Assembly: GCA_965207075.1 (NCBI GenBank)
Contig: CBDBLO010000002.1
Coordinates: forward strand, 896,001 to 960,000
Source of the DNA: Nitrosopumilus sp.
GTDB lineage: Archaea; Thermoproteota; Nitrososphaeria; Nitrososphaerales; Nitrosopumilaceae
Length of the DNA stretch: 64,000 nucleotides
Direction: 5' to 3'
Position 1 is the stretch's first letter. Every line of letters starts with the position of its first letter. The notes under the pieces are model-generated. The model did not search any database. It had not been told where the DNA came from and was given only the letters and a program-made list of their open reading frames with translations. This document shows positions 1 to 64,000 of this stretch, in pieces. The position numbers and the translations under genes were made by a program.

Positions 1-1
1 T

Positions 2-124
2 CCCGCTAACGGCAGTAACGGCAGCGGCGCATCCGGCGGCGGCAGCGGCCTGTCCGGAGCCCCGTTTGCTGCGGGAATCGTGGTCGGCATGCTGATCATG
101 TACGTGACCAGCATCCTGGTGTAG
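2..124 (+). CDS. C-terminal fragment of a membrane protein, probably a ZIP-family divalent metal transporter (truncated by window start)
   Basis: Frame from base 2 reads PANGSNGSGASGGGSGLSGAPFAAGIVVGMLIMYVTSILV*, stop TAG at 122-124. The terminal hydrophobic helix resembles ZIP/GufA C-termini. Confidence 0.45.
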   Translation, partial: PANGSNGSGASGGGSGLSGAPFAAGIVVGMLIMYVTSILV

Positions 125-298
125 TTCGGAGCATGCGGGGCGCGCGCCCGGCCCGCGTGCGGCAGAGCCGGCCGTGCCTGAGCCCCCGCGGTTCTCCCCA
201 TCCCTCCACCTTCCTGGGTAGAAGCAGGCACCTGCGGCGATCCCCGCGGCATGACAGTCGGGTCGCCGCCTGCGCGCACCGCGGTGCGCGGCCGCCGG

Positions 299-1789
299 TC
301 AGAGGGGCTCTGGGTGTATCGTAATTACCGCGTTCTCCAAGCCCTCTGCAATCGCGCGCTCAATCTCAGACGTGAGGCCGTGAACCTCTGCTATCGGCAG
401 CGCGCCGTCAAAGGAGCAGTCTATGTCTATCTTGAACGCGGATTTGTCGTTCAGGGCGATTATCCTGCCCACGGCCCTTATCTGCGGATATCCCTCCAGT
501 ATCACCCTTATCTTCTCGTTGAGCGCGGCATCCTCTGCCTCTAGATTGCGCGGCATGTTGGTGAACGGCTCCAAGTGCACCGTGGTGTGCTCTATGTATG
601 GCATCTGGCGCCTGATGTCCGACTCCACAACTTCTGATATCGCGTGCGCCCTCTGCAGGCTCATCTCGCTGTCCACCATCACGTGCAGGTCCGCGTACGT
701 CTTGCCCTTCGTCATGCGGGTGTTGACGTTGTGGACGCCCTTGACGCCATCCACGCGCCTTGCGATGTCGAGTATCCTTGCATCGGGCGGAACGCCGCTC
801 CAGTCGGGCTCAAAGTGGACGGTTATCGAGGCGTCCCCGGGTATGCATTCTGCCACGTTCCGCTCCACCCCCGCGCTGATCTCGTGGGCGCGCTCAAAGC
901 TCGAGTCGCCCCGCAGCGACACGGTGATGTCCGCGAACGTGGTGCCGCCTGACCGGCGCATCAGCACGGATCCCGTCATGATTACGCCGTCCGTGCCGTT
1001 GGCAACGCCCCTGACCCTCGAGACCATCTTCGGCGATATCACGTCAGTCAGGTCAAGGGCCGTCTTGTGCACCAGCTTTACGCTGAGGACTGCGAGCAGC
1101 CCTCCGAGAATCAGCGCCGCGGCCAGGTCCCCCTGGTGCGTGCCCGTGTACGCGAGATATATTCCGATTATGGCCACTGTGGTGGAGCCCAGGTCCATCA
1201 TCGCATGGTACAGGTCGGCCTTCACCGTGGTGCTGCCGCTGAGACTCGTTCCCGGCCCTGCCTTCAGGCTCCTTTTGAGCAGCACTATGCGAAATACGTC
1301 CACGCCTATGGTGTACAGCCCGCCTGCGATTGCAAGCATGCCCGGCAGCACGGAGGGAGGCGGCGATTGGAATCGGTGCAACGACTCGTATATGAAGAAG
1401 CACGCGATGGCAAATATGGCGATTCCGCCCATCATGCCGCCCAAGGACTCGATCTTGCCGTGCCCGTAAGTGTGCTCTGCATCCGGCGGTTTTATTGCCA
1501 TTCTGGTGGCAATCAGCAGCACCGCCGTGACTATGCAGTCGAGCAGCGCGTGTATGCTATCAGTTATCAGCGCCAGGCTGTTTGACACCACCCCCAGTAC
1601 CAGCTCTACCACGAATGCCGAGAATATTGCGGCAAGCGACATGTAGAGGACCCTTGTCCTGTTGTTGGCCTTGGCATTGGCGCGGCCGGCGCCCACGCCG
1701 GCGCCCGCGCCGGCAGACTGCCTGCCACCTTTGCGGTTATCCGAAGAATTCCCTGCACGTGCGTCGCCGCGGCCATCTCCGTCGTTCAT
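299..1789 (-). CDS. Cation diffusion facilitator (CDF/FieF-like) transporter with repeated C-terminal dimerisation domains
   Basis: SLALITDSIHALLD and PPDAEHTYGHGKIES motifs, ADLYHAMMD, ~6 TM helices, three C-terminal domains ending ITVHFEP/TTVHLEP/ITIHPEP. Start uncertain (1789, or later at the MSLAA Met). Confidence 0.92.
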   Translation of the reverse strand: MNDGDGRGDARAGNSSDNRKGGRQSAGAGAGVGAGRANAKANNRTRVLYMSLAAIFSAFVVELVLGVVSNSLALITDSIHALLDCIVTAVLLIATRMAIKPPDAEHTYGHGKIESLGGMMGGIAIFAIACFFIYESLHRFQSPPPSVLPGMLAIAGGLYTIGVDVFRIVLLKRSLKAGPGTSLSGSTTVKADLYHAMMDLGSTTVAIIGIYLAYTGTHQGDLAAALILGGLLAVLSVKLVHKTALDLTDVISPKMVSRVRGVANGTDGVIMTGSVLMRRSGGTTFADITVSLRGDSSFERAHEISAGVERNVAECIPGDASITVHFEPDWSGVPPDARILDIARRVDGVKGVHNVNTRMTKGKTYADLHVMVDSEMSLQRAHAISEVVESDIRRQMPYIEHTTVHLEPFTNMPRNLEAEDAALNEKIRVILEGYPQIRAVGRIIALNDKSAFKIDIDCSFDGALPIAEVHGLTSEIERAIAEGLENAVITIHPEPL

Positions 1790-1980
1790 GCGGCCCCCCG
1801 CGCGCACGGCCGTAGTTGGAGCCGGCCGCGACGCGCCGTCGCTTCCTCCCCTCCTTCTACCGCCGCCGCCGCCATTGCAGTTCCATGGGCAGGATTCAGT
1901 TATTATGTGTGGCCGGCTTTGTTATACACGTGAGGGATTCATCTGGCGTGGCCGTTTGCAGCCGTTCGGAACGCGTTGCA

Positions 1981-4900
1981 GTGAATGGGCGGCCCGCCGC
2001 GCGAGTACTGCGCCCGTATGTCCTGCTTGCAGTAGTGGCCGGCGCCCTGTTTGCGGCCGCAGCGGCTGCACCCGATGCCGCGGACCTACCGTTCTCACCA
2101 GCGCATGCGGCCCAGAACTCCAATGACAACCTGCTGGTGTCTGCTGAGAATCCCGAGTTCGACAATCACTTTGCGGGGTCGATGGTAGTCGAGGTCGTGG
2201 TCGCCGATCCGCTGGTCTCCGATACCAAGGGAGGGGCTGCCGGCGAGCCCAAGGTGTCCGTAAACGGGGCCACGCTGCGCATGGTCCAGTCCAGCAGCGG
2301 CCAGTGGTACGCCTACTTTGCAAACGAGGACGCCGCGAGGCGGGCCGATCAAATATCCCATGACGCGAGGCGGCCCGGACAGGGACTCGACTTTGGCGTC
2401 TTTTGCGGCCCCCGCACGCCTGCACCGGTACTGGGTGCCGAGTTTCCCGACTCTGACGGCGTGGCGATCCCACGCTCCGGCGGGCTCTCGAACTTTGCAA
2501 ACGGCGTGGAGCCGCTCTCGCCGTGCGGTGGGTTGGTGGATCCTGCATCGCCTGCGGAGAACAACGTGGTGAGATCCCCCCCGTCGCCCAGTGGGGGCGA
2601 GCCCTTGCATGGGCAGATCGGACTCAAGAGCGGGGCATGGCCGGTGATACAGCTCTTCTCGTTTGGCGGCGACGTGCGCATCGAGTACGAGCGGGGAGGC
2701 GGCGGCCCGCAGCGCGTCATCCTGCAGTATACTGACGATATTCGGACCATATCGTTCTCAACTGATCGCGGACAGGCAGAGCCGTATCCGGCGGGCGCCG
2801 AGGTCGTGCTGCGGGTGAGTGATCCGCAGCTCAACCAGGATCCCACCGACGAGGACTCTTGGACGTTTGGCACCTCCCCCGGCAGCCCCTCGGTGTTCTA
2901 CCAGGCGTTCTATGACGGGGGGCGCACCGCCGCAAACGGGGGCCCCGGACTTGCGGACCTGTATCCGCACCTTGGCAGGCTCGGGTTCGGCGACAACGGA
3001 TATCTGGGGGTCTCGCATGGCGGCGGAGACGTGCTTGAGCTGCGGCCCAACAGAAACCAGCCTGTCGGCAGCGTATACGACGGCGTGCGCCACTATGAGG
3101 ACATAGTAACGCTGGTCGAGAGCAGGCCAAACTCGGGACTCTTTGAGAGCGTGGATGCGTCGCACGTCTCAAACATGCGCATAGCGCCCGGCGCCGACAG
3201 GGGGACGTCTGCGGTAATATCGTACAACGACCGGTCGCTCTCTGTACTGACCGGCTCCCACACCGCCTCCCTGTCGCTTGGCGGTACTGCCGGTGCGGCC
3301 ACTGCCAGAGACGGCAGCCCCGTCCTGTCCGTGGACGCCTCGGGCTGGCGCTCGGGCCTGCGCATACCGGTGGTGCTCCAAGACGCCGATCAGAATACGG
3401 ATCCAAACCGGCGCGACAGGCTTGACGTGTTCCGTGACGGCGCCATCGTCCCGTCCATCAGGATTGGCTCGCCGCTGGCCCTGTCCTCCGCCTCCTCGGC
3501 CGCCGCATACCCGGACAGCGGCTCGTTTGAGGGGGCCGTGCCCATACCGGCGCGCTCGCCGGATCCGGTCTCGGCCCGCCTGCATCTTGATCTCGGACTG
3601 GCCGCGCTAGACCGCTCCGTCACATACGAGATGCTTGCAATCGACACGGGATACTCTGCGTCGCGCCTGTATGACGCGCTGATAGACGTATCTGGGGAGT
3701 CGAGCATCGGGACCAACTGGCTCAACATAGACATGCGCTCCCTTGGCGGCGCGAGGGGACTGGGCGGAGCGTCACTGCTCTTGTACGTGGGGGGAACGTC
3801 GGACGCGGATCCGATAATAATCGCGGACAGGCTGGGCGCGGCGCAGAGCCTGCTGTACGTGGATCCAGACCATGTGAAAAGGATTGCCTCTGGCCTGCAG
3901 GAGGGGGGCAGAGGAGGAGGAGGCACGGTGCATGCGGTGGTCGATTTCGGACCCGGCGGCGGGCTTGACGCCGGAGGCATGGGGGCCGCGGTCACGGCGC
4001 CCGTGGTGCTCGACGTCTTTTCCATTGGGGTGGAGGACAAGAAGATTGTAAACAACGCAATATACAGGCTTGAGCTCGAGGAGACTTCCGGGGACTCCGG
4101 TGTGTTTGGGGGCACGCTTGAGTTTGCCGCCGCAAACCAGCTCAACATTGACGATCCAGACTTTATACTTGATACCACCCCGATAGGAAGCGACGTAAAG
4201 TTCGTCACGCTCGGCCGGATGGTCGACGAGGATGCCATTACCATCACATACTCTGATCTGGCGCGGGTGGGGGCCGTCATACCGCAGTCCGTCTCGCAGC
4301 CCGAGACAGAGATCAAGTCGGAGAGCGGCAGGGTCTCCGTATACACGCCGTCCGGGCAGCTGAGGTTCGGCACGCCGGTTACGATCACGCTAAACGATCC
4401 GGATCTCAACCTGTCCGCGGACACCATCGAGGTGTATCTGGTGGTGGACGATTCGCGCCTGCCAAGCGTAGACACGGTGGGACGCGGGGCCCATACGATG
4501 CTTGAGGTAAAGTTCAAGGATGTCCGGTACAAGCGCTGCACAGTCGACGGCGTGCAGCACGGAGGCCTTGCATCTACGGGATTCGCGCTAGTGGAGACGG
4601 GCCCCGGAACCGGCGTGTTCGAGGGGGTGTTCAAGATGCCGACTCGAGTATGCGACAAGTCCGGCTCCGGTCTGATGTCCACCGCCGGAGGCGCCATGGA
4701 CGTCGTATACTACGACTCTGTTGACTCGTCGGGAAACCCAAGCGCGTTTAGCATGCTGCGTCAGCAGCAGCAGCAGCAACAATCCGACCCTTCATCCGGC
4801 GCCCGCACCCAATCCCCCCTGACGGTGGGAAATACGGGAAGCATATCGGGTTCTGCCGGCCCTGTACCTAACGATGATAATGACGATATCGGCCTCAGCG

Positions 4901-5586
4901 GCGCCGGTACTGTGGACGTCGAGATCAAGCAGCCCCGCAAGCCATCTGCAAGCCTTAGCGCCAACCGTGTCGCATTGGAGCGCGTGGGTGACGTCTCCTC
5001 CATTATACTTTCTGGCAACGTCGGCACGTATGTGGCGAACTCCATAGCTGCCATCACCGTCAAACATCCGGACGGAACCGAGCGGTCCTTTGACATGCGC
5101 GTGGGGGCCGATGGAAAATACGGCGCCATCATAAACCTGAAGGGTGGGAACGATCTGCAGGGCAACTATTCGGTATCCGTCGAGCACGGACAGAATGCAG
5201 ATCCTGTTGCTCTTCTCACGTTCTATGTGGAGTCGACCCCTTTGGTGATCCCTGATTCTGTGAGGGCCGCTGCATCCGAATGGTCCGCTGGTATGATATC
5301 CGATGCCGAGTTTGCCAAGGAACTGTCTGTCTTGGTGTCGATGGACATACTCGCGTACGATTCTGCCGTCCTTGGCGCCGGTGATGATGACGCGGGGCGG
5401 GCGCCGGTTGTGGGTGACAACGAGACGCAAGGGCACGGCGCAGCCGTGCCACCCCTTGCAGGATCTTCGACACTGCCAGCATGGATGGACGCACCGGTCA
5501 GATGGTGGACCATGGGACTCGTTCCTGACGAGACCTTTGTCGAGTCCGTCCAGTACCTGCTTGATGCGGGGATTGCAAGATTCTAG
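1981..5586 (+). CDS. Large secreted S-layer-protein paralogue (Nitrosopumilus SLP-like) with C-terminal Ig-like module and paired IPxW/WW anchor repeats
   Basis: Signal peptide, then NLLVSAENPEFDNHFAGSMVVEVVV...GEPKVSVNGATLRMVQ...WYAYFA...GLDFGVFC, which matches the recalled N-terminus of Nitrosopumilus S-layer proteins. Repeated LxETG..GVF motifs. GTG start at 1981 is inferred; the ORF track opens at 1816. Confidence 0.72.
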   Translation: MNGRPAARVLRPYVLLAVVAGALFAAAAAAPDAADLPFSPAHAAQNSNDNLLVSAENPEFDNHFAGSMVVEVVVADPLVSDTKGGAAGEPKVSVNGATLRMVQSSSGQWYAYFANEDAARRADQISHDARRPGQGLDFGVFCGPRTPAPVLGAEFPDSDGVAIPRSGGLSNFANGVEPLSPCGGLVDPASPAENNVVRSPPSPSGGEPLHGQIGLKSGAWPVIQLFSFGGDVRIEYERGGGGPQRVILQYTDDIRTISFSTDRGQAEPYPAGAEVVLRVSDPQLNQDPTDEDSWTFGTSPGSPSVFYQAFYDGGRTAANGGPGLADLYPHLGRLGFGDNGYLGVSHGGGDVLELRPNRNQPVGSVYDGVRHYEDIVTLVESRPNSGLFESVDASHVSNMRIAPGADRGTSAVISYNDRSLSVLTGSHTASLSLGGTAGAATARDGSPVLSVDASGWRSGLRIPVVLQDADQNTDPNRRDRLDVFRDGAIVPSIRIGSPLALSSASSAAAYPDSGSFEGAVPIPARSPDPVSARLHLDLGLAALDRSVTYEMLAIDTGYSASRLYDALIDVSGESSIGTNWLNIDMRSLGGARGLGGASLLLYVGGTSDADPIIIADRLGAAQSLLYVDPDHVKRIASGLQEGGRGGGGTVHAVVDFGPGGGLDAGGMGAAVTAPVVLDVFSIGVEDKKIVNNAIYRLELEETSGDSGVFGGTLEFAAANQLNIDDPDFILDTTPIGSDVKFVTLGRMVDEDAITITYSDLARVGAVIPQSVSQPETEIKSESGRVSVYTPSGQLRFGTPVTITLNDPDLNLSADTIEVYLVVDDSRLPSVDTVGRGAHTMLEVKFKDVRYKRCTVDGVQHGGLASTGFALVETGPGTGVFEGVFKMPTRVCDKSGSGLMSTAGGAMDVVYYDSVDSSGNPSAFSMLRQQQQQQQSDPSSGARTQSPLTVGNTGSISGSAGPVPNDDNDDIGLSGAGTVDVEIKQPRKPSASLSANRVALERVGDVSSIILSGNVGTYVANSIAAITVKHPDGTERSFDMRVGADGKYGAIINLKGGNDLQGNYSVSVEHGQNADPVALLTFYVESTPLVIPDSVRAAASEWSAGMISDAEFAKELSVLVSMDILAYDSAVLGAGDDDAGRAPVVGDNETQGHGAAVPPLAGSSTLPAWMDAPVRWWTMGLVPDETFVESVQYLLDAGIARF

Positions 5587-6041
5587 GCATGTCCTGCGTC
5601 CTCAAAATCGTACTGTTGCCGTTTATCTGGGCACTGATCTGCCGGGACATCCACGAGCACATGGGGGTTCTACAACGTGGCATGCAGGATGTATGGGGGC
5701 GGCACACCCGTATATTCGCGCCTTGCCAATATGCTTCTGGGGGGGGGGGGAGAGAGGGGAGGGGAGGAGAGGCCAGCCGTGCCGGTCCGAGTACGGACGC
5801 ATGAGCACAAGCTGGTACAGGCTGCCAGCCCGTACCTGCTCAACTCGGTGTCTGTACCCCCGCCCTGAATGAACTGACTTTCAAGTTCACAGTTTATGGG
5901 GCGGCATAATGACGGGACGCGGGGGTGTCGGATGAGCCACAACCGTTACAGCAGCCGTGCTGTTCGGCTTCCTCACACGGCATTCTGATGCAAGCCGAGC
6001 CTTTCTCTAGAATACATAAATACAGGATTGATATCCACTAG

Positions 6042-7124
6042 ATGAATATGAGAGTTGCAGGCCTTCTGGCTTTTTTGCTACTTGCTGTAACGGTATTGTC
6101 TTATGGAATGGTGCCTATATCACACGCGCAGTCAAGTGATCCCAGTGATATGGTTCTTCCGACAGCCGAGTATGACCTTGTCACTTTGGAGGCTCTGTAT
6201 GCGAACGGCCAGCAAGTCACGGCGCAGGGCACGATTCCAAACTATGCAGATCAGTCCCTGAAGCATCCCGTGACCGCCAGGGTCATGTACCTTGATGACA
6301 GTACCGATCCCGTCAAGGCCCAGCTACTGTGGTTCGGGCAAGTCATGCCGTCAGAAGATGGTTCATTTTCATTTTCATTCAAGGCCGGCGGGCCATTGTG
6401 GAAGTTCAACGGCGATTACTATATTGTGGCATATTATGGCGGCAACAACAGGGACGTGGCGTCATTCGAGTTTACTGGCGCAAACACGCCTCTCTTCGAC
6501 GATCCTGTGTCCGAGCCGCCCGTAGAGGAGCCGCCCGCCACCGTTGATCCGCCCGCCCCAGTGGATCCACCGACTACCCCCCCACCTCCACCTCCACCAC
6601 CCCCCCCACCTCCACCCCCCCCACCTCCACCACCTCCACCACCTGAGCCAGAAGAGCCCGTATGCGGCCCCGGAACCGTCCTGATTAACGGTGTGTGCCA
6701 AGTGGAGCAGCCTGAGCCCGAACCGGATGATAATCGTAACGGATGTCTGATTGCGACTGCGGCATACGGCACGGAGCTCGCGCCACAGGTACAGATGCTC
6801 AGGGAGATACGCGACAACACGCTGCTGAGCACCGCGTCCGGTTCGTCGTTCATGACAGGATTCAACCAGATGTACTATGCGTTCTCGCCCGCCGTGGCCG
6901 ACCTTGAGCGGGAGAACCCGGCGTTCAGGGAGGTGGTGCGCGCGGCAATCACGCCGTTGATCTCGACTCTGTCCATAATGTCCCTTGCAGATCCGGGCTC
7001 CGAGGAGCAGGTTCTCGGACTGGGAATCTCCGTTATAGCGCTCAACCTGGCGATGTACATTGCCGCGCCGGCGCTGGTTGTCGTCGGGACACGCAGATAC
7101 ATAAAGTCCCGAATGGCCCTTTGA
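6042..7124 (+). CDS. CFI-box-CTERM surface protein with Ig-like domain and poly-proline linker
   Basis: Signal peptide; GCLIATAAYGTELAPQVQMLREIRDN (CFI-box); CGPGTVLINGVC motif; C-terminal TM plus basic tail; TATA-like ATAAATA ~25 nt upstream. Confidence 0.88.
   Translation: MNMRVAGLLAFLLLAVTVLSYGMVPISHAQSSDPSDMVLPTAEYDLVTLEALYANGQQVTAQGTIPNYADQSLKHPVTARVMYLDDSTDPVKAQLLWFGQVMPSEDGSFSFSFKAGGPLWKFNGDYYIVAYYGGNNRDVASFEFTGANTPLFDDPVSEPPVEEPPATVDPPAPVDPPTTPPPPPPPPPPPPPPPPPPPPPPEPEEPVCGPGTVLINGVCQVEQPEPEPDDNRNGCLIATAAYGTELAPQVQMLREIRDNTLLSTASGSSFMTGFNQMYYAFSPAVADLERENPAFREVVRAAITPLISTLSIMSLADPGSEEQVLGLGISVIALNLAMYIAAPALVVVGTRRYIKSRMAL
6577..6644 (+). repeat. CCN microsatellite encoding a ~22-residue poly-proline stalk
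   Basis: Run of ccc/cca/cct codons inside the CFI-box gene. Confidence 0.9.
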
Positions 7125-7151
7125 GAGGCGCAGGGCGGATTCAACGCGCAC

Positions 7152-8402
7152 GGCGCTGTCCAACTTTTCACCGCCAAAGTCACGAAAAGCTTAAAGATCA
7201 TGACGCGCCCCGGTGGCAAAGCTTATTGATCATATTGTAATCGCCATGTCAATGGCTTCCAAAAGAAGCAAGAAGGACGACAAGAAAAGACAGGATGCCC
7301 ATGTGCGGGCATACAAGGCGGAACGGCGAAGGCAGAAGATCAAGGAGTGCCGCGACTACAAGACGTATGAGAGAAAGCGAAGGGGCGAGGGCAGGGTGAA
7401 GAGGATCAGGATCAAGCAGCTAGCTAAACTGATCCGCGACACCCTGCCAGACGCCACAGATACGAACGTTTCCAGGATCGTGTGCGTCGTAGACATGACA
7501 TACCGCGGCCACTCGTACCGCAGACACGTCGAGTACCTGGATGAGCATTCAGGCTCCGTAAGCATGTACGGGCTAAAAAGAGTTCCCTCGAAATCCGGCC
7601 TCCACGGCTGGGCAGGGGAGCTTGCAGGCGACATGGAGTTCGTGCTGGGGCTCCTCGCCAGACAGGCCGGGGACGACGCGCGCGGCACCCTGCTGGGCGA
7701 CTCGTCGGGGTTCTCCATAGTGAAATACGAGGACTGGGAGGACGCCAAGCGCGGGATCATATCCCGGCGCGAGTTCGACAAGCTCCACATACTGGTCGCG
7801 CCGCACGGCAGGATCGCGACGTGCGCGGTAACCGCGGGACGGCGGCACGACTCGCCGGTGTTCCGGGAGATGTACGGGCGCATACCGCAGGGAAGCGGCC
7901 GCACCATACTGGACGCCGCGTACCTGTGCAAGGCAAACTGCAGGATGATCGCGCGCAGCGGGCGCAGTCCGGTCATATGCCCAAAGGGGAACTCCCGGGC
8001 AAGGGGGCTGCATCCGATGGGCCAGATGCTGAAGTGGTACGAGAGCGACCGTGACGGGTTTGACAGGGCATACCACCAGCGGAGCCTGGTCGAGACCGCG
8101 TTCTCCGTCATCAAGGAGAGGTTTGGCGCCGTCGCGCGCGCAAAGACGTTCCGCATGAGGCAGCTGCAGCTCGCGCTAAAGTGCGTCTGCTACAATCTCG
8201 TCGCCTGATTCCGCATCCGCCCGCAGGGGGGCAGTGCACCCCCCCAGCGTACGCTGCAGACTGATGCGCCACACGCAACCAAAAACCGGAGACTTGCCGC
8301 CGGACATGCCACAATTGCGGCAGAAACGGACCCGCCCATCGCCTAAAGCCCGCTTAATTGTCCATAAAATTGGGGCGCGGCTTACAAGAGTTGGACAGCG
8401 CC
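7152..8402 (+). mobile_element. Complete insertion sequence, IS5 family (IS903-group-like), 1251 bp
   Basis: 14-bp perfect TIRs GGCGCTGTCCAACT (7152-7165) and AGTTGGACAGCGCC (8389-8402). Flanked by 9-bp direct repeat AACGCGCAC (7143-7151 and 8403-8411). One intact transposase ORF. Confidence 0.95.
7213..8208 (+). CDS. DDE transposase (IS5/IS4 superfamily, DDE_Tnp_1-like)
   Basis: GDSSG...KLHILV...HDSP...LDAAY...YHQRSLVETAFSVIK catalytic pattern. Start may be ATG 7246. Confidence 0.92.
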   Translation: MAKLIDHIVIAMSMASKRSKKDDKKRQDAHVRAYKAERRRQKIKECRDYKTYERKRRGEGRVKRIRIKQLAKLIRDTLPDATDTNVSRIVCVVDMTYRGHSYRRHVEYLDEHSGSVSMYGLKRVPSKSGLHGWAGELAGDMEFVLGLLARQAGDDARGTLLGDSSGFSIVKYEDWEDAKRGIISRREFDKLHILVAPHGRIATCAVTAGRRHDSPVFREMYGRIPQGSGRTILDAAYLCKANCRMIARSGRSPVICPKGNSRARGLHPMGQMLKWYESDRDGFDRAYHQRSLVETAFSVIKERFGAVARAKTFRMRQLQLALKCVCYNLVA

Positions 8403-8409
8403 AACGCGC

Positions 8410-8433
8410 ACAAACAAGTTATAAGCTGTTTGT
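8410..8433 (+). promoter_or_regulatory. TATA box (TTATAA, 8419-8424) bracketed by a 7-bp inverted repeat; promoter/operator of the 8447 gene
   Basis: ACAAACA-agttataagc-TGTTTGT. The TATA ends ~23 nt upstream of ATG 8447. Confidence 0.5.
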
Positions 8434-8446
8434 ACCGGTATTCGTC

Positions 8447-9352
8447 ATGGTAGTGACGGCGGCCGCATCCCCGGCGCTGTTCGCAGTGACCGCCGTCGGA
8501 CTGCTGGTGGCCGTTGGATACGCACCGGCCTGGCCGTCGGCCGCCCACCACGCGTACGCGGACACCCTGGCGGTCCAGATCCCAGACACGGCCGCCGGCA
8601 GCCCGTTTACGCTGGGCGCGTCGGATACCGGCACCATCGGCACGTTCTACTTTGACGCGTCGTTTGAAGGAACAACAACCCCGATCTCGACTGAATACGG
8701 CGACTACTACTGCATAGGATGGGAGGCGCGATGCCAGGGACTGCAGGATGACAGCGTGCCGATAATTGTGTTTCTGGAGGATGACGAGGGGCGCGACGCG
8801 CTCGTCAACTTTACGGTCATGCAGAGGGTGCTGGGCGACGAGAACATCGGCCCGTCAAACACCGTCAGCGTATCTGAGTCCGATAACATCGCAGTGCTTC
8901 CGGAGCCTCCGGGGGACTTTGGAGCCGTGACTCACATCGCCATTGACTTTAGAATCGACGCCAAGTCGTTCAAGGAGGCCCTGGTGACGGATCCGGACTT
9001 TGAGGGGCGCCACGTGTTCAACTACGACTTTAGGTCCCTGCAGCTGGGGGACGACGCGCACCCCCTCTTTTCCATAATAAGCGCCGACGGCCCCATAGGG
9101 CCCGACATCGACGGGTACTATGCGCACTCCATCCTGGACTCCCCCCTGACGGAGCGCGCCGGGACGATTCAGATACCACACAGGCACGTGCTGGCGCTAG
9201 ACCAAATAGACGACGACAGGAACATCGGGGTGATAATCGGTTTTGTGAACGCGGACTACACGGACTACACTCCACAGCACCTGGCCGATGCCGACATGCC
9301 CATAGCGTTCAACGTATGGGCAGAGCCGGCGCCCCCAAGCGTGTGCCGCTGA
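8447..9352 (+). CDS. Secreted protein resembling an isolated internal module of the S-layer-like protein
   Basis: Hydrophobic signal peptide ending AYA; acidic mature part. IAIDF...FNYDFRSL...PIAFNVW aligns by eye with LAIDT...LNIDMRSL...PVVLDVF in 1981..5586. The ORF-track start at 8234 lies inside the IS. Confidence 0.6.
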   Translation: MVVTAAASPALFAVTAVGLLVAVGYAPAWPSAAHHAYADTLAVQIPDTAAGSPFTLGASDTGTIGTFYFDASFEGTTTPISTEYGDYYCIGWEARCQGLQDDSVPIIVFLEDDEGRDALVNFTVMQRVLGDENIGPSNTVSVSESDNIAVLPEPPGDFGAVTHIAIDFRIDAKSFKEALVTDPDFEGRHVFNYDFRSLQLGDDAHPLFSIISADGPIGPDIDGYYAHSILDSPLTERAGTIQIPHRHVLALDQIDDDRNIGVIIGFVNADYTDYTPQHLADADMPIAFNVWAEPAPPSVCR

Positions 9353-9692
9353 ATCCCGCCGACGTACGCGTAGCGTTCGGCGCCTTTGTGTTCGTGTCAT
9401 CCGGTGGCAGCGGTGCGCACATGCAGCGGGATGGCAGGCCGGCACAAGGCCGGATCACGAGGAGACCGTGTCCGGCCGGCACGCGTTGGCGAGGAGGACG
9501 TATTGAGAATGTCATGATGGAGTATGCAAGCAGCACCGGGAGGTTCCGGGGACTTGGGATAATCTGCATGGATCCCGTGGGTGACTTGATCGCCGTAACT
9601 AGGATTACACCATGCGCCTGCGCGGCATGGGCCAAAAGCAGGACCACAGGCGCACTAGCATCCTTATTATATTGAGGGGTATAACGCGCCCC

Positions 9693-10016
9693 ATGCATAC
9701 CGAATACGAGGAGTTTGAGACGATTGAGGACTTCTTCATGTACATCACCTCTGCAATCTCCCCGATGAAGAACACGCTTCCGATAAGCTCCTACCGCGGA
9801 TACCTGATGTCGTTTGTTCCGCTTGGGGCCTCGAGCGGGGACTCTTTTCTGGTGGTATACGCGCAGGCTACGCTTGAGCCCGGGCTGTACGAGTTTGACC
9901 TGCCGTCAAAGTCGTACTCCAAGGTGGACCGCGTAGAGCGCGCGGACAAGTTCTACTTCGTCGTGCTGACCCCAAAGCGCAACACGCTGGCCGACGAGGC
10001 GCTCAAGAACATCTGA
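9693..10016 (+). CDS. Small conserved archaeal hypothetical protein
   Basis: MHTEYEEFETIEDFFMYI...; host-like codon usage; TTATTATA upstream. Confidence 0.7.
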   Translation: MHTEYEEFETIEDFFMYITSAISPMKNTLPISSYRGYLMSFVPLGASSGDSFLVVYAQATLEPGLYEFDLPSKSYSKVDRVERADKFYFVVLTPKRNTLADEALKNI

Positions 10017-10174
10017 CACTGCGTTCCTGCATTTTTTGCTGTTGCTGCTGCTGTCGCCGCCGCCGCCATTATCTGCCGCGTCGTATGCCGCGTCGCCCTT
10101 CCAGGCGCCCTCTGCGCATGCCGCCATCTGGTGTCGTGCGGGTGGGCCAAAAACCGGGCTAGTCCGTCTGGCGG

Positions 10175-11755
10175 TCAGAGTTTCTTTGCCTGTATACGTG
10201 GCATGGATACGGACCTGCTCCTTGCATACTTTGAGATGATGTCGTCGGGGGTTCTTCCGTTGAACAGGTCCTTGCAGAGCCCCCTGAGGTACCTCATTAT
10301 GGCCCACGTGCCCGCCTTTAGCATTCCGTACATGAACACCTTCATGGGGGGCCCGTACGTCTTGTTCCTGAGTATTATTGGTATGATGTCGTTGATCACG
10401 CGCAGGTTGTTCTCCCAGCACTTCCAGAACAGCGTGAACTGTGCCTCGTTGAGGTTGCCAAAGTGCATCGAGTTCTTCTCGCTAAAGTCCTGGTACAGCA
10501 GGGGGGCCACCAGTCCCCTAAAGTCCATCTCCCTAAAGTCGCTCATCATGTCTATGGTATACTGTATGTCGTCCGGCGTCTCGTCGGGCCACCCTATGAT
10601 TATGGTGGCCGCCGGGAACCAGTGGTTCTCGTTGAGTATGCGCGCGCCCTCCCTCACCACGCTGCCCCACTCGTCAGTGGAGAACGGGCGCGTCTTGACG
10701 CCTAGGTGTTTTTTGACCATTGCCGGCGACACGGTCTCGATGCCCAGGTTGGTCGCAAGCCACCTGCCCGTCTCGTGCTGCATGTTGATCTCGGCAATCT
10801 TGCGCATCAGGTCGGGGTCGGCCGCCACCGCGGAGAACGTCATGTGCGTCGTGCCGACAAAGTTTGCCCCCAGCCCCTTCAGGCCGCTCCACAGTTCCGT
10901 GATTGCGTCGCTGTTGGGGCGCATGTCGCGGTTGTCGCACCCGTACAGCAGCATCTCGTCGGAGTGCAGCCATATGGAGTCAAACCCATAGTCCAGGTTT
11001 ACCTTGGCCTCGCGCTGCAGCCTGTCGAGCGGAAGGTCCTTTTTGGACCTCTTGTTGACGTCGCAAAAGTCGCACCCCCTTCCGCATCCCCGCATTGCCT
11101 CTATGAGCGAGTTTATGGTGGGCGACTCGATGACTGGGATGTTCTGTATGTTCCTGACAAAGCAGTGCATGAGTTCCGGCGCGTCCCCCTTTTCAAGGTC
11201 GTGGAACAGGTCCACTGCAAGCTCGTCGGCCTCCCCGGTCACCACCGTGTCTATGCCGTGGATCTTCATGCGGTCGCTCTTTGCAAGCTCCCACGCCCCG
11301 TTGCCTCCGACGACCACCTTGAAGTCGTACTTTTTCTTTAACTGTATTATGCTGGCGCACATCTTTTTGAACTTCATCGCCACGTACGAGAGCTTTTCGG
11401 GGGACATCGTGGTCGTGACCGGGGCCATCCCAAGCGGGTCCATCACGTTGATTCCGACCACCTTTGTGTCGGGACCTATGGACTTTTCAAGCATCTCGGG
11501 GTGCGCAACGAAGATGTCCTCCCTGCTGTAGTTGCCCTGCAGAAGGGCGCTCTCCACCCTCCGGAGGCCGATCTGGGCGACCTTTACCTCGCCGGTGACC
11601 GGATCCGTCTCGACAGACGGGCAGAACACCTTGTCGAAGACCCATTCAGGCAGTACCTCGTAGGGCCCGCACGCTATGAACCCGTACAGAAAGTTGCCCC
11701 TGTAGTTTGTCATGAGGCTGCGGTCGGCCGTGAGTACGATGCGCCTGCCATTCAT
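10175..11755 (-). CDS. B12-binding-domain radical SAM protein; GDGT ring synthase (GrsA/GrsB)-like
   Basis: CGRGCDFC (CxxxCxxC). N-terminal IVLTADRSLMTNY..FLYGF and GLRRVESAL...VGINVMDPLG resemble Grs-family proteins as recalled. Radical SAM call is firm; Grs call is moderate. Confidence 0.7.
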   Translation of the reverse strand: MNGRRIVLTADRSLMTNYRGNFLYGFIACGPYEVLPEWVFDKVFCPSVETDPVTGEVKVAQIGLRRVESALLQGNYSREDIFVAHPEMLEKSIGPDTKVVGINVMDPLGMAPVTTTMSPEKLSYVAMKFKKMCASIIQLKKKYDFKVVVGGNGAWELAKSDRMKIHGIDTVVTGEADELAVDLFHDLEKGDAPELMHCFVRNIQNIPVIESPTINSLIEAMRGCGRGCDFCDVNKRSKKDLPLDRLQREAKVNLDYGFDSIWLHSDEMLLYGCDNRDMRPNSDAITELWSGLKGLGANFVGTTHMTFSAVAADPDLMRKIAEINMQHETGRWLATNLGIETVSPAMVKKHLGVKTRPFSTDEWGSVVREGARILNENHWFPAATIIIGWPDETPDDIQYTIDMMSDFREMDFRGLVAPLLYQDFSEKNSMHFGNLNEAQFTLFWKCWENNLRVINDIIPIILRNKTYGPPMKVFMYGMLKAGTWAIMRYLRGLCKDLFNGRTPDDIISKYARSRSVSMPRIQAKKL

Positions 11756-11780
11756 AAACCTGACTTTCTCTTATGTGTAT

Positions 11781-12686
11781 TTATGATTTTCTAGAATGTC
11801 GCCTTTTCGTGCCTGGCCAAGGCCGGCGCGTGCCGCCGGATCCGCCTGTATTGCCGCTGTCGTCCCCTCCGCCTGCGGCATCGCCGTCCGCGTCTTTCCC
11901 GCCTCCGCGGGCCGCCGCCCCGCGCGCCCTGTTTGCGATCATTGACGCAATGCTTCCGGCCGCCGCCCCGCCGTCTATGTTTACGACTGCCATCCCAAGC
12001 GAGCAGCTCTGCAGCATCGATGCCAGGGCGGCCACGCCCCCCTGGCCGTACCCGTACCCCACGGATGTCGGCACGCCTATGACCGGCACGTCCATGAGTG
12101 AGGAGACCAGCGTGGCAAGCGCGCCCTCCATCCCCGCCACCACTATGACGCATCCCACGCCGGCGCACGTCATCTCCTTCAGCATGGGGAATATGCGCTG
12201 CAGCCCGGCCACGCCAACGTCGTATCCGGTGACGCATCTGCAGCCCATGGCCTCGCAGACTATTTTGGCCTCTTCTGCCACGCCCACGTCGGAAGTGCCT
12301 GCGGCAAGTATCCCGACTGTGGCGCCCGTCTGCCTTATGGGCCTGGTGTGCGCCAGTATCGTCGACGCGTTCCTGCCGGTTGACACTGATGCCCCCAGTC
12401 CCTTGGCATACGATATGATGCTGTCGTGGTCCTCCTCTCTTATGCGCGATATCACGGCCACGCCCTCTTTTTCGAGCATCCTTTTTGCAATCTCCTTTGT
12501 CTCGTGGACGCGCTTGGACTCGGCAAGTATTATTTCTGGAATGCCGCCCCTGCGCATTGACCTTTTTGTGTCGATCCTTGCATAGTCCTCTACCTCCTCT
12601 ATGGCGTATATCGAGAGGAGCTTTTCTGCCTCCTGCGCCGTGACGTCTCCGGACTTTAGCGCCTGGAGTATCTCTTGGACGTCCAT
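11781..12686 (-). CDS. larB: Nickel-pincer cofactor biosynthesis protein LarB (NaAD carboxylase/hydrolase)
   Basis: AGTSDVGVAEEA, DVGVAGLQR, AGMEGAL, PVIGVPTSVGYG, VVNIDGG motifs; low-complexity C-terminal tail. Confidence 0.92.
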   Translation of the reverse strand: MDVQEILQALKSGDVTAQEAEKLLSIYAIEEVEDYARIDTKRSMRRGGIPEIILAESKRVHETKEIAKRMLEKEGVAVISRIREEDHDSIISYAKGLGASVSTGRNASTILAHTRPIRQTGATVGILAAGTSDVGVAEEAKIVCEAMGCRCVTGYDVGVAGLQRIFPMLKEMTCAGVGCVIVVAGMEGALATLVSSLMDVPVIGVPTSVGYGYGQGGVAALASMLQSCSLGMAVVNIDGGAAAGSIASMIANRARGAAARGGGKDADGDAAGGGDDSGNTGGSGGTRRPWPGTKRRHSRKS

Positions 12687-12842
12687 CACGAAACAGCGCG
12701 GCGTGCGTCTAAAAAAAGCTTGAGTCTGTATCCGCCGCATGGGCCCGGGCCCCTGCAGGTCCGCTCCTGCCGGACTCCGCCTTCGGATTTCACGGGCCAG
12801 GGGCTTGGGCTTGTGCCAATTTGTCACAATGGCGGGCGGTGC

Positions 12843-13760
12843 TCATGCCTCGATTGAGGCTATCGCGCTCTTTACCGACTCGGCCGATTTTGCAAGGGCC
12901 GCCCTCTCCTCGTCGTTGAGGTCGAGTTCTATTATCCTCTCCACCCCGTCGCGGCCGATCACGGCCGGCACGCCCATTGTGATGCCCGAGTAGCCGTACT
13001 CGCCTTCAAGCGGCGTCGAGACGGGCAGCACCTGCTTTTTGTTCCTGACGACGGACTCTATTATGGACGACACTGCGTTTCCGGGCGCGTGCACGGTGGC
13101 CCCCTTCAGCTCTATCACTCTTGCAGCCACCTGCCTCGTGTCGGTTGTCAGCTTGCCAAGCTCCTCCCTCTGCAGTATGTCGTGCAGCGGCACGCCTGAT
13201 ACGGACGAGAACCTCGTCAGCGGCAGCATGTTCTCCCCGTGCTCGCCTATGACAAGCGCCCTTATCGAGTCTCGGGAGTGTCCCGTCGCCTCGTGTATGA
13301 ACTGCTTGAATCTTGACATGTCGAGCATTCCGCCCATTCCAAATACGCGGCTCCTGTCGAATCCAGAGACCTTGTATGCGACGTACGCCATGGGATCAAG
13401 CGGGTTTGTCACTGGTATCAGCATCGAGTCGGGCGCGTGCCTTTTCACCTCGCCAATCACGCTCTTTACTATGGACGAGTTGATCTTCAGCAGGTCCATC
13501 CTGGTCATGCCGGGCTTTCTGCCGGAGCCTGCCACTACGACTACGATGTCTGACCCCCTCATGTCGGCATAGTCGTTGGAGCCTCTCACCTCCACGTCCG
13601 TGCCGAGTTCTGCAAGCGCGTGGTTGATGTCCATGGCCTCTCCCTGCGGCAGCCCCTCGACCACATCGAGCAGCAGTATCTGATCGTCAAGCTGCTTTAG
13701 CGCAGAGAAGAGCGCGGCGTCTCCGCCCACCTTGCCGGAGCCTATGATCGTAATCAACAT
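12843..13760 (-). CDS. mdh: Malate dehydrogenase (LDH-like archaeal type)
   Basis: IIGSGKVG nucleotide-binding loop, [10 protein letters not shown] substrate loop, TNPLD, GEHGE. Confidence 0.93.
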
Positions 13761-14037
13761 GTGGGATGGACAGGAGTCGATAATTAAACCTAGATCAGTG
13801 GCCCGCCCACTCGCACGCGCAGGCCGTCGGCAGGCTCGCGATTGGAGCGGCTGGATTCCGGTCGTGTGCACGCGCAGAGCCGGCCGGCCCAGGCGCCGCC
13901 ATGTCAATGCGGCCGGGTAACCGGCCAGTCACTGGCCGCTTGCTGGTGGGGGCTTTGTGGGATGCCTGCCGTGCGTGAATTCGGCGCCCGTGCGGGCGTT
14001 TAGTCGAATTTATAAGCATTTTTTCGTGTCAAGACTC

Positions 14038-15510
14038 ATGGTTCTGGTGATAGATCCGCAGGTGGCCGGCATCTCCGGCGACATGTTCCTGTGCGCCCTT
14101 GTCGACATGGGCGCCAACGGCGGCGCCGTCATAGACGGTGTCAGAAAATCTGCCGTACACCTGGACGGCTGCGCCATAGACTCGATGGAGTTCAGGCCGA
14201 CCACCAAAAACGGCACCTCGGCGACAGGGCTGTCCTTGGAGGCCCGGGACGGGCATTGCGACGACGGCGCACCCCGGCACCCCACACGAGCAGGCTCGGA
14301 GATGCTGGATGCCGTGAGGATCTCGTCTGCAGGCCTTGGGCTGTCTGATGAGGCCCGCTCGTACGCGTCTAGGTGCGTGGAGATCCTGGTGACGTCCGAG
14401 TCAAGGGTGCACGGCGTCACGCCGGATTCGGCAATACTCCACGAGGCGTCTGACGTCGATACCCTGGTTGACATAATCGGAACCGCGGTCGCGCTTGACG
14501 ATCTGGGGCTTTTCGGGCAGCGCATGGTATGCCTTCCTGCATGCGTGGGAAACGGACTGGTCTCGTTCTCGCACGGGACGGTGTCGAACCCTGCGGGCGC
14601 CATACTTGAGATATTCGAAGAGTCCGGGCTGCAGATACTGGGCTCGCAGGCCGGCCGCGAACTCACGACCCCGACTGGGGCCTGCATGCTTGCCGCACTA
14701 TCCCCCGAGCCGGTCTCCTCTTATCCTTGCATGCGTGTGGAGTCAGTCGGGTATGGGGCCGGGCAGGCCGACGTCGAGGGGATCTCAAACGTGCTGAAGC
14801 TCGTGCGCGGATCTGAGCCTCGTGCGCCTGCTGCAACTGCTGCAGCTGCCGCCGCCTCCGCTGGCCAAGCCCTGGGGCACGGCGGCCTCAGGACCGAGCG
14901 CATATGCGTGCTGGAGACCAACGTCGATGACGTGTCCGGCGAGGTCCTTGGAAGCGTGGTGGGCAGGCTCATGGCGGCCGGGGCAAAGGACGTATCCTTG
15001 TTTCCCGGACTGACAAAAAAGAACAGGCCGACCAGCCTGATATCTGTCATGTGCCCCGAAGAGGCGTCAGGACGCCTCGCTGGGCTGCTGATGGCCGAGA
15101 CCGGCACGCTGGGGGTCCGGATATCGGCCTCGGAGAGGATCGTGGCGCAGAGGCGGCAGCTGAAGATTGATGTGACCATATCGGGCAAACGGTTCGAGGT
15201 GCGGTACAAGGAGCGCTTGCCCGGCACGCCGGGCACTGCCGGCCGCTACGACAAAACCTCTGGATTCAAGATAGAGCATGATGACATCCAGGCCGTCTCA
15301 GAGGAGCTGCACGTCCCGTTCAGGGATGCCGAACTGCTGCTGCGGCACCGTATAACGGAGAGGCGGCTTGATGGCCACGGCCGCGGCGGTGACGACGGCG
15401 ACGACAAAGAAGATGCTGCTGCTGCTGCAGCTGCTGCTGGCACCGGCAGCAGCCCTGCCGGCCGCGCCGACGCAGGAGCAGCAAGAGGGGAAGGAGGCGG
15501 TGCCGCGTGA
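14038..15510 (+). CDS. larC: Nickel insertase LarC (fused LarC1/C2)
   Basis: AGISGDMFLCAL, LHE..DTLVDIIG, ELTTPTGA, GYGAG, LETNVDD, ETGTLGVR. TTTATAA ~25 nt upstream. Confidence 0.93.
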   Translation: MVLVIDPQVAGISGDMFLCALVDMGANGGAVIDGVRKSAVHLDGCAIDSMEFRPTTKNGTSATGLSLEARDGHCDDGAPRHPTRAGSEMLDAVRISSAGLGLSDEARSYASRCVEILVTSESRVHGVTPDSAILHEASDVDTLVDIIGTAVALDDLGLFGQRMVCLPACVGNGLVSFSHGTVSNPAGAILEIFEESGLQILGSQAGRELTTPTGACMLAALSPEPVSSYPCMRVESVGYGAGQADVEGISNVLKLVRGSEPRAPAATAAAAAASAGQALGHGGLRTERICVLETNVDDVSGEVLGSVVGRLMAAGAKDVSLFPGLTKKNRPTSLISVMCPEEASGRLAGLLMAETGTLGVRISASERIVAQRRQLKIDVTISGKRFEVRYKERLPGTPGTAGRYDKTSGFKIEHDDIQAVSEELHVPFRDAELLLRHRITERRLDGHGRGGDDGDDKEDAAAAAAAAGTGSSPAGRADAGAARGEGGGAA

Positions 15511-16454
15511 AGCGGCTCCGTGATCTCACCCGGTGGTTTGAGGGCAGGCGGGGGGCCCTCGTGGCCCTCTCCGGCGGGGTGGACAGCGCCCTCGTGGCAT
15601 ACGCGGCGTTCTCCCGTCTCGGGGACTCTGCCGTCGCAGTCACGGCGGACTACCGTACCCTGTCACAGGAGGAGCTTGGTGCCGCAAAGTCCGTATGCTC
15701 CGAGATCGGGATCCGGCACGTGATGCTCCAATATGACGAGCTTGAGAACCCTGACTTTGTAAGGAACGACAGCCTCAGGTGCTACCACTGCCGGTCGGAG
15801 CTTGGGGGGCGCATCGCGAAACTTGCCGAGGAGATGGAGGGGCACTGGGACGTGGTGGACGGCACGAACCTTGACGATCTTGGCGATTATAGGCCCGGCA
15901 TAGAGGCGATGAGAAAAAACCGAGTCCAGAGCCCGCTGGTGGAGACGGGCTTTACCAAGGATGACGTGCGGGCAGTCGCCAGGGATGTGGGACTCTCCGT
16001 ACATGACAGGCCGTCAAACTCCTGCCTTGCATCTCGAATACCTTGGGGCGAGCGCATTACTGCCGAGCGCCTTGCGCGCGTCGAACTCGGGGAGCGGATA
16101 GTGCGCCAGATGTCCGGAGCGCGGCAGGTGAGAGTGAGGGACGTGGGGGGCTCCGCGAGGATAGAGGTGGAGCCTGAGGCGCTCTATGTGTTCGATGACG
16201 GCGACGACCGCGTCCGTGACGGCAACTGCGGCGCCACGCACCGGGGCAAGCCCGACGGCGGCAGCCGTCTAGATGCGCGCCGCGGAGTTGCCGATGGCCG
16301 CGCCGCGGATGCCACCGGTCCCGCGCGGGGACTTAGGGGGCGCCGGCTGATGCAGGCAATCACAGAGCGCCTTGTCCTGATCGGGTTTGACGGGGCCGCC
16401 CTTGACCCCGAAGGATACAGGCCCGGCAAAATCAACGACGTGGTGACGCATTGA
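15507..16454 (+). CDS. larE: ATP-dependent sulfur transferase LarE (CxxC...C, Fe-S type)
   Basis: PP-loop ALSGGVDS, RCYHCR, DGTNLDDLGDYRPG, SNSCLASRIP. Overlaps larC by 4 nt. Confidence 0.93.
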   Translation: MKRLRDLTRWFEGRRGALVALSGGVDSALVAYAAFSRLGDSAVAVTADYRTLSQEELGAAKSVCSEIGIRHVMLQYDELENPDFVRNDSLRCYHCRSELGGRIAKLAEEMEGHWDVVDGTNLDDLGDYRPGIEAMRKNRVQSPLVETGFTKDDVRAVARDVGLSVHDRPSNSCLASRIPWGERITAERLARVELGERIVRQMSGARQVRVRDVGGSARIEVEPEALYVFDDGDDRVRDGNCGATHRGKPDGGSRLDARRGVADGRAADATGPARGLRGRRLMQAITERLVLIGFDGAALDPEGYRPGKINDVVTH

Positions 16455-17770
16455 ACTTCATATACCTTGACAATGCGGCGTCCACCCGCATGTATCCGGA
16501 TGTGGTTGACGCCATGCGCCCGTATCTGGAGGGCCAGTACGGAAACCCGTCCTCGATTCATCGCGGTGGACGGATGGCCAGAAAGGCGGTCGAAGCGGCG
16601 CGCAAGCAGGTGGCACGCCTGATAAACGCCATGCCCCGGGAGATCGTATTCACGTCCGGCGGGACGGAATCCAACAACATGGCCCTCTGCGGAGCTGCGC
16701 TGGCCGCGTCTGAGACGCGGCGCGCGTGTCGCATAATCACCTCGTCCATAGAGCACGATGCGGTACTGGAACCGTGCATGGATCTGGCACGGCGGGGAAC
16801 CGCCTCAGTCGAGTATCTGCCCGTCGACCGGCGTGGAACGGTTGACACCAGAAGACTTGCCAAACTGCTTGGCGTGGATGAGAACAGCGGCTGCGGTGAC
16901 GGCTGTGATGGAAGTGTCAATAATGGCGACGGCCACGGAGGCGGCAGCGCCGGCGCTACGCTGCGGGATCCGCGGCTCAAACCGCCTGCCGCGCCCAATC
17001 CTGCATCCGGGCAGCTGACGCTTGTCTCCGTGATGTATGCCAACAACGAGGTGGGGACAATCCAGCCGGTCCGGGAGATTGCACGCATGTGCCGCGCCGC
17101 AGGGGCGCTGTTCCACACCGACGCGGTCCAGGCCGCCGGAAAGATCCCAGTTGACGTCAAATCACTCGGGGTCGACATGATGTCAGTATCGTCGCACAAG
17201 ATACACGGACCTAAGGGTGTCGGGGCCCTCTACGTACGCGCCGGGACAAGCCTGGCGCCGCACGCGCTGGGTGGGGGACAGGAGGATGGAATGCGCTCGG
17301 GAACGGAGAACGTGGCCGGAATTGTGGGGTTTGGGGCGGCCGCCCGCATCGCGCGTGACGGCATTGGCATCCACATGAGCCACACGCGTGCACTGCGTGA
17401 TCTTCTCGTATGCCGGATACTTGAGGAGATACCCCAGTCCGCGCTGAACGGCGATCCGGCCGCCCGCCTTCCGGGAAACTCGCACTTTACGTTTCTTGGC
17501 GTCAACGGAGAGGATCTGCTGGTAAAACTCGACGAGTATGGCGTTGCCGCCTCCACAGGATCGGCCTGTTCTGTACACACACAAAAGGCGTCCCACGTAC
17601 TGCAGGCAATGGGGTTCACGCATGAGCAGATAGCCGGCTCTCTGAGGCTTACTCCTGATACGCTCAACACCGGTGACGAGGTGGATCGCGCAGTAGACAT
17701 CCTCAAGAGGGCGGTGGCAGAACTGCGGGCCGTCTCCCCCTTCAAGTCAAAGTACGGGTTTGACGCGTAG
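16451..17770 (+). CDS. iscS: Cysteine desulfurase (IscS/NifS family)
   Basis: YLDNAAST, FTSGGTESNN, HTDAVQA, SSHKIHGPKG (PLP lysine), STGSAC catalytic Cys. Overlaps larE by 4 nt. Confidence 0.93.
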   Translation: MNFIYLDNAASTRMYPDVVDAMRPYLEGQYGNPSSIHRGGRMARKAVEAARKQVARLINAMPREIVFTSGGTESNNMALCGAALAASETRRACRIITSSIEHDAVLEPCMDLARRGTASVEYLPVDRRGTVDTRRLAKLLGVDENSGCGDGCDGSVNNGDGHGGGSAGATLRDPRLKPPAAPNPASGQLTLVSVMYANNEVGTIQPVREIARMCRAAGALFHTDAVQAAGKIPVDVKSLGVDMMSVSSHKIHGPKGVGALYVRAGTSLAPHALGGGQEDGMRSGTENVAGIVGFGAAARIARDGIGIHMSHTRALRDLLVCRILEEIPQSALNGDPAARLPGNSHFTFLGVNGEDLLVKLDEYGVAASTGSACSVHTQKASHVLQAMGFTHEQIAGSLRLTPDTLNTGDEVDRAVDILKRAVAELRAVSPFKSKYGFDA

Positions 17771-17871
17771 CGGCCCGTCACATCGCTGCAAAAACAAGTA
17801 AAAACAAAAACAAAAGCCACGTGACCCGCGCCGCACACCCCGCGTCTTGCGCGCGCGCACGGCGTAGGAGC

Positions 17872-18834
17872 CTACTGGGACGCTGCGGATCCGCCATAGC
17901 GGGCGGTCAGAACACCATACCGCTTGCCTCTAAGCAGCATGACTGATGCCAGCATTACTCCAGCAACTGCGGCCATTACGGCTATCATGTGCTCGAACTC
18001 TGGCACCGCATACGTCCCTATTATGGCGATCTCTGAATCGCCCTCCAGAAAGTCGATTGTAATCTCCCTTGAAGTCTGTCCGGGAGATGACTCGTCGTAT
18101 GCGGTCTCCACGTCGTCGATCAGAACTATAAAGATCTCGTCCGTGGTGCTGGATCCGTCTGTCCTCTCGGCCCCTATGTACTTGCGCGGCAGTTCCATGG
18201 TGATAGAGCCGCCACTGCTGCCGGTCACGCTGATGTCTACTAGGAGCGTAAAGTCCCTCCAGTCGAGCGTCATGTCCTCCACCGTGCCGCCGGTTATGAC
18301 GTACTTTACATCAAACGTCTCGCTTCCCGCGTCCACCTCTGTGCTCCCAGTTATCACCTCTGAGCTGCCGCCCGGCACGCCGGTCCCTGGCACGATGGTG
18401 AACTCTGTAGTGGCCTTGCCGTCAGGGCCATATCTGACACTCACCTCGTACTCTCCGGGCTTTGCCCATTTTGCGCCCTCGGTCTTTACTATATCCCAGT
18501 ACGAGTTGTCGCCTGCCGGCGTAATCTGGTTTATGTAGACGGGGTTGACGTCCGTGAATACCTGCAGTATTATCGGCGTGTCTATGACATTGGTCGCAAT
18601 CTTGCCTGATATTATGATGGCATCCCCGTTCCTGTATTCGGCCCTGTCAGTGGTCACTGTTACGATCTGATTCTGCGGGGCTATCTGGCGCGTCCCGCTT
18701 TCGTCTCCCTCCTCCTGCGCGGCCGCGTCTGAGACCGTCCAGACTGCCGGAGCCGCGGCGCCAATCGCTGCTGCCGCCACCAGCACCACCATAAAAAAAC
18801 GCCGTGCATCCCACCGCAGAGTCATCCCGCTCAC
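17872..18834 (-). CDS. PEFG-CTERM-type surface protein (variant motif VPEFE)
   Basis: Signal peptide, Ig-like domain, IAIIGTYAVPEF followed by TM and basic tail. Confidence 0.85.
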   Translation of the reverse strand: MSGMTLRWDARRFFMVVLVAAAAIGAAAPAVWTVSDAAAQEEGDESGTRQIAPQNQIVTVTTDRAEYRNGDAIIISGKIATNVIDTPIILQVFTDVNPVYINQITPAGDNSYWDIVKTEGAKWAKPGEYEVSVRYGPDGKATTEFTIVPGTGVPGGSSEVITGSTEVDAGSETFDVKYVITGGTVEDMTLDWRDFTLLVDISVTGSSGGSITMELPRKYIGAERTDGSSTTDEIFIVLIDDVETAYDESSPGQTSREITIDFLEGDSEIAIIGTYAVPEFEHMIAVMAAVAGVMLASVMLLRGKRYGVLTARYGGSAASQ

Positions 18835-18959
18835 TAAGTTCGTATATACTCATTACTATTTAAAAGAAGTAATGCCGGCCTGCGCGGAGGTCGGCCTGCA
18901 CACACGTGCCTTTGGCCAGCACGCGCCGCCAATAATAAAAAATGAAAAATGCCGTCTTT

Positions 18960-19880
18960 CTAGAGCCTCGGCGCAATTATGCTTAGCCTTGATCTTGCAG
19001 ACACTACTATCACTGAGACAATGGCGACTGCCAGTATCATGGCCGCGATGGTACCGAACTCTGGTATGACATGCGTGCCGATCACCTCTATCACCTCTGT
19101 CTCGGGGCCGAATTCTACTGTGATCGTACCGTCTTCGCCGATCATATAGTCGTCAGACTCCTCGTTGTCCACCAGAACCATGAAGACCCCGTCGATGACC
19201 TCGCTGGAGGGCATGAGCACGAGCGTTCCGTCGCCGGACGCCTCGATCATAATGACAAGCGAATTGTCCTCGGTGTTGGCGCTTATGCCGGTTACCGTTC
19301 CGCCCTCAATGGAGTATGGGAGGCACGCGTCCATGACTGTCAGCTCATTTGCTGCGCACTCCCCGTCCCCTGCCATCACCTCGTCCATGGCCAGTACGGG
19401 ATTGCCGGTACCGCCTACGAGCTCGATGTGGATCCTGTTTGAGTTGTGGCCCTGCTGAACCTTTATGGTGTAGACACCGTCTGACGCCCACAGCCTGCTT
19501 GCGGTGTTGAGGGCCACCTCGAACGTGTTGTCATCCTTGACATCGATCTGATCGATAGTAACCACGCTTCCGATTGCGTTCCTCACCATGACGGTGACCT
19601 GGGGCATGCTCCCGGTGCCTGCCACGCTGGGATTGGATACGTATCCACTAAGCGTTACTATCTCGTCGTGGCCGTACACTTCCTTGTCAGTCCATACTGA
19701 TATGGGGACTGACCTTAGCAGGTGCTCTTCTGCAACTGCAATGGAATCTTCAGCACTGCAACCCACGCATGCTTCTGGAAGGCCCTGGTTCTCGAACTCT
19801 TGGGCATGCGCTGATGATATGGTTATGGTACTGACTACTGCCAAAACGACCAGTAGCGCTAAAGATGCACTGATATTCAT
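18960..19880 (-). CDS. PEFG-CTERM sorting-domain surface protein
   Basis: Signal peptide ending AHA, CVGC near N-terminus, VIPEFGTIAAMILAVAIVSVIVVSARSRL. Start 19880 fits the upstream TTTAAATA. Confidence 0.9.
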   Translation of the reverse strand: MNISASLALLVVLAVVSTITISSAHAQEFENQGLPEACVGCSAEDSIAVAEEHLLRSVPISVWTDKEVYGHDEIVTLSGYVSNPSVAGTGSMPQVTVMVRNAIGSVVTIDQIDVKDDNTFEVALNTASRLWASDGVYTIKVQQGHNSNRIHIELVGGTGNPVLAMDEVMAGDGECAANELTVMDACLPYSIEGGTVTGISANTEDNSLVIMIEASGDGTLVLMPSSEVIDGVFMVLVDNEESDDYMIGEDGTITVEFGPETEVIEVIGTHVIPEFGTIAAMILAVAIVSVIVVSARSRLSIIAPRL

Positions 19881-19938
19881 CTTGATGGGATCTGCACCTC
19901 TCACTATTTATATATTTAAAAAGTAAAAAATTGTCCCT

Positions 19939-20820
19939 TTACTGCCCGGCGACGATGCTGAGTCTTGATCTCGCCGACACGACAATTACGGATACTATGG
20001 CCACTGCAAGTATCATGGCGGCGATGGCGCCAAACTCTGGCACTACTACGCCGTCTGCAATGTCCACCTCGGCAGACGCCGTGTACAACGGATCATCGTT
20101 CTGCTGTGCAGTTACCGTGTACATGCCGTCGCTCTTCCAGAGGTTGCCGCCCGTGATGATGATTGCATCATACATGCCGTCCAAGTTGGCCGTGGCCTGC
20201 TCTACCGTCACGACGTTGCCGTTTGGAGCCGTTACGGTCAGGGTTATGTCCTCGTTGAGCTTGTCCGTCATTCCAGTCACCATGATGGTGTTCGAGCCTA
20301 TCTCTCCGGTAGCCTCTATGGTAATTCCGGTCGGCTCGCGCATGCTGGCGGTCGTGTCATATACCATGAGCTTTTCAAGGTTCCCGTCTGTCATAGCGGT
20401 GGACTGGGCTGCCCCGCCGACGATCATTACTGGCAGGGACACCCTGTACTGGGAGGTCTCTGCGCTGATCCCGCCTGACGCCGTGACCGTGTACAGTCCG
20501 TCGGCCTTCCACAGCTGGCTGTCCGGATCGATGACAAACGACGTCTCAAACACGCCGTTGCCGTCTGGAGTGACCTGATCCACGCTGACCACGTTGAGGC
20601 CGTTAGGCGACGTTACGGTAAATGTAATGTCAGTCGGCATGGATTTTACTATGGTGCCCATGACCATAATGGTGTCCGATCCCTCGTCGGCCATCACCGT
20701 CATCTCGATTCCTTGCCCGTCGCTCTGTGCAAGGGCGGCCTGTTGCTGGGCCGGCATCGTTGCCAAAAGCGATACTGCAAGTAACGCTACTGTTATAGAC
20801 GTTAGTGAGCCTGCGTTCAT
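19939..20820 (-). CDS. PEFG-CTERM surface protein with two tandem Ig-like domains
   Basis: Internal repeat (TIMVxG...DITxTVTxPNG.NVVxVxQ...LWKxDGxYTVTA) twice; VVPEFGAIAAMILAVAIV. Confidence 0.9.
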   Translation of the reverse strand: MNAGSLTSITVALLAVSLLATMPAQQQAALAQSDGQGIEMTVMADEGSDTIMVMGTIVKSMPTDITFTVTSPNGLNVVSVDQVTPDGNGVFETSFVIDPDSQLWKADGLYTVTASGGISAETSQYRVSLPVMIVGGAAQSTAMTDGNLEKLMVYDTTASMREPTGITIEATGEIGSNTIMVTGMTDKLNEDITLTVTAPNGNVVTVEQATANLDGMYDAIIITGGNLWKSDGMYTVTAQQNDDPLYTASAEVDIADGVVVPEFGAIAAMILAVAIVSVIVVSARSRLSIVAGQ

Positions 20821-20832
20821 TGAATATTCAAT
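20819..20832. promoter_or_regulatory. 14-bp perfect palindrome ATTGAATATTCAAT abutting the start codon; candidate operator
   Basis: Perfect dyad between the minus-strand TTTAAATA box (~20851-20858) and ATG 20820. Confidence 0.5.
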
Positions 20833-21877
20833 CTTGCATTGTTATTTATGTATTTAAAAATTTCAGTGGCGCCACGCGGCACTCCTGCCTGCATTATGAT
20901 CCTGCTGACCGTACGGGCGCCACGCCCGTACCGGATCGCTACCGTGGGTGCGATCTGTCCCGATGCCCCGAGATCGCCCGGATCTGGCATTGGTGCCGCC
21001 ACCCGCGCGATCAGGGCCCGCGCCAGCACCGATCGGATACGATCATCTGCGCTGCATGGCCGCCTTTCCTCCCACACAAGCTTCCTCTCCTGCCGTATGC
21101 GCGGACCGTGACGGCCACCGCCACCGCCACCGCCACTACCGCTACTGGGAATACTCCCCCCGATCGCACGTGCCCTCATCCAAGCACGCGGAACCTGTTG
21201 CAGGCGCGCCCTGGCCGATGAGCTGTGGACTCGCACCGGCATTCTCACTACCTGGCATGCCGGTATGACAGACGCGCCCCAATCCCCCAATCCCTGATCC
21301 TCTTGCCGCTTGCGCTGCCGTCAACTCTGGGACACGCGGCCACCTTTTGCTTGGTTCGGTGCCTGCAAAGACATATGCCGCGGCGCCGGCTGGCCTTGTG
21401 AGGGCGACGGCCGCTTTGTCGATCGTGCCGCCACCGTACGGCCCCGTAAGCTCGTCTGTGCGTATGTCGCGCTGGTTGGATTGGGATCGGAATTGGAACC
21501 GGGATAACGTGCTAGGCTCCGGATGCTGGACCGGTACACGGCGGCGCAAGACTTGTTTGGCGGCGGCGCACGTGACGGCCGCCAAGTCCTACAACTTGAC
21601 GCTCGGTGTGCATTCGACACCGGACTGAATCGAGGCGCGCCCCGGCCGGGGGAGAATTCCTAATCCGTGATTGGCGCGCCCCGGCTCGCCCTGTTGTGCT
21701 TCATGTGCGAGCGCTGCGAGATCTCGCGCGGCTGTCCGCGATTGCCACTTGGTCATAACGTGCGGTGATCAAGGCGATCGTCCTGCGCAGCCCGTCTTGC
21801 GGCGCGGTGGGTAGCGGCCGCTCGCATCCTGCCGCACAGAAAAATAACAAACAAAAAAGAAAAAAAGAATATGACTA

Positions 21878-22753
21878 CTACAGCTTGGGGGCCATTATGC
21901 TAAGTCTGGACCTTGATGATACGACTATTGTCGCGACTATTGCGACTGCCAGTATCATCACTGCAATGACGCCGAACTCTGGAACAACCCAAGTGCCGAT
22001 TATCTCTATAATCTCAGCTCCGTACTCGAACTCTATGGTCACGGTCCTGCTCGTCTCCGTCGTATCCACGTCGAACTCGCGCTCCTCGCCGTCGATCAGG
22101 ATGAACAGGTCGCTGTCCTCGTCGCCCTCCATGGACTCTAGTATGGTCCTTGGGATGGTCATGGTCAGAACCCCGTCGTCGGTGGACTCTATGGTTATGA
22201 CCAACGAGTTTGACTCTACGTCGGGTACCACGCTGAGGATCTTTCCGCCCGTTATCTCGTAGGAGATGGTGTCGTCGGTGCCCTCCATGGTTATGGTGTC
22301 GTCACCAATGTTGGCCGCCACGCCGGGTCGTTCTGCGGGATCCATTGGATCCTCCCTTTCAGCCGCAATGAACTCGAACGTTGTGGTGGCCTCTACCGTC
22401 ATTATGGATCCGTACTGGGCGTTTACCGTGTACGTGCCGTCCCTGTTCATAGTGCCTCCCGCCTTTATCTCCGCCTCGAAGGTGCCGTCCCTGTTAACCG
22501 TGGACTGTGCGACCCCCGCGATGTTCTGGGAGTCGTCTGGCCCTACTATCTGTATGGTGACATCCCCGTCGCCGGACCTTGCCACTGCACCGCTTATCAT
22601 TATCGTGTCGCCCTCGTTGTACGTGGGCTTGTCGACTGAAACGGTGATTGGCTGGCTTATGTCGCCCATCATCTGTTGTCCGTATATTGGTGCGGTACTC
22701 AGACTGGCAATCATAATTGCAGAGAGAGCAAGCACCGATAGCTGGGTTTTCAT
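21878..22753 (-). CDS. PEFG-CTERM sorting-domain surface protein
   Basis: Signal peptide; VVPEFGVIAVMILAVAIVATIVVSSRSRL. Confidence 0.9.
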   Translation of the reverse strand: MKTQLSVLALSAIMIASLSTAPIYGQQMMGDISQPITVSVDKPTYNEGDTIMISGAVARSGDGDVTIQIVGPDDSQNIAGVAQSTVNRDGTFEAEIKAGGTMNRDGTYTVNAQYGSIMTVEATTTFEFIAAEREDPMDPAERPGVAANIGDDTITMEGTDDTISYEITGGKILSVVPDVESNSLVITIESTDDGVLTMTIPRTILESMEGDEDSDLFILIDGEEREFDVDTTETSRTVTIEFEYGAEIIEIIGTWVVPEFGVIAVMILAVAIVATIVVSSRSRLSIMAPKL

Positions 22754-22979
22754 ATACTTTACGCTCAGCCAGCTGTGCTAATTAATTCTTGTGAAAAATA
22801 TTCTTGACAAAAGAGCAAAAAATACTAAATCAACTCGTTCCTGCGATCGTGCGCGCATGAGTCCCGTGACGGCTGCCCGGGGCTGTCTACGTATATATTA
22901 GTCGTTACTTGACGCATGACTGCTTGTCTGTGTGTGCTATTCCTACAGCTAATGTTATTGTTCGTTGTGCTGGGCGGAG

Positions 22980-23240
22980 GTGCCTGGATTAGCCACCAAG
23001 AAGAGCCCCATTCTGGTGCCCGACCACGTCTACGTTCCAAAGCACGAGATAATCTCAAAGGAGGAAGCCGAGCGGATCCTTGCAAAGTACAACTGCAAGC
23101 CAACCGAGCTTCCCCTCATATTCGTCAGCGATCCGGCCATAATGGAGCTCGGGGTAAAGCCCGGTGACATGATAAGGATTACGAGGCGCAGCCCTACTGC
23201 AGGTGAGAGCATCTATTACAGATACGTGGTGGAGGCATAG
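22980..23240 (+). CDS. rpoH: RNA polymerase subunit H (Rpo5)
   Basis: HVYVPKHEI...LPLIFVSDP...GDMIRITRRSPTAGESIYYRYV. Start codon ambiguous (see findings). Confidence 0.95.
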   Translation: MPGLATKKSPILVPDHVYVPKHEIISKEEAERILAKYNCKPTELPLIFVSDPAIMELGVKPGDMIRITRRSPTAGESIYYRYVVEA

Positions 23241-26200
23241 TGGCGGACCCATCAATGAAGCGGTGGCCCATCATCGAGGACATCCTCAAGAGGGAGGGCA
23301 TTGCCAGGCAGCACCTCAACTCGTTTGACGAGTTCTTCGAGCACGGACTGCAGAGCATCATAGACGAGGTCGGGCACGTCGAGATCGAGAACGCCGAGTA
23401 CCCGTACAAGATACAGCTTGGAAAGATAAAGATAGAGAGGCCCCGGATGATGGAGCTTGACGGCTCCATCACGCACAGCTCGCCGGCCGAGGCCCGGCTG
23501 CGCAACGTCTCGTATGCGGCGCCCGTGATGATGGAGGCCAGGGTGGTGGAGGACAACAAGACGCTCGAGTCGCGCTTTGTGCACATCGGCGACGTGCCGG
23601 TAATGATAAAGTCGTCGAAATGCATACTGCGCAACTGCAACGACAGGAAGCTCATCGAGAAGGGCGAGGACAAGAACGACCCCGGCGGGTACTTTGTGAT
23701 AAACGGCTCTGAGCGCGTCATTGTGGGCTTGGAGGATCTCTCCTACAACAAGATCATCGTGGACCGCGAGATGGTGGGCGGAAACACGACCTTCAAGGCA
23801 AAGGTGTACTCGTCCATCGTGGGGTACAGGGCAAAGCTCGAGCTTGTGATGAAAAACGACGGGCTGATAGTGGCCCGCATACCCGGTTCGCCTGTCGACA
23901 TTCCCGTCATCACCCTCATACGCGCCCTCGGGCTAGAGTCCGACAAGGAGATCGCCGGAGTAGTCTCGCTAGTCGAGAAGGTCCAGGACGAGCTGGAGGC
24001 CTCCTTTGAGAAGTCCGGCGACGTGTCCACGTCAAAGGACGCCATAGTATACATCAGCAAGCGGATCGCGCCGGGGATGCTCGAGGAGTTCCAGATAAAG
24101 CGCGCCGAGACGCTTCTTGACTGGGGACTCCTGCCCCACCTGGGCAAGCACCCTGAGAACCGCAAGGAGAAAGCCCAGTTTCTCGGGGAGGCAGCGTGCA
24201 AGCTGCTGGAGCTAAAGCTGGGGTGGATCGCCCCGGACGACAAGGACCACTACGGCAACAAGGTCGTAAAGTTTGCCGGTCAGATGCTTGCGGACCTGTT
24301 CAGGACGGCCTTCAAGAACCTGATACGCGACATGAAGTACCAGCTGGAGCGCTCCGGGCAGAAGCGCGGCATAAACGCCGTCGCGGCCGCAATACGCCCC
24401 GGAATAATAACCGACAAGCTCAACAACGCGATCGCCACCGGCAACTGGGGGCGCGGACGCGTGGGCGTCACGCAGCTGCTCGACCGCACGAACTATCTGT
24501 CCACGATAAGCCACCTGCGCCGCATCCAGTCCCCGCTGAGCAGGACGCAGCCCAACTTTGAGGCCAGGGACCTGCACTCGACGCACTTTGGGCGCATATG
24601 CCCCAGTGAGACGCCGGAGGGCTCCAACTGCGGGCTGGTAAAGAACCTGGCCCTCTCGGGGATAATATCGATAAACGTGCCGTCCGACGAGATAGTCGAG
24701 AAGCTGTACGAGCTGGGCGTGGTGCACTTTTTTGACGCAAAGGAGGACGTCAAGCAGGCCGGCACCCGCATATTCGTGGACGGCAGGCTGATCGGATACT
24801 ACAGGGACGGCGCGGATCTTGCAAGGAACCTCAGGACCATGAGGCGCAGCACAAAGATACACCCGCACGTGGGTGTCTCGTTCCACGATTCGATCGTGGA
24901 GAGCGCCACAAAGCGCCTCTATGTCAACTGCAACGCCGGACGCGTCCTGCGCCCGCTGATAATAGTGGAGAACGGCAGGTCGAGGCTCACGCCGGAACTG
25001 CTTGAGAAGGTGACCGGCCGCACCAAGAACTGGACTGACCTGCTTCACGACGGCGTGCTTGAGCTGGTGGACGCAAACGAGGAGGAAAACTGCTACATTG
25101 CAATGGACGAGGACGCGATTACGGCCGGCAGCGGCGCGGAAGGACACACGCACTTGGAGGTCTTTGCGCCCGCGATACTCGGGGCGGGCGCGTCAATCAT
25201 ACCATACCCGGAGCACAACCAGTCGCCCCGTAACACGTACGAGTCGGCCATGGCAAAGCAGTCGCTGGGATTCTCAACCCCCATGATGAACACCAGCACG
25301 TACGTGCGGCAGCACTTTATGCTGTATCCGCAGACGCCGATCGTAAACACAAAGGCCATGAAACTGCTCGGACTGGAGGACAGGCCGGCGGGCCAGAACT
25401 GCGTGGTGGCGGTGCTTCCGTTTGACGGGTACAACATAGAGGACGCCATCGTGCTGAGCAAGGCGTCCGTGGACCGGGGACTGGGGCGCACGTTCTTTTA
25501 CCGCATATACGACGCGGAGGCAAAGCAGTATCCGGGCGGCGCCCGCGACTCGTTTGAGATACCGAGCGCGGACGACAACATACGCGGCTACAAGGGGGAG
25601 CGCTCCTACAGGCTGTTGGAGGAGGACGGGATAATAGCATCCGAGTCCACGGTAAAGGGCGGCGACATCCTGATCGGCAAGACGTCCCCGCCCCGGTTCA
25701 TGGAGGAGTTCAGGGAGTTTGAGCCCGGCGGCACGTACAGGCGCGACACGTCAGTCGGCATGAGGCCGTCGGAGAACGGGGTGGTCGACACCGTGGTGAT
25801 GACCCAGTCAAACGAGGGCGGGCGCATGTACAAGATCAGGGTCCGCGACATGCGGATCCCGGAGATTGGCGACAAGTTTGCCTCGCGGCACGGGCAGAAG
25901 GGCGTGCTGGGAATACTTGCAAACGCCGAGGATCTGCCGTATACTGCTCAGGGCATGTCACCGGACGTGCTGATCAACCCGCACGCGTTCCCGTCCCGCA
26001 TGACGGTCGGCATGATGATGGAGTCGATATGCGGCAAGTCCGCCGCGCTCCGGGGAAGGCGGTTTGACGGATCCGCCTTCGTGGGGGAGAAGATGGACGA
26101 GGTGAAGGAGGTCATGGACGCGCACGGGTTCAAGTACTCGGGCAAGGAGATGATGTATGACGGGCGCACCGGCAAGGCGTTCCCCGTCGAGGTCTTCATC

Positions 26201-26605
26201 GGTGTCGTATACTATCAGAAGCTGCACCACATGGTGGCCGACAAGATACACGCAAGGGCCAGGGGGCAGGTGCAGATGCTCACAAAGCAGCCGACCGAGG
26301 GCAGGGCCCGCGGAGGCGGCCTGAGGTTCGGCGAGATGGAGCGCGACTGCCTGATTGCGTACGGAGCCTCTATGATACTAAAGGACAGGCTGCTTGACGA
26401 GTCTGACAAGTCCGACGTGTTCGTATGTGAGAGGTGCGGGCTGGTCGCGTACCACGACATGCGGCAGCGAAAGTACGTGTGCCGCGTCTGCGGCGACAAG
26501 GCAAAGGTGTCGTCGGTCTCCGTGGCGTACGCGTTCAAGCTGCTGCTGCAGGAGATGCAGAGCCTCAACGTGGCGCCGCGTCTGCTCATAAAGGAGAGGG
26601 TGTAG
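23240..26605 (+). CDS. rpoB: RNA polymerase subunit B (Rpo2, unsplit)
   Basis: GYFVINGSERV, ETPEGSNCGLVK, GDKFASRHGQKG, GGLRFGEMERD, C-terminal Zn ribbon. Confidence 0.99.
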   Translation: MADPSMKRWPIIEDILKREGIARQHLNSFDEFFEHGLQSIIDEVGHVEIENAEYPYKIQLGKIKIERPRMMELDGSITHSSPAEARLRNVSYAAPVMMEARVVEDNKTLESRFVHIGDVPVMIKSSKCILRNCNDRKLIEKGEDKNDPGGYFVINGSERVIVGLEDLSYNKIIVDREMVGGNTTFKAKVYSSIVGYRAKLELVMKNDGLIVARIPGSPVDIPVITLIRALGLESDKEIAGVVSLVEKVQDELEASFEKSGDVSTSKDAIVYISKRIAPGMLEEFQIKRAETLLDWGLLPHLGKHPENRKEKAQFLGEAACKLLELKLGWIAPDDKDHYGNKVVKFAGQMLADLFRTAFKNLIRDMKYQLERSGQKRGINAVAAAIRPGIITDKLNNAIATGNWGRGRVGVTQLLDRTNYLSTISHLRRIQSPLSRTQPNFEARDLHSTHFGRICPSETPEGSNCGLVKNLALSGIISINVPSDEIVEKLYELGVVHFFDAKEDVKQAGTRIFVDGRLIGYYRDGADLARNLRTMRRSTKIHPHVGVSFHDSIVESATKRLYVNCNAGRVLRPLIIVENGRSRLTPELLEKVTGRTKNWTDLLHDGVLELVDANEEENCYIAMDEDAITAGSGAEGHTHLEVFAPAILGAGASIIPYPEHNQSPRNTYESAMAKQSLGFSTPMMNTSTYVRQHFMLYPQTPIVNTKAMKLLGLEDRPAGQNCVVAVLPFDGYNIEDAIVLSKASVDRGLGRTFFYRIYDAEAKQYPGGARDSFEIPSADDNIRGYKGERSYRLLEEDGIIASESTVKGGDILIGKTSPPRFMEEFREFEPGGTYRRDTSVGMRPSENGVVDTVVMTQSNEGGRMYKIRVRDMRIPEIGDKFASRHGQKGVLGILANAEDLPYTAQGMSPDVLINPHAFPSRMTVGMMMESICGKSAALRGRRFDGSAFVGEKMDEVKEVMDAHGFKYSGKEMMYDGRTGKAFPVEVFIGVVYYQKLHHMVADKIHARARGQVQMLTKQPTEGRARGGGLRFGEMERDCLIAYGASMILKDRLLDESDKSDVFVCERCGLVAYHDMRQRKYVCRVCGDKAKVSSVSVAYAFKLLLQEMQSLNVAPRLLIKERV

Positions 26606-29600
26606 ATGTCAGTGGAGACGGTAAAGACCATCGACAGCATCAGGTTTTCGGTGTGGTCGCCGACTGAGATACGCAAGTACTCCGTGGCCGAGGTGACGGC
26701 TCCCGAGACGTACGACGAGGACGGGATTCCGGTACAGGGCGGGCTGATGGACGGCCGGCTTGGCACGCTGGAGCCCGGACAGAAGTGCCTCACGTGCGGG
26801 AACACTGCCGCGAGGTGTCCGGGGCACTTTGGACACATCGAGCTTGCAGAGCCCGTGCTCCACATCGCGTTCATAGACAACATCCACAAGCTGCTCTTGT
26901 CGATGTGCCGCTCCTGCTCCCGGCTGAAGGTGCCGCAGGACGTGCTTGATGCGTTCCGCGCGGTAAAGCGCAAGGAGGCCGCGTACACCATAGTGTCCCA
27001 AAAGCGCATACCCGAGAAGATAATCGAGAAAGCCCGCAAGCAAAAGGACTGCCCCCACTGCGGCAAGTCCCAGTATGAGCTTATATTTACAAAGCCCACC
27101 ATATTCGTGGAGAAGACCGAGGCCGGCGAGAACAGGCTGCTGCCGATCACGATCCGCGAGCGCTTCTCGCAGATACTTGACGATGATCTCGAGCTGCTGT
27201 CCTACGACCCGACCACGGCGCGTCCCGAGTGGTTCGTCCTCCAGGCGCTGCCCGTCCCGCCCGTGACCGTGAGGCCCTCCATTATACTGGAGACCGGGAT
27301 ACGCTCCGAGGACGACCTGACGCACAAGATGGTCGACATAATACGCGTCAACCAGCGCCTCAAGGAGAGCAAGGAGGCCGGGACACCCCCCCTAATAGTG
27401 CAGGATCTCGTGGACCTGCTGCAATACCACACTACCACGTACTTTGACAACGAGGTCTCCGGCATACCGCAGGCGCACCACCGCTCCGGCAGGCCCCTCA
27501 AGACGCTGACGCAGCGCCTCAAGGGAAAGGAGGGAAGGTTCCGGGGCTCGCTGTCCGGCAAGCGCGTGGACTTTTCGAGCCGCACCGTGATATCCCCCGA
27601 CCCCAACCTGGACCTCTCCGAGGTGGGCGTCCCGGAGAGCGTCGCCATGAAGCTTACCATACCTGAGATAGTGACGGAGTGGAACATCGAGCACATGCGC
27701 AAGCTCATAATCAACGGGCCTGAAAAGTTCCCCGGCGTCAACTATATCGTCAGGCCCGACGGCGTAAAGATACGCCTCGACTTCGTGGACGACCGCAGCG
27801 GAATAGCCGAGTCCCTGGAGCGCGGGTACAGGGTGGAGCGGCACCTGTCCGACGGCGACATTGTGATGTTCAACAGGCAGCCGTCGCTGCACCAGATGTC
27901 CATAATGGCCCACTATGTGAGGGTGCTTCCGGGCAAGACGTTCCGGCTGCACCCGTCAGTGTGCCCCCCCTACAACGCGGACTTTGACGGTGACGAGATG
28001 AACCTGCACGTGCCGCAGAGCGAGGAGGCCCGCGCCGAGGCAATCCTGCTGATGAGGGTACAGGAGCAGCTGATATCGCCCAGATACGGCGGCCCCATCA
28101 TAGGGGCGCTGAGGGACTTTGTTACGGGCGCCTACCTGATGACCAAGGACGACACGCTGCTGTCCGTCTCGGAGTTCTCAAACCTGGCCATGCTCGGCGG
28201 GTACGACGGCAAGCTTCCAAAGCCCGCGGCCTCGATGCCTGTGGAGGGGGGGAGCAGAGGAGGCGGCAGCAGCAGGAAGGGAGAGCAGCCCGCGTATACT
28301 GGCAAGCAGCTCTTCTCGCTCTTCCTGCCCGCCGACTTTAACTACGTGATGACATCCAAGTGGTCCAAGGGCACGAAGGGCAAGCAGAACGACGTCGTGA
28401 TAAAGAACGGGCAGCTGATAAGCGGGGTCATCGACAAGACGTCCATCGGGGCGGAGGAGCCGGAGAGCGTGCTGCACCGAATCGCCAAGGACTATGGGAA
28501 CGACGTCGGCAAGAAGTTCCTCAACTCCATACTCATCATGGTCAAGCAGTTCATCACACACTACGGGTTCAGCTACGGCCTCGGGGACCTGGAGGTGCCG
28601 GAGGCCGACCGCAGACACATACTGGACGACATACGCGGCACGTACGACCAGGTGTCGGATCTGATCGGGCAGCACGAGGACGGCACCCTGAAGGTCACCC
28701 GCGGAATGCGCCCCGAGGAGGCGCTCGAGGCGTACATCGTAAACGAGCTTGGCAAGGCCAGGGACCGCGCAGGCTCGGCCGCGAACGACTCGATGCATGC
28801 TGACAACGCCGGCAAGATAATGGCCACCACGGGCGCACGCGGCTCGTCGCTCAACGTGGGGCAGATGGCCGGCGCCCTCGGGCAGCAGTCCAGGCGCGGC
28901 AACAGGCTCAACGACGGGTACAGCGACAGGGCCCTGCCCCACTTTAAGAGGCACGACAACAACCCCGACGCGCACGGGTTTGTAAAGTCCAACTACCGGG
29001 ACGGACTGTCCGCCCTCGAGTTCTTCTTCCACGCGATGGGCGGACGGGAAGGGCTTGTCGACACGGCCGTCCGCACGCAGCAGAGCGGCTACATGCAGCG
29101 GCGCCTGATAAACGCGCTGGAGCACATCAGGCTCGAGTATGACGGGACGGTCAGGGACCCGCACGGGCACATAATACAGTTCATGTACGGCGAGGACGGC
29201 ATCGACGTCGCAAAGAGCGACCACGGCGAGGCGTTCAACGCGCGCAGGCTCACCGAGTCGCAGACTATAGTGGACACCGGGGCCAAGGCCACAAGGGCCG
29301 AGCTTGACGCGCTGGTCGCCAAGTATACAAAGACGTTCAATCCGAGGCTCGCATCGCACGTGGCCGACGCGCTGCACAGCTCCGGACTCAGCAAGGCGGG
29401 GGCAGAGGCCGTCTGCAAAAAGGGGCTCCTGCTGTACAACAAGGCAAAGGTCGAGCCGGGACAGGCCGTCGGCATCGTCACGGCGCAGTCGATAGGGGAG
29501 CCCGGCACGCAGATGACGCTCCGGACCTTCCACTTTGCCGGGATCCGGGAGCGCAACGTCACGCTGGGACTGCCCCGGCTCATCGAACTGGTCGACGCGC

Positions 29601-30439
29601 GCAAAAAGCCCGTCACGCCCACGATGGACATATACCTTGACGAGGAGAACCGCACGTCGCGTGAGGGGGCCATAGAGGTCGCAAAACACGTGCTCCAGAC
29701 AAAGGTAAGCTCCCTTGTGGAGACGCACGACACGGACTATGCGACCCAGATAAGGCTGGTACTGGGGGAGCAGAAGCTGAAGTCCCGGGGGTGCAGCATG
29801 GTCGACGTGGAGGCGGCGCTCGCATCCAACAAGAAGTTCAAGACCGAGAGCACCGGCAACATGCTGGTGCTCAACTTGGTCGAGGAGCCGGACACGGCGA
29901 CCGTAATTGCAATCCGGAACAAGGTGCTCAATACCACCGTCAAGGGCGTGCCCGACATAGAGCGCGTCTCGCTTGTCCAAAAGGACGGCGAGTGGGTGAT
30001 ACAGACCACCGGCTCCAACATTGCCAAGATACTGGAGGTCGGAGGGGTGGACAGGCGCAAGGTGCGCACGAACAACGTCTTTGAGATTGCCGGGACGCTC
30101 GGGATAGAGGCCGCCCGCAACGCCCTGATAAACGAGCTGAACAACACGCTGGAGGACCAGGGGCTGGAGGTCGACAACCGCTACATCATGCTCGTCTCCG
30201 ATCTGATGTGCTCGCGCGGATACATGCAGCAGATAGGGAGGCACGGGATCGCCGGCACAAAGGACAGCGTGCTTGCAAGGGCGGCCTTTGAGATCACCGT
30301 CCCGACCATAGCGCACGCGGCTCTCGGCGGCGAGATCGAGCAGCTGAAGGGAATCACGGAGAACGTCATAGTGGGCAGCAACATACCGATTGGAAGCGGG
30401 ACCGTCGACCTGTACATGCAGGTCAGCAAGAAGAGGTGA
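26606..30439 (+). CDS. rpoA: RNA polymerase subunit A, fused A'+A'' (Rpo1)
   Basis: NADFDGDEMN catalytic motif and SIGEPGTQMTLRTFH in a single ORF; the unsplit form is typical of Nitrososphaerota. Confidence 0.99.
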   Translation: MSVETVKTIDSIRFSVWSPTEIRKYSVAEVTAPETYDEDGIPVQGGLMDGRLGTLEPGQKCLTCGNTAARCPGHFGHIELAEPVLHIAFIDNIHKLLLSMCRSCSRLKVPQDVLDAFRAVKRKEAAYTIVSQKRIPEKIIEKARKQKDCPHCGKSQYELIFTKPTIFVEKTEAGENRLLPITIRERFSQILDDDLELLSYDPTTARPEWFVLQALPVPPVTVRPSIILETGIRSEDDLTHKMVDIIRVNQRLKESKEAGTPPLIVQDLVDLLQYHTTTYFDNEVSGIPQAHHRSGRPLKTLTQRLKGKEGRFRGSLSGKRVDFSSRTVISPDPNLDLSEVGVPESVAMKLTIPEIVTEWNIEHMRKLIINGPEKFPGVNYIVRPDGVKIRLDFVDDRSGIAESLERGYRVERHLSDGDIVMFNRQPSLHQMSIMAHYVRVLPGKTFRLHPSVCPPYNADFDGDEMNLHVPQSEEARAEAILLMRVQEQLISPRYGGPIIGALRDFVTGAYLMTKDDTLLSVSEFSNLAMLGGYDGKLPKPAASMPVEGGSRGGGSSRKGEQPAYTGKQLFSLFLPADFNYVMTSKWSKGTKGKQNDVVIKNGQLISGVIDKTSIGAEEPESVLHRIAKDYGNDVGKKFLNSILIMVKQFITHYGFSYGLGDLEVPEADRRHILDDIRGTYDQVSDLIGQHEDGTLKVTRGMRPEEALEAYIVNELGKARDRAGSAANDSMHADNAGKIMATTGARGSSLNVGQMAGALGQQSRRGNRLNDGYSDRALPHFKRHDNNPDAHGFVKSNYRDGLSALEFFFHAMGGREGLVDTAVRTQQSGYMQRRLINALEHIRLEYDGTVRDPHGHIIQFMYGEDGIDVAKSDHGEAFNARRLTESQTIVDTGAKATRAELDALVAKYTKTFNPRLASHVADALHSSGLSKAGAEAVCKKGLLLYNKAKVEPGQAVGIVTAQSIGEPGTQMTLRTFHFAGIRERNVTLGLPRLIELVDARKKPVTPTMDIYLDEENRTSREGAIEVAKHVLQTKVSSLVETHDTDYATQIRLVLGEQKLKSRGCSMVDVEAALASNKKFKTESTGNMLVLNLVEEPDTATVIAIRNKVLNTTVKGVPDIERVSLVQKDGEWVIQTTGSNIAKILEVGGVDRRKVRTNNVFEIAGTLGIEAARNALINELNNTLEDQGLEVDNRYIMLVSDLMCSRGYMQQIGRHGIAGTKDSVLARAAFEITVPTIAHAALGGEIEQLKGITENVIVGSNIPIGSGTVDLYMQVSKKR

Positions 30440-30620
30440 CCTGGCGGGTTCCGTCTGCGGTAGGATATGTGTTGGTGACTATTATTATTATTATTATGAC
30501 AATGGCGATGATGGTGATGACGACGATAATAAAATCGGCGACGGCTGTAACAGCGGCCCCAGTGACATCAATGGCCGTGCCGCGGACGAAAACCGCGGCA
30601 CTGCGGCAGCGGCGGCGGCG

Positions 30621-30875
30621 ATGATCTTGGCCGACGAGATATCCGCGTTGCTTGAGGGCAGAAAGGGAAAACCGCTGATGATAAAGCTGCGGAGCGGCAA
30701 GGTTGTAAACGGGATATTGCGCGACTTTGACATACACATGACTATGAAGCTTGACTCTATCAGCGAGGTATCTGCCGACGGCAAGGAGCGGGACGAGCTT
30801 GACACTGTACTGCTCCGGGGCGACAACATCGTGATGATCTCGATACCCGATGATGATGACGGTGCTGCGGAATAG
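30621..30875 (+). CDS. Lsm/Sm-like RNA-binding protein (SmAP)
   Basis: Sm1 GILRDFDIHM and Sm2 LLRGDNIV. Start 30621 (ATG) or 30627 (TTG); the upstream in-frame stretch is microsatellite-like. Confidence 0.88.
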   Translation: MILADEISALLEGRKGKPLMIKLRSGKVVNGILRDFDIHMTMKLDSISEVSADGKERDELDTVLLRGDNIVMISIPDDDDGAAE

Positions 30876-30939
30876 CACCGGTCCAAGACAGCGGCGATGC
30901 TGGATCCTGATCGCCTGTCACCCTGCATCGGCCGGCGCG

Positions 30940-32949
30940 TCACGCGCTGCCTGATTCTCCGTTTATCTCGTTGACTGCCCTGATTCCGTATATGTCGCGG
31001 ACTTGGGACATGTTAATGGACCCCCTTACCATGTCGGCGCCCATCATTTCATTCATGATGGAGTAGACGTCGGCAAACCTGATCTCCCACCTGTCGGCGC
31101 AGTCCAGTATCTTGCTGGCCGCCCACCTTCTCACGCCGGGCGGAAGCCCTCTGGGGCCATCGCTGTCGTCACTGCCCCCGTCGCCGCCGCCAAACACCCC
31201 GTCGATGTCCGCCGTCTTGGCCGACATCTCCCGTATCGTGTCCAGGTCCCCGTACTTTGACTCTGAGCTCATCCTCATTGCGGATTGGTACTCGGAGAGC
31301 CTCAGCAGCCTCGCCGTCTCCTCTGACGCCTCGCGGGCCGACTCGTCTGAGCTGCCCTTGATCTCCTGAATCCTGGAGTACATCTCGTCTATCTTTCCGT
31401 ATAGATCCGCCGCATTCTCCTGCTGCCTCTGCAGGATCCCCGACGCGCTGGACATCTTTTGGTCCATTATCCCTATTATCCCCGCAATGTCTGATTTTAC
31501 GGAGACGATCTCCTCCCGGACCCTGTCGAGGCTGTCCTTTGTGAGGGCCGCCTCGTCGGCGCTTTTTGCAAGGATCGCAATCTCAGAGCCTATGCTCTCA
31601 AGCCTGCCTGTAATGGATTCTGGAATCTCGATCCTAGCGGCCGACTCTGTCTTTGACGTGATGGCGTCAAGCTGACTTTTGAACCCGTCAAGCACCGCGT
31701 CCACGTCTTTGATCTTGGCCGTTTCTGCTGCGACCTGCCCCAGCGTCTCCCTGATACCTTCCTGCACCCCAGAACTGGACTTTGCAACGGTCTCCACCCT
31801 GTCGGCAAGCCTGTCGAGCTCCTGCTTTAGGTGGGTACTCGAGGCAGAGCCGGCATTGACCGCGTCTGCAATGCCTGAAATCTCGGTCCTCAGCGCGTCT
31901 ATCTCGATGCCGGTGCCCGTGGCCGAGGCTGCCCTTGCGCCCACCACCCTTATCTCGTTCCTTGTCGCATCCAATGCCCGTGACAGGCCTGCGATAGACT
32001 CGGAGTCCTCTATTATGGATCTCACGCTGTCGTTGATCTTTTCTGCGACTGCCTCCGAGTCTGCCTGGCCCTGGACCTCTGCAATTTTCTCTATCTTTTG
32101 CTGCACGTCGTGCAGGCGCGACTCCAGGCTGCCTCTCTTGGACTCTGACCTGTCGCTTATCTCCTCCAGGCCCTCAAATAGCCCCTGCGTCTCCTTCTTG
32201 AGGCTTGTTATCTGCCTTGACTGCTTTTGAATCTGCACGAGCACGGCCGCAAGCGACTCTGACATGCCGCTTATCGCCGGCATCCCGCCCTTGCTGCTGG
32301 CAACTGCCTTTGAGAGTGACTGCATCTCGTCCCGCATTCCTGCTATGGACTCGGTAATGGACCTGATCCTTGAGAGCAGCAGGGTGGAGGATGCGGGGGT
32401 TTTGGGAGCGGCGGCGTCGGTAGTGGCGGTTGTCGAAGCCGTCTTGGGCTTGGTTGCACTGGTACGGGGCTTTGCGGTGCCCTTTGCGCCCTTGGGTTTT
32501 TCCTGCTGGCGGCTTGCGGTTTTGGGCTTTGCGGGCTTTTTTGCCGCCGATGGCGGTGTCGAAGGGGAAGAGGAGGAGGAGGAGGAGGAAGCGCGCCTGC
32601 TTGCAGACGGCGTGCCCTTTGCGCCCGTCTTTTTTGCGGATCCGGCGCGCTTGGCCGCGGGCGCCTGTGCCCTTTTGGCCGCGACTCCCTTTGCGCCCTT
32701 GGGTTTTTCCTGCTGGCGTCTTGCGGTTTTGGGCTTTGCGGGCTTTTTTGCCGCCGATGGCGGTGTCGAAGAGGAGGGGGAGGCGCGCCTGCTTGCAGAC
32801 GGCGTGCCCTTTGCGCCCGTCTTTTTTGCGGATCCGGCGCGCTTGGCCGCGGGCGCCTGTGCCCTTTTGGCCCCGGCGCCTTTCCTTGCCGCGGATTTCT
32901 TCCTTGATGACGGTGACGATTTCGTCGTTTTTCTTGACGATGTTGTCAT
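30940..32949 (-). CDS. Long coiled-coil protein with Lys/Ala-rich histone-H1-like N-terminal tail and small globular C-terminal domain
   Basis: ~185-aa basic tail with an internal duplication, ~360 aa of heptad-like sequence, C-terminal RRWAASKILDCADRWEIRFADV domain. Confidence 0.75.
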   Translation of the reverse strand: MTTSSRKTTKSSPSSRKKSAARKGAGAKRAQAPAAKRAGSAKKTGAKGTPSASRRASPSSSTPPSAAKKPAKPKTARRQQEKPKGAKGVAAKRAQAPAAKRAGSAKKTGAKGTPSASRRASSSSSSSSPSTPPSAAKKPAKPKTASRQQEKPKGAKGTAKPRTSATKPKTASTTATTDAAAPKTPASSTLLLSRIRSITESIAGMRDEMQSLSKAVASSKGGMPAISGMSESLAAVLVQIQKQSRQITSLKKETQGLFEGLEEISDRSESKRGSLESRLHDVQQKIEKIAEVQGQADSEAVAEKINDSVRSIIEDSESIAGLSRALDATRNEIRVVGARAASATGTGIEIDALRTEISGIADAVNAGSASSTHLKQELDRLADRVETVAKSSSGVQEGIRETLGQVAAETAKIKDVDAVLDGFKSQLDAITSKTESAARIEIPESITGRLESIGSEIAILAKSADEAALTKDSLDRVREEIVSVKSDIAGIIGIMDQKMSSASGILQRQQENAADLYGKIDEMYSRIQEIKGSSDESAREASEETARLLRLSEYQSAMRMSSESKYGDLDTIREMSAKTADIDGVFGGGDGGSDDSDGPRGLPPGVRRWAASKILDCADRWEIRFADVYSIMNEMMGADMVRGSINMSQVRDIYGIRAVNEINGESGSA
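32481..32872 (-). repeat. Tandem ~190-200 bp near-identical duplication encoding the basic tail
   Basis: AKRAQAPAAKRAGSAKKTGAKGTPSASRRAS...EKPKGAKG occurs twice (about 32481-32680 and 32688-32872); copies differ mainly in the Ser-run length. Confidence 0.9.
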
Positions 32950-33039
32950 GACGCTGTCTCGCCAACTGCGTTAAAAAGGATAATGAAGCGCCCCGTCGCC
33001 GCAGTCAAAAAGCGTAAATTGGAACCGAGGAGCTCGGAT

Positions 33040-34095
33040 GTGTTGGAGCACGTATCTCAACTGCCCTCGGCGCTGCCGCTGCTGGCACTAGCCGCCGCCG
33101 CAGTCATATCGCCACTGGCCGCGTCTGCGACGGTGCATTTTGCAATCCCGCCGCTGATCACCTACCTGAGGCGGACCGGTAGCACGGTGGTGGACGTGTT
33201 AAAACCGGACGGTGATATGGTACCGAGGCCGGCCGGCCCCGTCCTGACCGCCGGGTTCATGGTGGCCGGGGCCGTTGCATACGCTGTGTTCCAATCCGTT
33301 GAGATACTTGCCGTGATGCTTACTGCGCTCTCCTGCTTTGTGGTGGGATACGTTGATGACAAAAAGGTGATGGGCGGGTGGTTCAAGCCCGTCGCGCTCG
33401 CCGCGGCCGCCGCTCCGATCCTGCTGCTTGGGGCATACGACTCGAACCTCTCGTTTCCGCTCTTTGGCGACACCCGCATCCCGATCCTCTACCTGGCGCT
33501 GGCGCCCCTGATGATCTGTATTACCGGCAACACTGCCAACTCCATCGACGTCATGAACGGGCTGCTGAGCGGGTTCATGGCGATCACAGGCGCCGCACTG
33601 ACCGCAGCGCTTGTCATCCTGCAGAACTATGAGATGGCCGTAATCTCTCTGTCGCTTGTCGCGGTATCTGCCGCATACTACAGGTACCACAGGATCCCGT
33701 GCCGCATATTCCCCGGGGATTCGGGGGCATTGATGCTTGGCGGCGCATACGGGGCGATTGCCATATGCGGCGGGGTGGAGATCGTGGCCGCCGTCGCCAT
33801 GCTTCCTGCAATAATCAACTCGTTTCTGTTCCTTGCAAGCGTAAAGCGAATAGTGGAGCACAGGCAGGTGGCAAAAAAGTCGACCGTACTCACCGACGAC
33901 TTTCGCATAAAGTGCTCCGGCGCCAAGGATGCGTCGATAAGCCTGGTGGGGCTGATTGCGGGTCCCGTCCCGCACACCGAGGCTCAGGTGGTCTCGGCCG
34001 TATTCAAGCTCGCCGTTATATCAAGCGGGCTTGCGGTACTGACTGCGTTGATGATGACGTGGAGCATCGGCTCGGGATGGTGGCCGCAGGCTTGA
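33040..34095 (+). CDS. Polyprenyl-phosphate N-acetylhexosamine-1-phosphate transferase (GT4/MraY-like, AglH/GPT-type)
   Basis: VGYVDD, NTANSIDVMNGL, IFPGDSG, multiple TM helices. Start uncertain. Confidence 0.88.
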   Translation: MLEHVSQLPSALPLLALAAAAVISPLAASATVHFAIPPLITYLRRTGSTVVDVLKPDGDMVPRPAGPVLTAGFMVAGAVAYAVFQSVEILAVMLTALSCFVVGYVDDKKVMGGWFKPVALAAAAAPILLLGAYDSNLSFPLFGDTRIPILYLALAPLMICITGNTANSIDVMNGLLSGFMAITGAALTAALVILQNYEMAVISLSLVAVSAAYYRYHRIPCRIFPGDSGALMLGGAYGAIAICGGVEIVAAVAMLPAIINSFLFLASVKRIVEHRQVAKKSTVLTDDFRIKCSGAKDASISLVGLIAGPVPHTEAQVVSAVFKLAVISSGLAVLTALMMTWSIGSGWWPQA

Positions 34096-34246
34096 CCGGG
34101 AACGACGCGTACGGCCGCGCCCGTTATGGCATGTGTGGCCGTGGGCGCCGCCGCGACGGCCCCTGCCGCCGCGCGTACCAGGACCGCGCCCGCGCGGACG
34201 CGTCCGTTCCTGCCTGTCACGTGACGTACGGCCGGTGTTGCTGCTG

Positions 34247-34480
34247 ATGGCCAATCTCGGGCCGCTCGTCGTGTTCATTCTGGTGATGTGGGCGCTCATG
34301 ATTGTCGGCGGCGGGATACTGGTCCTGCTGGTCGCCCCGCTCGAGCTGGACTGCTGCGGTGATCAGGGGCCGCTCGCATCCTCTGCAGCCAAGGCGGGCA
34401 TAACGCTGGGGCTCGTAGTGCTGTGGATACTGATACTGTCGTGGATGAAAAAGGCCATGCTGCACGGCATGATGCGGTGA
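34247..34480 (+). CDS. Small two-TM membrane protein
   Basis: MANLGPLVVFILVMWALMIVGGGIL...KAGITLGLVVLWILILSWMK; two hydrophobic helices. Confidence 0.65.
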   Translation: MANLGPLVVFILVMWALMIVGGGILVLLVAPLELDCCGDQGPLASSAAKAGITLGLVVLWILILSWMKKAMLHGMMR

Positions 34481-34710
34481 TGAGGCCCCCCTGCAATATC
34501 GCAACTGCGACGGCTTCTGGGAAGCTACGGCAGTCAGATACCCCAGGTCTGTCTCTACACGTACGTTCAGCCGACCTGATCATCATCCCGCTCTGTGGCC
34601 GGTGCGCCTGCCGCGCATAAAGAGCTTGGCCCCCGCGGTTAGTTCCGGGCTGAAAAAATCCCGGTTTCCGTTTGGGATCATTTTTAAGAATGCGTGGCAC
34701 GCTTCTGTAC

Positions 34711-36255
34711 ATGCTGGGCTTCCCACTCTTCAACGGCGCCGGCGAGGGTGGCGAAGACCGTGTCTCGGGCTTTCTGAGCGCCACAGTCGACCAGCTCACG
34801 CCGGACCTTACACACGTCAACTTTGTGACCGACCTTGCCATCATAATGATCATCGGCGCCGTAGTCACCCTCGCATTCTTCAAGATACGGCAGCCACTAA
34901 TCATCGGATACCTGTTCGCCGGCATGCTGATAGGGCCCCTCTCCCCGTTCTGGTCCTGGCTGCTGCCGGATCTCGCCGCCTCGGGCCAGGACGGGCACGG
35001 TGAGGGCACCATCGAGATTGTCGGACTGGTCGCAGACATTACAGCGCTGAACCTCTTTGCCGAGATTGGCGTGATTCTGCTGCTGTTTGTAATAGGCATA
35101 GAGTTTCCCTACGCAAAGATCAAGAGCATGGGGCGCTCTGCAGTCGGGATAGGCTCGCTGGGACTGCTATCCACGATGGGAGTCGTATTCTACGTGGCGA
35201 CGGCGCTCGGAATGGTATTCATGGACGCCCTCTTTCTGGCGGCCGCGCTCTCCATATCGAGCACCGCCATCATCGTCAAGATATTCGAGGAGATGGGGCG
35301 CATCAAGGAGGAGTCGTCCGTGCTGGTCCTGGGCATACTGATAGTGGAGGACGTGATTGCAGTCATTCTGATATCGTCGCTGCAGTCCGTGGCGCTCGTG
35401 GGCTCCGTATCCATCGAGTCCATCGTGGTGGTGGTGATGGTGGCCACCGGCATGATTGCCGGGACGCTGCTCATAGGGACGAGGATAATCCCGCACCTGA
35501 TCGACCGCGTTGCGGCCATGGAGCACAGGGAGATACTGCTGCTGAGCCTGCTTGGAATCTGCTTTGGTTATGCACTCTTTGCAAACCTCATGGGGCTCTC
35601 CGTCGCGATAGGGGCGTTTCTTGCCGGCGTGCTGGTGGCCGAGTCCAAGTCTGCCGAGGTTGCGCGCGTGCTGTCCAACCCCATAAAGGACATGTTTGTC
35701 GCGATATTCTTCATATCCGTCGGGGCGCTGATGGACGTGTCGCAGCTCAACGACTACATATTTCTGGCAGTGGCCCTGATACTTGCCTCGATGGGGATGA
35801 AGTTCGGGGCGAATATGGCCGGCAACATGCTGTTCCGCATGAAGCGCAAAAAGGCCCTCCGCTCCGCGTTCGTCCTTGCGTCACCGAGGGGGGAGTTTTC
35901 CATCGTTATAGTAAAGGTGGGCGTGGACATCGGGGCGGTCAGCGCGTTCGTATTTCCCCTTATCGGACTGATATCCATAATCACGTCGTTTCTGGCCCCC
36001 TTTATCGTAAAGGTGGGGGACAAGGTGATATCGATGACGGGTGGAGACGAGGACGACCGCGACCTGGACTTCGACGACGACGACGACGATGCGGAGCTTG
36101 TCGACGCCAAGTCCTCTGCCGGGGCGCCTCCGGCACTGGACAGTGAGGCCGCCGCCGACGGTGAGAAAGGTGACGACGGTAGTGGCAGTGACGGCAACCC
36201 GGATCACGGGTCTGATGAGGCCGGCGCTGCGCAGGATCCAAGGGGACGTTCTTGA
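34711..36255 (+). CDS. Cation:proton antiporter (CPA2/Kef-like)
   Basis: QPLIIGYLFAG, SISSTAII, LIVEDV, GAFLAG, RGEFS motifs; acidic disordered C-tail. Start uncertain (34690 or 34711). Confidence 0.92.
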   Translation: MLGFPLFNGAGEGGEDRVSGFLSATVDQLTPDLTHVNFVTDLAIIMIIGAVVTLAFFKIRQPLIIGYLFAGMLIGPLSPFWSWLLPDLAASGQDGHGEGTIEIVGLVADITALNLFAEIGVILLLFVIGIEFPYAKIKSMGRSAVGIGSLGLLSTMGVVFYVATALGMVFMDALFLAAALSISSTAIIVKIFEEMGRIKEESSVLVLGILIVEDVIAVILISSLQSVALVGSVSIESIVVVVMVATGMIAGTLLIGTRIIPHLIDRVAAMEHREILLLSLLGICFGYALFANLMGLSVAIGAFLAGVLVAESKSAEVARVLSNPIKDMFVAIFFISVGALMDVSQLNDYIFLAVALILASMGMKFGANMAGNMLFRMKRKKALRSAFVLASPRGEFSIVIVKVGVDIGAVSAFVFPLIGLISIITSFLAPFIVKVGDKVISMTGGDEDDRDLDFDDDDDDAELVDAKSSAGAPPALDSEAAADGEKGDDGSGSDGNPDHGSDEAGAAQDPRGRS

Positions 36256-36301
36256 CGAGGCCGGTGAGGACGTGTGCCGCCTTGACGCCGCAGGTGCCGC
36301 A

Positions 36302-36910
36302 ATGACCGGATCCGGACCTGGCCGCGACGTGGATGGCTGTGAGGACATACCTGAGGACATACCTGAGGACATACCTGAGGACATACCTGAGGACATACCT
36401 GACGACATGCCTGACGACATACCTGACGACATACCTGACGACATACCTGACGACTGGCTTCCATTCATGCATGACGACGGGGCCGTACTGACTGACTATG
36501 AGGGGCGTTCCGTCCCGTGCATAGCACTTGACGACTCCGGGCGGTACGGCCGAATCGCGCACGCCATCCGCGGCCGCCCGGTCTCAGTGGATGTCAACCT
36601 CAACATCTTCGATGACATGGCCGGACGCGTCTTTGTAGAGGTTATGCTGGACGTTCCCCGCGGTGCGGGAGTTGGCCGCGAGCGCTTTATCATCAACGCT
36701 CGGCGGCATATCTCGTTCTTCGAGGCGCTGGCAGAGACCTGCATGCTCGCCGTCGGCATGTCAGAGCATGCGGACGCGTCCGCCACCAACGGGACGATCG
36801 TCCTCATACAACTGCCGCGCCCTGAGAGGGCCGCGCACGCGCTGAATCTGATACGACAAGGACTTGGGAGGGGTGGAAGAGGAGGAGCAGCAACAGGGAT
36901 GCGTGAGTAG
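36302..36910 (+). CDS. Hypothetical protein with N-terminal (E/D)DIP tandem repeat
   Basis: Globular-looking C-terminal part (PVSVDVNLNI...VFVEV...FFEALAET...IQLPRPE). Start uncertain. Confidence 0.65.
   Translation: MTGSGPGRDVDGCEDIPEDIPEDIPEDIPEDIPDDMPDDIPDDIPDDIPDDWLPFMHDDGAVLTDYEGRSVPCIALDDSGRYGRIAHAIRGRPVSVDVNLNIFDDMAGRVFVEVMLDVPRGAGVGRERFIINARRHISFFEALAETCMLAVGMSEHADASATNGTIVLIQLPRPERAAHALNLIRQGLGRGGRGGAATGMRE
36341..36454 (+). repeat. 12-bp coding VNTR, ~9.5 copies
   Basis: GAGGACATACCT x5, GACGACATGCCT x1, GACGACATACCT x3, then GACGAC. Confidence 0.97.
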
Positions 36911-36930
36911 GCCGGGAGTGTCAGAATGAG

Positions 36931-37007
36931 TGGTGCAGTTACCGGGATTCGAACCCGGGTCGCGAACTTGGCAAGCTCGTATACTAACCAAACTATACTA
37001 CAACTGC
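36931..37007 (-). tRNA. tRNA-Gly (GCC), CCA encoded, no intron
   Basis: Reverse complement GCAGTTGTAGTATAGTTTGGTTAGTATACGAGCTTGCCAAGTTCGCGACCCGGGTTCGAATCCCGGTAACTGCACCA folds as a cloverleaf with TTCGAAT T-loop. TTTAATA box ~27 nt upstream. Confidence 0.96.
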
Positions 37008-37325
37008 AACATTTGGAACCTGACTCAGATCTCTATTAAATTCTTTCAAGATGATGTGGGCACAGCACGCCTGCCAGTCTCCATACGGGCACGATCTGGA
37101 TCGGACGTGCCGTGCAGGTCGTCCGTTTTTGCAATGACGCCCCGAGATGGCTGCGGAAGGGGTGTGGGGGGGGGGGAAGGAGGAGGAAGCTCCGGACGCA
37201 GAAGAGTCCGGTGACCGGCGCGTCGGCGTGTGGTGGATGGGACGTATTATGCCTAGAATGCCGCCGCCCCTTCCAAATACTTATCAATAACCATATAGCC
37301 ATATACGTCTGTGAAGGGGTCCGGT

Positions 37326-38132
37326 ATGTCCACGAATGCGGCCAACTATGTGCTCAAAACCGTCCCCATTGACTCGATTGCGATATGGTCCGACGCCCAG
37401 GCTAGGGATCTTGATACGGACGAGATCGATTCGCTGGCCAAATCCATAAAGTCGGAGGGACTGCAGCACCCGCTTACGGTCATGCGCGAGGGCCGCACGT
37501 ACAAGCTGCTGGCCGGACAGCGCCGACTCGAGGCGCTCAGGCGGCTTGGGCATGATACTGTGCCCGTGCTGCTGCTTGATCCTGATCGGTTCTCTGACGT
37601 CTCTGACGCAAAGGCCGTCTCTGTGATAGAGAACCTACACCGCAAAAACATGTCTGCAAAGGACATGGCCGCCTCCTGCAGGTTCTTGGTAAACAGCATG
37701 GGCAAGGCCAATGCGGCCAGGGCGCTTGGAATAACACGTGACACGCTGCGCGGACACCTCGGGTTCGACGGGGTGCCCGACTCTGTAAAGGCACTGGTCC
37801 CGTCGCACGTGTCCCGGCGCGATGCCGTCCGCATATGCAAGGCGGTGCCGAATCAGGAAATGGCCGTGGAGGTCGTCAAGAAGGTCTCCAAATATGACGC
37901 GGCCCGGCGGGCTCGGTATATAGAGGCTCTTGAAAAACTGGGAGGCTCCGCAGGCCCCTCAGAGGTGTCAAAACTTGCAAACTCTTTTCGCGCGAGGAGA
38001 AACCTGTCTGTCCGCGTCTCGCAGTCTCAGGCAAAGGGGCTGGCGCGGCTCTCCCGGGAGGCCGACATGGAGCCTGCCGAGCTCGCCAAGAAGATAGTGT
38101 CCGACTATCTTGCAAGGCGCGGCATACGGTGA
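37326..38132 (+). CDS. ParB/Spo0J-family protein (ParB N-domain, HTH, possible C-terminal RHH)
   Basis: LAKSIKSEGLQHPLTV, LAGQRRLEA (GxRR), IENLHRKNM, ANAARALGIT HTH. Confidence 0.88.
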   Translation: MSTNAANYVLKTVPIDSIAIWSDAQARDLDTDEIDSLAKSIKSEGLQHPLTVMREGRTYKLLAGQRRLEALRRLGHDTVPVLLLDPDRFSDVSDAKAVSVIENLHRKNMSAKDMAASCRFLVNSMGKANAARALGITRDTLRGHLGFDGVPDSVKALVPSHVSRRDAVRICKAVPNQEMAVEVVKKVSKYDAARRARYIEALEKLGGSAGPSEVSKLANSFRARRNLSVRVSQSQAKGLARLSREADMEPAELAKKIVSDYLARRGIR

Positions 38133-38196
38133 CTGCCGTCTGAACTGACACTGTATGCGCGGCCACCTGCTGGCAACTCGCGCCGACGCCCTGCCG

Positions 38197-40287
38197 CTAG
38201 ACTCCGCCTTCCCGCGCGTCCTGGGCCTTCAGGTTCTCTCTCTTTTTCTTTAGCGCGACAAATATTACGATTATCGCGCTGATCCACACCACCGAGAGTA
38301 GGATGTTTGCAATGCTGATGTACATGAACGGCGTGGCCTCGGTGAGGTGCACCTTCAGCGCTAGGCTTGACTCGTTTATGTTGAGCATTCCTGTGTGGAA
38401 CGCGGCGCTGTCCCTTGGCGACGTGGCTACCTTGTCCACCCTCTCTATCAGGGCGCCGATGTCGGCGTCCATCCTCACAAAGTTGGTGGTCTCGATGTCA
38501 AACAGCCACACGGGATTCTTTGACGTCAGCACGCCGTTGGCGTCCCTCTTTTCTGGGATGAGCCCGTTTGCAAGGACCAACTGCATGTCCGCCTTTGCCT
38601 CCTGCAGGTGGGCCTTTACGGTGGCGGGATCCGACGACGCGATGGCCCCGTCAAGGTTTCCCCTCATGCGGTCGATTGGGTAGATGTCGTTGCTGTACCC
38701 CTGGTATGCCATAAAGCCGCCTATGACGATTATCGAGATTATGCCCCCTATTGCAAGCTTGTATATCCTGTCGGCCATCCTTTCCCTTCTCGTGCGTATG
38801 CGGGCCGCCGCTGATTTATTTCTTTTAAACCTGGTGTGCGCTATGCTCATGTACGCTATGTAAAAGAATCCAATCGTCTGCAGGCCTATGATCGGGGCAA
38901 ACACGGCGTTGCCCGACGTGATGGCCACAAACACGCCCACCGTACCGTACACCCCGAAGAATATCTCCAGCAGCGTAACCTGTGAGAACGGCAGGTTGTA
39001 CGCATTGTCCTTCCAGTCGTCCTTGTCCCTGAGCATGCCGTACTTGGGAGTGCGCAGAAACTCGTTCTTCTTTCCCAGCACGGCGTCGAACACGGCCACC
39101 GTGTTGTTTACTGATATGCCCGCGGTGTATATCAGCAGGAACGGCATGGTGGCGGCCCTTGAGAGCCACGACGGCCCGTCGTACATGCCGCGTATTATCA
39201 TGAGGTATGCGCCGGGACCCATGGCCAGGTACAGCGCGATCGTGAGGGCCGGCACCAGGCTCATGATGTAGACGTCGACGTGGCTTGCCAGCAGTATGGG
39301 CAGCGCCAGGAACTGTACGAGCATGAGCGGGAATACGACGTGGCGCGTCAGCTGCACGAACGCCTGTATCTTGGTCTCGGCTGCCACCAGCCTGCTTGCC
39401 ACTATATCCGACAGGAGCTTTACGGCGCACTGTATGGAGCCCTTTGCCCACCGGTACTGCTGGCGCTTTGCGGCGTTCATCTGCATGGGGAGCTCCGCGT
39501 CCACCACTATGTGGGGCAGGAAGACGCACCTCCAGTTCTTCATCTGGGCCCTGTAACTTAGGTCAAGATCCTCGACCAGCGTGGCCGTGTGCCACCCACC
39601 GGAGTCCTCTATGCACTCGCGCCTCCAGATCCCGGCCGTGCCGTTAAAGTTCATGAACAGCTTCGAGTTGCTCTTTGCCTTTTGCTCTATCAGGAAGTGA
39701 AAGTCGAGGCTGAGTGCCTGCGCCCTTGTTATGGCCGAATAGTTCTCGTTTGCGTGGCCCCACCTGCACTGGACCAGCCCTATGTCAGACTTTGCAAAGT
39801 GCGGTATGGCGCGCCTCAGGAACCACTCGGGCGGCATAAAGTCCGCGTCAAATATGGCCACCAGCTCCGTGTCGGTGCTCTTCATCGCGTGCTTGAGGGC
39901 CCCGGCCTTGTATCCGGCGCGCGTGCCGCGCCTTATGTGCTCTATCTTGAACCCCTCCTTGCTGTAGTGGGACACGACGTCCCGCATTATGCCGACCGTG
40001 TCGTCATCCGAGTCGTCAAGCACCATTATGCGCATCTTGCTTCGCGGATAGTCGAGCGCGCACACCGCGTCGACCAGGCGCCTTGCCACGTACTTCTCGT
40101 TGTATATGGGAAGCTGTATGGTTATGGACGGCTCGCCGGCATCCTGTACGGTGGCGGGCCTGTCCTTGCGCCTCCTTGAGAGGTATGCAAGGTAGTAAAA
40201 GTTGCAGGTGTACGCGGTTATCAGGACGGATGCTATGATGAATATGTCAAACACTATTTTTGCAAGGGGAACCATGGAAAGTTCCAT
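38197..40287 (-). CDS. Processive GT2 glycosyltransferase (cellulose-synthase-like/CslA-like)
   Basis: IQLPIYNE, LDDSDD, KAGAL, FDADF, VEDLDLS, QQYRW (QxxRW), multiple TMs plus a C-terminal extracytoplasmic domain. Confidence 0.92.
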   Translation of the reverse strand: MELSMVPLAKIVFDIFIIASVLITAYTCNFYYLAYLSRRRKDRPATVQDAGEPSITIQLPIYNEKYVARRLVDAVCALDYPRSKMRIMVLDDSDDDTVGIMRDVVSHYSKEGFKIEHIRRGTRAGYKAGALKHAMKSTDTELVAIFDADFMPPEWFLRRAIPHFAKSDIGLVQCRWGHANENYSAITRAQALSLDFHFLIEQKAKSNSKLFMNFNGTAGIWRRECIEDSGGWHTATLVEDLDLSYRAQMKNWRCVFLPHIVVDAELPMQMNAAKRQQYRWAKGSIQCAVKLLSDIVASRLVAAETKIQAFVQLTRHVVFPLMLVQFLALPILLASHVDVYIMSLVPALTIALYLAMGPGAYLMIIRGMYDGPSWLSRAATMPFLLIYTAGISVNNTVAVFDAVLGKKNEFLRTPKYGMLRDKDDWKDNAYNLPFSQVTLLEIFFGVYGTVGVFVAITSGNAVFAPIIGLQTIGFFYIAYMSIAHTRFKRNKSAAARIRTRRERMADRIYKLAIGGIISIIVIGGFMAYQGYSNDIYPIDRMRGNLDGAIASSDPATVKAHLQEAKADMQLVLANGLIPEKRDANGVLTSKNPVWLFDIETTNFVRMDADIGALIERVDKVATSPRDSAAFHTGMLNINESSLALKVHLTEATPFMYISIANILLSVVWISAIIVIFVALKKKRENLKAQDAREGGV

Positions 40288-40290
40288 GGT
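40271..40290. promoter_or_regulatory. Inverted repeat ACCATGGAA-AG-TTCCATGGT covering both candidate start codons of the GT2 gene
   Basis: 9-bp perfect arms; minus-strand TATA-like ATAAATA at ~40310-40316. Confidence 0.45.
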
Positions 40291-40390
40291 GTGTGGGGCT
40301 GTCCTTGGGTATTTATGTCTGCAAGCGTTTTTTGCAGTCTTGCTGCAGCGGCATGCGCCGGGGCGTGCCGGCCTCCTTGGGCTGCAGCCC

Positions 40391-41350
40391 TTACTTTTGC
40401 TCGAATATCTTGATTGCCTGCGGCGGGCATACGCCCTCGCATGCAAGGCAGAATATGCAGTCCGGCTCCTTTGACATCAGGGGCTTTTTCTCCGATGCCG
40501 GGTTTCCCGGCGTGTCGAACCACTCGTACACGCTTACGGGGCAGGCCTCTATGCACCCGCCGTCCGCGACGCATATGTCATAGTCTACCGACACAAACTC
40601 GCCCCAGACACCCATTATGGCGTTGCTGGCGCCCTTGCGTCCCCACGTCTTTATGGTGTGCTCCGGTGCCTGGTATGACGAGGACTGCTTCATCTTTGAC
40701 TTGTAGTCCACGTCTATGGGCCCCGGCTTTGCCCCGTCGGGAACCTCCATCACGTCGTCTCCGTCCTCCTCCTCGGCGTCCTCGGAGGCCTCGACGGGCT
40801 TTGGCTTTGCGCCCATGACTATCTTGGCCAGGGGCGTCAACTCTTCGAGCTTTTGGATTGCCATGACCTCTGATATCTTCTCGGCCTTTGCATAGTGCGA
40901 CACGAGCTTGTCGGCCAGGATCGTGTTGCGCAGTATCGTGTCTATTATCATCTTTGCAAAGTGATCCGCCTTCTTCCTATAGTCTGCCACCCAGTTCTGG
41001 TCGCCGTACCTCTCGATTGGAAATATCTGGTATATTATGTCCACCACCTCTCCCGTTACAATCTCCACCGTAACGGACAGCTCGGCCTCCTCCGCGTTGT
41101 CCGGGCTGCTCTCCTTCCAGCGGTACGTGGCAAATATCCTGTCCGCGTACATGTCCATCTCAAAGGCCTTTTTGAGCCCCTCGTACACCGACCATATCTC
41201 GCCGGGCTCCTCGAGCTTGACTGGGATCCTGTAGAGCCCGAGCTTGAAGCCGTGCAGCGGGTACACGCCGCGCTTTGCAGTGGGGGCCTCCATGGACCAT
41301 ACTCTGTCCTTGAGAAGTTGCGACATTAGATCTACATGTAACTCGGACAT
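40391..41350 (-). CDS. Ferredoxin-domain fusion protein (C-terminal dicluster ferredoxin)
   Basis: CVADGGCIEACP and CIFCLACEGVCP motifs after an acidic linker; ~190-aa N-terminal domain of unknown function. Confidence 0.88.
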   Translation of the reverse strand: MSELHVDLMSQLLKDRVWSMEAPTAKRGVYPLHGFKLGLYRIPVKLEEPGEIWSVYEGLKKAFEMDMYADRIFATYRWKESSPDNAEEAELSVTVEIVTGEVVDIIYQIFPIERYGDQNWVADYRKKADHFAKMIIDTILRNTILADKLVSHYAKAEKISEVMAIQKLEELTPLAKIVMGAKPKPVEASEDAEEEDGDDVMEVPDGAKPGPIDVDYKSKMKQSSSYQAPEHTIKTWGRKGASNAIMGVWGEFVSVDYDICVADGGCIEACPVSVYEWFDTPGNPASEKKPLMSKEPDCIFCLACEGVCPPQAIKIFEQK

Positions 41351-41498
41351 TTTTCTTTAAAAATCTTGCCAATGGCGGCCTGTTTTCCTGATTGCGCCCG
41401 AAGCGCCCGCGCGGAATGGCAGATCAAGACCCCTAGCAGCGTGTCGTTCGTGCCGCCGCCGGGAATTCGGCAGGCGTGCAGATCTCATCGGGAGAGTT

Positions 41499-41846
41499 CT
41501 AGTCGTCCGGGCAGGTGAGCTCCCTGAGCTCCGTATACCGCTTCTCGATGGAGTCGGCGTGGCCGGTCACATCGGAGATGTCGTGCGCGTCCTTGGTGTA
41601 ATACCACCTGATGGGCACTTTGTGCCCGACGCCGTCCATGCCGTATATGACACCCATGTCTGCCTCTATGCCTGTCTTCTCGTCGACTGACCTCTCCTTG
41701 GGTTCGAGGCCCCTCTTTGTGCGGTCAAGCAGCACGTATGCGCTGCCGTCGTCGGTGATCGTATAGAATGATCCTGTTCTGAGCGTCCGTTCGTCGTGGC
41801 TGTGGTGGTCTTGCTTGCCACTGTCACTGCCGTCATCGGTCGCCAT
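41499..41846 (-). CDS. Hypothetical protein, co-oriented with and 14 bp downstream of rhodanese
   Basis: 115-aa ORF with normal codon usage, ends LRELTCPDD. Confidence 0.7.
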   Translation of the reverse strand: MATDDGSDSGKQDHHSHDERTLRTGSFYTITDDGSAYVLLDRTKRGLEPKERSVDEKTGIEADMGVIYGMDGVGHKVPIRWYYTKDAHDISDVTGHADSIEKRYTELRELTCPDD

Positions 41847-41859
41847 TGCGCCGCCCGTG

Positions 41860-42711
41860 TTACTTTTCGACGGGGTTTCCGATCATGTTGCCCCACTCGG
41901 TCCACGATCCGTCGTAGTTGCGCACCCTCGGATAGCCTAGCAGGTACTTTAGGACGAACCAGCTGTGCGACGACCTCTCGCCGATCCTGCAGTAGCATAT
42001 GACGTCCTTGTCGGGAGTCACCCCCTTGGGCTCGTAGTTGGCCCTCAGCTCGTCCGCGCTCTTGAAGGTCCCGTCCTCGTCGTTTACGGCGGTGAGCCAG
42101 GGTATGCTGTTTGCGCCAGGTATGTGCCCCCCGCGCTGCGCGTTCTCTGTCGGATATTCCGGCGGTGCGGTGATCTGTCCTGAAAATTCCGCCGGGGATC
42201 TGACGTCGACCATTACCGTATCGTCCCTGTCCAAGGCCCTGCGCGCGTCGGCAAGGTAGGCCCTGAGCCCCTCGTCAGGCGGCTGCGCCGTGTACGCTGT
42301 GGCCGGTACCTCGGGCTCCGCGTCGGTGGTGTACGCCCGGCCCTCGAGCTCCCACTTTTTCCGCCCGCCGTTCATGATCCTTACGTTTTCGTGTCCGTAA
42401 TACTTGAAGATCCAAAACACGAACGCCGCAAACCAGTTGTTAAAGTCCCCGTACAGTATGACCTCGGAATCCGCCGTTATGCCGTTTCTTGACATTAGCG
42501 ACTCGAATGCCTTTTTGCCTATGATGTCGCGCGTGACGGGGTCGTTGATATCGCGCTTCCACCATATCAGGGTGGCACCTCTTATGTGCCCCTTTTCATA
42601 CGCGTTGGTCGGGTCGTAGTCAACCTCCACAAGCCTCCGATTATCGCCAGGCTGGTTATCCTGCACCCACTGCGTGTCGACCAGAACCTCGGGGCGTGCG
42701 TAACCTCCCAT
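41860..42711 (-). CDS. Thiosulfate sulfurtransferase (tandem-domain rhodanese)
   Basis: YEKGHIRGA, GGHIPGA, YCRIGERSS active-site loop, YDGSWTEWGN. Confidence 0.95.
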   Translation of the reverse strand: MGGYARPEVLVDTQWVQDNQPGDNRRLVEVDYDPTNAYEKGHIRGATLIWWKRDINDPVTRDIIGKKAFESLMSRNGITADSEVILYGDFNNWFAAFVFWIFKYYGHENVRIMNGGRKKWELEGRAYTTDAEPEVPATAYTAQPPDEGLRAYLADARRALDRDDTVMVDVRSPAEFSGQITAPPEYPTENAQRGGHIPGANSIPWLTAVNDEDGTFKSADELRANYEPKGVTPDKDVICYCRIGERSSHSWFVLKYLLGYPRVRNYDGSWTEWGNMIGNPVEK

Positions 42712-42946
42712 GCCGCCCTTCCCATGCCGTCGTTATTTAGTGGTTTGTATGCGCAATCTTGGTTCTCTGGAGCCCTTGTGCGCACCCTTCTCCCCTCCCC
42801 CTCCCCCTCCCCCTCCCCCCCTCCACCACCACCCCGCCACTACCGCCTGTTTGGGGTCGCCGCTCCTGACCACCTCGACTGTCCTCTTTCTCTGGACAGT
42901 CGATGGTGTATCGCGATTGTCGGTGCCCGCGGAAAAGCGCAGCCCC

Positions 42947-43042
42947 GGCTCGCCGCACGCCTGTGATCCGGGGCTCGCCGCACGCCTGTGATCCGGGGCT
43001 CGCCGCACGCCTGTGATCCGGGGCTCGCCGCACGCCTGATCC
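42947..43042 (+). repeat. 25-bp intergenic tandem repeat (~3.8 copies) in the divergent rhodanese/NAD kinase spacer
   Basis: GGCTCGCCGCACGCCTGTGATCCGG x3 plus a fourth copy with a 2-nt deletion; no spacers. Confidence 0.95.
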
Positions 43043-43117
43043 TGCGGTGACCTACCCCCTGTACTCTGCATTCGGGACTCGCTGCAAAAACGATTTAAGA
43101 CGATCGTGCCGTATGAG

Positions 43118-43939
43118 ATGCAGTTGAATCTTAGGCGCGTCGCGATTGTAAGCAAGGTGGGATCAAGGGAGTCCGAGGAGGCTGCCGTCAGAGTGGCCCG
43201 AATGTTCCTGGCCGGGGGTTCCATGGTGTATACCATATCGCCCGTTGGCATGGATGGGGCGCAGCGCGTTGAGGCGCTGGAGGACCTGCAGAACGTGCGC
43301 CTTGACCTCGTGGTGACGCTAGGCGGGGACGGAACCACACTGCGGGCGTTCCGGAGTCTCGAGAACAATACCCCCATACTGACGGTAAACGTGGGCGGCA
43401 ACCGCGGCATACTGGCCGAGATCACCATGGACGACGTTGAGGGCGCGATAGACCAGATCCGGAAGGGCAAGTTCTTTCTTGACAGGCGCACCCGCCTCGT
43501 CGCATCGGTGGGCGGCCGCGACCTTCCACCCGCCCTCAACGAGGTGTACATCAGCCGATCCAACATGACTAAAACCTCGGAGATAGAGATCCAGTTCCGT
43601 AATGACACGGTGCGGCAGAAGATGGACGGGCTCATCGTGGCCACCCCGAGCGGCTCGACGGGGCACTCGTTCTCCCTTGGCGGCCCCATACTGCACGAGA
43701 GCCTTGACGTGCTGATACTGACGCCCGTGGCGCCGGTGTACAGGCTCGCATCGCTTGTGGTGCCCGACCAGAAGGTGGCGGTGATATCATCGCACGACTG
43801 CAAGGTGGTGGTGGATGCACAGGTGATACAGGACGTCGGATACGGCGAGGTCATCACCATACGCCGGCACAAGAAACCAGCCGTCTTCATACGGCTTAAG
43901 AAGCGCGGCCTGAGGCAGATGAGCAAGCTTGGATTTTAG
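43118..43939 (+). CDS. nadK: NAD(+) kinase
   Basis: TLGGDGTTL, LNE, DGLIVATPSGSTGHSFSLGGP. Confidence 0.93.
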   Translation: MQLNLRRVAIVSKVGSRESEEAAVRVARMFLAGGSMVYTISPVGMDGAQRVEALEDLQNVRLDLVVTLGGDGTTLRAFRSLENNTPILTVNVGGNRGILAEITMDDVEGAIDQIRKGKFFLDRRTRLVASVGGRDLPPALNEVYISRSNMTKTSEIEIQFRNDTVRQKMDGLIVATPSGSTGHSFSLGGPILHESLDVLILTPVAPVYRLASLVVPDQKVAVISSHDCKVVVDAQVIQDVGYGEVITIRRHKKPAVFIRLKKRGLRQMSKLGF

Positions 43940-44549
43940 GCGGCCTGTCGTACTTGACGCAAGCGCGTTTTATGCCGGCGTGCCGTTTGCGGGGTGGGAC
44001 TCCGCGCCCGGCGCGTCGTACGTGACGACGCCGGACGTATACGACGAGGTGTCCCACATCAAGAGCGGTCACGGCGCGCTGGACGTACTGATTGCGTCGG
44101 GCCGCCTGTCGCTTGAAAAGCCCGCCCCTGCGAGCATGGACGAGGCGCGCCGCGCCGCCGAGGCGACCGGTGACATGCCGAACCTATCGGGGCCCGACGT
44201 CTCGGCCATAGCGCTTTGCATGCAGGCCGGCCTCGGGATCGTGACAGACGACTATGCCGTGTCAAACGTGATGCGCTCGCTAAACCTCGGTGTTACGCCC
44301 GTGATGACGCGGGGAATATCGGCCGTGATGAGATGGCTGTACTACTGTCCCGGGTGCTCGTACGGGGGGACGGGCGACGAGGTTCGTGCCGGTGGCGCCG
44401 GTGGCCGCGGCGGCATCCGCAGCAGACGTGCCAAGGGCGTCGGCGCGGCCCCTTCGGACGGCAACGGCTCCAAACGGGGGAGGATCGAATGCCCGTCATG
44501 CGGAACCGCGCTCAAGAGGCGGGCGCTCAAGAGGGGCGAGGCAAAGTGA
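43929..44549 (+). CDS. NOB1-like PIN-domain endonuclease with Zn ribbon
   Basis: VLDASAF, TTPDVYDEV, LSGPDVSAIAL, VTDDYAVSN; CPGC...CPSCG ribbon split by a Gly/Arg-rich insert. Confidence 0.9.
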   Translation: MDFRRPVVLDASAFYAGVPFAGWDSAPGASYVTTPDVYDEVSHIKSGHGALDVLIASGRLSLEKPAPASMDEARRAAEATGDMPNLSGPDVSAIALCMQAGLGIVTDDYAVSNVMRSLNLGVTPVMTRGISAVMRWLYYCPGCSYGGTGDEVRAGGAGGRGGIRSRRAKGVGAAPSDGNGSKRGRIECPSCGTALKRRALKRGEAK

Positions 44550-44600
44550 CGGCTGCCGCCGCCTCGTGCGTTGCGCCACTGCAAGCGCGTCCTTTTTTGG

Positions 44601-45305
44601 TCATTTCGGGCCGGGATCCTCCAGCCTGGTCTGCCCGCCGCCTGCCCGCCCGGCCTTTTTGCCTGCCGTGTCGGCGTTGAGCGCGTTTCTGATGCGCTCG
44701 GCCCTTGACTCTCCCATGCCCTCCACCTTTAGCAGTTCTGACTTTGTCGCTGAGAGTGCTCCCATGGGGGTGCCGAACTTTTCGAGCATGCGGGTGGCAA
44801 ACGTCTCGCCCACGCCCGGCAGGCTGCACAGTATGGAAAGCTGCTGCCGCTGCACGTCCTCGGACTTTCTTATCTTTTTGATGTACGGCCCGCCCACGCC
44901 GTTCCTTTTTTTTGCTGCCATCGCAATCAGCAGCTTTGCGGTGTGTACCGCGCTTGGGGTGGGCATGACGGGTATGCCAAACTCCATCACCGCGGTGGAC
45001 ACCGCGCCGTAAAAGATCATGGGGTTTTCCGTAATCTCCTCCAGCTCGTCGAGGTTCCCCTCGACAAGTATGGCGGGGCGCTCAAAATGCTCCCTGAGCT
45101 TGGAGCATTGCTCAAACAGCCTCCCGTCAAATATCGACGAGACCAGATCGCGCACCGACTTCCTCTCTATGACCGTCTCGGGAGCGACAATGTAGTCACC
45201 AACGGGAAGCGTCTTTATCTCCAGGTTGATTCCTATCTCCTTGAGAAGCTGCGGTATTCCGCTCTTGCGCTCCCTGTCGTCTGCCACAATTCGTATAAAG
45301 TCCAC
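44601..45305 (-). CDS. ERCC4/XPF-type nuclease with HhH domains
   Basis: IVADDRE, GDYIV...IERKSVRDL...DGRLFEQ, SLPGVG and VEGMG HhH motifs. Confidence 0.93.
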   Translation of the reverse strand: MDFIRIVADDRERKSGIPQLLKEIGINLEIKTLPVGDYIVAPETVIERKSVRDLVSSIFDGRLFEQCSKLREHFERPAILVEGNLDELEEITENPMIFYGAVSTAVMEFGIPVMPTPSAVHTAKLLIAMAAKKRNGVGGPYIKKIRKSEDVQRQQLSILCSLPGVGETFATRMLEKFGTPMGALSATKSELLKVEGMGESRAERIRNALNADTAGKKAGRAGGGQTRLEDPGPK

Positions 45306-45400
45306 AGCTATGTGACACTGCGCGAGGCGTTGTTATATGCTTTTGAGGCCTGGCGGCGGGCACGTCGTGTTGTCTGTTCAGGGGTTGCCCCAAGCGGGGG

Positions 45401-45853
45401 TTATGACGGCGGCGTTGTTGTTGATGATGATGGTGATGATGATGGTGATGATGGCGGCGGCGGTGACGACTGCGCCATGCCGCGCCTCATCGCCTCTGTA
45501 ATCTTGGCCTCTTGCTCCTTGAGCGACTCTAACAGTCTTGACTCTTGCTTGCCCGTGACTGCAGAGCGCGTGTTTGCAAGCTCTTGCCTCTCTTCCAGCT
45601 CGGACAGCATGTTGGCCCTCGTGGTCCTGATAAGCACGCTTCCCGCAAACTTGTACACCGTCTCGTCGTCGCTTGCCTTTTTCAGCTCGTCCAATGTGCG
45701 CGAGACGTTGACCTTTTCGGACTCTAGCTGCTGCTTTTGCATGGATATCATTTGGAGCTCCTGTTGCGTCTTTTGGAACTTTGCCACCTGCTCTTGCAGC
45801 CATGGAGGTATCTGCGGCGGAGCCCCGCCCCCTGACGCACCCATGCCTGACAT
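45401..45853 (-). CDS. pfdB: Prefoldin beta subunit
   Basis: QIPPWLQEQVAKFQ...VYKFAGSVLI coiled-coil/hairpin; expected operon position; Ser/Pro tail. Confidence 0.92.
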   Translation of the reverse strand: MSGMGASGGGAPPQIPPWLQEQVAKFQKTQQELQMISMQKQQLESEKVNVSRTLDELKKASDDETVYKFAGSVLIRTTRANMLSELEERQELANTRSAVTGKQESRLLESLKEQEAKITEAMRRGMAQSSPPPPSSPSSSPSSSTTTPPS

Positions 45854-46035
45854 GGGGCCTCTCTCCCGCGTTGCGTTATATCTTTACCGATTGGGCCGAC
45901 GTTCTGCGCCACATCCCTCCGCCGCACTTCTTGCTCGGTGCCGGTACGCGCAGCCGGCGGCATGATGCAAGCACGGAGAACCACCTCGGGCTCATCCGGG
46001 GAGTGGGGGGGGGGGGGAAGAGGGGGAGGAGGAGG

Positions 46036-46425
46036 CTACCTGGCCGGCCCCGACGAGGCCGTTATGGACGCGTGGCATGCCTGGATGAGCCTGAGTGTGG
46101 AGTTCAGGTTTGCGCGCAGGTGGGCAAGGTTGTCTGCCTCTGACGTTATCACGAGTCTGCCGTCTTCGGCCATTGTAATTGACGTGCTTACGGGGTTCTC
46201 GGGGTAAAACGACTCGTCAGTGCTGATCGACTCGTATATGGCCGGTATGATTCCGGAGCCGCCGCGCCCCCGCCGCGCCCCCGATGACGTAGGCGCCGGT
46301 TCCGCCTTTTTGCGCCGCTGCCGCCGCCCCTGCACTTGCGTACGTGATTCTGTATGCGCATCGAGTGCCGCCACAGTCGCGTGCAAGCCCTCGTCTACCG
46401 TCGTGGTGGCTCTATACCTTGACAT
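46036..46425 (-). CDS. pcc1: KEOPS complex subunit Pcc1 (with internal basic insert)
   Basis: IYESISTD..FYPENPV...LVITSEADNLAHLRANLNSTLRLI; located between rpl37ae and pfdB. Confidence 0.8.
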   Translation of the reverse strand: MSRYRATTTVDEGLHATVAALDAHTESRTQVQGRRQRRKKAEPAPTSSGARRGRGGSGIIPAIYESISTDESFYPENPVSTSITMAEDGRLVITSEADNLAHLRANLNSTLRLIQACHASITASSGPAR

Positions 46426-46624
46426 CGTACGCCGTTCCAGCTATCTTAAAGCCGCACTTTTTGCACGACCATATGCCGACTGCGTCCCTGCCGAACGTCC
46501 CGGATCCGCACTCCGGACACGATCTCTTCTGCTTTAGCTGAAAGTGAACCTTCGTGTACTGCTTGCGTATCTTTATGCCGTACCTTGCGCCAAGCCCCTT
46601 TAGGGACTTTTTCTTCTTTGCCAT
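46412..46624 (-). CDS. rpl37ae: 50S ribosomal protein L37Ae (eL43)
   Basis: GARYG, CPEC...GIWSCKKC, AGTAY. Confidence 0.95.
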   Translation of the reverse strand: MAKKKKSLKGLGARYGIKIRKQYTKVHFQLKQKRSCPECGSGTFGRDAVGIWSCKKCGFKIAGTAYDVKV

Positions 46625-46636
46625 CTGATCGCCCAC

Positions 46637-47464
46637 CTATTGTTCTGCGTCTGAACCGGCCGATATGCCGTCAAACTTTTTCCTAATCTCGGCGCCAATC
46701 CTTGCGGAGGTCTTGCCGCACTCCTTTATCTGCTCCAGGGTGAACCCGTCATGGCCGCCCTTTTGCATGGCGCAGATGTTGCCGTCCGAGTTCGTGGTTA
46801 TTGTAACACGCGCATCCTTGCACTGCCACTCGTCGGCGTTGGGATCCACCAGTATGTGCTGGCCTATCCTCACCATCGTAACGGATACGGGTATCGTGCC
46901 GACCGGAAGATCCGCCTCGGAGCCCTCCACGAGCGCGGGCGCATCGTCTTTGAACTCCCACTTTGGGCTCTTGGTGGACAGCAGCGCGGCAGTGGCAGCA
47001 AACGAGCATGCGTCAAAGAGGTTCCCGTCGTAGTCGACCACCACGTTGTCTGCAAACACCCCCACGACCGACTTGTTCTCCTTTATTACAAGCTGGCTTA
47101 CGTCTATCATGTGGCTCTCGCGTATGCCGCGGTCGACCACCCTTGCAAGCTCTATCACGTGGGGCCCCGGCGGACCGGTCTCCACCGAGGGGTGCGACAG
47201 CGGAAGCATCTCGGCCGTGCATATGAATACGCCCTTGTCCCCGGAGTCCGGAAACGGCCTGTCCGGCTGTATCTTTACGCCGCAGACAACCTCTGTGTCC
47301 CCTATCCTGACCCGCGCGGAGCCGTTGGCCTTTGGAATCGCGCCGGTCTCAATTGAGATCTCCCTGAACTCGTCAAAGGCCCTGCCGTCAAGCCGCTTGC
47401 CCTGCTCTAAGAGCTCCTCGATCCTTGCCTTTTTCAGTGAGTCTATTATTGCCGCCTCTGCCAT
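46637..47464 (-). CDS. rrp42: Exosome subunit Rrp42
   Basis: RLDGR..DEFREI, GSARVRIGDT, ELARVVDRGIRES, DYDGNLFDA, MQKGG. Confidence 0.96.
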   Translation of the reverse strand: MAEAAIIDSLKKARIEELLEQGKRLDGRAFDEFREISIETGAIPKANGSARVRIGDTEVVCGVKIQPDRPFPDSGDKGVFICTAEMLPLSHPSVETGPPGPHVIELARVVDRGIRESHMIDVSQLVIKENKSVVGVFADNVVVDYDGNLFDACSFAATAALLSTKSPKWEFKDDAPALVEGSEADLPVGTIPVSVTMVRIGQHILVDPNADEWQCKDARVTITTNSDGNICAMQKGGHDGFTLEQIKECGKTSARIGAEIRKKFDGISAGSDAEQ

Positions 47465-47476
47465 TTCAGTCTCCTC

Positions 47477-48241
47477 CTACCTCTTCTGGCCCCTGCCGCT
47501 ACCGCCTCTGCCATTCTCATTGCTAAAGTATTTCTCGCTCAGCGCCTTTTTCTGGAGCTCGTACACCTGCATGCACCCCTTTATGCCGATCTCGACGCAC
47601 TTTTCGTATTCCTCGGGGGTCAGTACCCCGTCAAGCTGTAGCAGCGTGATCTTCTCGAGGCTGGGCATGTATCCCATCGGCATGTCGGCCTGGCCTGCCT
47701 GGTCCTCCTCGTTGTTCACGTCAAGGATGACCGTGTCTGCCACCTTGCCGGCCGCGCAGGCCGCCACCATGTCCCTCATTGGGATTCCGGCGTCTGCCAG
47801 TGCGACTGATGCGGCCGAGAGCGCCGCGCACCTGGTGCCTCCATCCGCCTGCAGCACCTCTATGAACACGTCGACCACGGTCCTGGGGAACATCTCGAGC
47901 ATTACGGCCGGCTCGAGCGCCTCCTTGATCACCTTTGATATCTCAATCTCTCTCCTCGACGGGGCGGGGTTCTTCCTCTCGCCCACAGAGAACGGCTCCA
48001 TGTGGTACCTGACGCGCAGTATTCCGGTGTCCGTATCTGACATGTGCTTTGGGTGCACGTCCCTGGGGCCGAACACGCCTGCCACTATCTTGTTGTCGCC
48101 AAACTCGATGTATGCAGAGCCGTCGGCGTTCTTGAGGCCGCCCGCCTTTATCATGACGCGGCGCGTCTCGTCCACCTTGCGGCCGTCGCACCTGATGCCG
48201 TTCTCGTCAAGCAGCACCATGGTGGCCTCTCGTCCGCCCAT
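47477..48241 (-). CDS. rrp41: Exosome exonuclease Rrp41
   Basis: ADGSAYIEFG, PSRREIEISKVI, QADGGTR, EEDQAGQADMP. Confidence 0.97.
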   Translation of the reverse strand: MGGREATMVLLDENGIRCDGRKVDETRRVMIKAGGLKNADGSAYIEFGDNKIVAGVFGPRDVHPKHMSDTDTGILRVRYHMEPFSVGERKNPAPSRREIEISKVIKEALEPAVMLEMFPRTVVDVFIEVLQADGGTRCAALSAASVALADAGIPMRDMVAACAAGKVADTVILDVNNEEDQAGQADMPMGYMPSLEKITLLQLDGVLTPEEYEKCVEIGIKGCMQVYELQKKALSEKYFSNENGRGGSGRGQKR

Positions 48242-48966
48242 TACTCCTTGTCATCCTCCCTGCGTTCAGTAGTAGTCTCGCGCGGCGCGTTGTTGCCCGA
48301 CTCTAGCATCTCCCTCACTTTTTCAGTCAGGTTTGTAGAGTGCGCCATGCTGTTTACCATTTCAATCGCCTTCTTTGCCTTTAATAATCCCTCTGCATCG
48401 TCGCACGCGACCACGACCCGTCCGTTCTGGCCTATGGTAATTATGGAGTCCGTGGCAGTCTCTATCGTCTGTATCATGGTGCCGCGCTTTCCAATCAGCC
48501 TGGGCACCCTGCCGGGCGCTATCTCTACGAGCTCGCCGGAGTCGATCTTGCCCAGGTCCCTGTCTGATATGGTCACAAGCGGGTCGCGCGTGCGGTCAAA
48601 GTTTGCAATCCTGGCCGCCACCAGGTCGCCGGTCTTCAGCTTTGTTGCAAGCTCGTCGGCGTGCGCCGAAAAGTCCCGCCCGAACACGTCGGTTGCCGGC
48701 AGAAATCCCACGTAGCACGAGTTGATGTCAAGCTCCCACGAAAGCGAGGTGTGCGTTATGACCTTGCCCACCACCAGGTCGTTTATCTTTGGAATGTACT
48801 TGCCCGCAAGCGGAATCACCTTTACCGTGTTGTCGTATATCTCCGAGACCCCCACCGCGGTGGACACTATCTTCTTATCGCCCACAAGAGTCACGTTCTG
48901 CTCGGGACGGTATGGCCCCGAGGTTATCGTGTCGCCTGGTATGACGTACCTTCTCCGCACATCCAC
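48241..48966 (-). CDS. rrp4: Exosome RNA-binding subunit Rrp4
   Basis: YVIPGD, YIPKINDLVVG (S1), VPRLIGKRG (KH), GQNGRV. GTG start overlaps the SBDS stop. Confidence 0.95.
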   Translation of the reverse strand: MDVRRRYVIPGDTITSGPYRPEQNVTLVGDKKIVSTAVGVSEIYDNTVKVIPLAGKYIPKINDLVVGKVITHTSLSWELDINSCYVGFLPATDVFGRDFSAHADELATKLKTGDLVAARIANFDRTRDPLVTISDRDLGKIDSGELVEIAPGRVPRLIGKRGTMIQTIETATDSIITIGQNGRVVVACDDAEGLLKAKKAIEMVNSMAHSTNLTEKVREMLESGNNAPRETTTERREDDKE

Positions 48967-49652
48967 TACTTTGCCACCTCTACGCCGGCGGAACCGCGGG
49001 TTATCGAACCCAGCCTGTCTATCACGGCGGGCCTGTCCCCCGCTGGTATTTCTAGTATTGCTTTTAGCGAGCCGTCGTTCTGCCACTGCTCGTCCCTCAG
49101 CGTGCCGACGGACTTTAGCACGGCGTACGACTTGGAGGCGTACTGGGCCGGTATGGTAACCTGAAGCTCTGCATTCTCGGACTTTAGCGGTATTATGGAG
49201 CGCAGCTTCTCCACCATCTCCTTGGCCTGCGGCTCGGCCCCCCTCTGCGGGTCGACTGACACCCTGGCGTCCTTCATGGCCTGCTCTATGCGGAGCGGCG
49301 GATGCGGCAGGTGCGTCCGGGGGTCGACGTAGGTCTTTGCAATGAACTCTATGATCTGCCTCCGCTTCTCGTCTGTCATCTTGCGCCTCTGCTCTGTGGT
49401 GAGGTTGAGATCTCCGTTTTGCAGTATGATTCTAGACGCCTCTGCCGGATCGCTGGTGCCGAACGCTTTTTGCAGCTTTTCGGCCGACGGCTTTGTGCCC
49501 TTGCCCGAGTCCGTGTACACGTCGTCGGATATCATTACGGAGCTATGGTTGGTACGCCTTCCCAGCTTGTACTCCAGGGCCGCGTCCGGCTTTACCAGTA
49601 TCTCGAATTTGTCCCCTTCGTGCGAGTAGCGCACTATGGTCATCTCGGCCAT
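48966..49652 (-). CDS. Ribosome maturation factor SBDS/Sdo1
   Basis: KFEILV, AFGT, QNGDLNLTTEQRR, VDPRTHLPHPPLRIEQAM. Confidence 0.96.
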   Translation of the reverse strand: MAEMTIVRYSHEGDKFEILVKPDAALEYKLGRRTNHSSVMISDDVYTDSGKGTKPSAEKLQKAFGTSDPAEASRIILQNGDLNLTTEQRRKMTDEKRRQIIEFIAKTYVDPRTHLPHPPLRIEQAMKDARVSVDPQRGAEPQAKEMVEKLRSIIPLKSENAELQVTIPAQYASKSYAVLKSVGTLRDEQWQNDGSLKAILEIPAGDRPAVIDRLGSITRGSAGVEVAK

Positions 49653-49840
49653 TGCAGTTCTGTGCGCGGCGCCATTTATCTACTGTGCGGTCGCGCCGGC
49701 GCCGGTTCCCGCTACGCGCCGGCACCGCATGCCGGTTCAAAGAACGGTCTGGGGTGGCGCGTTTTGTCACTGCTGGCGCCCCTGTACCGCCCCCGGCCCC
49801 GGTATGTTAATTATTTATGGTGTGAACCGCGACATGCATC

Positions 49841-51937
49841 ATGTCCAGCCACGCGGACATCCGTGCTTGCCCAGGCCTTGCCCCGGACGCCGTCCCGACC
49901 GCGCATCCCGCGGCCGCGGGGCGTACTGCGCCGCGTGCGCCCGTCACACGGATGCCCGTCCTGTCCGCGGCAACCGTCGCAATGGTGGCGGTGCTGGCCG
50001 CGTTTCTGGCGTCTGCGCCCCTCTTGGCCGGGCCCGCGTTTGCAGGCGAGGCGGGCTCCGCTTCGAGCCTGGCGTTGTTCATAAACGACCGGTACGTGGC
50101 CGCGGAGGTCGCGGCCGACCCGCCCATACTGAGGGAGGGGGAGGAGCGCATATCGCTTGAAGTGGCCATACATGACGTGGATGCAGATCCCCCGGTACCC
50201 GTATCTGACGTGTCGTACAACCTGGTGATCAGGGCCGGCGGCGACGTGCTGCTTGACCTTGACGTGTACTCGCCGTCCGGCACGTCTGTCATAGGCATCA
50301 TGCCGGACGCGTCGGGTGGCGCGACTGTCGTCTCGCAGGGCGAGCTGGACGCGTCTGGCGCATGGATCGCGTCGACTGACGAGCCCCTCCTGGTACGCGC
50401 CCCGGTCTTTCTGGAGGGCGGACTGGTCGACGTGTCGATTACGCTGCAGTCGATGGAGGGGGAGCCCGTGCTCGCGGAGGACTCCACATTAGAGGTTCCC
50501 CTGAGCGTGGGACAGTTCATACCGTTTGCAGTGGAGATTGACGGCGTGCAGACGGACTTTGTGTTTGCCACGTACCATGACAGGATAGAGGGATTCGGGT
50601 ACGACTCCCGCCAAAAGAGCATCACTGCGACGATGCCGTTTGACTGGGACGAGTCTGCCATAGGCGACGTCTCGTTCGTTCATGCAGAATACTACATACC
50701 AAAGACGGTCAAAATGTTCGAGGATCATGACATACTGCTTGCCGTAAGCGGCGTGCCGTACTTTGGCACGGTGGACAGGTCCGGCGACGATATGATAGTG
50801 GTGCACTTTCTCCTGTCCTCCTCCAAGCTTGCCGGCATGCTTGACTCGATCCCCGAGGACGAGCGCGACGTCATGACGTTTACGATAGCGTCCGGCAAGG
50901 AGCGCCAAAAGGAAAAGCAGGACGCATCGCTGGAAGAGGGCGACACCGTCGTAGTTCTGTCCGGCAGGGAGGACTGGAAGTTCTACGTCTGGCTGGAGCC
51001 TCCAGGCGGAGTCGCGCAGGGCCGAGACCTCGTGCTCAACGTAGAGTTTAGGGATCCCGTCACGAACATCATCATCCCGCTCATCACGTACGACATAGAC
51101 GTACTGCTTGACGGCCAGTCGGTCCTTTCCGAGCGCGGGCGCCACACGCCGGACGGAAGCGACCGCATACCGCTGCATTTTGCAGGGCCGGGGGCCGCCA
51201 TAGCCTCCATATCGCGGATAAACGACTTTGAGACGGGCGGCGAGTTTGCATTCACCGTGGGAAAGGGGCTTGGCCCCGACGGCGGCGGCGCGGGCGCCGT
51301 CGCCGCGTACGATCACATTGTCGAGATGGCGCCCGGCTCCTTTATGATAGGCTGCGAGCGGGACGATGCGTGCTTTGAGCCGTACGCGCTGGAGGCGCGG
51401 CAGGGCCAGACGGTCTCGTGGAAGAACCTGGACGAGCAGGGCCATACCGTGGCCTCTGGCACGCCCGGTGAGGGGCCGGACGGCATGTTTCTGAGCCCCG
51501 TTGTGGGGGAGGGACAGACATACGAGTACACGTTTGAGGACGTCGGCACGTTTGACTATTTTTGCACGCTGCACCCATGGATGCTTGGAACCGTCACTAT
51601 ACGCGAAGGGGACGGCGTTGGGAGCGGTGGCGGGGGGGAAGACTCCGACGACGTTGCAATACCCGACTGGGTAAAGTCAAACGCGCGGTGGTGGTCGGAC
51701 GGCATCATAGACGACGCCACGTTTGCGTCCGCACTCGAGTATCTGGTGCGGGAGGGGATAATTGCAATTCCCGGCACCTCGGATCCCGGCCCTGGCGATG
51801 CGGCGGGCGACAGCAGCGCTGCAATACCCGACTGGGTAAAGTCAAACGCGCGGTGGTGGTCGGACGGCATCATAGACGACGCCACGTTTGCGGGGGCCAT
51901 CGAGTGGATGATAGCAAACGGCGTCATTTCTCTGTGA
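49841..51937 (+). CDS. Secreted multidomain protein with plastocyanin/cupredoxin domain and paired IPDW...WW C-terminal repeats
   Basis: Signal/TM segment; type-1 copper ligands HTV...YFCTLHPWM; IPDWVKSNARWWSDGIIDDATF twice. Start could be a later Met. Confidence 0.85.
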   Translation: MSSHADIRACPGLAPDAVPTAHPAAAGRTAPRAPVTRMPVLSAATVAMVAVLAAFLASAPLLAGPAFAGEAGSASSLALFINDRYVAAEVAADPPILREGEERISLEVAIHDVDADPPVPVSDVSYNLVIRAGGDVLLDLDVYSPSGTSVIGIMPDASGGATVVSQGELDASGAWIASTDEPLLVRAPVFLEGGLVDVSITLQSMEGEPVLAEDSTLEVPLSVGQFIPFAVEIDGVQTDFVFATYHDRIEGFGYDSRQKSITATMPFDWDESAIGDVSFVHAEYYIPKTVKMFEDHDILLAVSGVPYFGTVDRSGDDMIVVHFLLSSSKLAGMLDSIPEDERDVMTFTIASGKERQKEKQDASLEEGDTVVVLSGREDWKFYVWLEPPGGVAQGRDLVLNVEFRDPVTNIIIPLITYDIDVLLDGQSVLSERGRHTPDGSDRIPLHFAGPGAAIASISRINDFETGGEFAFTVGKGLGPDGGGAGAVAAYDHIVEMAPGSFMIGCERDDACFEPYALEARQGQTVSWKNLDEQGHTVASGTPGEGPDGMFLSPVVGEGQTYEYTFEDVGTFDYFCTLHPWMLGTVTIREGDGVGSGGGGEDSDDVAIPDWVKSNARWWSDGIIDDATFASALEYLVREGIIAIPGTSDPGPGDAAGDSSAAIPDWVKSNARWWSDGIIDDATFAGAIEWMIANGVISL
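51655..51892 (+). repeat. 73-bp identical direct repeat (51655-51727 and 51820-51892)
   Basis: TGCAATACCCGACTGG...GCCACGTTTGCG is identical in both copies. Confidence 0.93.
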
Positions 51938-52210
51938 TGCTCTGCGCCTGCTGTGTGCGTGCCAATGCCGGTGCTGTGCCAGCGCCCGCCTTACGGTGTC
52001 GTACGCGACCGTGCCATGGGCCCCTGCGGCCGGTAGTGCGTGGCCGCATCTGCATCTGCGCTCCATTCCCTCACTCCCCCCACCCACTCGCACCCGCACA
52101 CCCCGCCTTGCCTTCTCTCTGTCCCTCCCCCCCTCCCGCGCCCCGCCTGTCCTTGCCGACGGCCTCCGCCGTCTAGATTTTTATTTGGAGTCACGGGCGT
52201 CAAAAGAGAT

Positions 52211-52849
52211 TTGTCGTCTCTGGAGCTTGTTCACAAGGATGACCGCAAGATATCCGTAAAGCTGAAGGGTGTCCCGCTGCAGTATGCAAACGCGCTGCGG
52301 AGGACGTGCCTCAACGACGTGCCCGTGTTTGCAATAGATACCGTCGACATCATACAGAACTCGTCGGTGATTCCAGACGAAGGCCTGGCGCACAGGCTGG
52401 GACTGATCCCGCTGAGGACCGACCTTGAGAGGTTCTCTGAGCCTGCAGACTGCTCGTGCGGGGGCGATCCGGGGTGCTCGAACTGCCGCGTCATGCTTGT
52501 GCTTGACTCGGCAGAGTCTGAATCCGAAAGCATTACGGTTTTCTCAGAAAGCCTGATCTCTGACGATGCCGACGTCTTGCCAATCTCCGACAAGGTTCCG
52601 ATAGTGCGCCTTGCGCCCGGACAAAAGGTCAAGGCCGAGTGCTTTGCCAGGCTCGGGCGCGGGACGGAGCATGCAAAGTGGAACTCTGCAAACGTCTCTG
52701 TACTGGTGGACGGCGAAACAGAAGACGAGCGCATACTGACGGTCGAATCCACGGGCGCGCTCAGGCCGGAACAGATCCTGCTTGCCGGCATAGACGAGGT
52801 CAACCGCAAACTGGCCGAGTTTCAGGGCATGGTAAAGGAACTAGGATAA
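52211..52849 (+). CDS. rpoD: RNA polymerase subunit D (Rpo3)
   Basis: YANALRR...VPVFAID...NSSVIPDEGLAHRLGLIPL, Cys cluster, GTEHAKW. TTG start inferred. Confidence 0.96.
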   Translation: MSSLELVHKDDRKISVKLKGVPLQYANALRRTCLNDVPVFAIDTVDIIQNSSVIPDEGLAHRLGLIPLRTDLERFSEPADCSCGGDPGCSNCRVMLVLDSAESESESITVFSESLISDDADVLPISDKVPIVRLAPGQKVKAECFARLGRGTEHAKWNSANVSVLVDGETEDERILTVESTGALRPEQILLAGIDEVNRKLAEFQGMVKELG

Positions 52850-53314
52850 TCCCGACGCTGAGGTCCGGGATTCTGCGCCTGCCCGCGTCAACTTTGTGCA
52901 CAGTCCGACATACCTGCAACGGCCGCATACATCAGAATGTCCACGACGCGTAACACACCAAGAGTCACAGACGGCACTAGATGCCCATCCCCGCGCCCGA
53001 AGGCGCCCTGCAGCGACAGCGGCGGCCCGCATCATGCCTTTACGGACTCCGTCGGCTCGCTGCCGGGACGGCCGCATGAGCCTGCATGGGATCGCACCCC
53101 TGCACTTGCAAGCGTCCGAGGGCCTCTCGGCGTGCGTACCGCCCATCCGTCCGCGTGGGGCGTCTCGAGGCGTCGCATGCAGGACCCCTGGGCCGTTATG
53201 GCTGCCACGCGGCGCCCGCCATTGCCGTCCGGGCCTGCGTGCTGCCGCCCGCCGCATGATTCCCGCCCCCTGCGCTAGGCATACATTATATTTGGGCCGC
53301 AGACGGCGCCCTGC

Positions 53315-53662
53315 ATGGCAAATTCCGTGCTACTGCATACCGCGCGAGACCTCAAAAGGGCGTCCTTGCAGCATGACGCCCCCCTGTGGGCCCGCCTTGC
53401 AGAGTACATGCTAAAACCGTCGTCTGCGCGCCGCAACATCAACATAAAGCGACTTGGACAGCTTACAAAGGCCGACGACACCGTGGTCTTTCCGGGCAAG
53501 GTGCTGGGCACGGGAAGCATCCCGCACCGCATCACCCTGTACTCCTTCTCTATATCTGCAAGCGCCCTCTCAAAGATCAAGGCGGCGGGGGGGACTGCCA
53601 TTGCGCACGATGTTCTGATAAGCCAGAATCCGACCGGCAAGGGGGTCGTCCTGCTTGGCTGA
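53315..53662 (+). CDS. rpl18e: 50S ribosomal protein L18e (eL18)
   Basis: APLWARLAE...VFPGKVLGTG...SASALSKIKAAGG. Confidence 0.95.
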   Translation: MANSVLLHTARDLKRASLQHDAPLWARLAEYMLKPSSARRNINIKRLGQLTKADDTVVFPGKVLGTGSIPHRITLYSFSISASALSKIKAAGGTAIAHDVLISQNPTGKGVVLLG

Positions 53663-54386
53663 GGGCAACGACGCCTCTTCGAGACAGGGCGATATGCCTT
53701 CTGGGGATGCGGCGGCTCCATCCTCCCAGCCTGCGGAAGAAAATAAAGAGCAAGTGCTTGAGCTCTCACTGGATTCCAAAAAAGAGGTACCTGCAGAGAT
53801 ACAGGAGGACGCGGGCTCCGAAGGGGATCTTGCTGCAAAGGGCCAAGACTCTGACGATTCTGGTGCTGGCGACGCGCCTGCAGGCGCCGCGGGCGCCCCC
53901 AAGACGCGTCCTGGCAAGGGAAAGTCGCCCAATCCGAACGCCGACGGCACCGACAGGCCCATTGTGGTCGATGCGTCTAATCACGTCGCAGGCCGACTCT
54001 CGTCGCTTGTTGCAAAGATGCTCCTGAAGGGGAACCGCATCTCCCTTGTAAACTGCGAACGCATCATGATAAGCGGCACTCGCTCCAACACCATACACGA
54101 ATACCGGCAGTTTCTAAAGATAAACAGCATAATCAACCCAAAGCATGGGCCTGTCCACTACCGCAGGCCCGACACGGTGATTACAAAGATGATACGCGGG
54201 ATGCTGCCTTTTGAGAAAAAACCGTCTGGCAAGACATCCCACAAGCGGTTGCGCGCCTACGTCGGCTCGCCCAAGGAACTAAAGCCGTTCAAAAAGGTGC
54301 AGTTTGAAAAGGCAATGATAAGGAGATCCGCATCCTCGTATACCACGATGGGGGAGCTCTGCAGGGTTATAGGGTGGACTGAATGA
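53655..54386 (+). CDS. rpl13: 50S ribosomal protein L13 (uL13) with ~98-aa acidic N-terminal extension
   Basis: IVVDASNHVAGRLSS.VAK.LL.G, GPVHYRRPD, IRGMLP. TTG start overlaps the rpl18e end. Confidence 0.95.
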   Translation: MAEGNDASSRQGDMPSGDAAAPSSQPAEENKEQVLELSLDSKKEVPAEIQEDAGSEGDLAAKGQDSDDSGAGDAPAGAAGAPKTRPGKGKSPNPNADGTDRPIVVDASNHVAGRLSSLVAKMLLKGNRISLVNCERIMISGTRSNTIHEYRQFLKINSIINPKHGPVHYRRPDTVITKMIRGMLPFEKKPSGKTSHKRLRAYVGSPKELKPFKKVQFEKAMIRRSASSYTTMGELCRVIGWTE

Positions 54387-54835
54387 CGACGCCAAAGACC
54401 GAGATATACTTTGCAACGCGCAAGACGTCGAGCGCCCACGTATACATAACAAAGGGCAAGGGCAGGGTGCGTGTAAACAACGTCCCCGTTGAGATGATTC
54501 CGCAGGAGATTGCAAGGGAGGTGATGCTTGCGCCACTTGAGATTGCCGGCGAGGGCGTGCGACAGCAGATCGACATCTCTGTACGCGTCAGAGGCGGCGG
54601 CGTCATGGGACAGGCAGGAGCCGCCTCAATCGGTATATCCAGGGCCCTGACAGGATGGACAAAGTCCAAGAAGGAGCCGCGGGCGCACCCATTTTCGAGA
54701 TCCGATCGCGAAACCCTGCGCAAGAGGATTGCCGACTATGACAAGTACCTGATAAGCGGCGATGCCCGGCGCAAGGAACCCAAAAAGTTCGGCGGGCCCG
54801 GCGCGAGAAGAAGAAAGCAGAAATCATACCGGTAG
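54383..54835 (+). CDS. rps9: 30S ribosomal protein S9 (uS9)
   Basis: GKGRVRVN, VRGGGVMGQA, EPKKFGGPGARRRKQKSYR. Confidence 0.97.
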   Translation: MTTPKTEIYFATRKTSSAHVYITKGKGRVRVNNVPVEMIPQEIAREVMLAPLEIAGEGVRQQIDISVRVRGGGVMGQAGAASIGISRALTGWTKSKKEPRAHPFSRSDRETLRKRIADYDKYLISGDARRKEPKKFGGPGARRRKQKSYR

Positions 54836-54943
54836 CCGCGACGCATCCTGTCGCCGCCGCCGCCGCCGCCGCATGTACATCGCCACTCCCGTCTTGGTCA
54901 ATACGTATGATTATATCTCAATCTAGCTACCGTCCGTACACAC

Positions 54944-55804
54944 ATGAAGGCAGTAATCATGGCCGGCGGGCAGGGCACCCGGGGCAGGCCGTATTCGGAG
55001 TACTTTCCAAAGGCGATGACTCCCGTACGCGACAAGCCCCTCATCGACCACATTGTACGGTATGTCGAGTCGTTTGAGTTTGTGGATCAGGTTGTTGTAA
55101 TCACAGATCTTGCGGGACTGGGTGGGCAGATCTACAACTATTACGGCGCAGACGATCCCGCGTGCGACTCGGGACGCATTGCATTCGTGCAGGACTCGCA
55201 GAGCGGCACCGGCGGGGACCTGCTGCACGCGTCAGGACTGATCCCGCCAGGCGAGCCGTTTGTGCTGTGGTTCGCCGACAACCTGTGCGCCGTGGATCTG
55301 GCCGGAATGTACAGACAGTTCCGTGACATGGGAAGCGCGGTGTGCATTGCGACTCGCGCCAAGCGCGCCGAAGAGACGGGTTTTGCCGTAGTCGACGACG
55401 ACGGAGTCGTGCTCAAGTTCGTCGAAAAGCCCGTGATGGAGCTGCCCCTGCCCGAGTGCCTCGGGGTGTATATGCTGCGTCACGACGTGCTGTCGCGCAT
55501 ATCCGACGCGATGGATAATGCGAATTCCGCGACGCGCGCTACGCGTGAGGCGGGTGATGGCAGCGGCGATGGCAGCGGCGATGGCAGCGGCAGCAGCAGA
55601 GATGCCACCGTCAGGACGCAGATCAACCTCTCCCATGACATACTGCAGGGACTCTCAGAGGAGGGCGCAATAAGCGCGTTTGACATTGGCGACGCGCAGT
55701 GGGTCGACGTAGAATCACCCGCGATTCTGGAGCGAAAAAAGGACGCCGTGCTCGAGATACTGTCTGAGATGACCCGCGCACGCCCCGAGGCAGGCGCCCC
55801 GTAG
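54944..55804 (+). CDS. Sugar-phosphate nucleotidyltransferase family protein
   Basis: MKAVIMAGGQGTR...PKAMTPV..KPLI, GTGG, FVEKP, WVDVE. Confidence 0.9.
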   Translation: MKAVIMAGGQGTRGRPYSEYFPKAMTPVRDKPLIDHIVRYVESFEFVDQVVVITDLAGLGGQIYNYYGADDPACDSGRIAFVQDSQSGTGGDLLHASGLIPPGEPFVLWFADNLCAVDLAGMYRQFRDMGSAVCIATRAKRAEETGFAVVDDDGVVLKFVEKPVMELPLPECLGVYMLRHDVLSRISDAMDNANSATRATREAGDGSGDGSGDGSGSSRDATVRTQINLSHDILQGLSEEGAISAFDIGDAQWVDVESPAILERKKDAVLEILSEMTRARPEAGAP

Positions 55805-55902
55805 CGGTTCGGGTTCTGCGCGTCTGGCATCACGCCCCAGTCTGTCGTCCGGTGTGCGTGACATGCTGTTGCCGCTCCACCCTCCCTTCCCTCCGCCGGT
55901 GG

Positions 55903-56571
55903 TTACGTCCCGGACGGCCTGTCGGGGAGCAGGGGAGGGGCCGCGCTCCCTGTCATGCTTGACTTCCTCTCAAACTCTGCTATCTCCTTCTCGTACTTTA
56001 GTGTCTGCGCAATCTCGTCTAGCCCCTCCAAAAGGACCGTCCGCCTGTGGGGCTCTATCTCAAACCGCGCCACGTGAGACGGGCCGGCGTGATCCCCCGG
56101 GCCGTACATCCTTACCTCCTTGGCCTCGAGGTCGACCTCTACGTCGCCCTCGAACTTGAGTATGTCTCGAACCTCGCCTCTCTCAAGCGTGACCGGAAGC
56201 ACGCCGTTTTTGAAGCAGTTGTTGTAGAATATGTCTGCAAAGGATGGCGCGATCACGGCCCTGAATCCATGGTCGGCAAGGGCCCATACCGCATGCTCCC
56301 TTGAGGAGCCGCACCCAAAGTTCTCCCCCGTCGCGAGTATGGCCGAGCCCTTGTATTTGGGATGGTTTAGCACAAAGTCGGGCCTCGGGACGACGGATGC
56401 GTCGCCGCTGCCGTCCTCTATCCTCTCATACCTCCAGTCATAAAACAGGTACCTTCCAAAGCCCGAGCGCTGCACCAGCTTTAGAAACTGCTTTGGCACT
56501 ATCTGGTCCGTATCGATGTTTATCTTGTCAAGCGGCGTTGCCACGCTCCTGACCGTACTAAACGGTTCCAT
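55903..56571 (-). CDS. leuD: 3-isopropylmalate dehydratase small subunit (bacterial-type)
   Basis: [45 protein letters not shown]. Confidence 0.94.
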
Positions 56572-58003
56572 CCGGCATGTCCATCTCCCTTACGTCTACA
56601 AAGTGGCCGTTCACAGCGGCCGCGGCAGCCATCACGGGGCTTGCAAGGTGCGTCCTGCCCCCTGTCCCCTGCCTGCCCTCAAAGTTGCGGTTGGATGTGC
56701 TCGCGCAACGCTCGCCGGGCATGAGTATGTCCGGGTTCATTCCGAGGCACATGCTGCATCCTGACTCGCGCCACTCGAAACCCGCGTCCTTGAATACGGC
56801 GTCGAGGCCCATCTCCTCCGCGCCCCTCTTTACTGCCTGCGAGCCGGGCACCACCATGGCCCTCACCCCGCGTGCAATCTTTCGCCCCCTGACTGCGCGG
56901 GACGCCTCGATGAGATCCTCGAGCCTTGCATTGGTGCATGACCCGATGAAGACCCTGTCAAGCGATATCTCGGTCATGGGCGTCCCGGGTTCGAGCCCCA
57001 TGTACTGTAATGCCTTTCTGGCGCTATCCTCCCTTGACTTGTCGCCGTCCCCATACTCGGCGGGATCCGGCACCGCCTCCGTAACATCGCACGTCATTCC
57101 GGGGTTCGTCCCCCAGCTGACCTGGGGGGCTATCCTGCTTGCGTCGATCTCGTACCTCTTTGCAAACGACGCCTTTGAATCGGTCCTAAGCGTCTTTTCC
57201 CACATGTCGGCCATTTCCTCGTAGTTCTCCGGCGTGTACGTCCTGCCGCGCAGGTACTCGAACGTCTTTTCGTCCGGCGCCACGAGCCCCGCCCTGGCGC
57301 CCGCCTCGATTGACATGTTGCAGATTGTCATCCTCTGCTCCATTGACATGTCCGACACGGCCTGGCCCCTGTACTCTGCCACGTGCCCCGCGCCGCCGTC
57401 CGTTCCAATCTTCCGTATCACGTACAGTATGACGTCCTTTGCAGTGACCGCGTGCGGCCCTGACATGCGCCCGCGTATCATGATCTCGAGGGACTTGGGC
57501 TTCTGCATCCATACGGTCTGCGACGCCAGGACGTGCTCGACGTCGCTTGTGCCGATCCCAAAGGCCAGGGCCCCGAACGCCCCGTGGGTCGAGGTGTGGC
57601 TGTCGCCGCACACTATCGTGGCCCCCGGCAGCGTAATGCCGAGCTGCGGTCCAATCACGTGCACGATCCCCTGATCGGGGCTGTCCATGCCAAACAGCCT
57701 GATTCCGAACTCGCGGCAGTTCTCCTCAAGCGTGCGCACCTGCAGGTCGGACGTCTGGTCGGCCATGGGAAGCCTGCGTTCGCCGGGCGTGGTCGGCACG
57801 TTGTGGTCCATCGTGGCCACGGTAAGGTCGGGCCGCCTGACCCTCCTGCCGTTTGTACGCAGCCCCTCAAAGGCCTGCGGGGACGTTACCTCGTGCACCA
57901 TGTGCCTGTCCACGTAGAGCAGTGACGGGCCGTCCGCGCCATTGCGCAACACCTCGTGCGAGTCCCATATCTTTTCAAACAGGGTGGAGGCGTTCTGCGC
58001 CAT
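56558..58003 (-). CDS. leuC: 3-isopropylmalate dehydratase large subunit (bacterial-type)
   Basis: [51 protein letters not shown]. Confidence 0.95.
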
Positions 58004-58005
58004 GC

Positions 58006-58575
58006 CTAGGACCCCGGTTGCTGCTGTTGCTGTTGCTGCTTTTGCTGCATCCCATACCTGAACAGCCCCCCCGCGTCTATTATCTTGCCTATGATCTCTG
58101 AGAACGGCTTGATCTCGTACGTCTTGCCCGTGGTCTCGTTGCGCAGCTGGCCCGCCTTGACGTCTATGGTTACGACGTCCCCCTCGCTTGTGCCCTCGTA
58201 TGCGTCCTCCCCTATCTCTATGGGCAGCAGGAACGCGCCATCCACCGCGTTCCTGTAGAATATCCTTGCAAACGAGAGGGCCGCCACCGCCTTGATTCCG
58301 GAGTGCGCCAGAGCTATCGGGGCGTGCTCCCTTGAGGAGCCGCAGCCAAAGTTGCGGCCCGCCACGATAAAGCTGGCGTTCTTGGCCTTTGAGTGAAAGT
58401 CCCCGTCAAGCCCCTCCATCGCGTGCGTTGCAAGCTCCGCATAGTCGTGTATCTTCAGATACTGCCCCGGTATGATGACGTCGGTGTCTATGTTGTCCCT
58501 TGCATATTTTATCACGCCGCCCGTAACTGCACCGTTGCCGCCCATGTTCTTGATCCTCCTCTTCCCCCTTCCCAT
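58006..58575 (-). CDS. Archaeal-type isopropylmalate/homoaconitase small subunit (LeuD/HacB-like)
   Basis: [41 protein letters not shown] overlaps the stop of the large subunit (TAATG); poly-Q tail. Confidence 0.9.
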
Positions 58576-59897
58576 TACGCCGCGTGCGCGATCTCCCTCG
58601 GGTCGGTAATCCTGCCCGTAACCGCGGATGCCGCGGCCACCATCGGGGACGCCAGGTACGTCCTGGACTCGACATGCCCCATTCTGCCGGGAAAGTTCCT
58701 GTTCGTGGTACTGATGCATACCTCGTCCTTGCCCAGTACGCCCATGTGCGCGCCGCAGCAGGCGCCGCACGTGGGCGGCCCTACCGTGGCCCCCGCGTCC
58801 AGGAATATCTTGAGGAGCCCCGACTCCATGGCGCGCCTGTATATCGATATGGCGGCCGGAAGGACCTCTGTCCTGATCCTGACTCTTCTGCCCTTTAGTA
58901 CCCGCGCCGCGGCCTCCAGGTCCTCGTATTTTGCGCCCGTGCACGAGCCGATGTACGACTTGTCAAGCTCCACCGACGGGGACTCGCTGACGGGCCTGGT
59001 GTTCTCCGGCGAGAACGGCTCGGCCACCACGGGCTCCAGCTCCGAGGCCTCGTACTCGTATACCTCGGCATAGTCCGAGTCGGCTCCGTCCGGCTCCGAG
59101 TAGTCTGCGCCGCCGCGGCCCAGGCTCACCTTTGCCGCCTCCCTTCCAGCTCCGCTCATCCTCTCCTCCAGGTATGCGGCGGTCTTCTGGTCAGGGCGCA
59201 CTATGCCGTTCTTGGCGCCCGCCTCCGTCGTCATGTTGCACAGGGTCAGCCGGCCCTCGACGGACATCCCCTCTATGCCCGTCCCCCCGAACTGCATGGT
59301 CCTGTAGGCCCCGCCGTCGGTCCCGATGTCGCCTATTATCCTCAGTATGAGGTCCTTTGCCATCACGTGGCTTGGCAGCCTTCCGTTGAGCCTAAAGTAC
59401 ATCGTCTCGGGGACCTTGAACCATATCTGGCCGTTGAGCAGCACGTACGCCATGTCGGTGTGCCCCAGCCCGCATGCAAAGGCCCCGAGCGCCCCGGTGG
59501 TGTTGGTGTGGGAGTCGCCCCCGACGTAGACGTCCCCCGGCATCACCATGGCCTCCTCGTGGGATATGGTGTGGCATATGCCGTACTGGCCCATCCCGTA
59601 CCTAAAGTGGTTCTTGATTCCGTACCTGCTGGTGAACTCGGAGAGCCTTGCAATGTTCTCTGCTGATATCTTTTCTGCCGACGGCACAAAGTGATCCTCG
59701 GCCACCCACACGCGGTCCGGATCCCACAGCTTGTCCGTGGGGATTCCCTGCCCCGCAATCCTCTCAAAGACCTTGATCACCCCGGGCCCCGACACGTCGT
59801 GCAGCATGGCCCTGTCCACCTTTGCAAACACCACGTCGTCCGGCGACACGCTGCTTTTGCCGGACGCCCGCGCAAGTATCCTCTCGACCAGGTTCAT
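58575..59897 (-). CDS. Archaeal-type isopropylmalate/homoaconitase large subunit (LeuC/HacA-like)
   Basis: GICH, GGDSHTNTTGA, GSCTGA, PTCGACCG, NRNFPGRMG. Confidence 0.92.
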   Translation of the reverse strand: MNLVERILARASGKSSVSPDDVVFAKVDRAMLHDVSGPGVIKVFERIAGQGIPTDKLWDPDRVWVAEDHFVPSAEKISAENIARLSEFTSRYGIKNHFRYGMGQYGICHTISHEEAMVMPGDVYVGGDSHTNTTGALGAFACGLGHTDMAYVLLNGQIWFKVPETMYFRLNGRLPSHVMAKDLILRIIGDIGTDGGAYRTMQFGGTGIEGMSVEGRLTLCNMTTEAGAKNGIVRPDQKTAAYLEERMSGAGREAAKVSLGRGGADYSEPDGADSDYAEVYEYEASELEPVVAEPFSPENTRPVSESPSVELDKSYIGSCTGAKYEDLEAAARVLKGRRVRIRTEVLPAAISIYRRAMESGLLKIFLDAGATVGPPTCGACCGAHMGVLGKDEVCISTTNRNFPGRMGHVESRTYLASPMVAAASAVTGRITDPREIAHAA

Positions 59898-60031
59898 TAC
59901 AATCCGCCGGATGTTGGTGCGGGTTAAAAGTTTTGTACATGCGCAGGCACCGGGTTTTGTGCCCGAACTGGCCCCGGTGCGCGCGCCGCTAGGCGCCCTG
60001 CCGTGGCAGGGCCTTCGACTGACGCCGGCGC

Positions 60032-60955
60032 TTGGTCGAAGCCCCCGCCAAGAATAAAAGAGAGCCGCGGCATGCGCCGTTCGTGCCGCTGACAGTGCTG
60101 CCGCTTGAGTCGAGGCACATGAGCGGCAGGTTTGACATGTTTGCAGAGCTTGCCCGCTCGCTTGGACGCCGCGGCATGCGTCTTGCACGGGGGGACATAC
60201 TTGTAGTATCCACAAAGTACGCCTCGTATGCGGAGGGGCGAATCATAGACGTGCGGGGCGTGCGAGCCTCCGCGCAGGCGCGGCGCCTCTCTGGGCGCTA
60301 CGGTTTGAGCCGTGAGATGGCCGAGCTTGTACTCCGGGAGTCGGATCGCATACTCGGGGGAGTGGCAGGTTTTGTAATGGCGGCATCCGCCCCGTTCCGT
60401 CCGCCCCCCGCCGAGCCGCCCCCCGCCGGCCACGGCGCCCGCCGCACGGCGAACCGGGCTGCCGGCGCCCCTCCTCCCCGGCACGGCCTGCTACTTGCGC
60501 CCAATGCCGGGATAGACCTCTCAAACGCAAGGAGGGGCAGGGCCGTACTGTATCCTGACTCTCCCTACGATACTGCCGAGCTGCTCCGGCGCAAGATCCT
60601 GCTTGAGATGGGCGTTGCCGTGGGGGTGATACTGGTCGACAGCCGGCTGATGCCTGCAAGGGTCGGGACGTCCGGGGTGGCCGTGGCCCATGCGGGCATA
60701 GAGCCGGTCCGGGACGCCAGATCCAGGCCCGATCTTGAGGGCAACCCGCTCAAGGTGACGTTCCAGGCCGCATCGGACTCTATGGCCACCGTTGCAAACC
60801 ACGCAATGGGAGAGGGTGCCGAGTCCGTCCCGTTTGTAATAATACGCGACTCGGGCATCCCGCTGACAGGCAGGCGCCCCGGCCCGTCTGAGACTGCCGT
60901 GCCTGCGGGGCAGTGCGTCTATGTTCGCGGACTGTCGTCCCCTGCGGCGGTGTGA
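60032..60955 (+). CDS. cofE: Coenzyme F420-0:L-glutamate ligase
   Basis: GDILVVSTK..SYAEGR, PNAGIDLSN, ILVDS..PARVG..GVAV, PDLEGNPLKVT, MGEGAESVP. Start uncertain. Confidence 0.88.
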   Translation: MVEAPAKNKREPRHAPFVPLTVLPLESRHMSGRFDMFAELARSLGRRGMRLARGDILVVSTKYASYAEGRIIDVRGVRASAQARRLSGRYGLSREMAELVLRESDRILGGVAGFVMAASAPFRPPPAEPPPAGHGARRTANRAAGAPPPRHGLLLAPNAGIDLSNARRGRAVLYPDSPYDTAELLRRKILLEMGVAVGVILVDSRLMPARVGTSGVAVAHAGIEPVRDARSRPDLEGNPLKVTFQAASDSMATVANHAMGEGAESVPFVIIRDSGIPLTGRRPGPSETAVPAGQCVYVRGLSSPAAV

Positions 60956-61138
60956 GCGGCGCCGCCGCCGCTGCTGCTGCTGCCGGCACGAGAGCCAAGT
61001 GCACGCGCGCTCCCTTTCCCGAAGCGGAATGTGGAAGCAACGTCGCGGTACGTGGGGGAGCTGCGGTTGGCAGCTCCAGTCAAGTTGCCCGTTCCTGATT
61101 AGAAATCCACTTATACAGACGCAAATCTACCCGCAATC

Positions 61139-61468
61139 ATGAAAAAGGAGTTTGTGGTTCAGAGCATCGACGCCTCCCACGACGGCTCCCCTTACGTCGT
61201 GGTATCGCTTGCGTCGGCCAAGGATCTCAAGGGCGGCATGGAGAGCAACCCCCCGTCCCCCTATGACAGTCCAAAGGTGATGGGGTTTACAAACATCAAC
61301 GACATGATGAAGGATCTCAACAAGATGTTCTCCGGCATGGCGAATCCGGCGATGGCCGGAAACCTCACGCAGATCAAGCTCGACATGCACGAGTACAAGG
61401 ACATGGGGCTGTCAGTCGGCGACAAGGTCTCTCTTGAGCTGACAAAGGACGAGCCACTCGGAGTCTAG
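61139..61468 (+). CDS. Small hypothetical protein (possible arcadin-1-like beta fold)
   Basis: TTATA ~25 nt upstream; C-terminal IKLDMHEYKDMGLSVGDKVSLEL. Confidence 0.7.
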   Translation: MKKEFVVQSIDASHDGSPYVVVSLASAKDLKGGMESNPPSPYDSPKVMGFTNINDMMKDLNKMFSGMANPAMAGNLTQIKLDMHEYKDMGLSVGDKVSLELTKDEPLGV

Positions 61469-61530
61469 CTGCCCTCGCGCGCCCGTCTTGAAAGCCTCGC
61501 GCGACAGGCAATAGCGCGGCGTTTACGTGG

Positions 61531-62088
61531 TCAGACTATGGTTGTAATGTACTTCCACCCGTATATGGCGCCTATGGTGCCTATCACAAACAGCATCGGC
61601 TTCCATGCAAACACCGGGAGGCTCGGCGTGGCAAGCCTGATCTTGTAGTTGTCGGCTATCTCCTGTATGGTCTTCCGTATGCGCCCGTGCCATATGTCGT
61701 ACTCTACCTGGTACCTCCTGAGAATGTCGGCCACCTCGTACACGACTGGCGTCCTCTGGGAGAACAGGTGCTGCAGGTAGTCCCGCGACACCTCCACCTC
61801 TGCATGTATGCCGATCAGCCCCCTCTTGAGGTCGACCATCCTTACGTGTATCTCCCACGGCTTTTTGAGCTTGAGGTTAAAGCCGTGCCCTATCTGGCCC
61901 GGCTGCTTGTGCTCGAATTTTACCTTTGTAAACCCCTCTTGGGCGAATATCCTTGCAAGTTCGTTGAAGCTTTTTCTGACCACGATGTGCAACTGCTCGA
62001 CCCCGTCCTGCGAGTCGACGCCTATCCTCCCGTGCTTTGGCCCGTCCACGAACGAGACGGTCTTGGGATACTTGGTCCGATACTCCAT
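61531..62088 (-). CDS. Hypothetical protein with C-terminal TM anchor
   Basis: 185-aa ORF, host-like codon usage, TTTAAATA ~22 nt upstream, hydrophobic C-terminus. Confidence 0.8.
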   Translation of the reverse strand: MEYRTKYPKTVSFVDGPKHGRIGVDSQDGVEQLHIVVRKSFNELARIFAQEGFTKVKFEHKQPGQIGHGFNLKLKKPWEIHVRMVDLKRGLIGIHAEVEVSRDYLQHLFSQRTPVVYEVADILRRYQVEYDIWHGRIRKTIQEIADNYKIRLATPSLPVFAWKPMLFVIGTIGAIYGWKYITTIV

Positions 62089-62412
62089 GATGCGCAGTCA
62101 CCACCCCTCTATTTAAAGCAGGAAAAGGGACATCTGGGTGAGGCTCGGCTCTGCGGCGGCGGCAGCAGCAGCGGCAGGCAGACAGGAACCCGCACATACG
62201 CCGTCAAGATCCGCCTAGGCGGGCACGATCTCGGATTATGACTCGCAAGGCTGGCGGCGCCACGCCTCTGGTCGGGGATTGGACATCGGCACCGCCACCA
62301 CTCCCGCCGTACCGAGACTTTTCGTTGCATGCCGGTGGCGGGATCTGCGCGTCCTGTCCCGCGGTGTGGCAGAAGGCGGATCTTTGGACGCCGCGCGAAA
62401 CGCCTCGCCGTA

Positions 62413-64000
62413 TTAGCGGCATATGTTTGACTGGTACAGCAGCCGCAGCAGGTCCTCAGAACCGTCGTAGTATGCATAGTCCACAAACGAGCCATCCCTG
62501 TAGACGACGGCCGTGTACTGCCTCGCGTCCAAGTCGCCGGCCGGGTCAAGCGCCAGCGGGAACCCTACTGCCGGGTTCCGTACGGAGAGCGCCGCGTCCG
62601 GGATGGCCTGGACCAGCCCCGTCGCGCCCGTCGAGCTGCCGACCGCCTCCACGGCGTTGGCCAGCGTGAATGTGGCGTCGTACGCGTAAAGGGAGTATAC
62701 GTTGGCGCCCGGCACCTTGTCGTATATGGAGCGGCTGACGTCGTTGGGTACGTACGCCGGGTTCAGCGACAGGAACCGCACGCGCTCCTCCCAGTCCACC
62801 CGTCCCGGATCCGTCCCTATTACGGATCTTGAATACCCGTACCACTTGCTGTCCTGCAGCGACGGGTTGACACTCGCGTGCTCCAGCAGTACCGATATCT
62901 CTTCGAATCCGAACAGCAGTATGGCAGTCTTTGCCCCGTCGACGGCCGCCACCGTCGAGCCCACCATGTCCGATACGGCCTCGAGGTCTTCTGTGGAGGC
63001 CCCTGCCGGGTCGTACTGGAATCTCGCGATCATGTCGATGCCGGGGTTTCGCGCCAACTGCTCCTCCACCGCGTCACTAAGCGCGCGCCCCCACGCGTCC
63101 TCGCGGTGGACCACCACGACGCTCTCTACGCCGTCATGCTCCAGCAACTTCACGTACGCGGGCGCGGTGTGGGTATCGGGCGCGCGTATGCGGAACACGT
63201 TGTCGCCCTCCACGGAGAGTATGGGGGACGACGACGCGTAGCTTATCACGACCGTGTCGTCCAGGCCCTCAAACGAGTCCATGACTGCCGAAAGGCTGGC
63301 GCTCGAGGCGGGACCCAGCACCGCCCGTATGCCGTCGTCGTAGAGCTCCTTGATGTTGTCTAGCGTCCTTGACGGTATGGTCCCGTCGTCAAGCTTGGTG
63401 AGGTGCAGCTGCCAGTCCGCTCCGTTCGCGCGCAGCTGCGAGTTGTAGTCGGCAACTGCCAGGCAGATGGACTTGCTTGCGGGATATCCAAGAACCGTCA
63501 GGGATCCGGTCTCGGTGACGAGCGCCCCTATGCGCCGCGGTTCGTACGCGGGGTTCGGCACCACAGAGTCCGACGCCGAGTCGTATCTGGCCGTCGGGAC
63601 GAACCTGCCGCTTGCATCGTTGATCTCGTACACCAGGTAGTCGCTAGCTGCCAGGTCCCCGTTCTCGTTGAATGCGGTGCTCAAGCCTATGGCCGACTCG
63701 GACGCGTCCAGCTCCCTCGAGGCCTCTGTCATGCCGTTCCTGACGGCGGCCGCGTCGTAGTCCGGCCCTCCGGCCGCGTCGATTGCGGCTCCCACTATGG
63801 ACACGGCGTCGTACGCATGGTAGGCCAGCATGCTGGCCACGGACACGCGGGCGCCCAGCCCCGCGTCGATGCATACGTTGACGTGGCTCTCGTTCGCGGC
63901 AAGCTCGACGGCCTTGTAGCCCACCGTCTTCATGAACTCGACTGCCACCGGGTCCGTCTCCAGCTCGGCCATCGAGTGGTCTGGCCCGTACCACATGGTG
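62413..64000 (-). CDS. Multi-domain LivK/ANF-type (branched-chain amino acid) solute-binding protein, N-terminus outside window
   Basis: IGALV..TGSL..LG, VLGPASSASL, ISYASSSPILS..DNVFRI, DAWGRAL, YAYDA. The end of a preceding homologous domain (HAYDAV...FNENGDL) is also present. Confidence 0.88.
   Translation of the reverse strand, partial: TMWYGPDHSMAELETDPVAVEFMKTVGYKAVELAANESHVNVCIDAGLGARVSVASMLAYHAYDAVSIVGAAIDAAGGPDYDAAAVRNGMTEASRELDASESAIGLSTAFNENGDLAASDYLVYEINDASGRFVPTARYDSASDSVVPNPAYEPRRIGALVTETGSLTVLGYPASKSICLAVADYNSQLRANGADWQLHLTKLDDGTIPSRTLDNIKELYDDGIRAVLGPASSASLSAVMDSFEGLDDTVVISYASSSPILSVEGDNVFRIRAPDTHTAPAYVKLLEHDGVESVVVVHREDAWGRALSDAVEEQLARNPGIDMIARFQYDPAGASTEDLEAVSDMVGSTVAAVDGAKTAILLFGFEEISVLLEHASVNPSLQDSKWYGYSRSVIGTDPGRVDWEERVRFLSLNPAYVPNDVSRSIYDKVPGANVYSLYAYDATFTLANAVEAVGSSTGATGLVQAIPDAALSVRNPAVGFPLALDPAGDLDARQYTAVVYRDGSFVDYAYYDGSEDLLRLLYQSNICR

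Follow-up and report, generated by a model that had tools for sequence, protein, structure and literature searches.

Which protein uses the nickel-pincer (NPN) cofactor in an archaeon that carries the genes for making it around a malate dehydrogenase gene, with no larA beside them? The question is raised by one locus in the window (the whole 64,000-nucleotide stretch of Nitrosopumilus DNA that was analysed), for which the sequence-only reading had proposed that the cofactor serves either a distant LarA or an unrecognised NPN-dependent enzyme. The open reading frames (ORFs) that it had placed at window positions 10175-17770 were all found there (Table 1). They form two divergent units around mdh, one comprising the radical SAM gene, larB and mdh and the other larC, larE and a cysteine desulfurase gene. 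The mdh gene lies directly upstream of larB on the same strand, larC is divergent from mdh, and the radical SAM gene lies 25 nt downstream of larB. The 4-nt overlaps claimed for the second unit can be read from the sequence, as GTGA at 15507-15510 (larC/larE) and TTGA at 16451-16454 (larE/desulfurase). A scan of 54 window ORFs gave no match to Lar_N or LarA_C, which upholds the claim that the 64-kb window lacks a larA-like ORF, and the host is indeed an ammonia-oxidising archaeon, as had been supposed.

Table 1. Genes of the NPN locus in window positions, with their profile matches
Gene	Position	Strand	Profile match
radical SAM gene	10175-11755	-	PF04055 E=1.1e-9; weak TIGR04013 match
larB	11781-12827	-	NF033503 215.2 bits (cut-off 175); AIRC domain E=7.3e-15
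mdh	12843-13907	-	NF004863 372.5 bits (cut-off 283)
larC	13957-15510	+	PF01969 E=3.8e-94; TIGR00299 134 (cut-off 90); NF052512 101.6 (cut-off 50)
larE	15507-16454	+	TIGR00268 237.4 bits (cut-off 150)
cysteine desulfurase	16451-17770	+	Pfam Aminotran_5 E=4.6e-80

LarB, LarC and LarE each scored above an NCBIfam equivalog cut-off, so the lar genes can be accepted as a real NPN biosynthesis set. Because the LarB family match begins at residue 85 of the 348-aa ORF, the true start of larB may be further in. The LarC1 and LarC2 parts are fused in one polypeptide, with TIGR00299 and NF052512 both matching a single ORF. Aligned with L. plantarum LarE (5udq), the archaeal LarE has the PP-loop SGGVDS and a C-x-x-C pair, and its third Cys falls one residue past the position of Cys176 in the L. 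plantarum protein. This is the CXXC-C pattern that defines the [4Fe-4S], catalytic LarE (PMC9283937). From these features, the larE product is predicted to insert sulfur in an ATP-dependent manner and to belong to the [4Fe-4S]-dependent, catalytic CXXC-C class, and such an enzyme would fit with the coupled desulfurase. By the same kind of evidence, larB would encode a nicotinic acid adenine dinucleotide (NaAD) carboxylase/hydrolase yielding P2CMN, and larC a putative CTP-dependent nickel-inserting cyclometallase.

The desulfurase exceeded no NCBIfam equivalog cut-off and was assigned to no named subfamily. Its best match was NifS (TIGR03402), at 454 bits against a cut-off of 531, and it was therefore placed at family level only, as a class-V aminotransferase; the IscS model gave 330 bits (cut-off 643). 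Since the genome has several further class-V paralogues, this copy can be dedicated, and it is translationally coupled to larE in 22/25 family loci. IscS supplies [4Fe-4S] LarE in vitro (PMC9283937), and the larE-coupled NifS/IscS-family desulfurase probably plays this part here, recycling LarE as its sulfur donor. The Thermotoga maritima LarE and IscS pair of that study has the same CXXC-C pattern, a third Cys likewise one off L. plantarum Cys176, and a desulfurase as donor. However, its desulfurase genes are distant from larE, and T. maritima has canonical LarA homologues where this archaeon has none. The likeness to the L. plantarum lar operon lies in LarB, LarC and LarE above their cut-offs and in the conserved LarE PP-loop. 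In contrast to the archaeal locus, L. plantarum has larA and a LarE of the sacrificial Cys176 type, and the archaeal locus differs further in having the desulfurase inside the operon and mdh between larB and larC. A desulfurase joined to a cluster-type LarE at the operon level supports the catalytic sulfur-transfer model, hitherto in vitro only.

In the pathway predicted from family membership, LarB would convert NaAD to a dicarboxylated mononucleotide, both carboxyl groups would be thiolated by [4Fe-4S]-dependent catalytic LarE, LarE would be recharged by the desulfurase translated directly behind it, and LarC would insert nickel in the final step. On this basis we infer that NPN is actually produced in these archaea, which presumably also need it.

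The sequence-only reading had called for a profile search of the whole genome and its relatives, and this extended the absence of LarA well beyond the window. Canonical Lar_N (PF09861, DUF2088) gave no match in the whole genome at E<=0.01, with the canonical LarA homologues of T. maritima as the control, and was found in 0/24 and 0/37 genomes of the same genus, many of which are 99% complete in a single contig. With a full larBCE set and no canonical LarA, these archaea therefore join the larBCE-positive, larA-negative class. According to PMC11796402, larBCE occur without larA in about 15% of genomes, the non-LarA users of NPN are an acknowledged open question, and the authors propose a user of different sequence and fold. 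The same paper describes most cyanobacteria as likewise having complete larBCE and no LarA-like client. The present case differs from the cyanobacterial one in its archaeal lineage, its near-universal occurrence in the AmoA-positive families sampled, and its conserved mdh and desulfurase linkage. When the genes around larB were compared across 73 loci of other lineages, no candidate client emerged; the recurrent neighbours were larC (19), larE (27), an ABC ATPase (18) and lineage-specific housekeeping genes.

The lar genes are widespread among the relatives of this archaeon. LarB (E<=1e-20) was present in 191/201 family genomes, including 143 of the 144 high-quality ones, and in all 27 genera. 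In a sample of the class, it was found in 162/163 genomes of family f1, 8/8 of f9, 32/32 of f15 and 4/4 of f4, compared with only 5/43 genomes of the other ten families. AmoA, scored without f1, occurred in exactly f9, f15 and f4 (12/12 genomes versus 0/43 in the other families). LarB was thus present in every AmoA-positive family sampled, a match that counts as one evolutionary event because essentially one clade underlies it. The biosynthetic genes are retained almost without exception, even at a genome size of ~1 Mb.

The linkage to mdh was conserved as well. The mdh product is predicted to be an LDH-like NAD-dependent malate dehydrogenase, from a match above the curated cut-off with homology beginning at residue 50 of the ORF, and its gene is the only one in the genome to match Ldh_1_C. 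The best PDB match is the malate dehydrogenase 7aob (E=8.2e-90), and the alignment to it shows both the NAD-binding GxGxxG motif and R-K-P-G-M-x-R, which contains an Arg at what we take to be the substrate-discriminating position. In the synteny check, larB and mdh were adjacent in 25/25 family loci, and 21 of these loci hold the full six-gene group. The larB-mdh / larC-larE-desulfurase layout was also found in 4/4 loci of f15 and, in looser form, in one of two loci of f4, and a divergent mdh-larC pair was found in two of three f9 genomes. The layout is ancestral: it goes back to an ancestor that several families of ammonia-oxidising archaea have in common, and nearly all of them keep it, very small genomes included. 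Common regulation or an inherited order of genes, rather than a common function, may account for the mdh linkage.

Together, we read these observations as an ancestral NPN pathway that ammonia-oxidising archaea have retained and whose most likely user is an unrecognised, non-LarA-like protein, and we give this reading a probability of roughly 0.6. Of the two clients proposed by the sequence-only reading, the unrecognised NPN-dependent enzyme is now the leading one. The other, a distant LarA, stood in part: such a protein exists, but its residues, its retention where larB and larC are missing, and published inactivity speak against its use of NPN.

This protein (G000:C2:1878123-1879757; 545 aa), encoded outside the window and ~970 kb away, is the only LarA-superfamily protein found in the genome. 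It has no Pfam match at E<=0.1, and its homology to LarA emerged from profile comparison (hhalign probability 100%, E=5e-44, 388 columns). The copy in this genome has an additional Gly/Asp-rich insert, ~170 residues long and of low complexity, and its AlphaFold model, from 18 close sequences, had a mean pLDDT of 55.7 and was not used for the fold search. Instead, we modelled a 360-aa orthologue from the same genus, which shares 53% identity with this copy, using a 76-sequence alignment (pLDDT 96.1). LarA-family structures occupied all of the top 17 Foldseek ranks in the PDB (6c1w_A, E=2.5e-21, TM 0.80), establishing the protein as a true LarA relative with the two-domain LarA fold. In two alignments, His174 is replaced by Asp or Leu and His108 has no counterpart, these being the residues that we take to be the catalytic histidines of LarA. 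Lys184 and His200, which bind NPN in LarA (PMC9283937), are also lost, the former replaced by Thr and the latter by Tyr or without a counterpart. The protein corresponds to LarAH group 12 of Desguin et al. 2020 (PMC7583248), whose published set includes Nitrosopumilus and Nitrososphaera proteins. In common are the N-terminal motif MPEIWL-YG, the same replacements in the published signature row, and a gene context of acetyltransferase, phosphoribosyltransferase, Zn protease and a PqqC-like gene. The authors doubted that group 12 is homologous to LarA, whereas both homology and fold are established here.

The group-12 protein might still be the NPN user, through non-canonical binding and with another substrate, possibly malate or one related to oxaloacetate. 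It is the sole LarA-superfamily candidate, has the full fold and is core in the family (199/201 genomes). Its gene usually lies 40-60 kb from larB, and in one genome (G054) larC-larE-desulfurase have moved to within ~3 kb of it, an arrangement that weakly favours a link. However, in addition to the replacement of all four residues, the conserved neighbours of the group-12 gene are GNAT, phosphoribosyltransferase and M50 protease genes, not lar genes. The homologue also occurs in 25/25 genomes of families f10, f18, f21 and f23, 24 of which lack LarB, and a recheck of five genomes found LarC in 0/5. Genomes with neither larB nor larC encode the protein at full length, among them a closed one rated 100% complete (G033). 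No ligand-type residue of the homologue, whether Cys, His or Lys, is conserved only in LarB-positive families. In PMC7583248, group 12 was judged an unlikely NPN user, and the member assayed showed no activity with malate or with six further substrates, although these assays covered seven substrates only and used refolded protein. We consider it unlikely that this protein uses NPN after all, and infer that the user lies elsewhere. With the single LarA-like candidate largely set aside, the client search becomes narrower.

Another possibility is that there is no enzyme-bound NPN at all and that a lar product or intermediate has some other role, for instance in handling nickel or in regulating the NaAD/NAD pool. 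Such a role could explain the linkage to a gene for an NAD-dependent dehydrogenase: larB is a neighbour of mdh here, and in 11 Nitrospirota/Nitrospinota loci it adjoins a gene for NAD-dependent glycerol-3-phosphate dehydrogenase. In agreement, no client was found in this genome, in the 37 same-genus genomes or in the 73 larB loci of other lineages, and LarB uses up an intermediate of the NAD pathway (PMC7583248). On the other hand, LarB, LarC and LarE are retained jointly, along with a dedicated sulfur donor, which favours a finished nickel cofactor over an intermediate, and we know of no nickel-handling or NAD-pool role for any Lar protein. Furthermore, larBEC from a larA-less cyanobacterium make functional NPN (PMC11796402). 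Such a role is, in our view, quite improbable.

Finally, an ordinary split operon, with a canonical larA elsewhere in the genome and an accidental mdh linkage, is very improbable and largely refuted: because the genome is 95.4% complete and not closed, its unassembled part could strictly still hold such a gene, and 7/201 family genomes, from a few sediment lineages, do carry canonical Lar_N (in line with PMC8397731), but same-genus genomes at 99% completeness likewise lack it and several families share the mdh linkage.

On the reading in which an unrecognised, non-LarA-like protein uses NPN, ammonia-oxidising archaea look like a lineage in which to find such users, one that is large, cultivable and ecologically dominant, and a nickel demand beyond urease is suggested for marine and soil nitrifiers. 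More tentatively, and with more doubt than confidence, NPN could be a core cofactor, perhaps an essential one, in all ammonia-oxidising archaea, with a non-LarA-like user tied to the malate/oxaloacetate node or to the ammonia-oxidation lifestyle. If so, archaeal nitrification would have a hidden organometallic nickel requirement worldwide. In the open-access literature, we found no paper discussing larB, larC or larE in ammonia-oxidising archaea, and did not find the lineage-wide lar retention or the mdh linkage in print.

The radical SAM gene at the end of the larB unit was examined in the same loci. Its product is 79-91% identical across the family, compared with 47-60% for LarB, and is close to no solved enzyme: its PDB matches are weak and RimO-type (E=1e-4), and its Atlas clusters bear only the generic name 'B12-binding radical SAM'. 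The gene was not found beside larB in the other AmoA-positive families or in any of the 73 loci from other lineages (0/73). As its linkage to larB exists only within the family, the gene for this B12-binding-type protein probably lies next to the system without belonging to it. Two sponge metatranscriptome studies contain contigs 90-99% identical to parts of the radical SAM gene, larB, mdh, larC and larE; we draw no conclusion on expression from them because RNA-library contigs can come from DNA, and they show neither strand nor co-transcription. Three conserved ORFs downstream of the desulfurase gene were considered as clients and rejected: they encode secreted proteins that have a signal peptide and, at the C terminus, a P-E-F-G membrane anchor.

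The gene list that the sequence-only reading had drawn up for the lar locus was borne out by ORF coordinates and family scans (table). The overlap between larC and larE is GTGA (15507-15510), and that between larE and the desulfurase gene is TTGA (16451-16454). Mdh is an ordinary enzyme of the malate type, with no second copy in the genome under study (G000; 2.23 Mb in 2 contigs, 60% G+C, 95.4% complete). RNA polymerase, ribosomal protein and exosome genes mark the window as an archaeal chromosome segment, and its nearest public loci are Nitrosopumilaceae MAGs (86-93% identity over LarB). Just upstream of the lar cluster (7213-9352, +) are a gene for a DDE transposase (PF01609, E=5e-17) and an ORF of 372 aa with no Pfam match, which also occupies the equivalent position in two close MAG loci (L009 and L010). 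For a 1256-aa ORF (1816-5586, +), the Pfam scan gave no family at E<=1e-5.

Genes of the lar locus, with window coordinates and supporting family matches
Gene	Position	Strand	Family match
radical SAM	10175-11755	-	PF04055, E=1.1e-9
larB	11781-12827	-	NF033503, 215 bits (cut-off 175)
mdh	12843-13907	-	NF004863, 372 bits (cut-off 283)
larC	13957-15510	+	LarC1, 134 bits (cut-off 90); LarC2, 102 bits (cut-off 50)
larE	15507-16454	+	TIGR00268, 237 bits (cut-off 150)
cysteine desulfurase	16451-17770	+	Aminotran_5, E=4.6e-80; under every equivalog cut-off

The larB-mdh-larC-larE-iscS linkage seen in the window proved to be conserved. We compared 25 family loci, 20 from genomes picked for long contigs and five named MAG loci. 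larB and mdh were neighbours in all 25, larC-larE was divergent from mdh in 23 (the desulfurase too in 22), the radical SAM gene adjoined larB in 24, and all six genes were together in 21. In the two loci without larC nearby, it lay 11 kb and 750 kb off. Among other families of our class-level sample (coded f), f15 had the larB-mdh / larC-larE-desulfurase layout in 4/4 loci, without the radical SAM gene. The layout was kept loosely in one of two f4 loci, the other being cut by a contig end; f9 had larB alone in 2/2 loci and a divergent mdh-larC pair in 2/3 genomes. Two LarB-positive genomes without AmoA had larB, larC and larE clustered, with no mdh or desulfurase there. None of 73 larB loci from other lineages had mdh or the radical SAM gene; larC was there in 19, larE in 27 and the desulfurase in 1. 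The B12-type radical SAM protein, with no close solved relative, shows 79-91% identity across family genera, compared with 39-64% for the Lar proteins; it is a family-specific, very highly conserved neighbour, probably unrelated to the lar system. In 11 Nitrospirota and Nitrospinota loci (L051, L054, L055, L057, L058, L064, L070, L071, L076, L082 and L085), larB adjoins the gene for NAD-dependent glycerol-3-phosphate dehydrogenase, a second instance of larB beside a dehydrogenase that uses NAD and acts on a hydroxy compound.

In alignment with L. plantarum LarE (5udq), the window LarE has the PP-loop SGGVDS and a C-x-x-C pair that the Lactobacillus protein lacks at that place, and a Cys falls one position past Lp Cys176. 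This is exactly the CXXC-C pattern and one-residue shift of the [4Fe-4S]-dependent, non-sacrificial LarE, which is recharged in vitro by IscS (PMC9283937). Such a recharging mechanism fits a desulfurase that appears to be translationally coupled to larE. Since G000 has several further class-V paralogues, the lar-linked desulfurase can be a dedicated copy. One 1.2-Mb streamlined family genome (L097, G088:C1:219500-239400) retains the larB, mdh, larC, larE order with no desulfurase beside larE. Beyond the desulfurase (17872-20820, -) are three paralogous ORFs of ~300 aa without Pfam matches, each with a signal peptide and, at the C-terminus, P-E-F-G with a hydrophobic anchor, conserved at this position in most family loci.

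LarB (E<=1e-20) was present in 191/201 family genomes, 143/144 high-quality ones and 27/27 genera. In the class-level sample it was found in f1 (162/163), f9 (8/8), f15 (32/32) and f4 (4/4); counts elsewhere were f10 0/2, f18 0/8, f19 1/8, f20 1/1, f21 1/7, f22 0/6, f23 0/8, f24 0/1, f25 1/1 and f26 1/1. Both LarB tallies, and that of group-12 orthologues below, include a few genomes flagged as unpublished, used for counting alone. AmoA (PF12942), searched in 55 class-sample genomes outside f1, was present in f9 (4/4), f15 (6/6) and f4 (2/2) and in 0/43 of the remainder. LarB therefore tracks the ammonia oxidisers, although these organisms are one clade and the match thus comes close to a single evolutionary event rather than a statistical association. 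The lar cluster is ancestral and core, and the lar set is near-universal across ammonia-oxidising archaea, kept even at a genome size of ~1 Mb. Our literature searches found neither of these last two features in print, nor a lar set arranged around mdh and a desulfurase of its own.

Canonical LarA, for which the sequence-only reading had proposed a search, is absent from G000 and same-genus genomes: Pfam Lar_N gave no match in G000 at E<=0.01, in 24 same-genus genomes, or in the 37 genomes of this genus in the family sample. Across that sample it occurred in 7/201 genomes and 3/24 genera, in agreement with the reported restriction of LarA to three sediment clades (PMC8397731, whose main text is silent on LarB, LarC, LarE and nickel). 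A longer NCBIfam LarA model matched weakly at G000:C2:1878138-1878638 (E=2.4e-5), within the 545-aa ORF described below. These ammonia-oxidising archaea belong to a known class with larB, larE and larC and no usable LarA; passages of PMC11796402 put this class at ~15% of genomes and consider its user protein to be of a different fold.

A distant LarA homologue is encoded outside the window (545 aa, G000:C2:1878123-1879757; locus L115:1498-3135, minus strand). It had no Pfam match at E<=0.1 but aligned to the C-terminal halves of four NPN-racemase models, best that of the LarAH6 malate racemase (E=5.6e-12; 45 bits, cut-off 500). An orthologue of 360-390 aa was present in 199/201 family genomes. 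The family profile retrieved 494 representatives at E<=1e-3 from 1.84 billion proteins; among 50 scanned, 34 had no Pfam family and only 4 had Lar_N, all canonical forms of 411-423 aa. When the family profile was compared with one of 11 canonical LarA sequences, the probability was 100% (E=5e-44, 388 columns). Modelling shows a genuine LarA-fold protein: for a 360-aa same-genus orthologue (pLDDT 96.1, pTM 0.93), the top 17 Foldseek ranks against PDB were all LarA-family (best 6c1w_A, E=2.5e-21, TM 0.80). In the G000 copy, residue 30 is followed by a low-complexity insert of ~170 residues rich in Gly and Asp, which 16/17 aligned orthologues lack (a short insert at another place is seen in one relative); a second, smaller insert lies at about residues 272-296.

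This protein is not new: members from Nitrosopumilus and Nitrososphaera appear as LarAH group 12 in the supplementary dataset of PMC7583248, with the same residue replacements as in our alignments. Its neighbours, a phosphoribosyltransferase gene (36/42 loci) along with genes for an M50 protease, a GNAT and a Haem_oxygenas_2 protein, match those given in Table S1 of that paper (acetyltransferase, orotate phosphoribosyltransferase, Zn protease, PqqC). A distant LarA, one of two clients considered in the sequence-only reading, exists in G000, but its use of NPN is improbable on residue, phyletic and published assay evidence. The canonical H-F-F...G-G-R-K motif (His174, Lys184) becomes F-D-[GP]-L-F-G...T-R, with Lys184 replaced by Thr; for His174, the two alignments give Asp or Leu. 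The His108 segment has no counterpart in either alignment, and His200 has none in HMMER and an invariant Tyr in hhalign. The family is retained in 25/25 genomes of f10, f18, f21 and f23, 24 of them without LarB. Five f21 genomes rechecked for LarB at E<=1e-3 gave only PurE-level matches, and LarC was found in 0/5 rechecked genomes, one of them closed and rated 100% complete. In an alignment of 36 orthologues, conservation confined to the LarB-positive families was seen only at one Asp, one Leu and one Met. Passages of PMC7583248 describe groups 12, 13 and 16 as probably not using NPN, and refolded LarAH12 of Ca. Nitrososphaera gargensis showed no activity in any of the seven assays, among them that with malate. 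Because of these replacements, the occurrence without LarB and LarC, the few LarB-linked positions and the negative published data, the group-12 homologue is probably not the NPN client. That it is one after all seems unlikely to us, even though it shares the LarA fold, the inactive LarAH12 had been refolded, and in one family genome larC-larE-desulfurase lies ~3 kb from the group-12 gene (L181, G054:C1:90000-108000). In that genome, the larC-larE-desulfurase block and surface-protein genes have been relocated away from larB-mdh.
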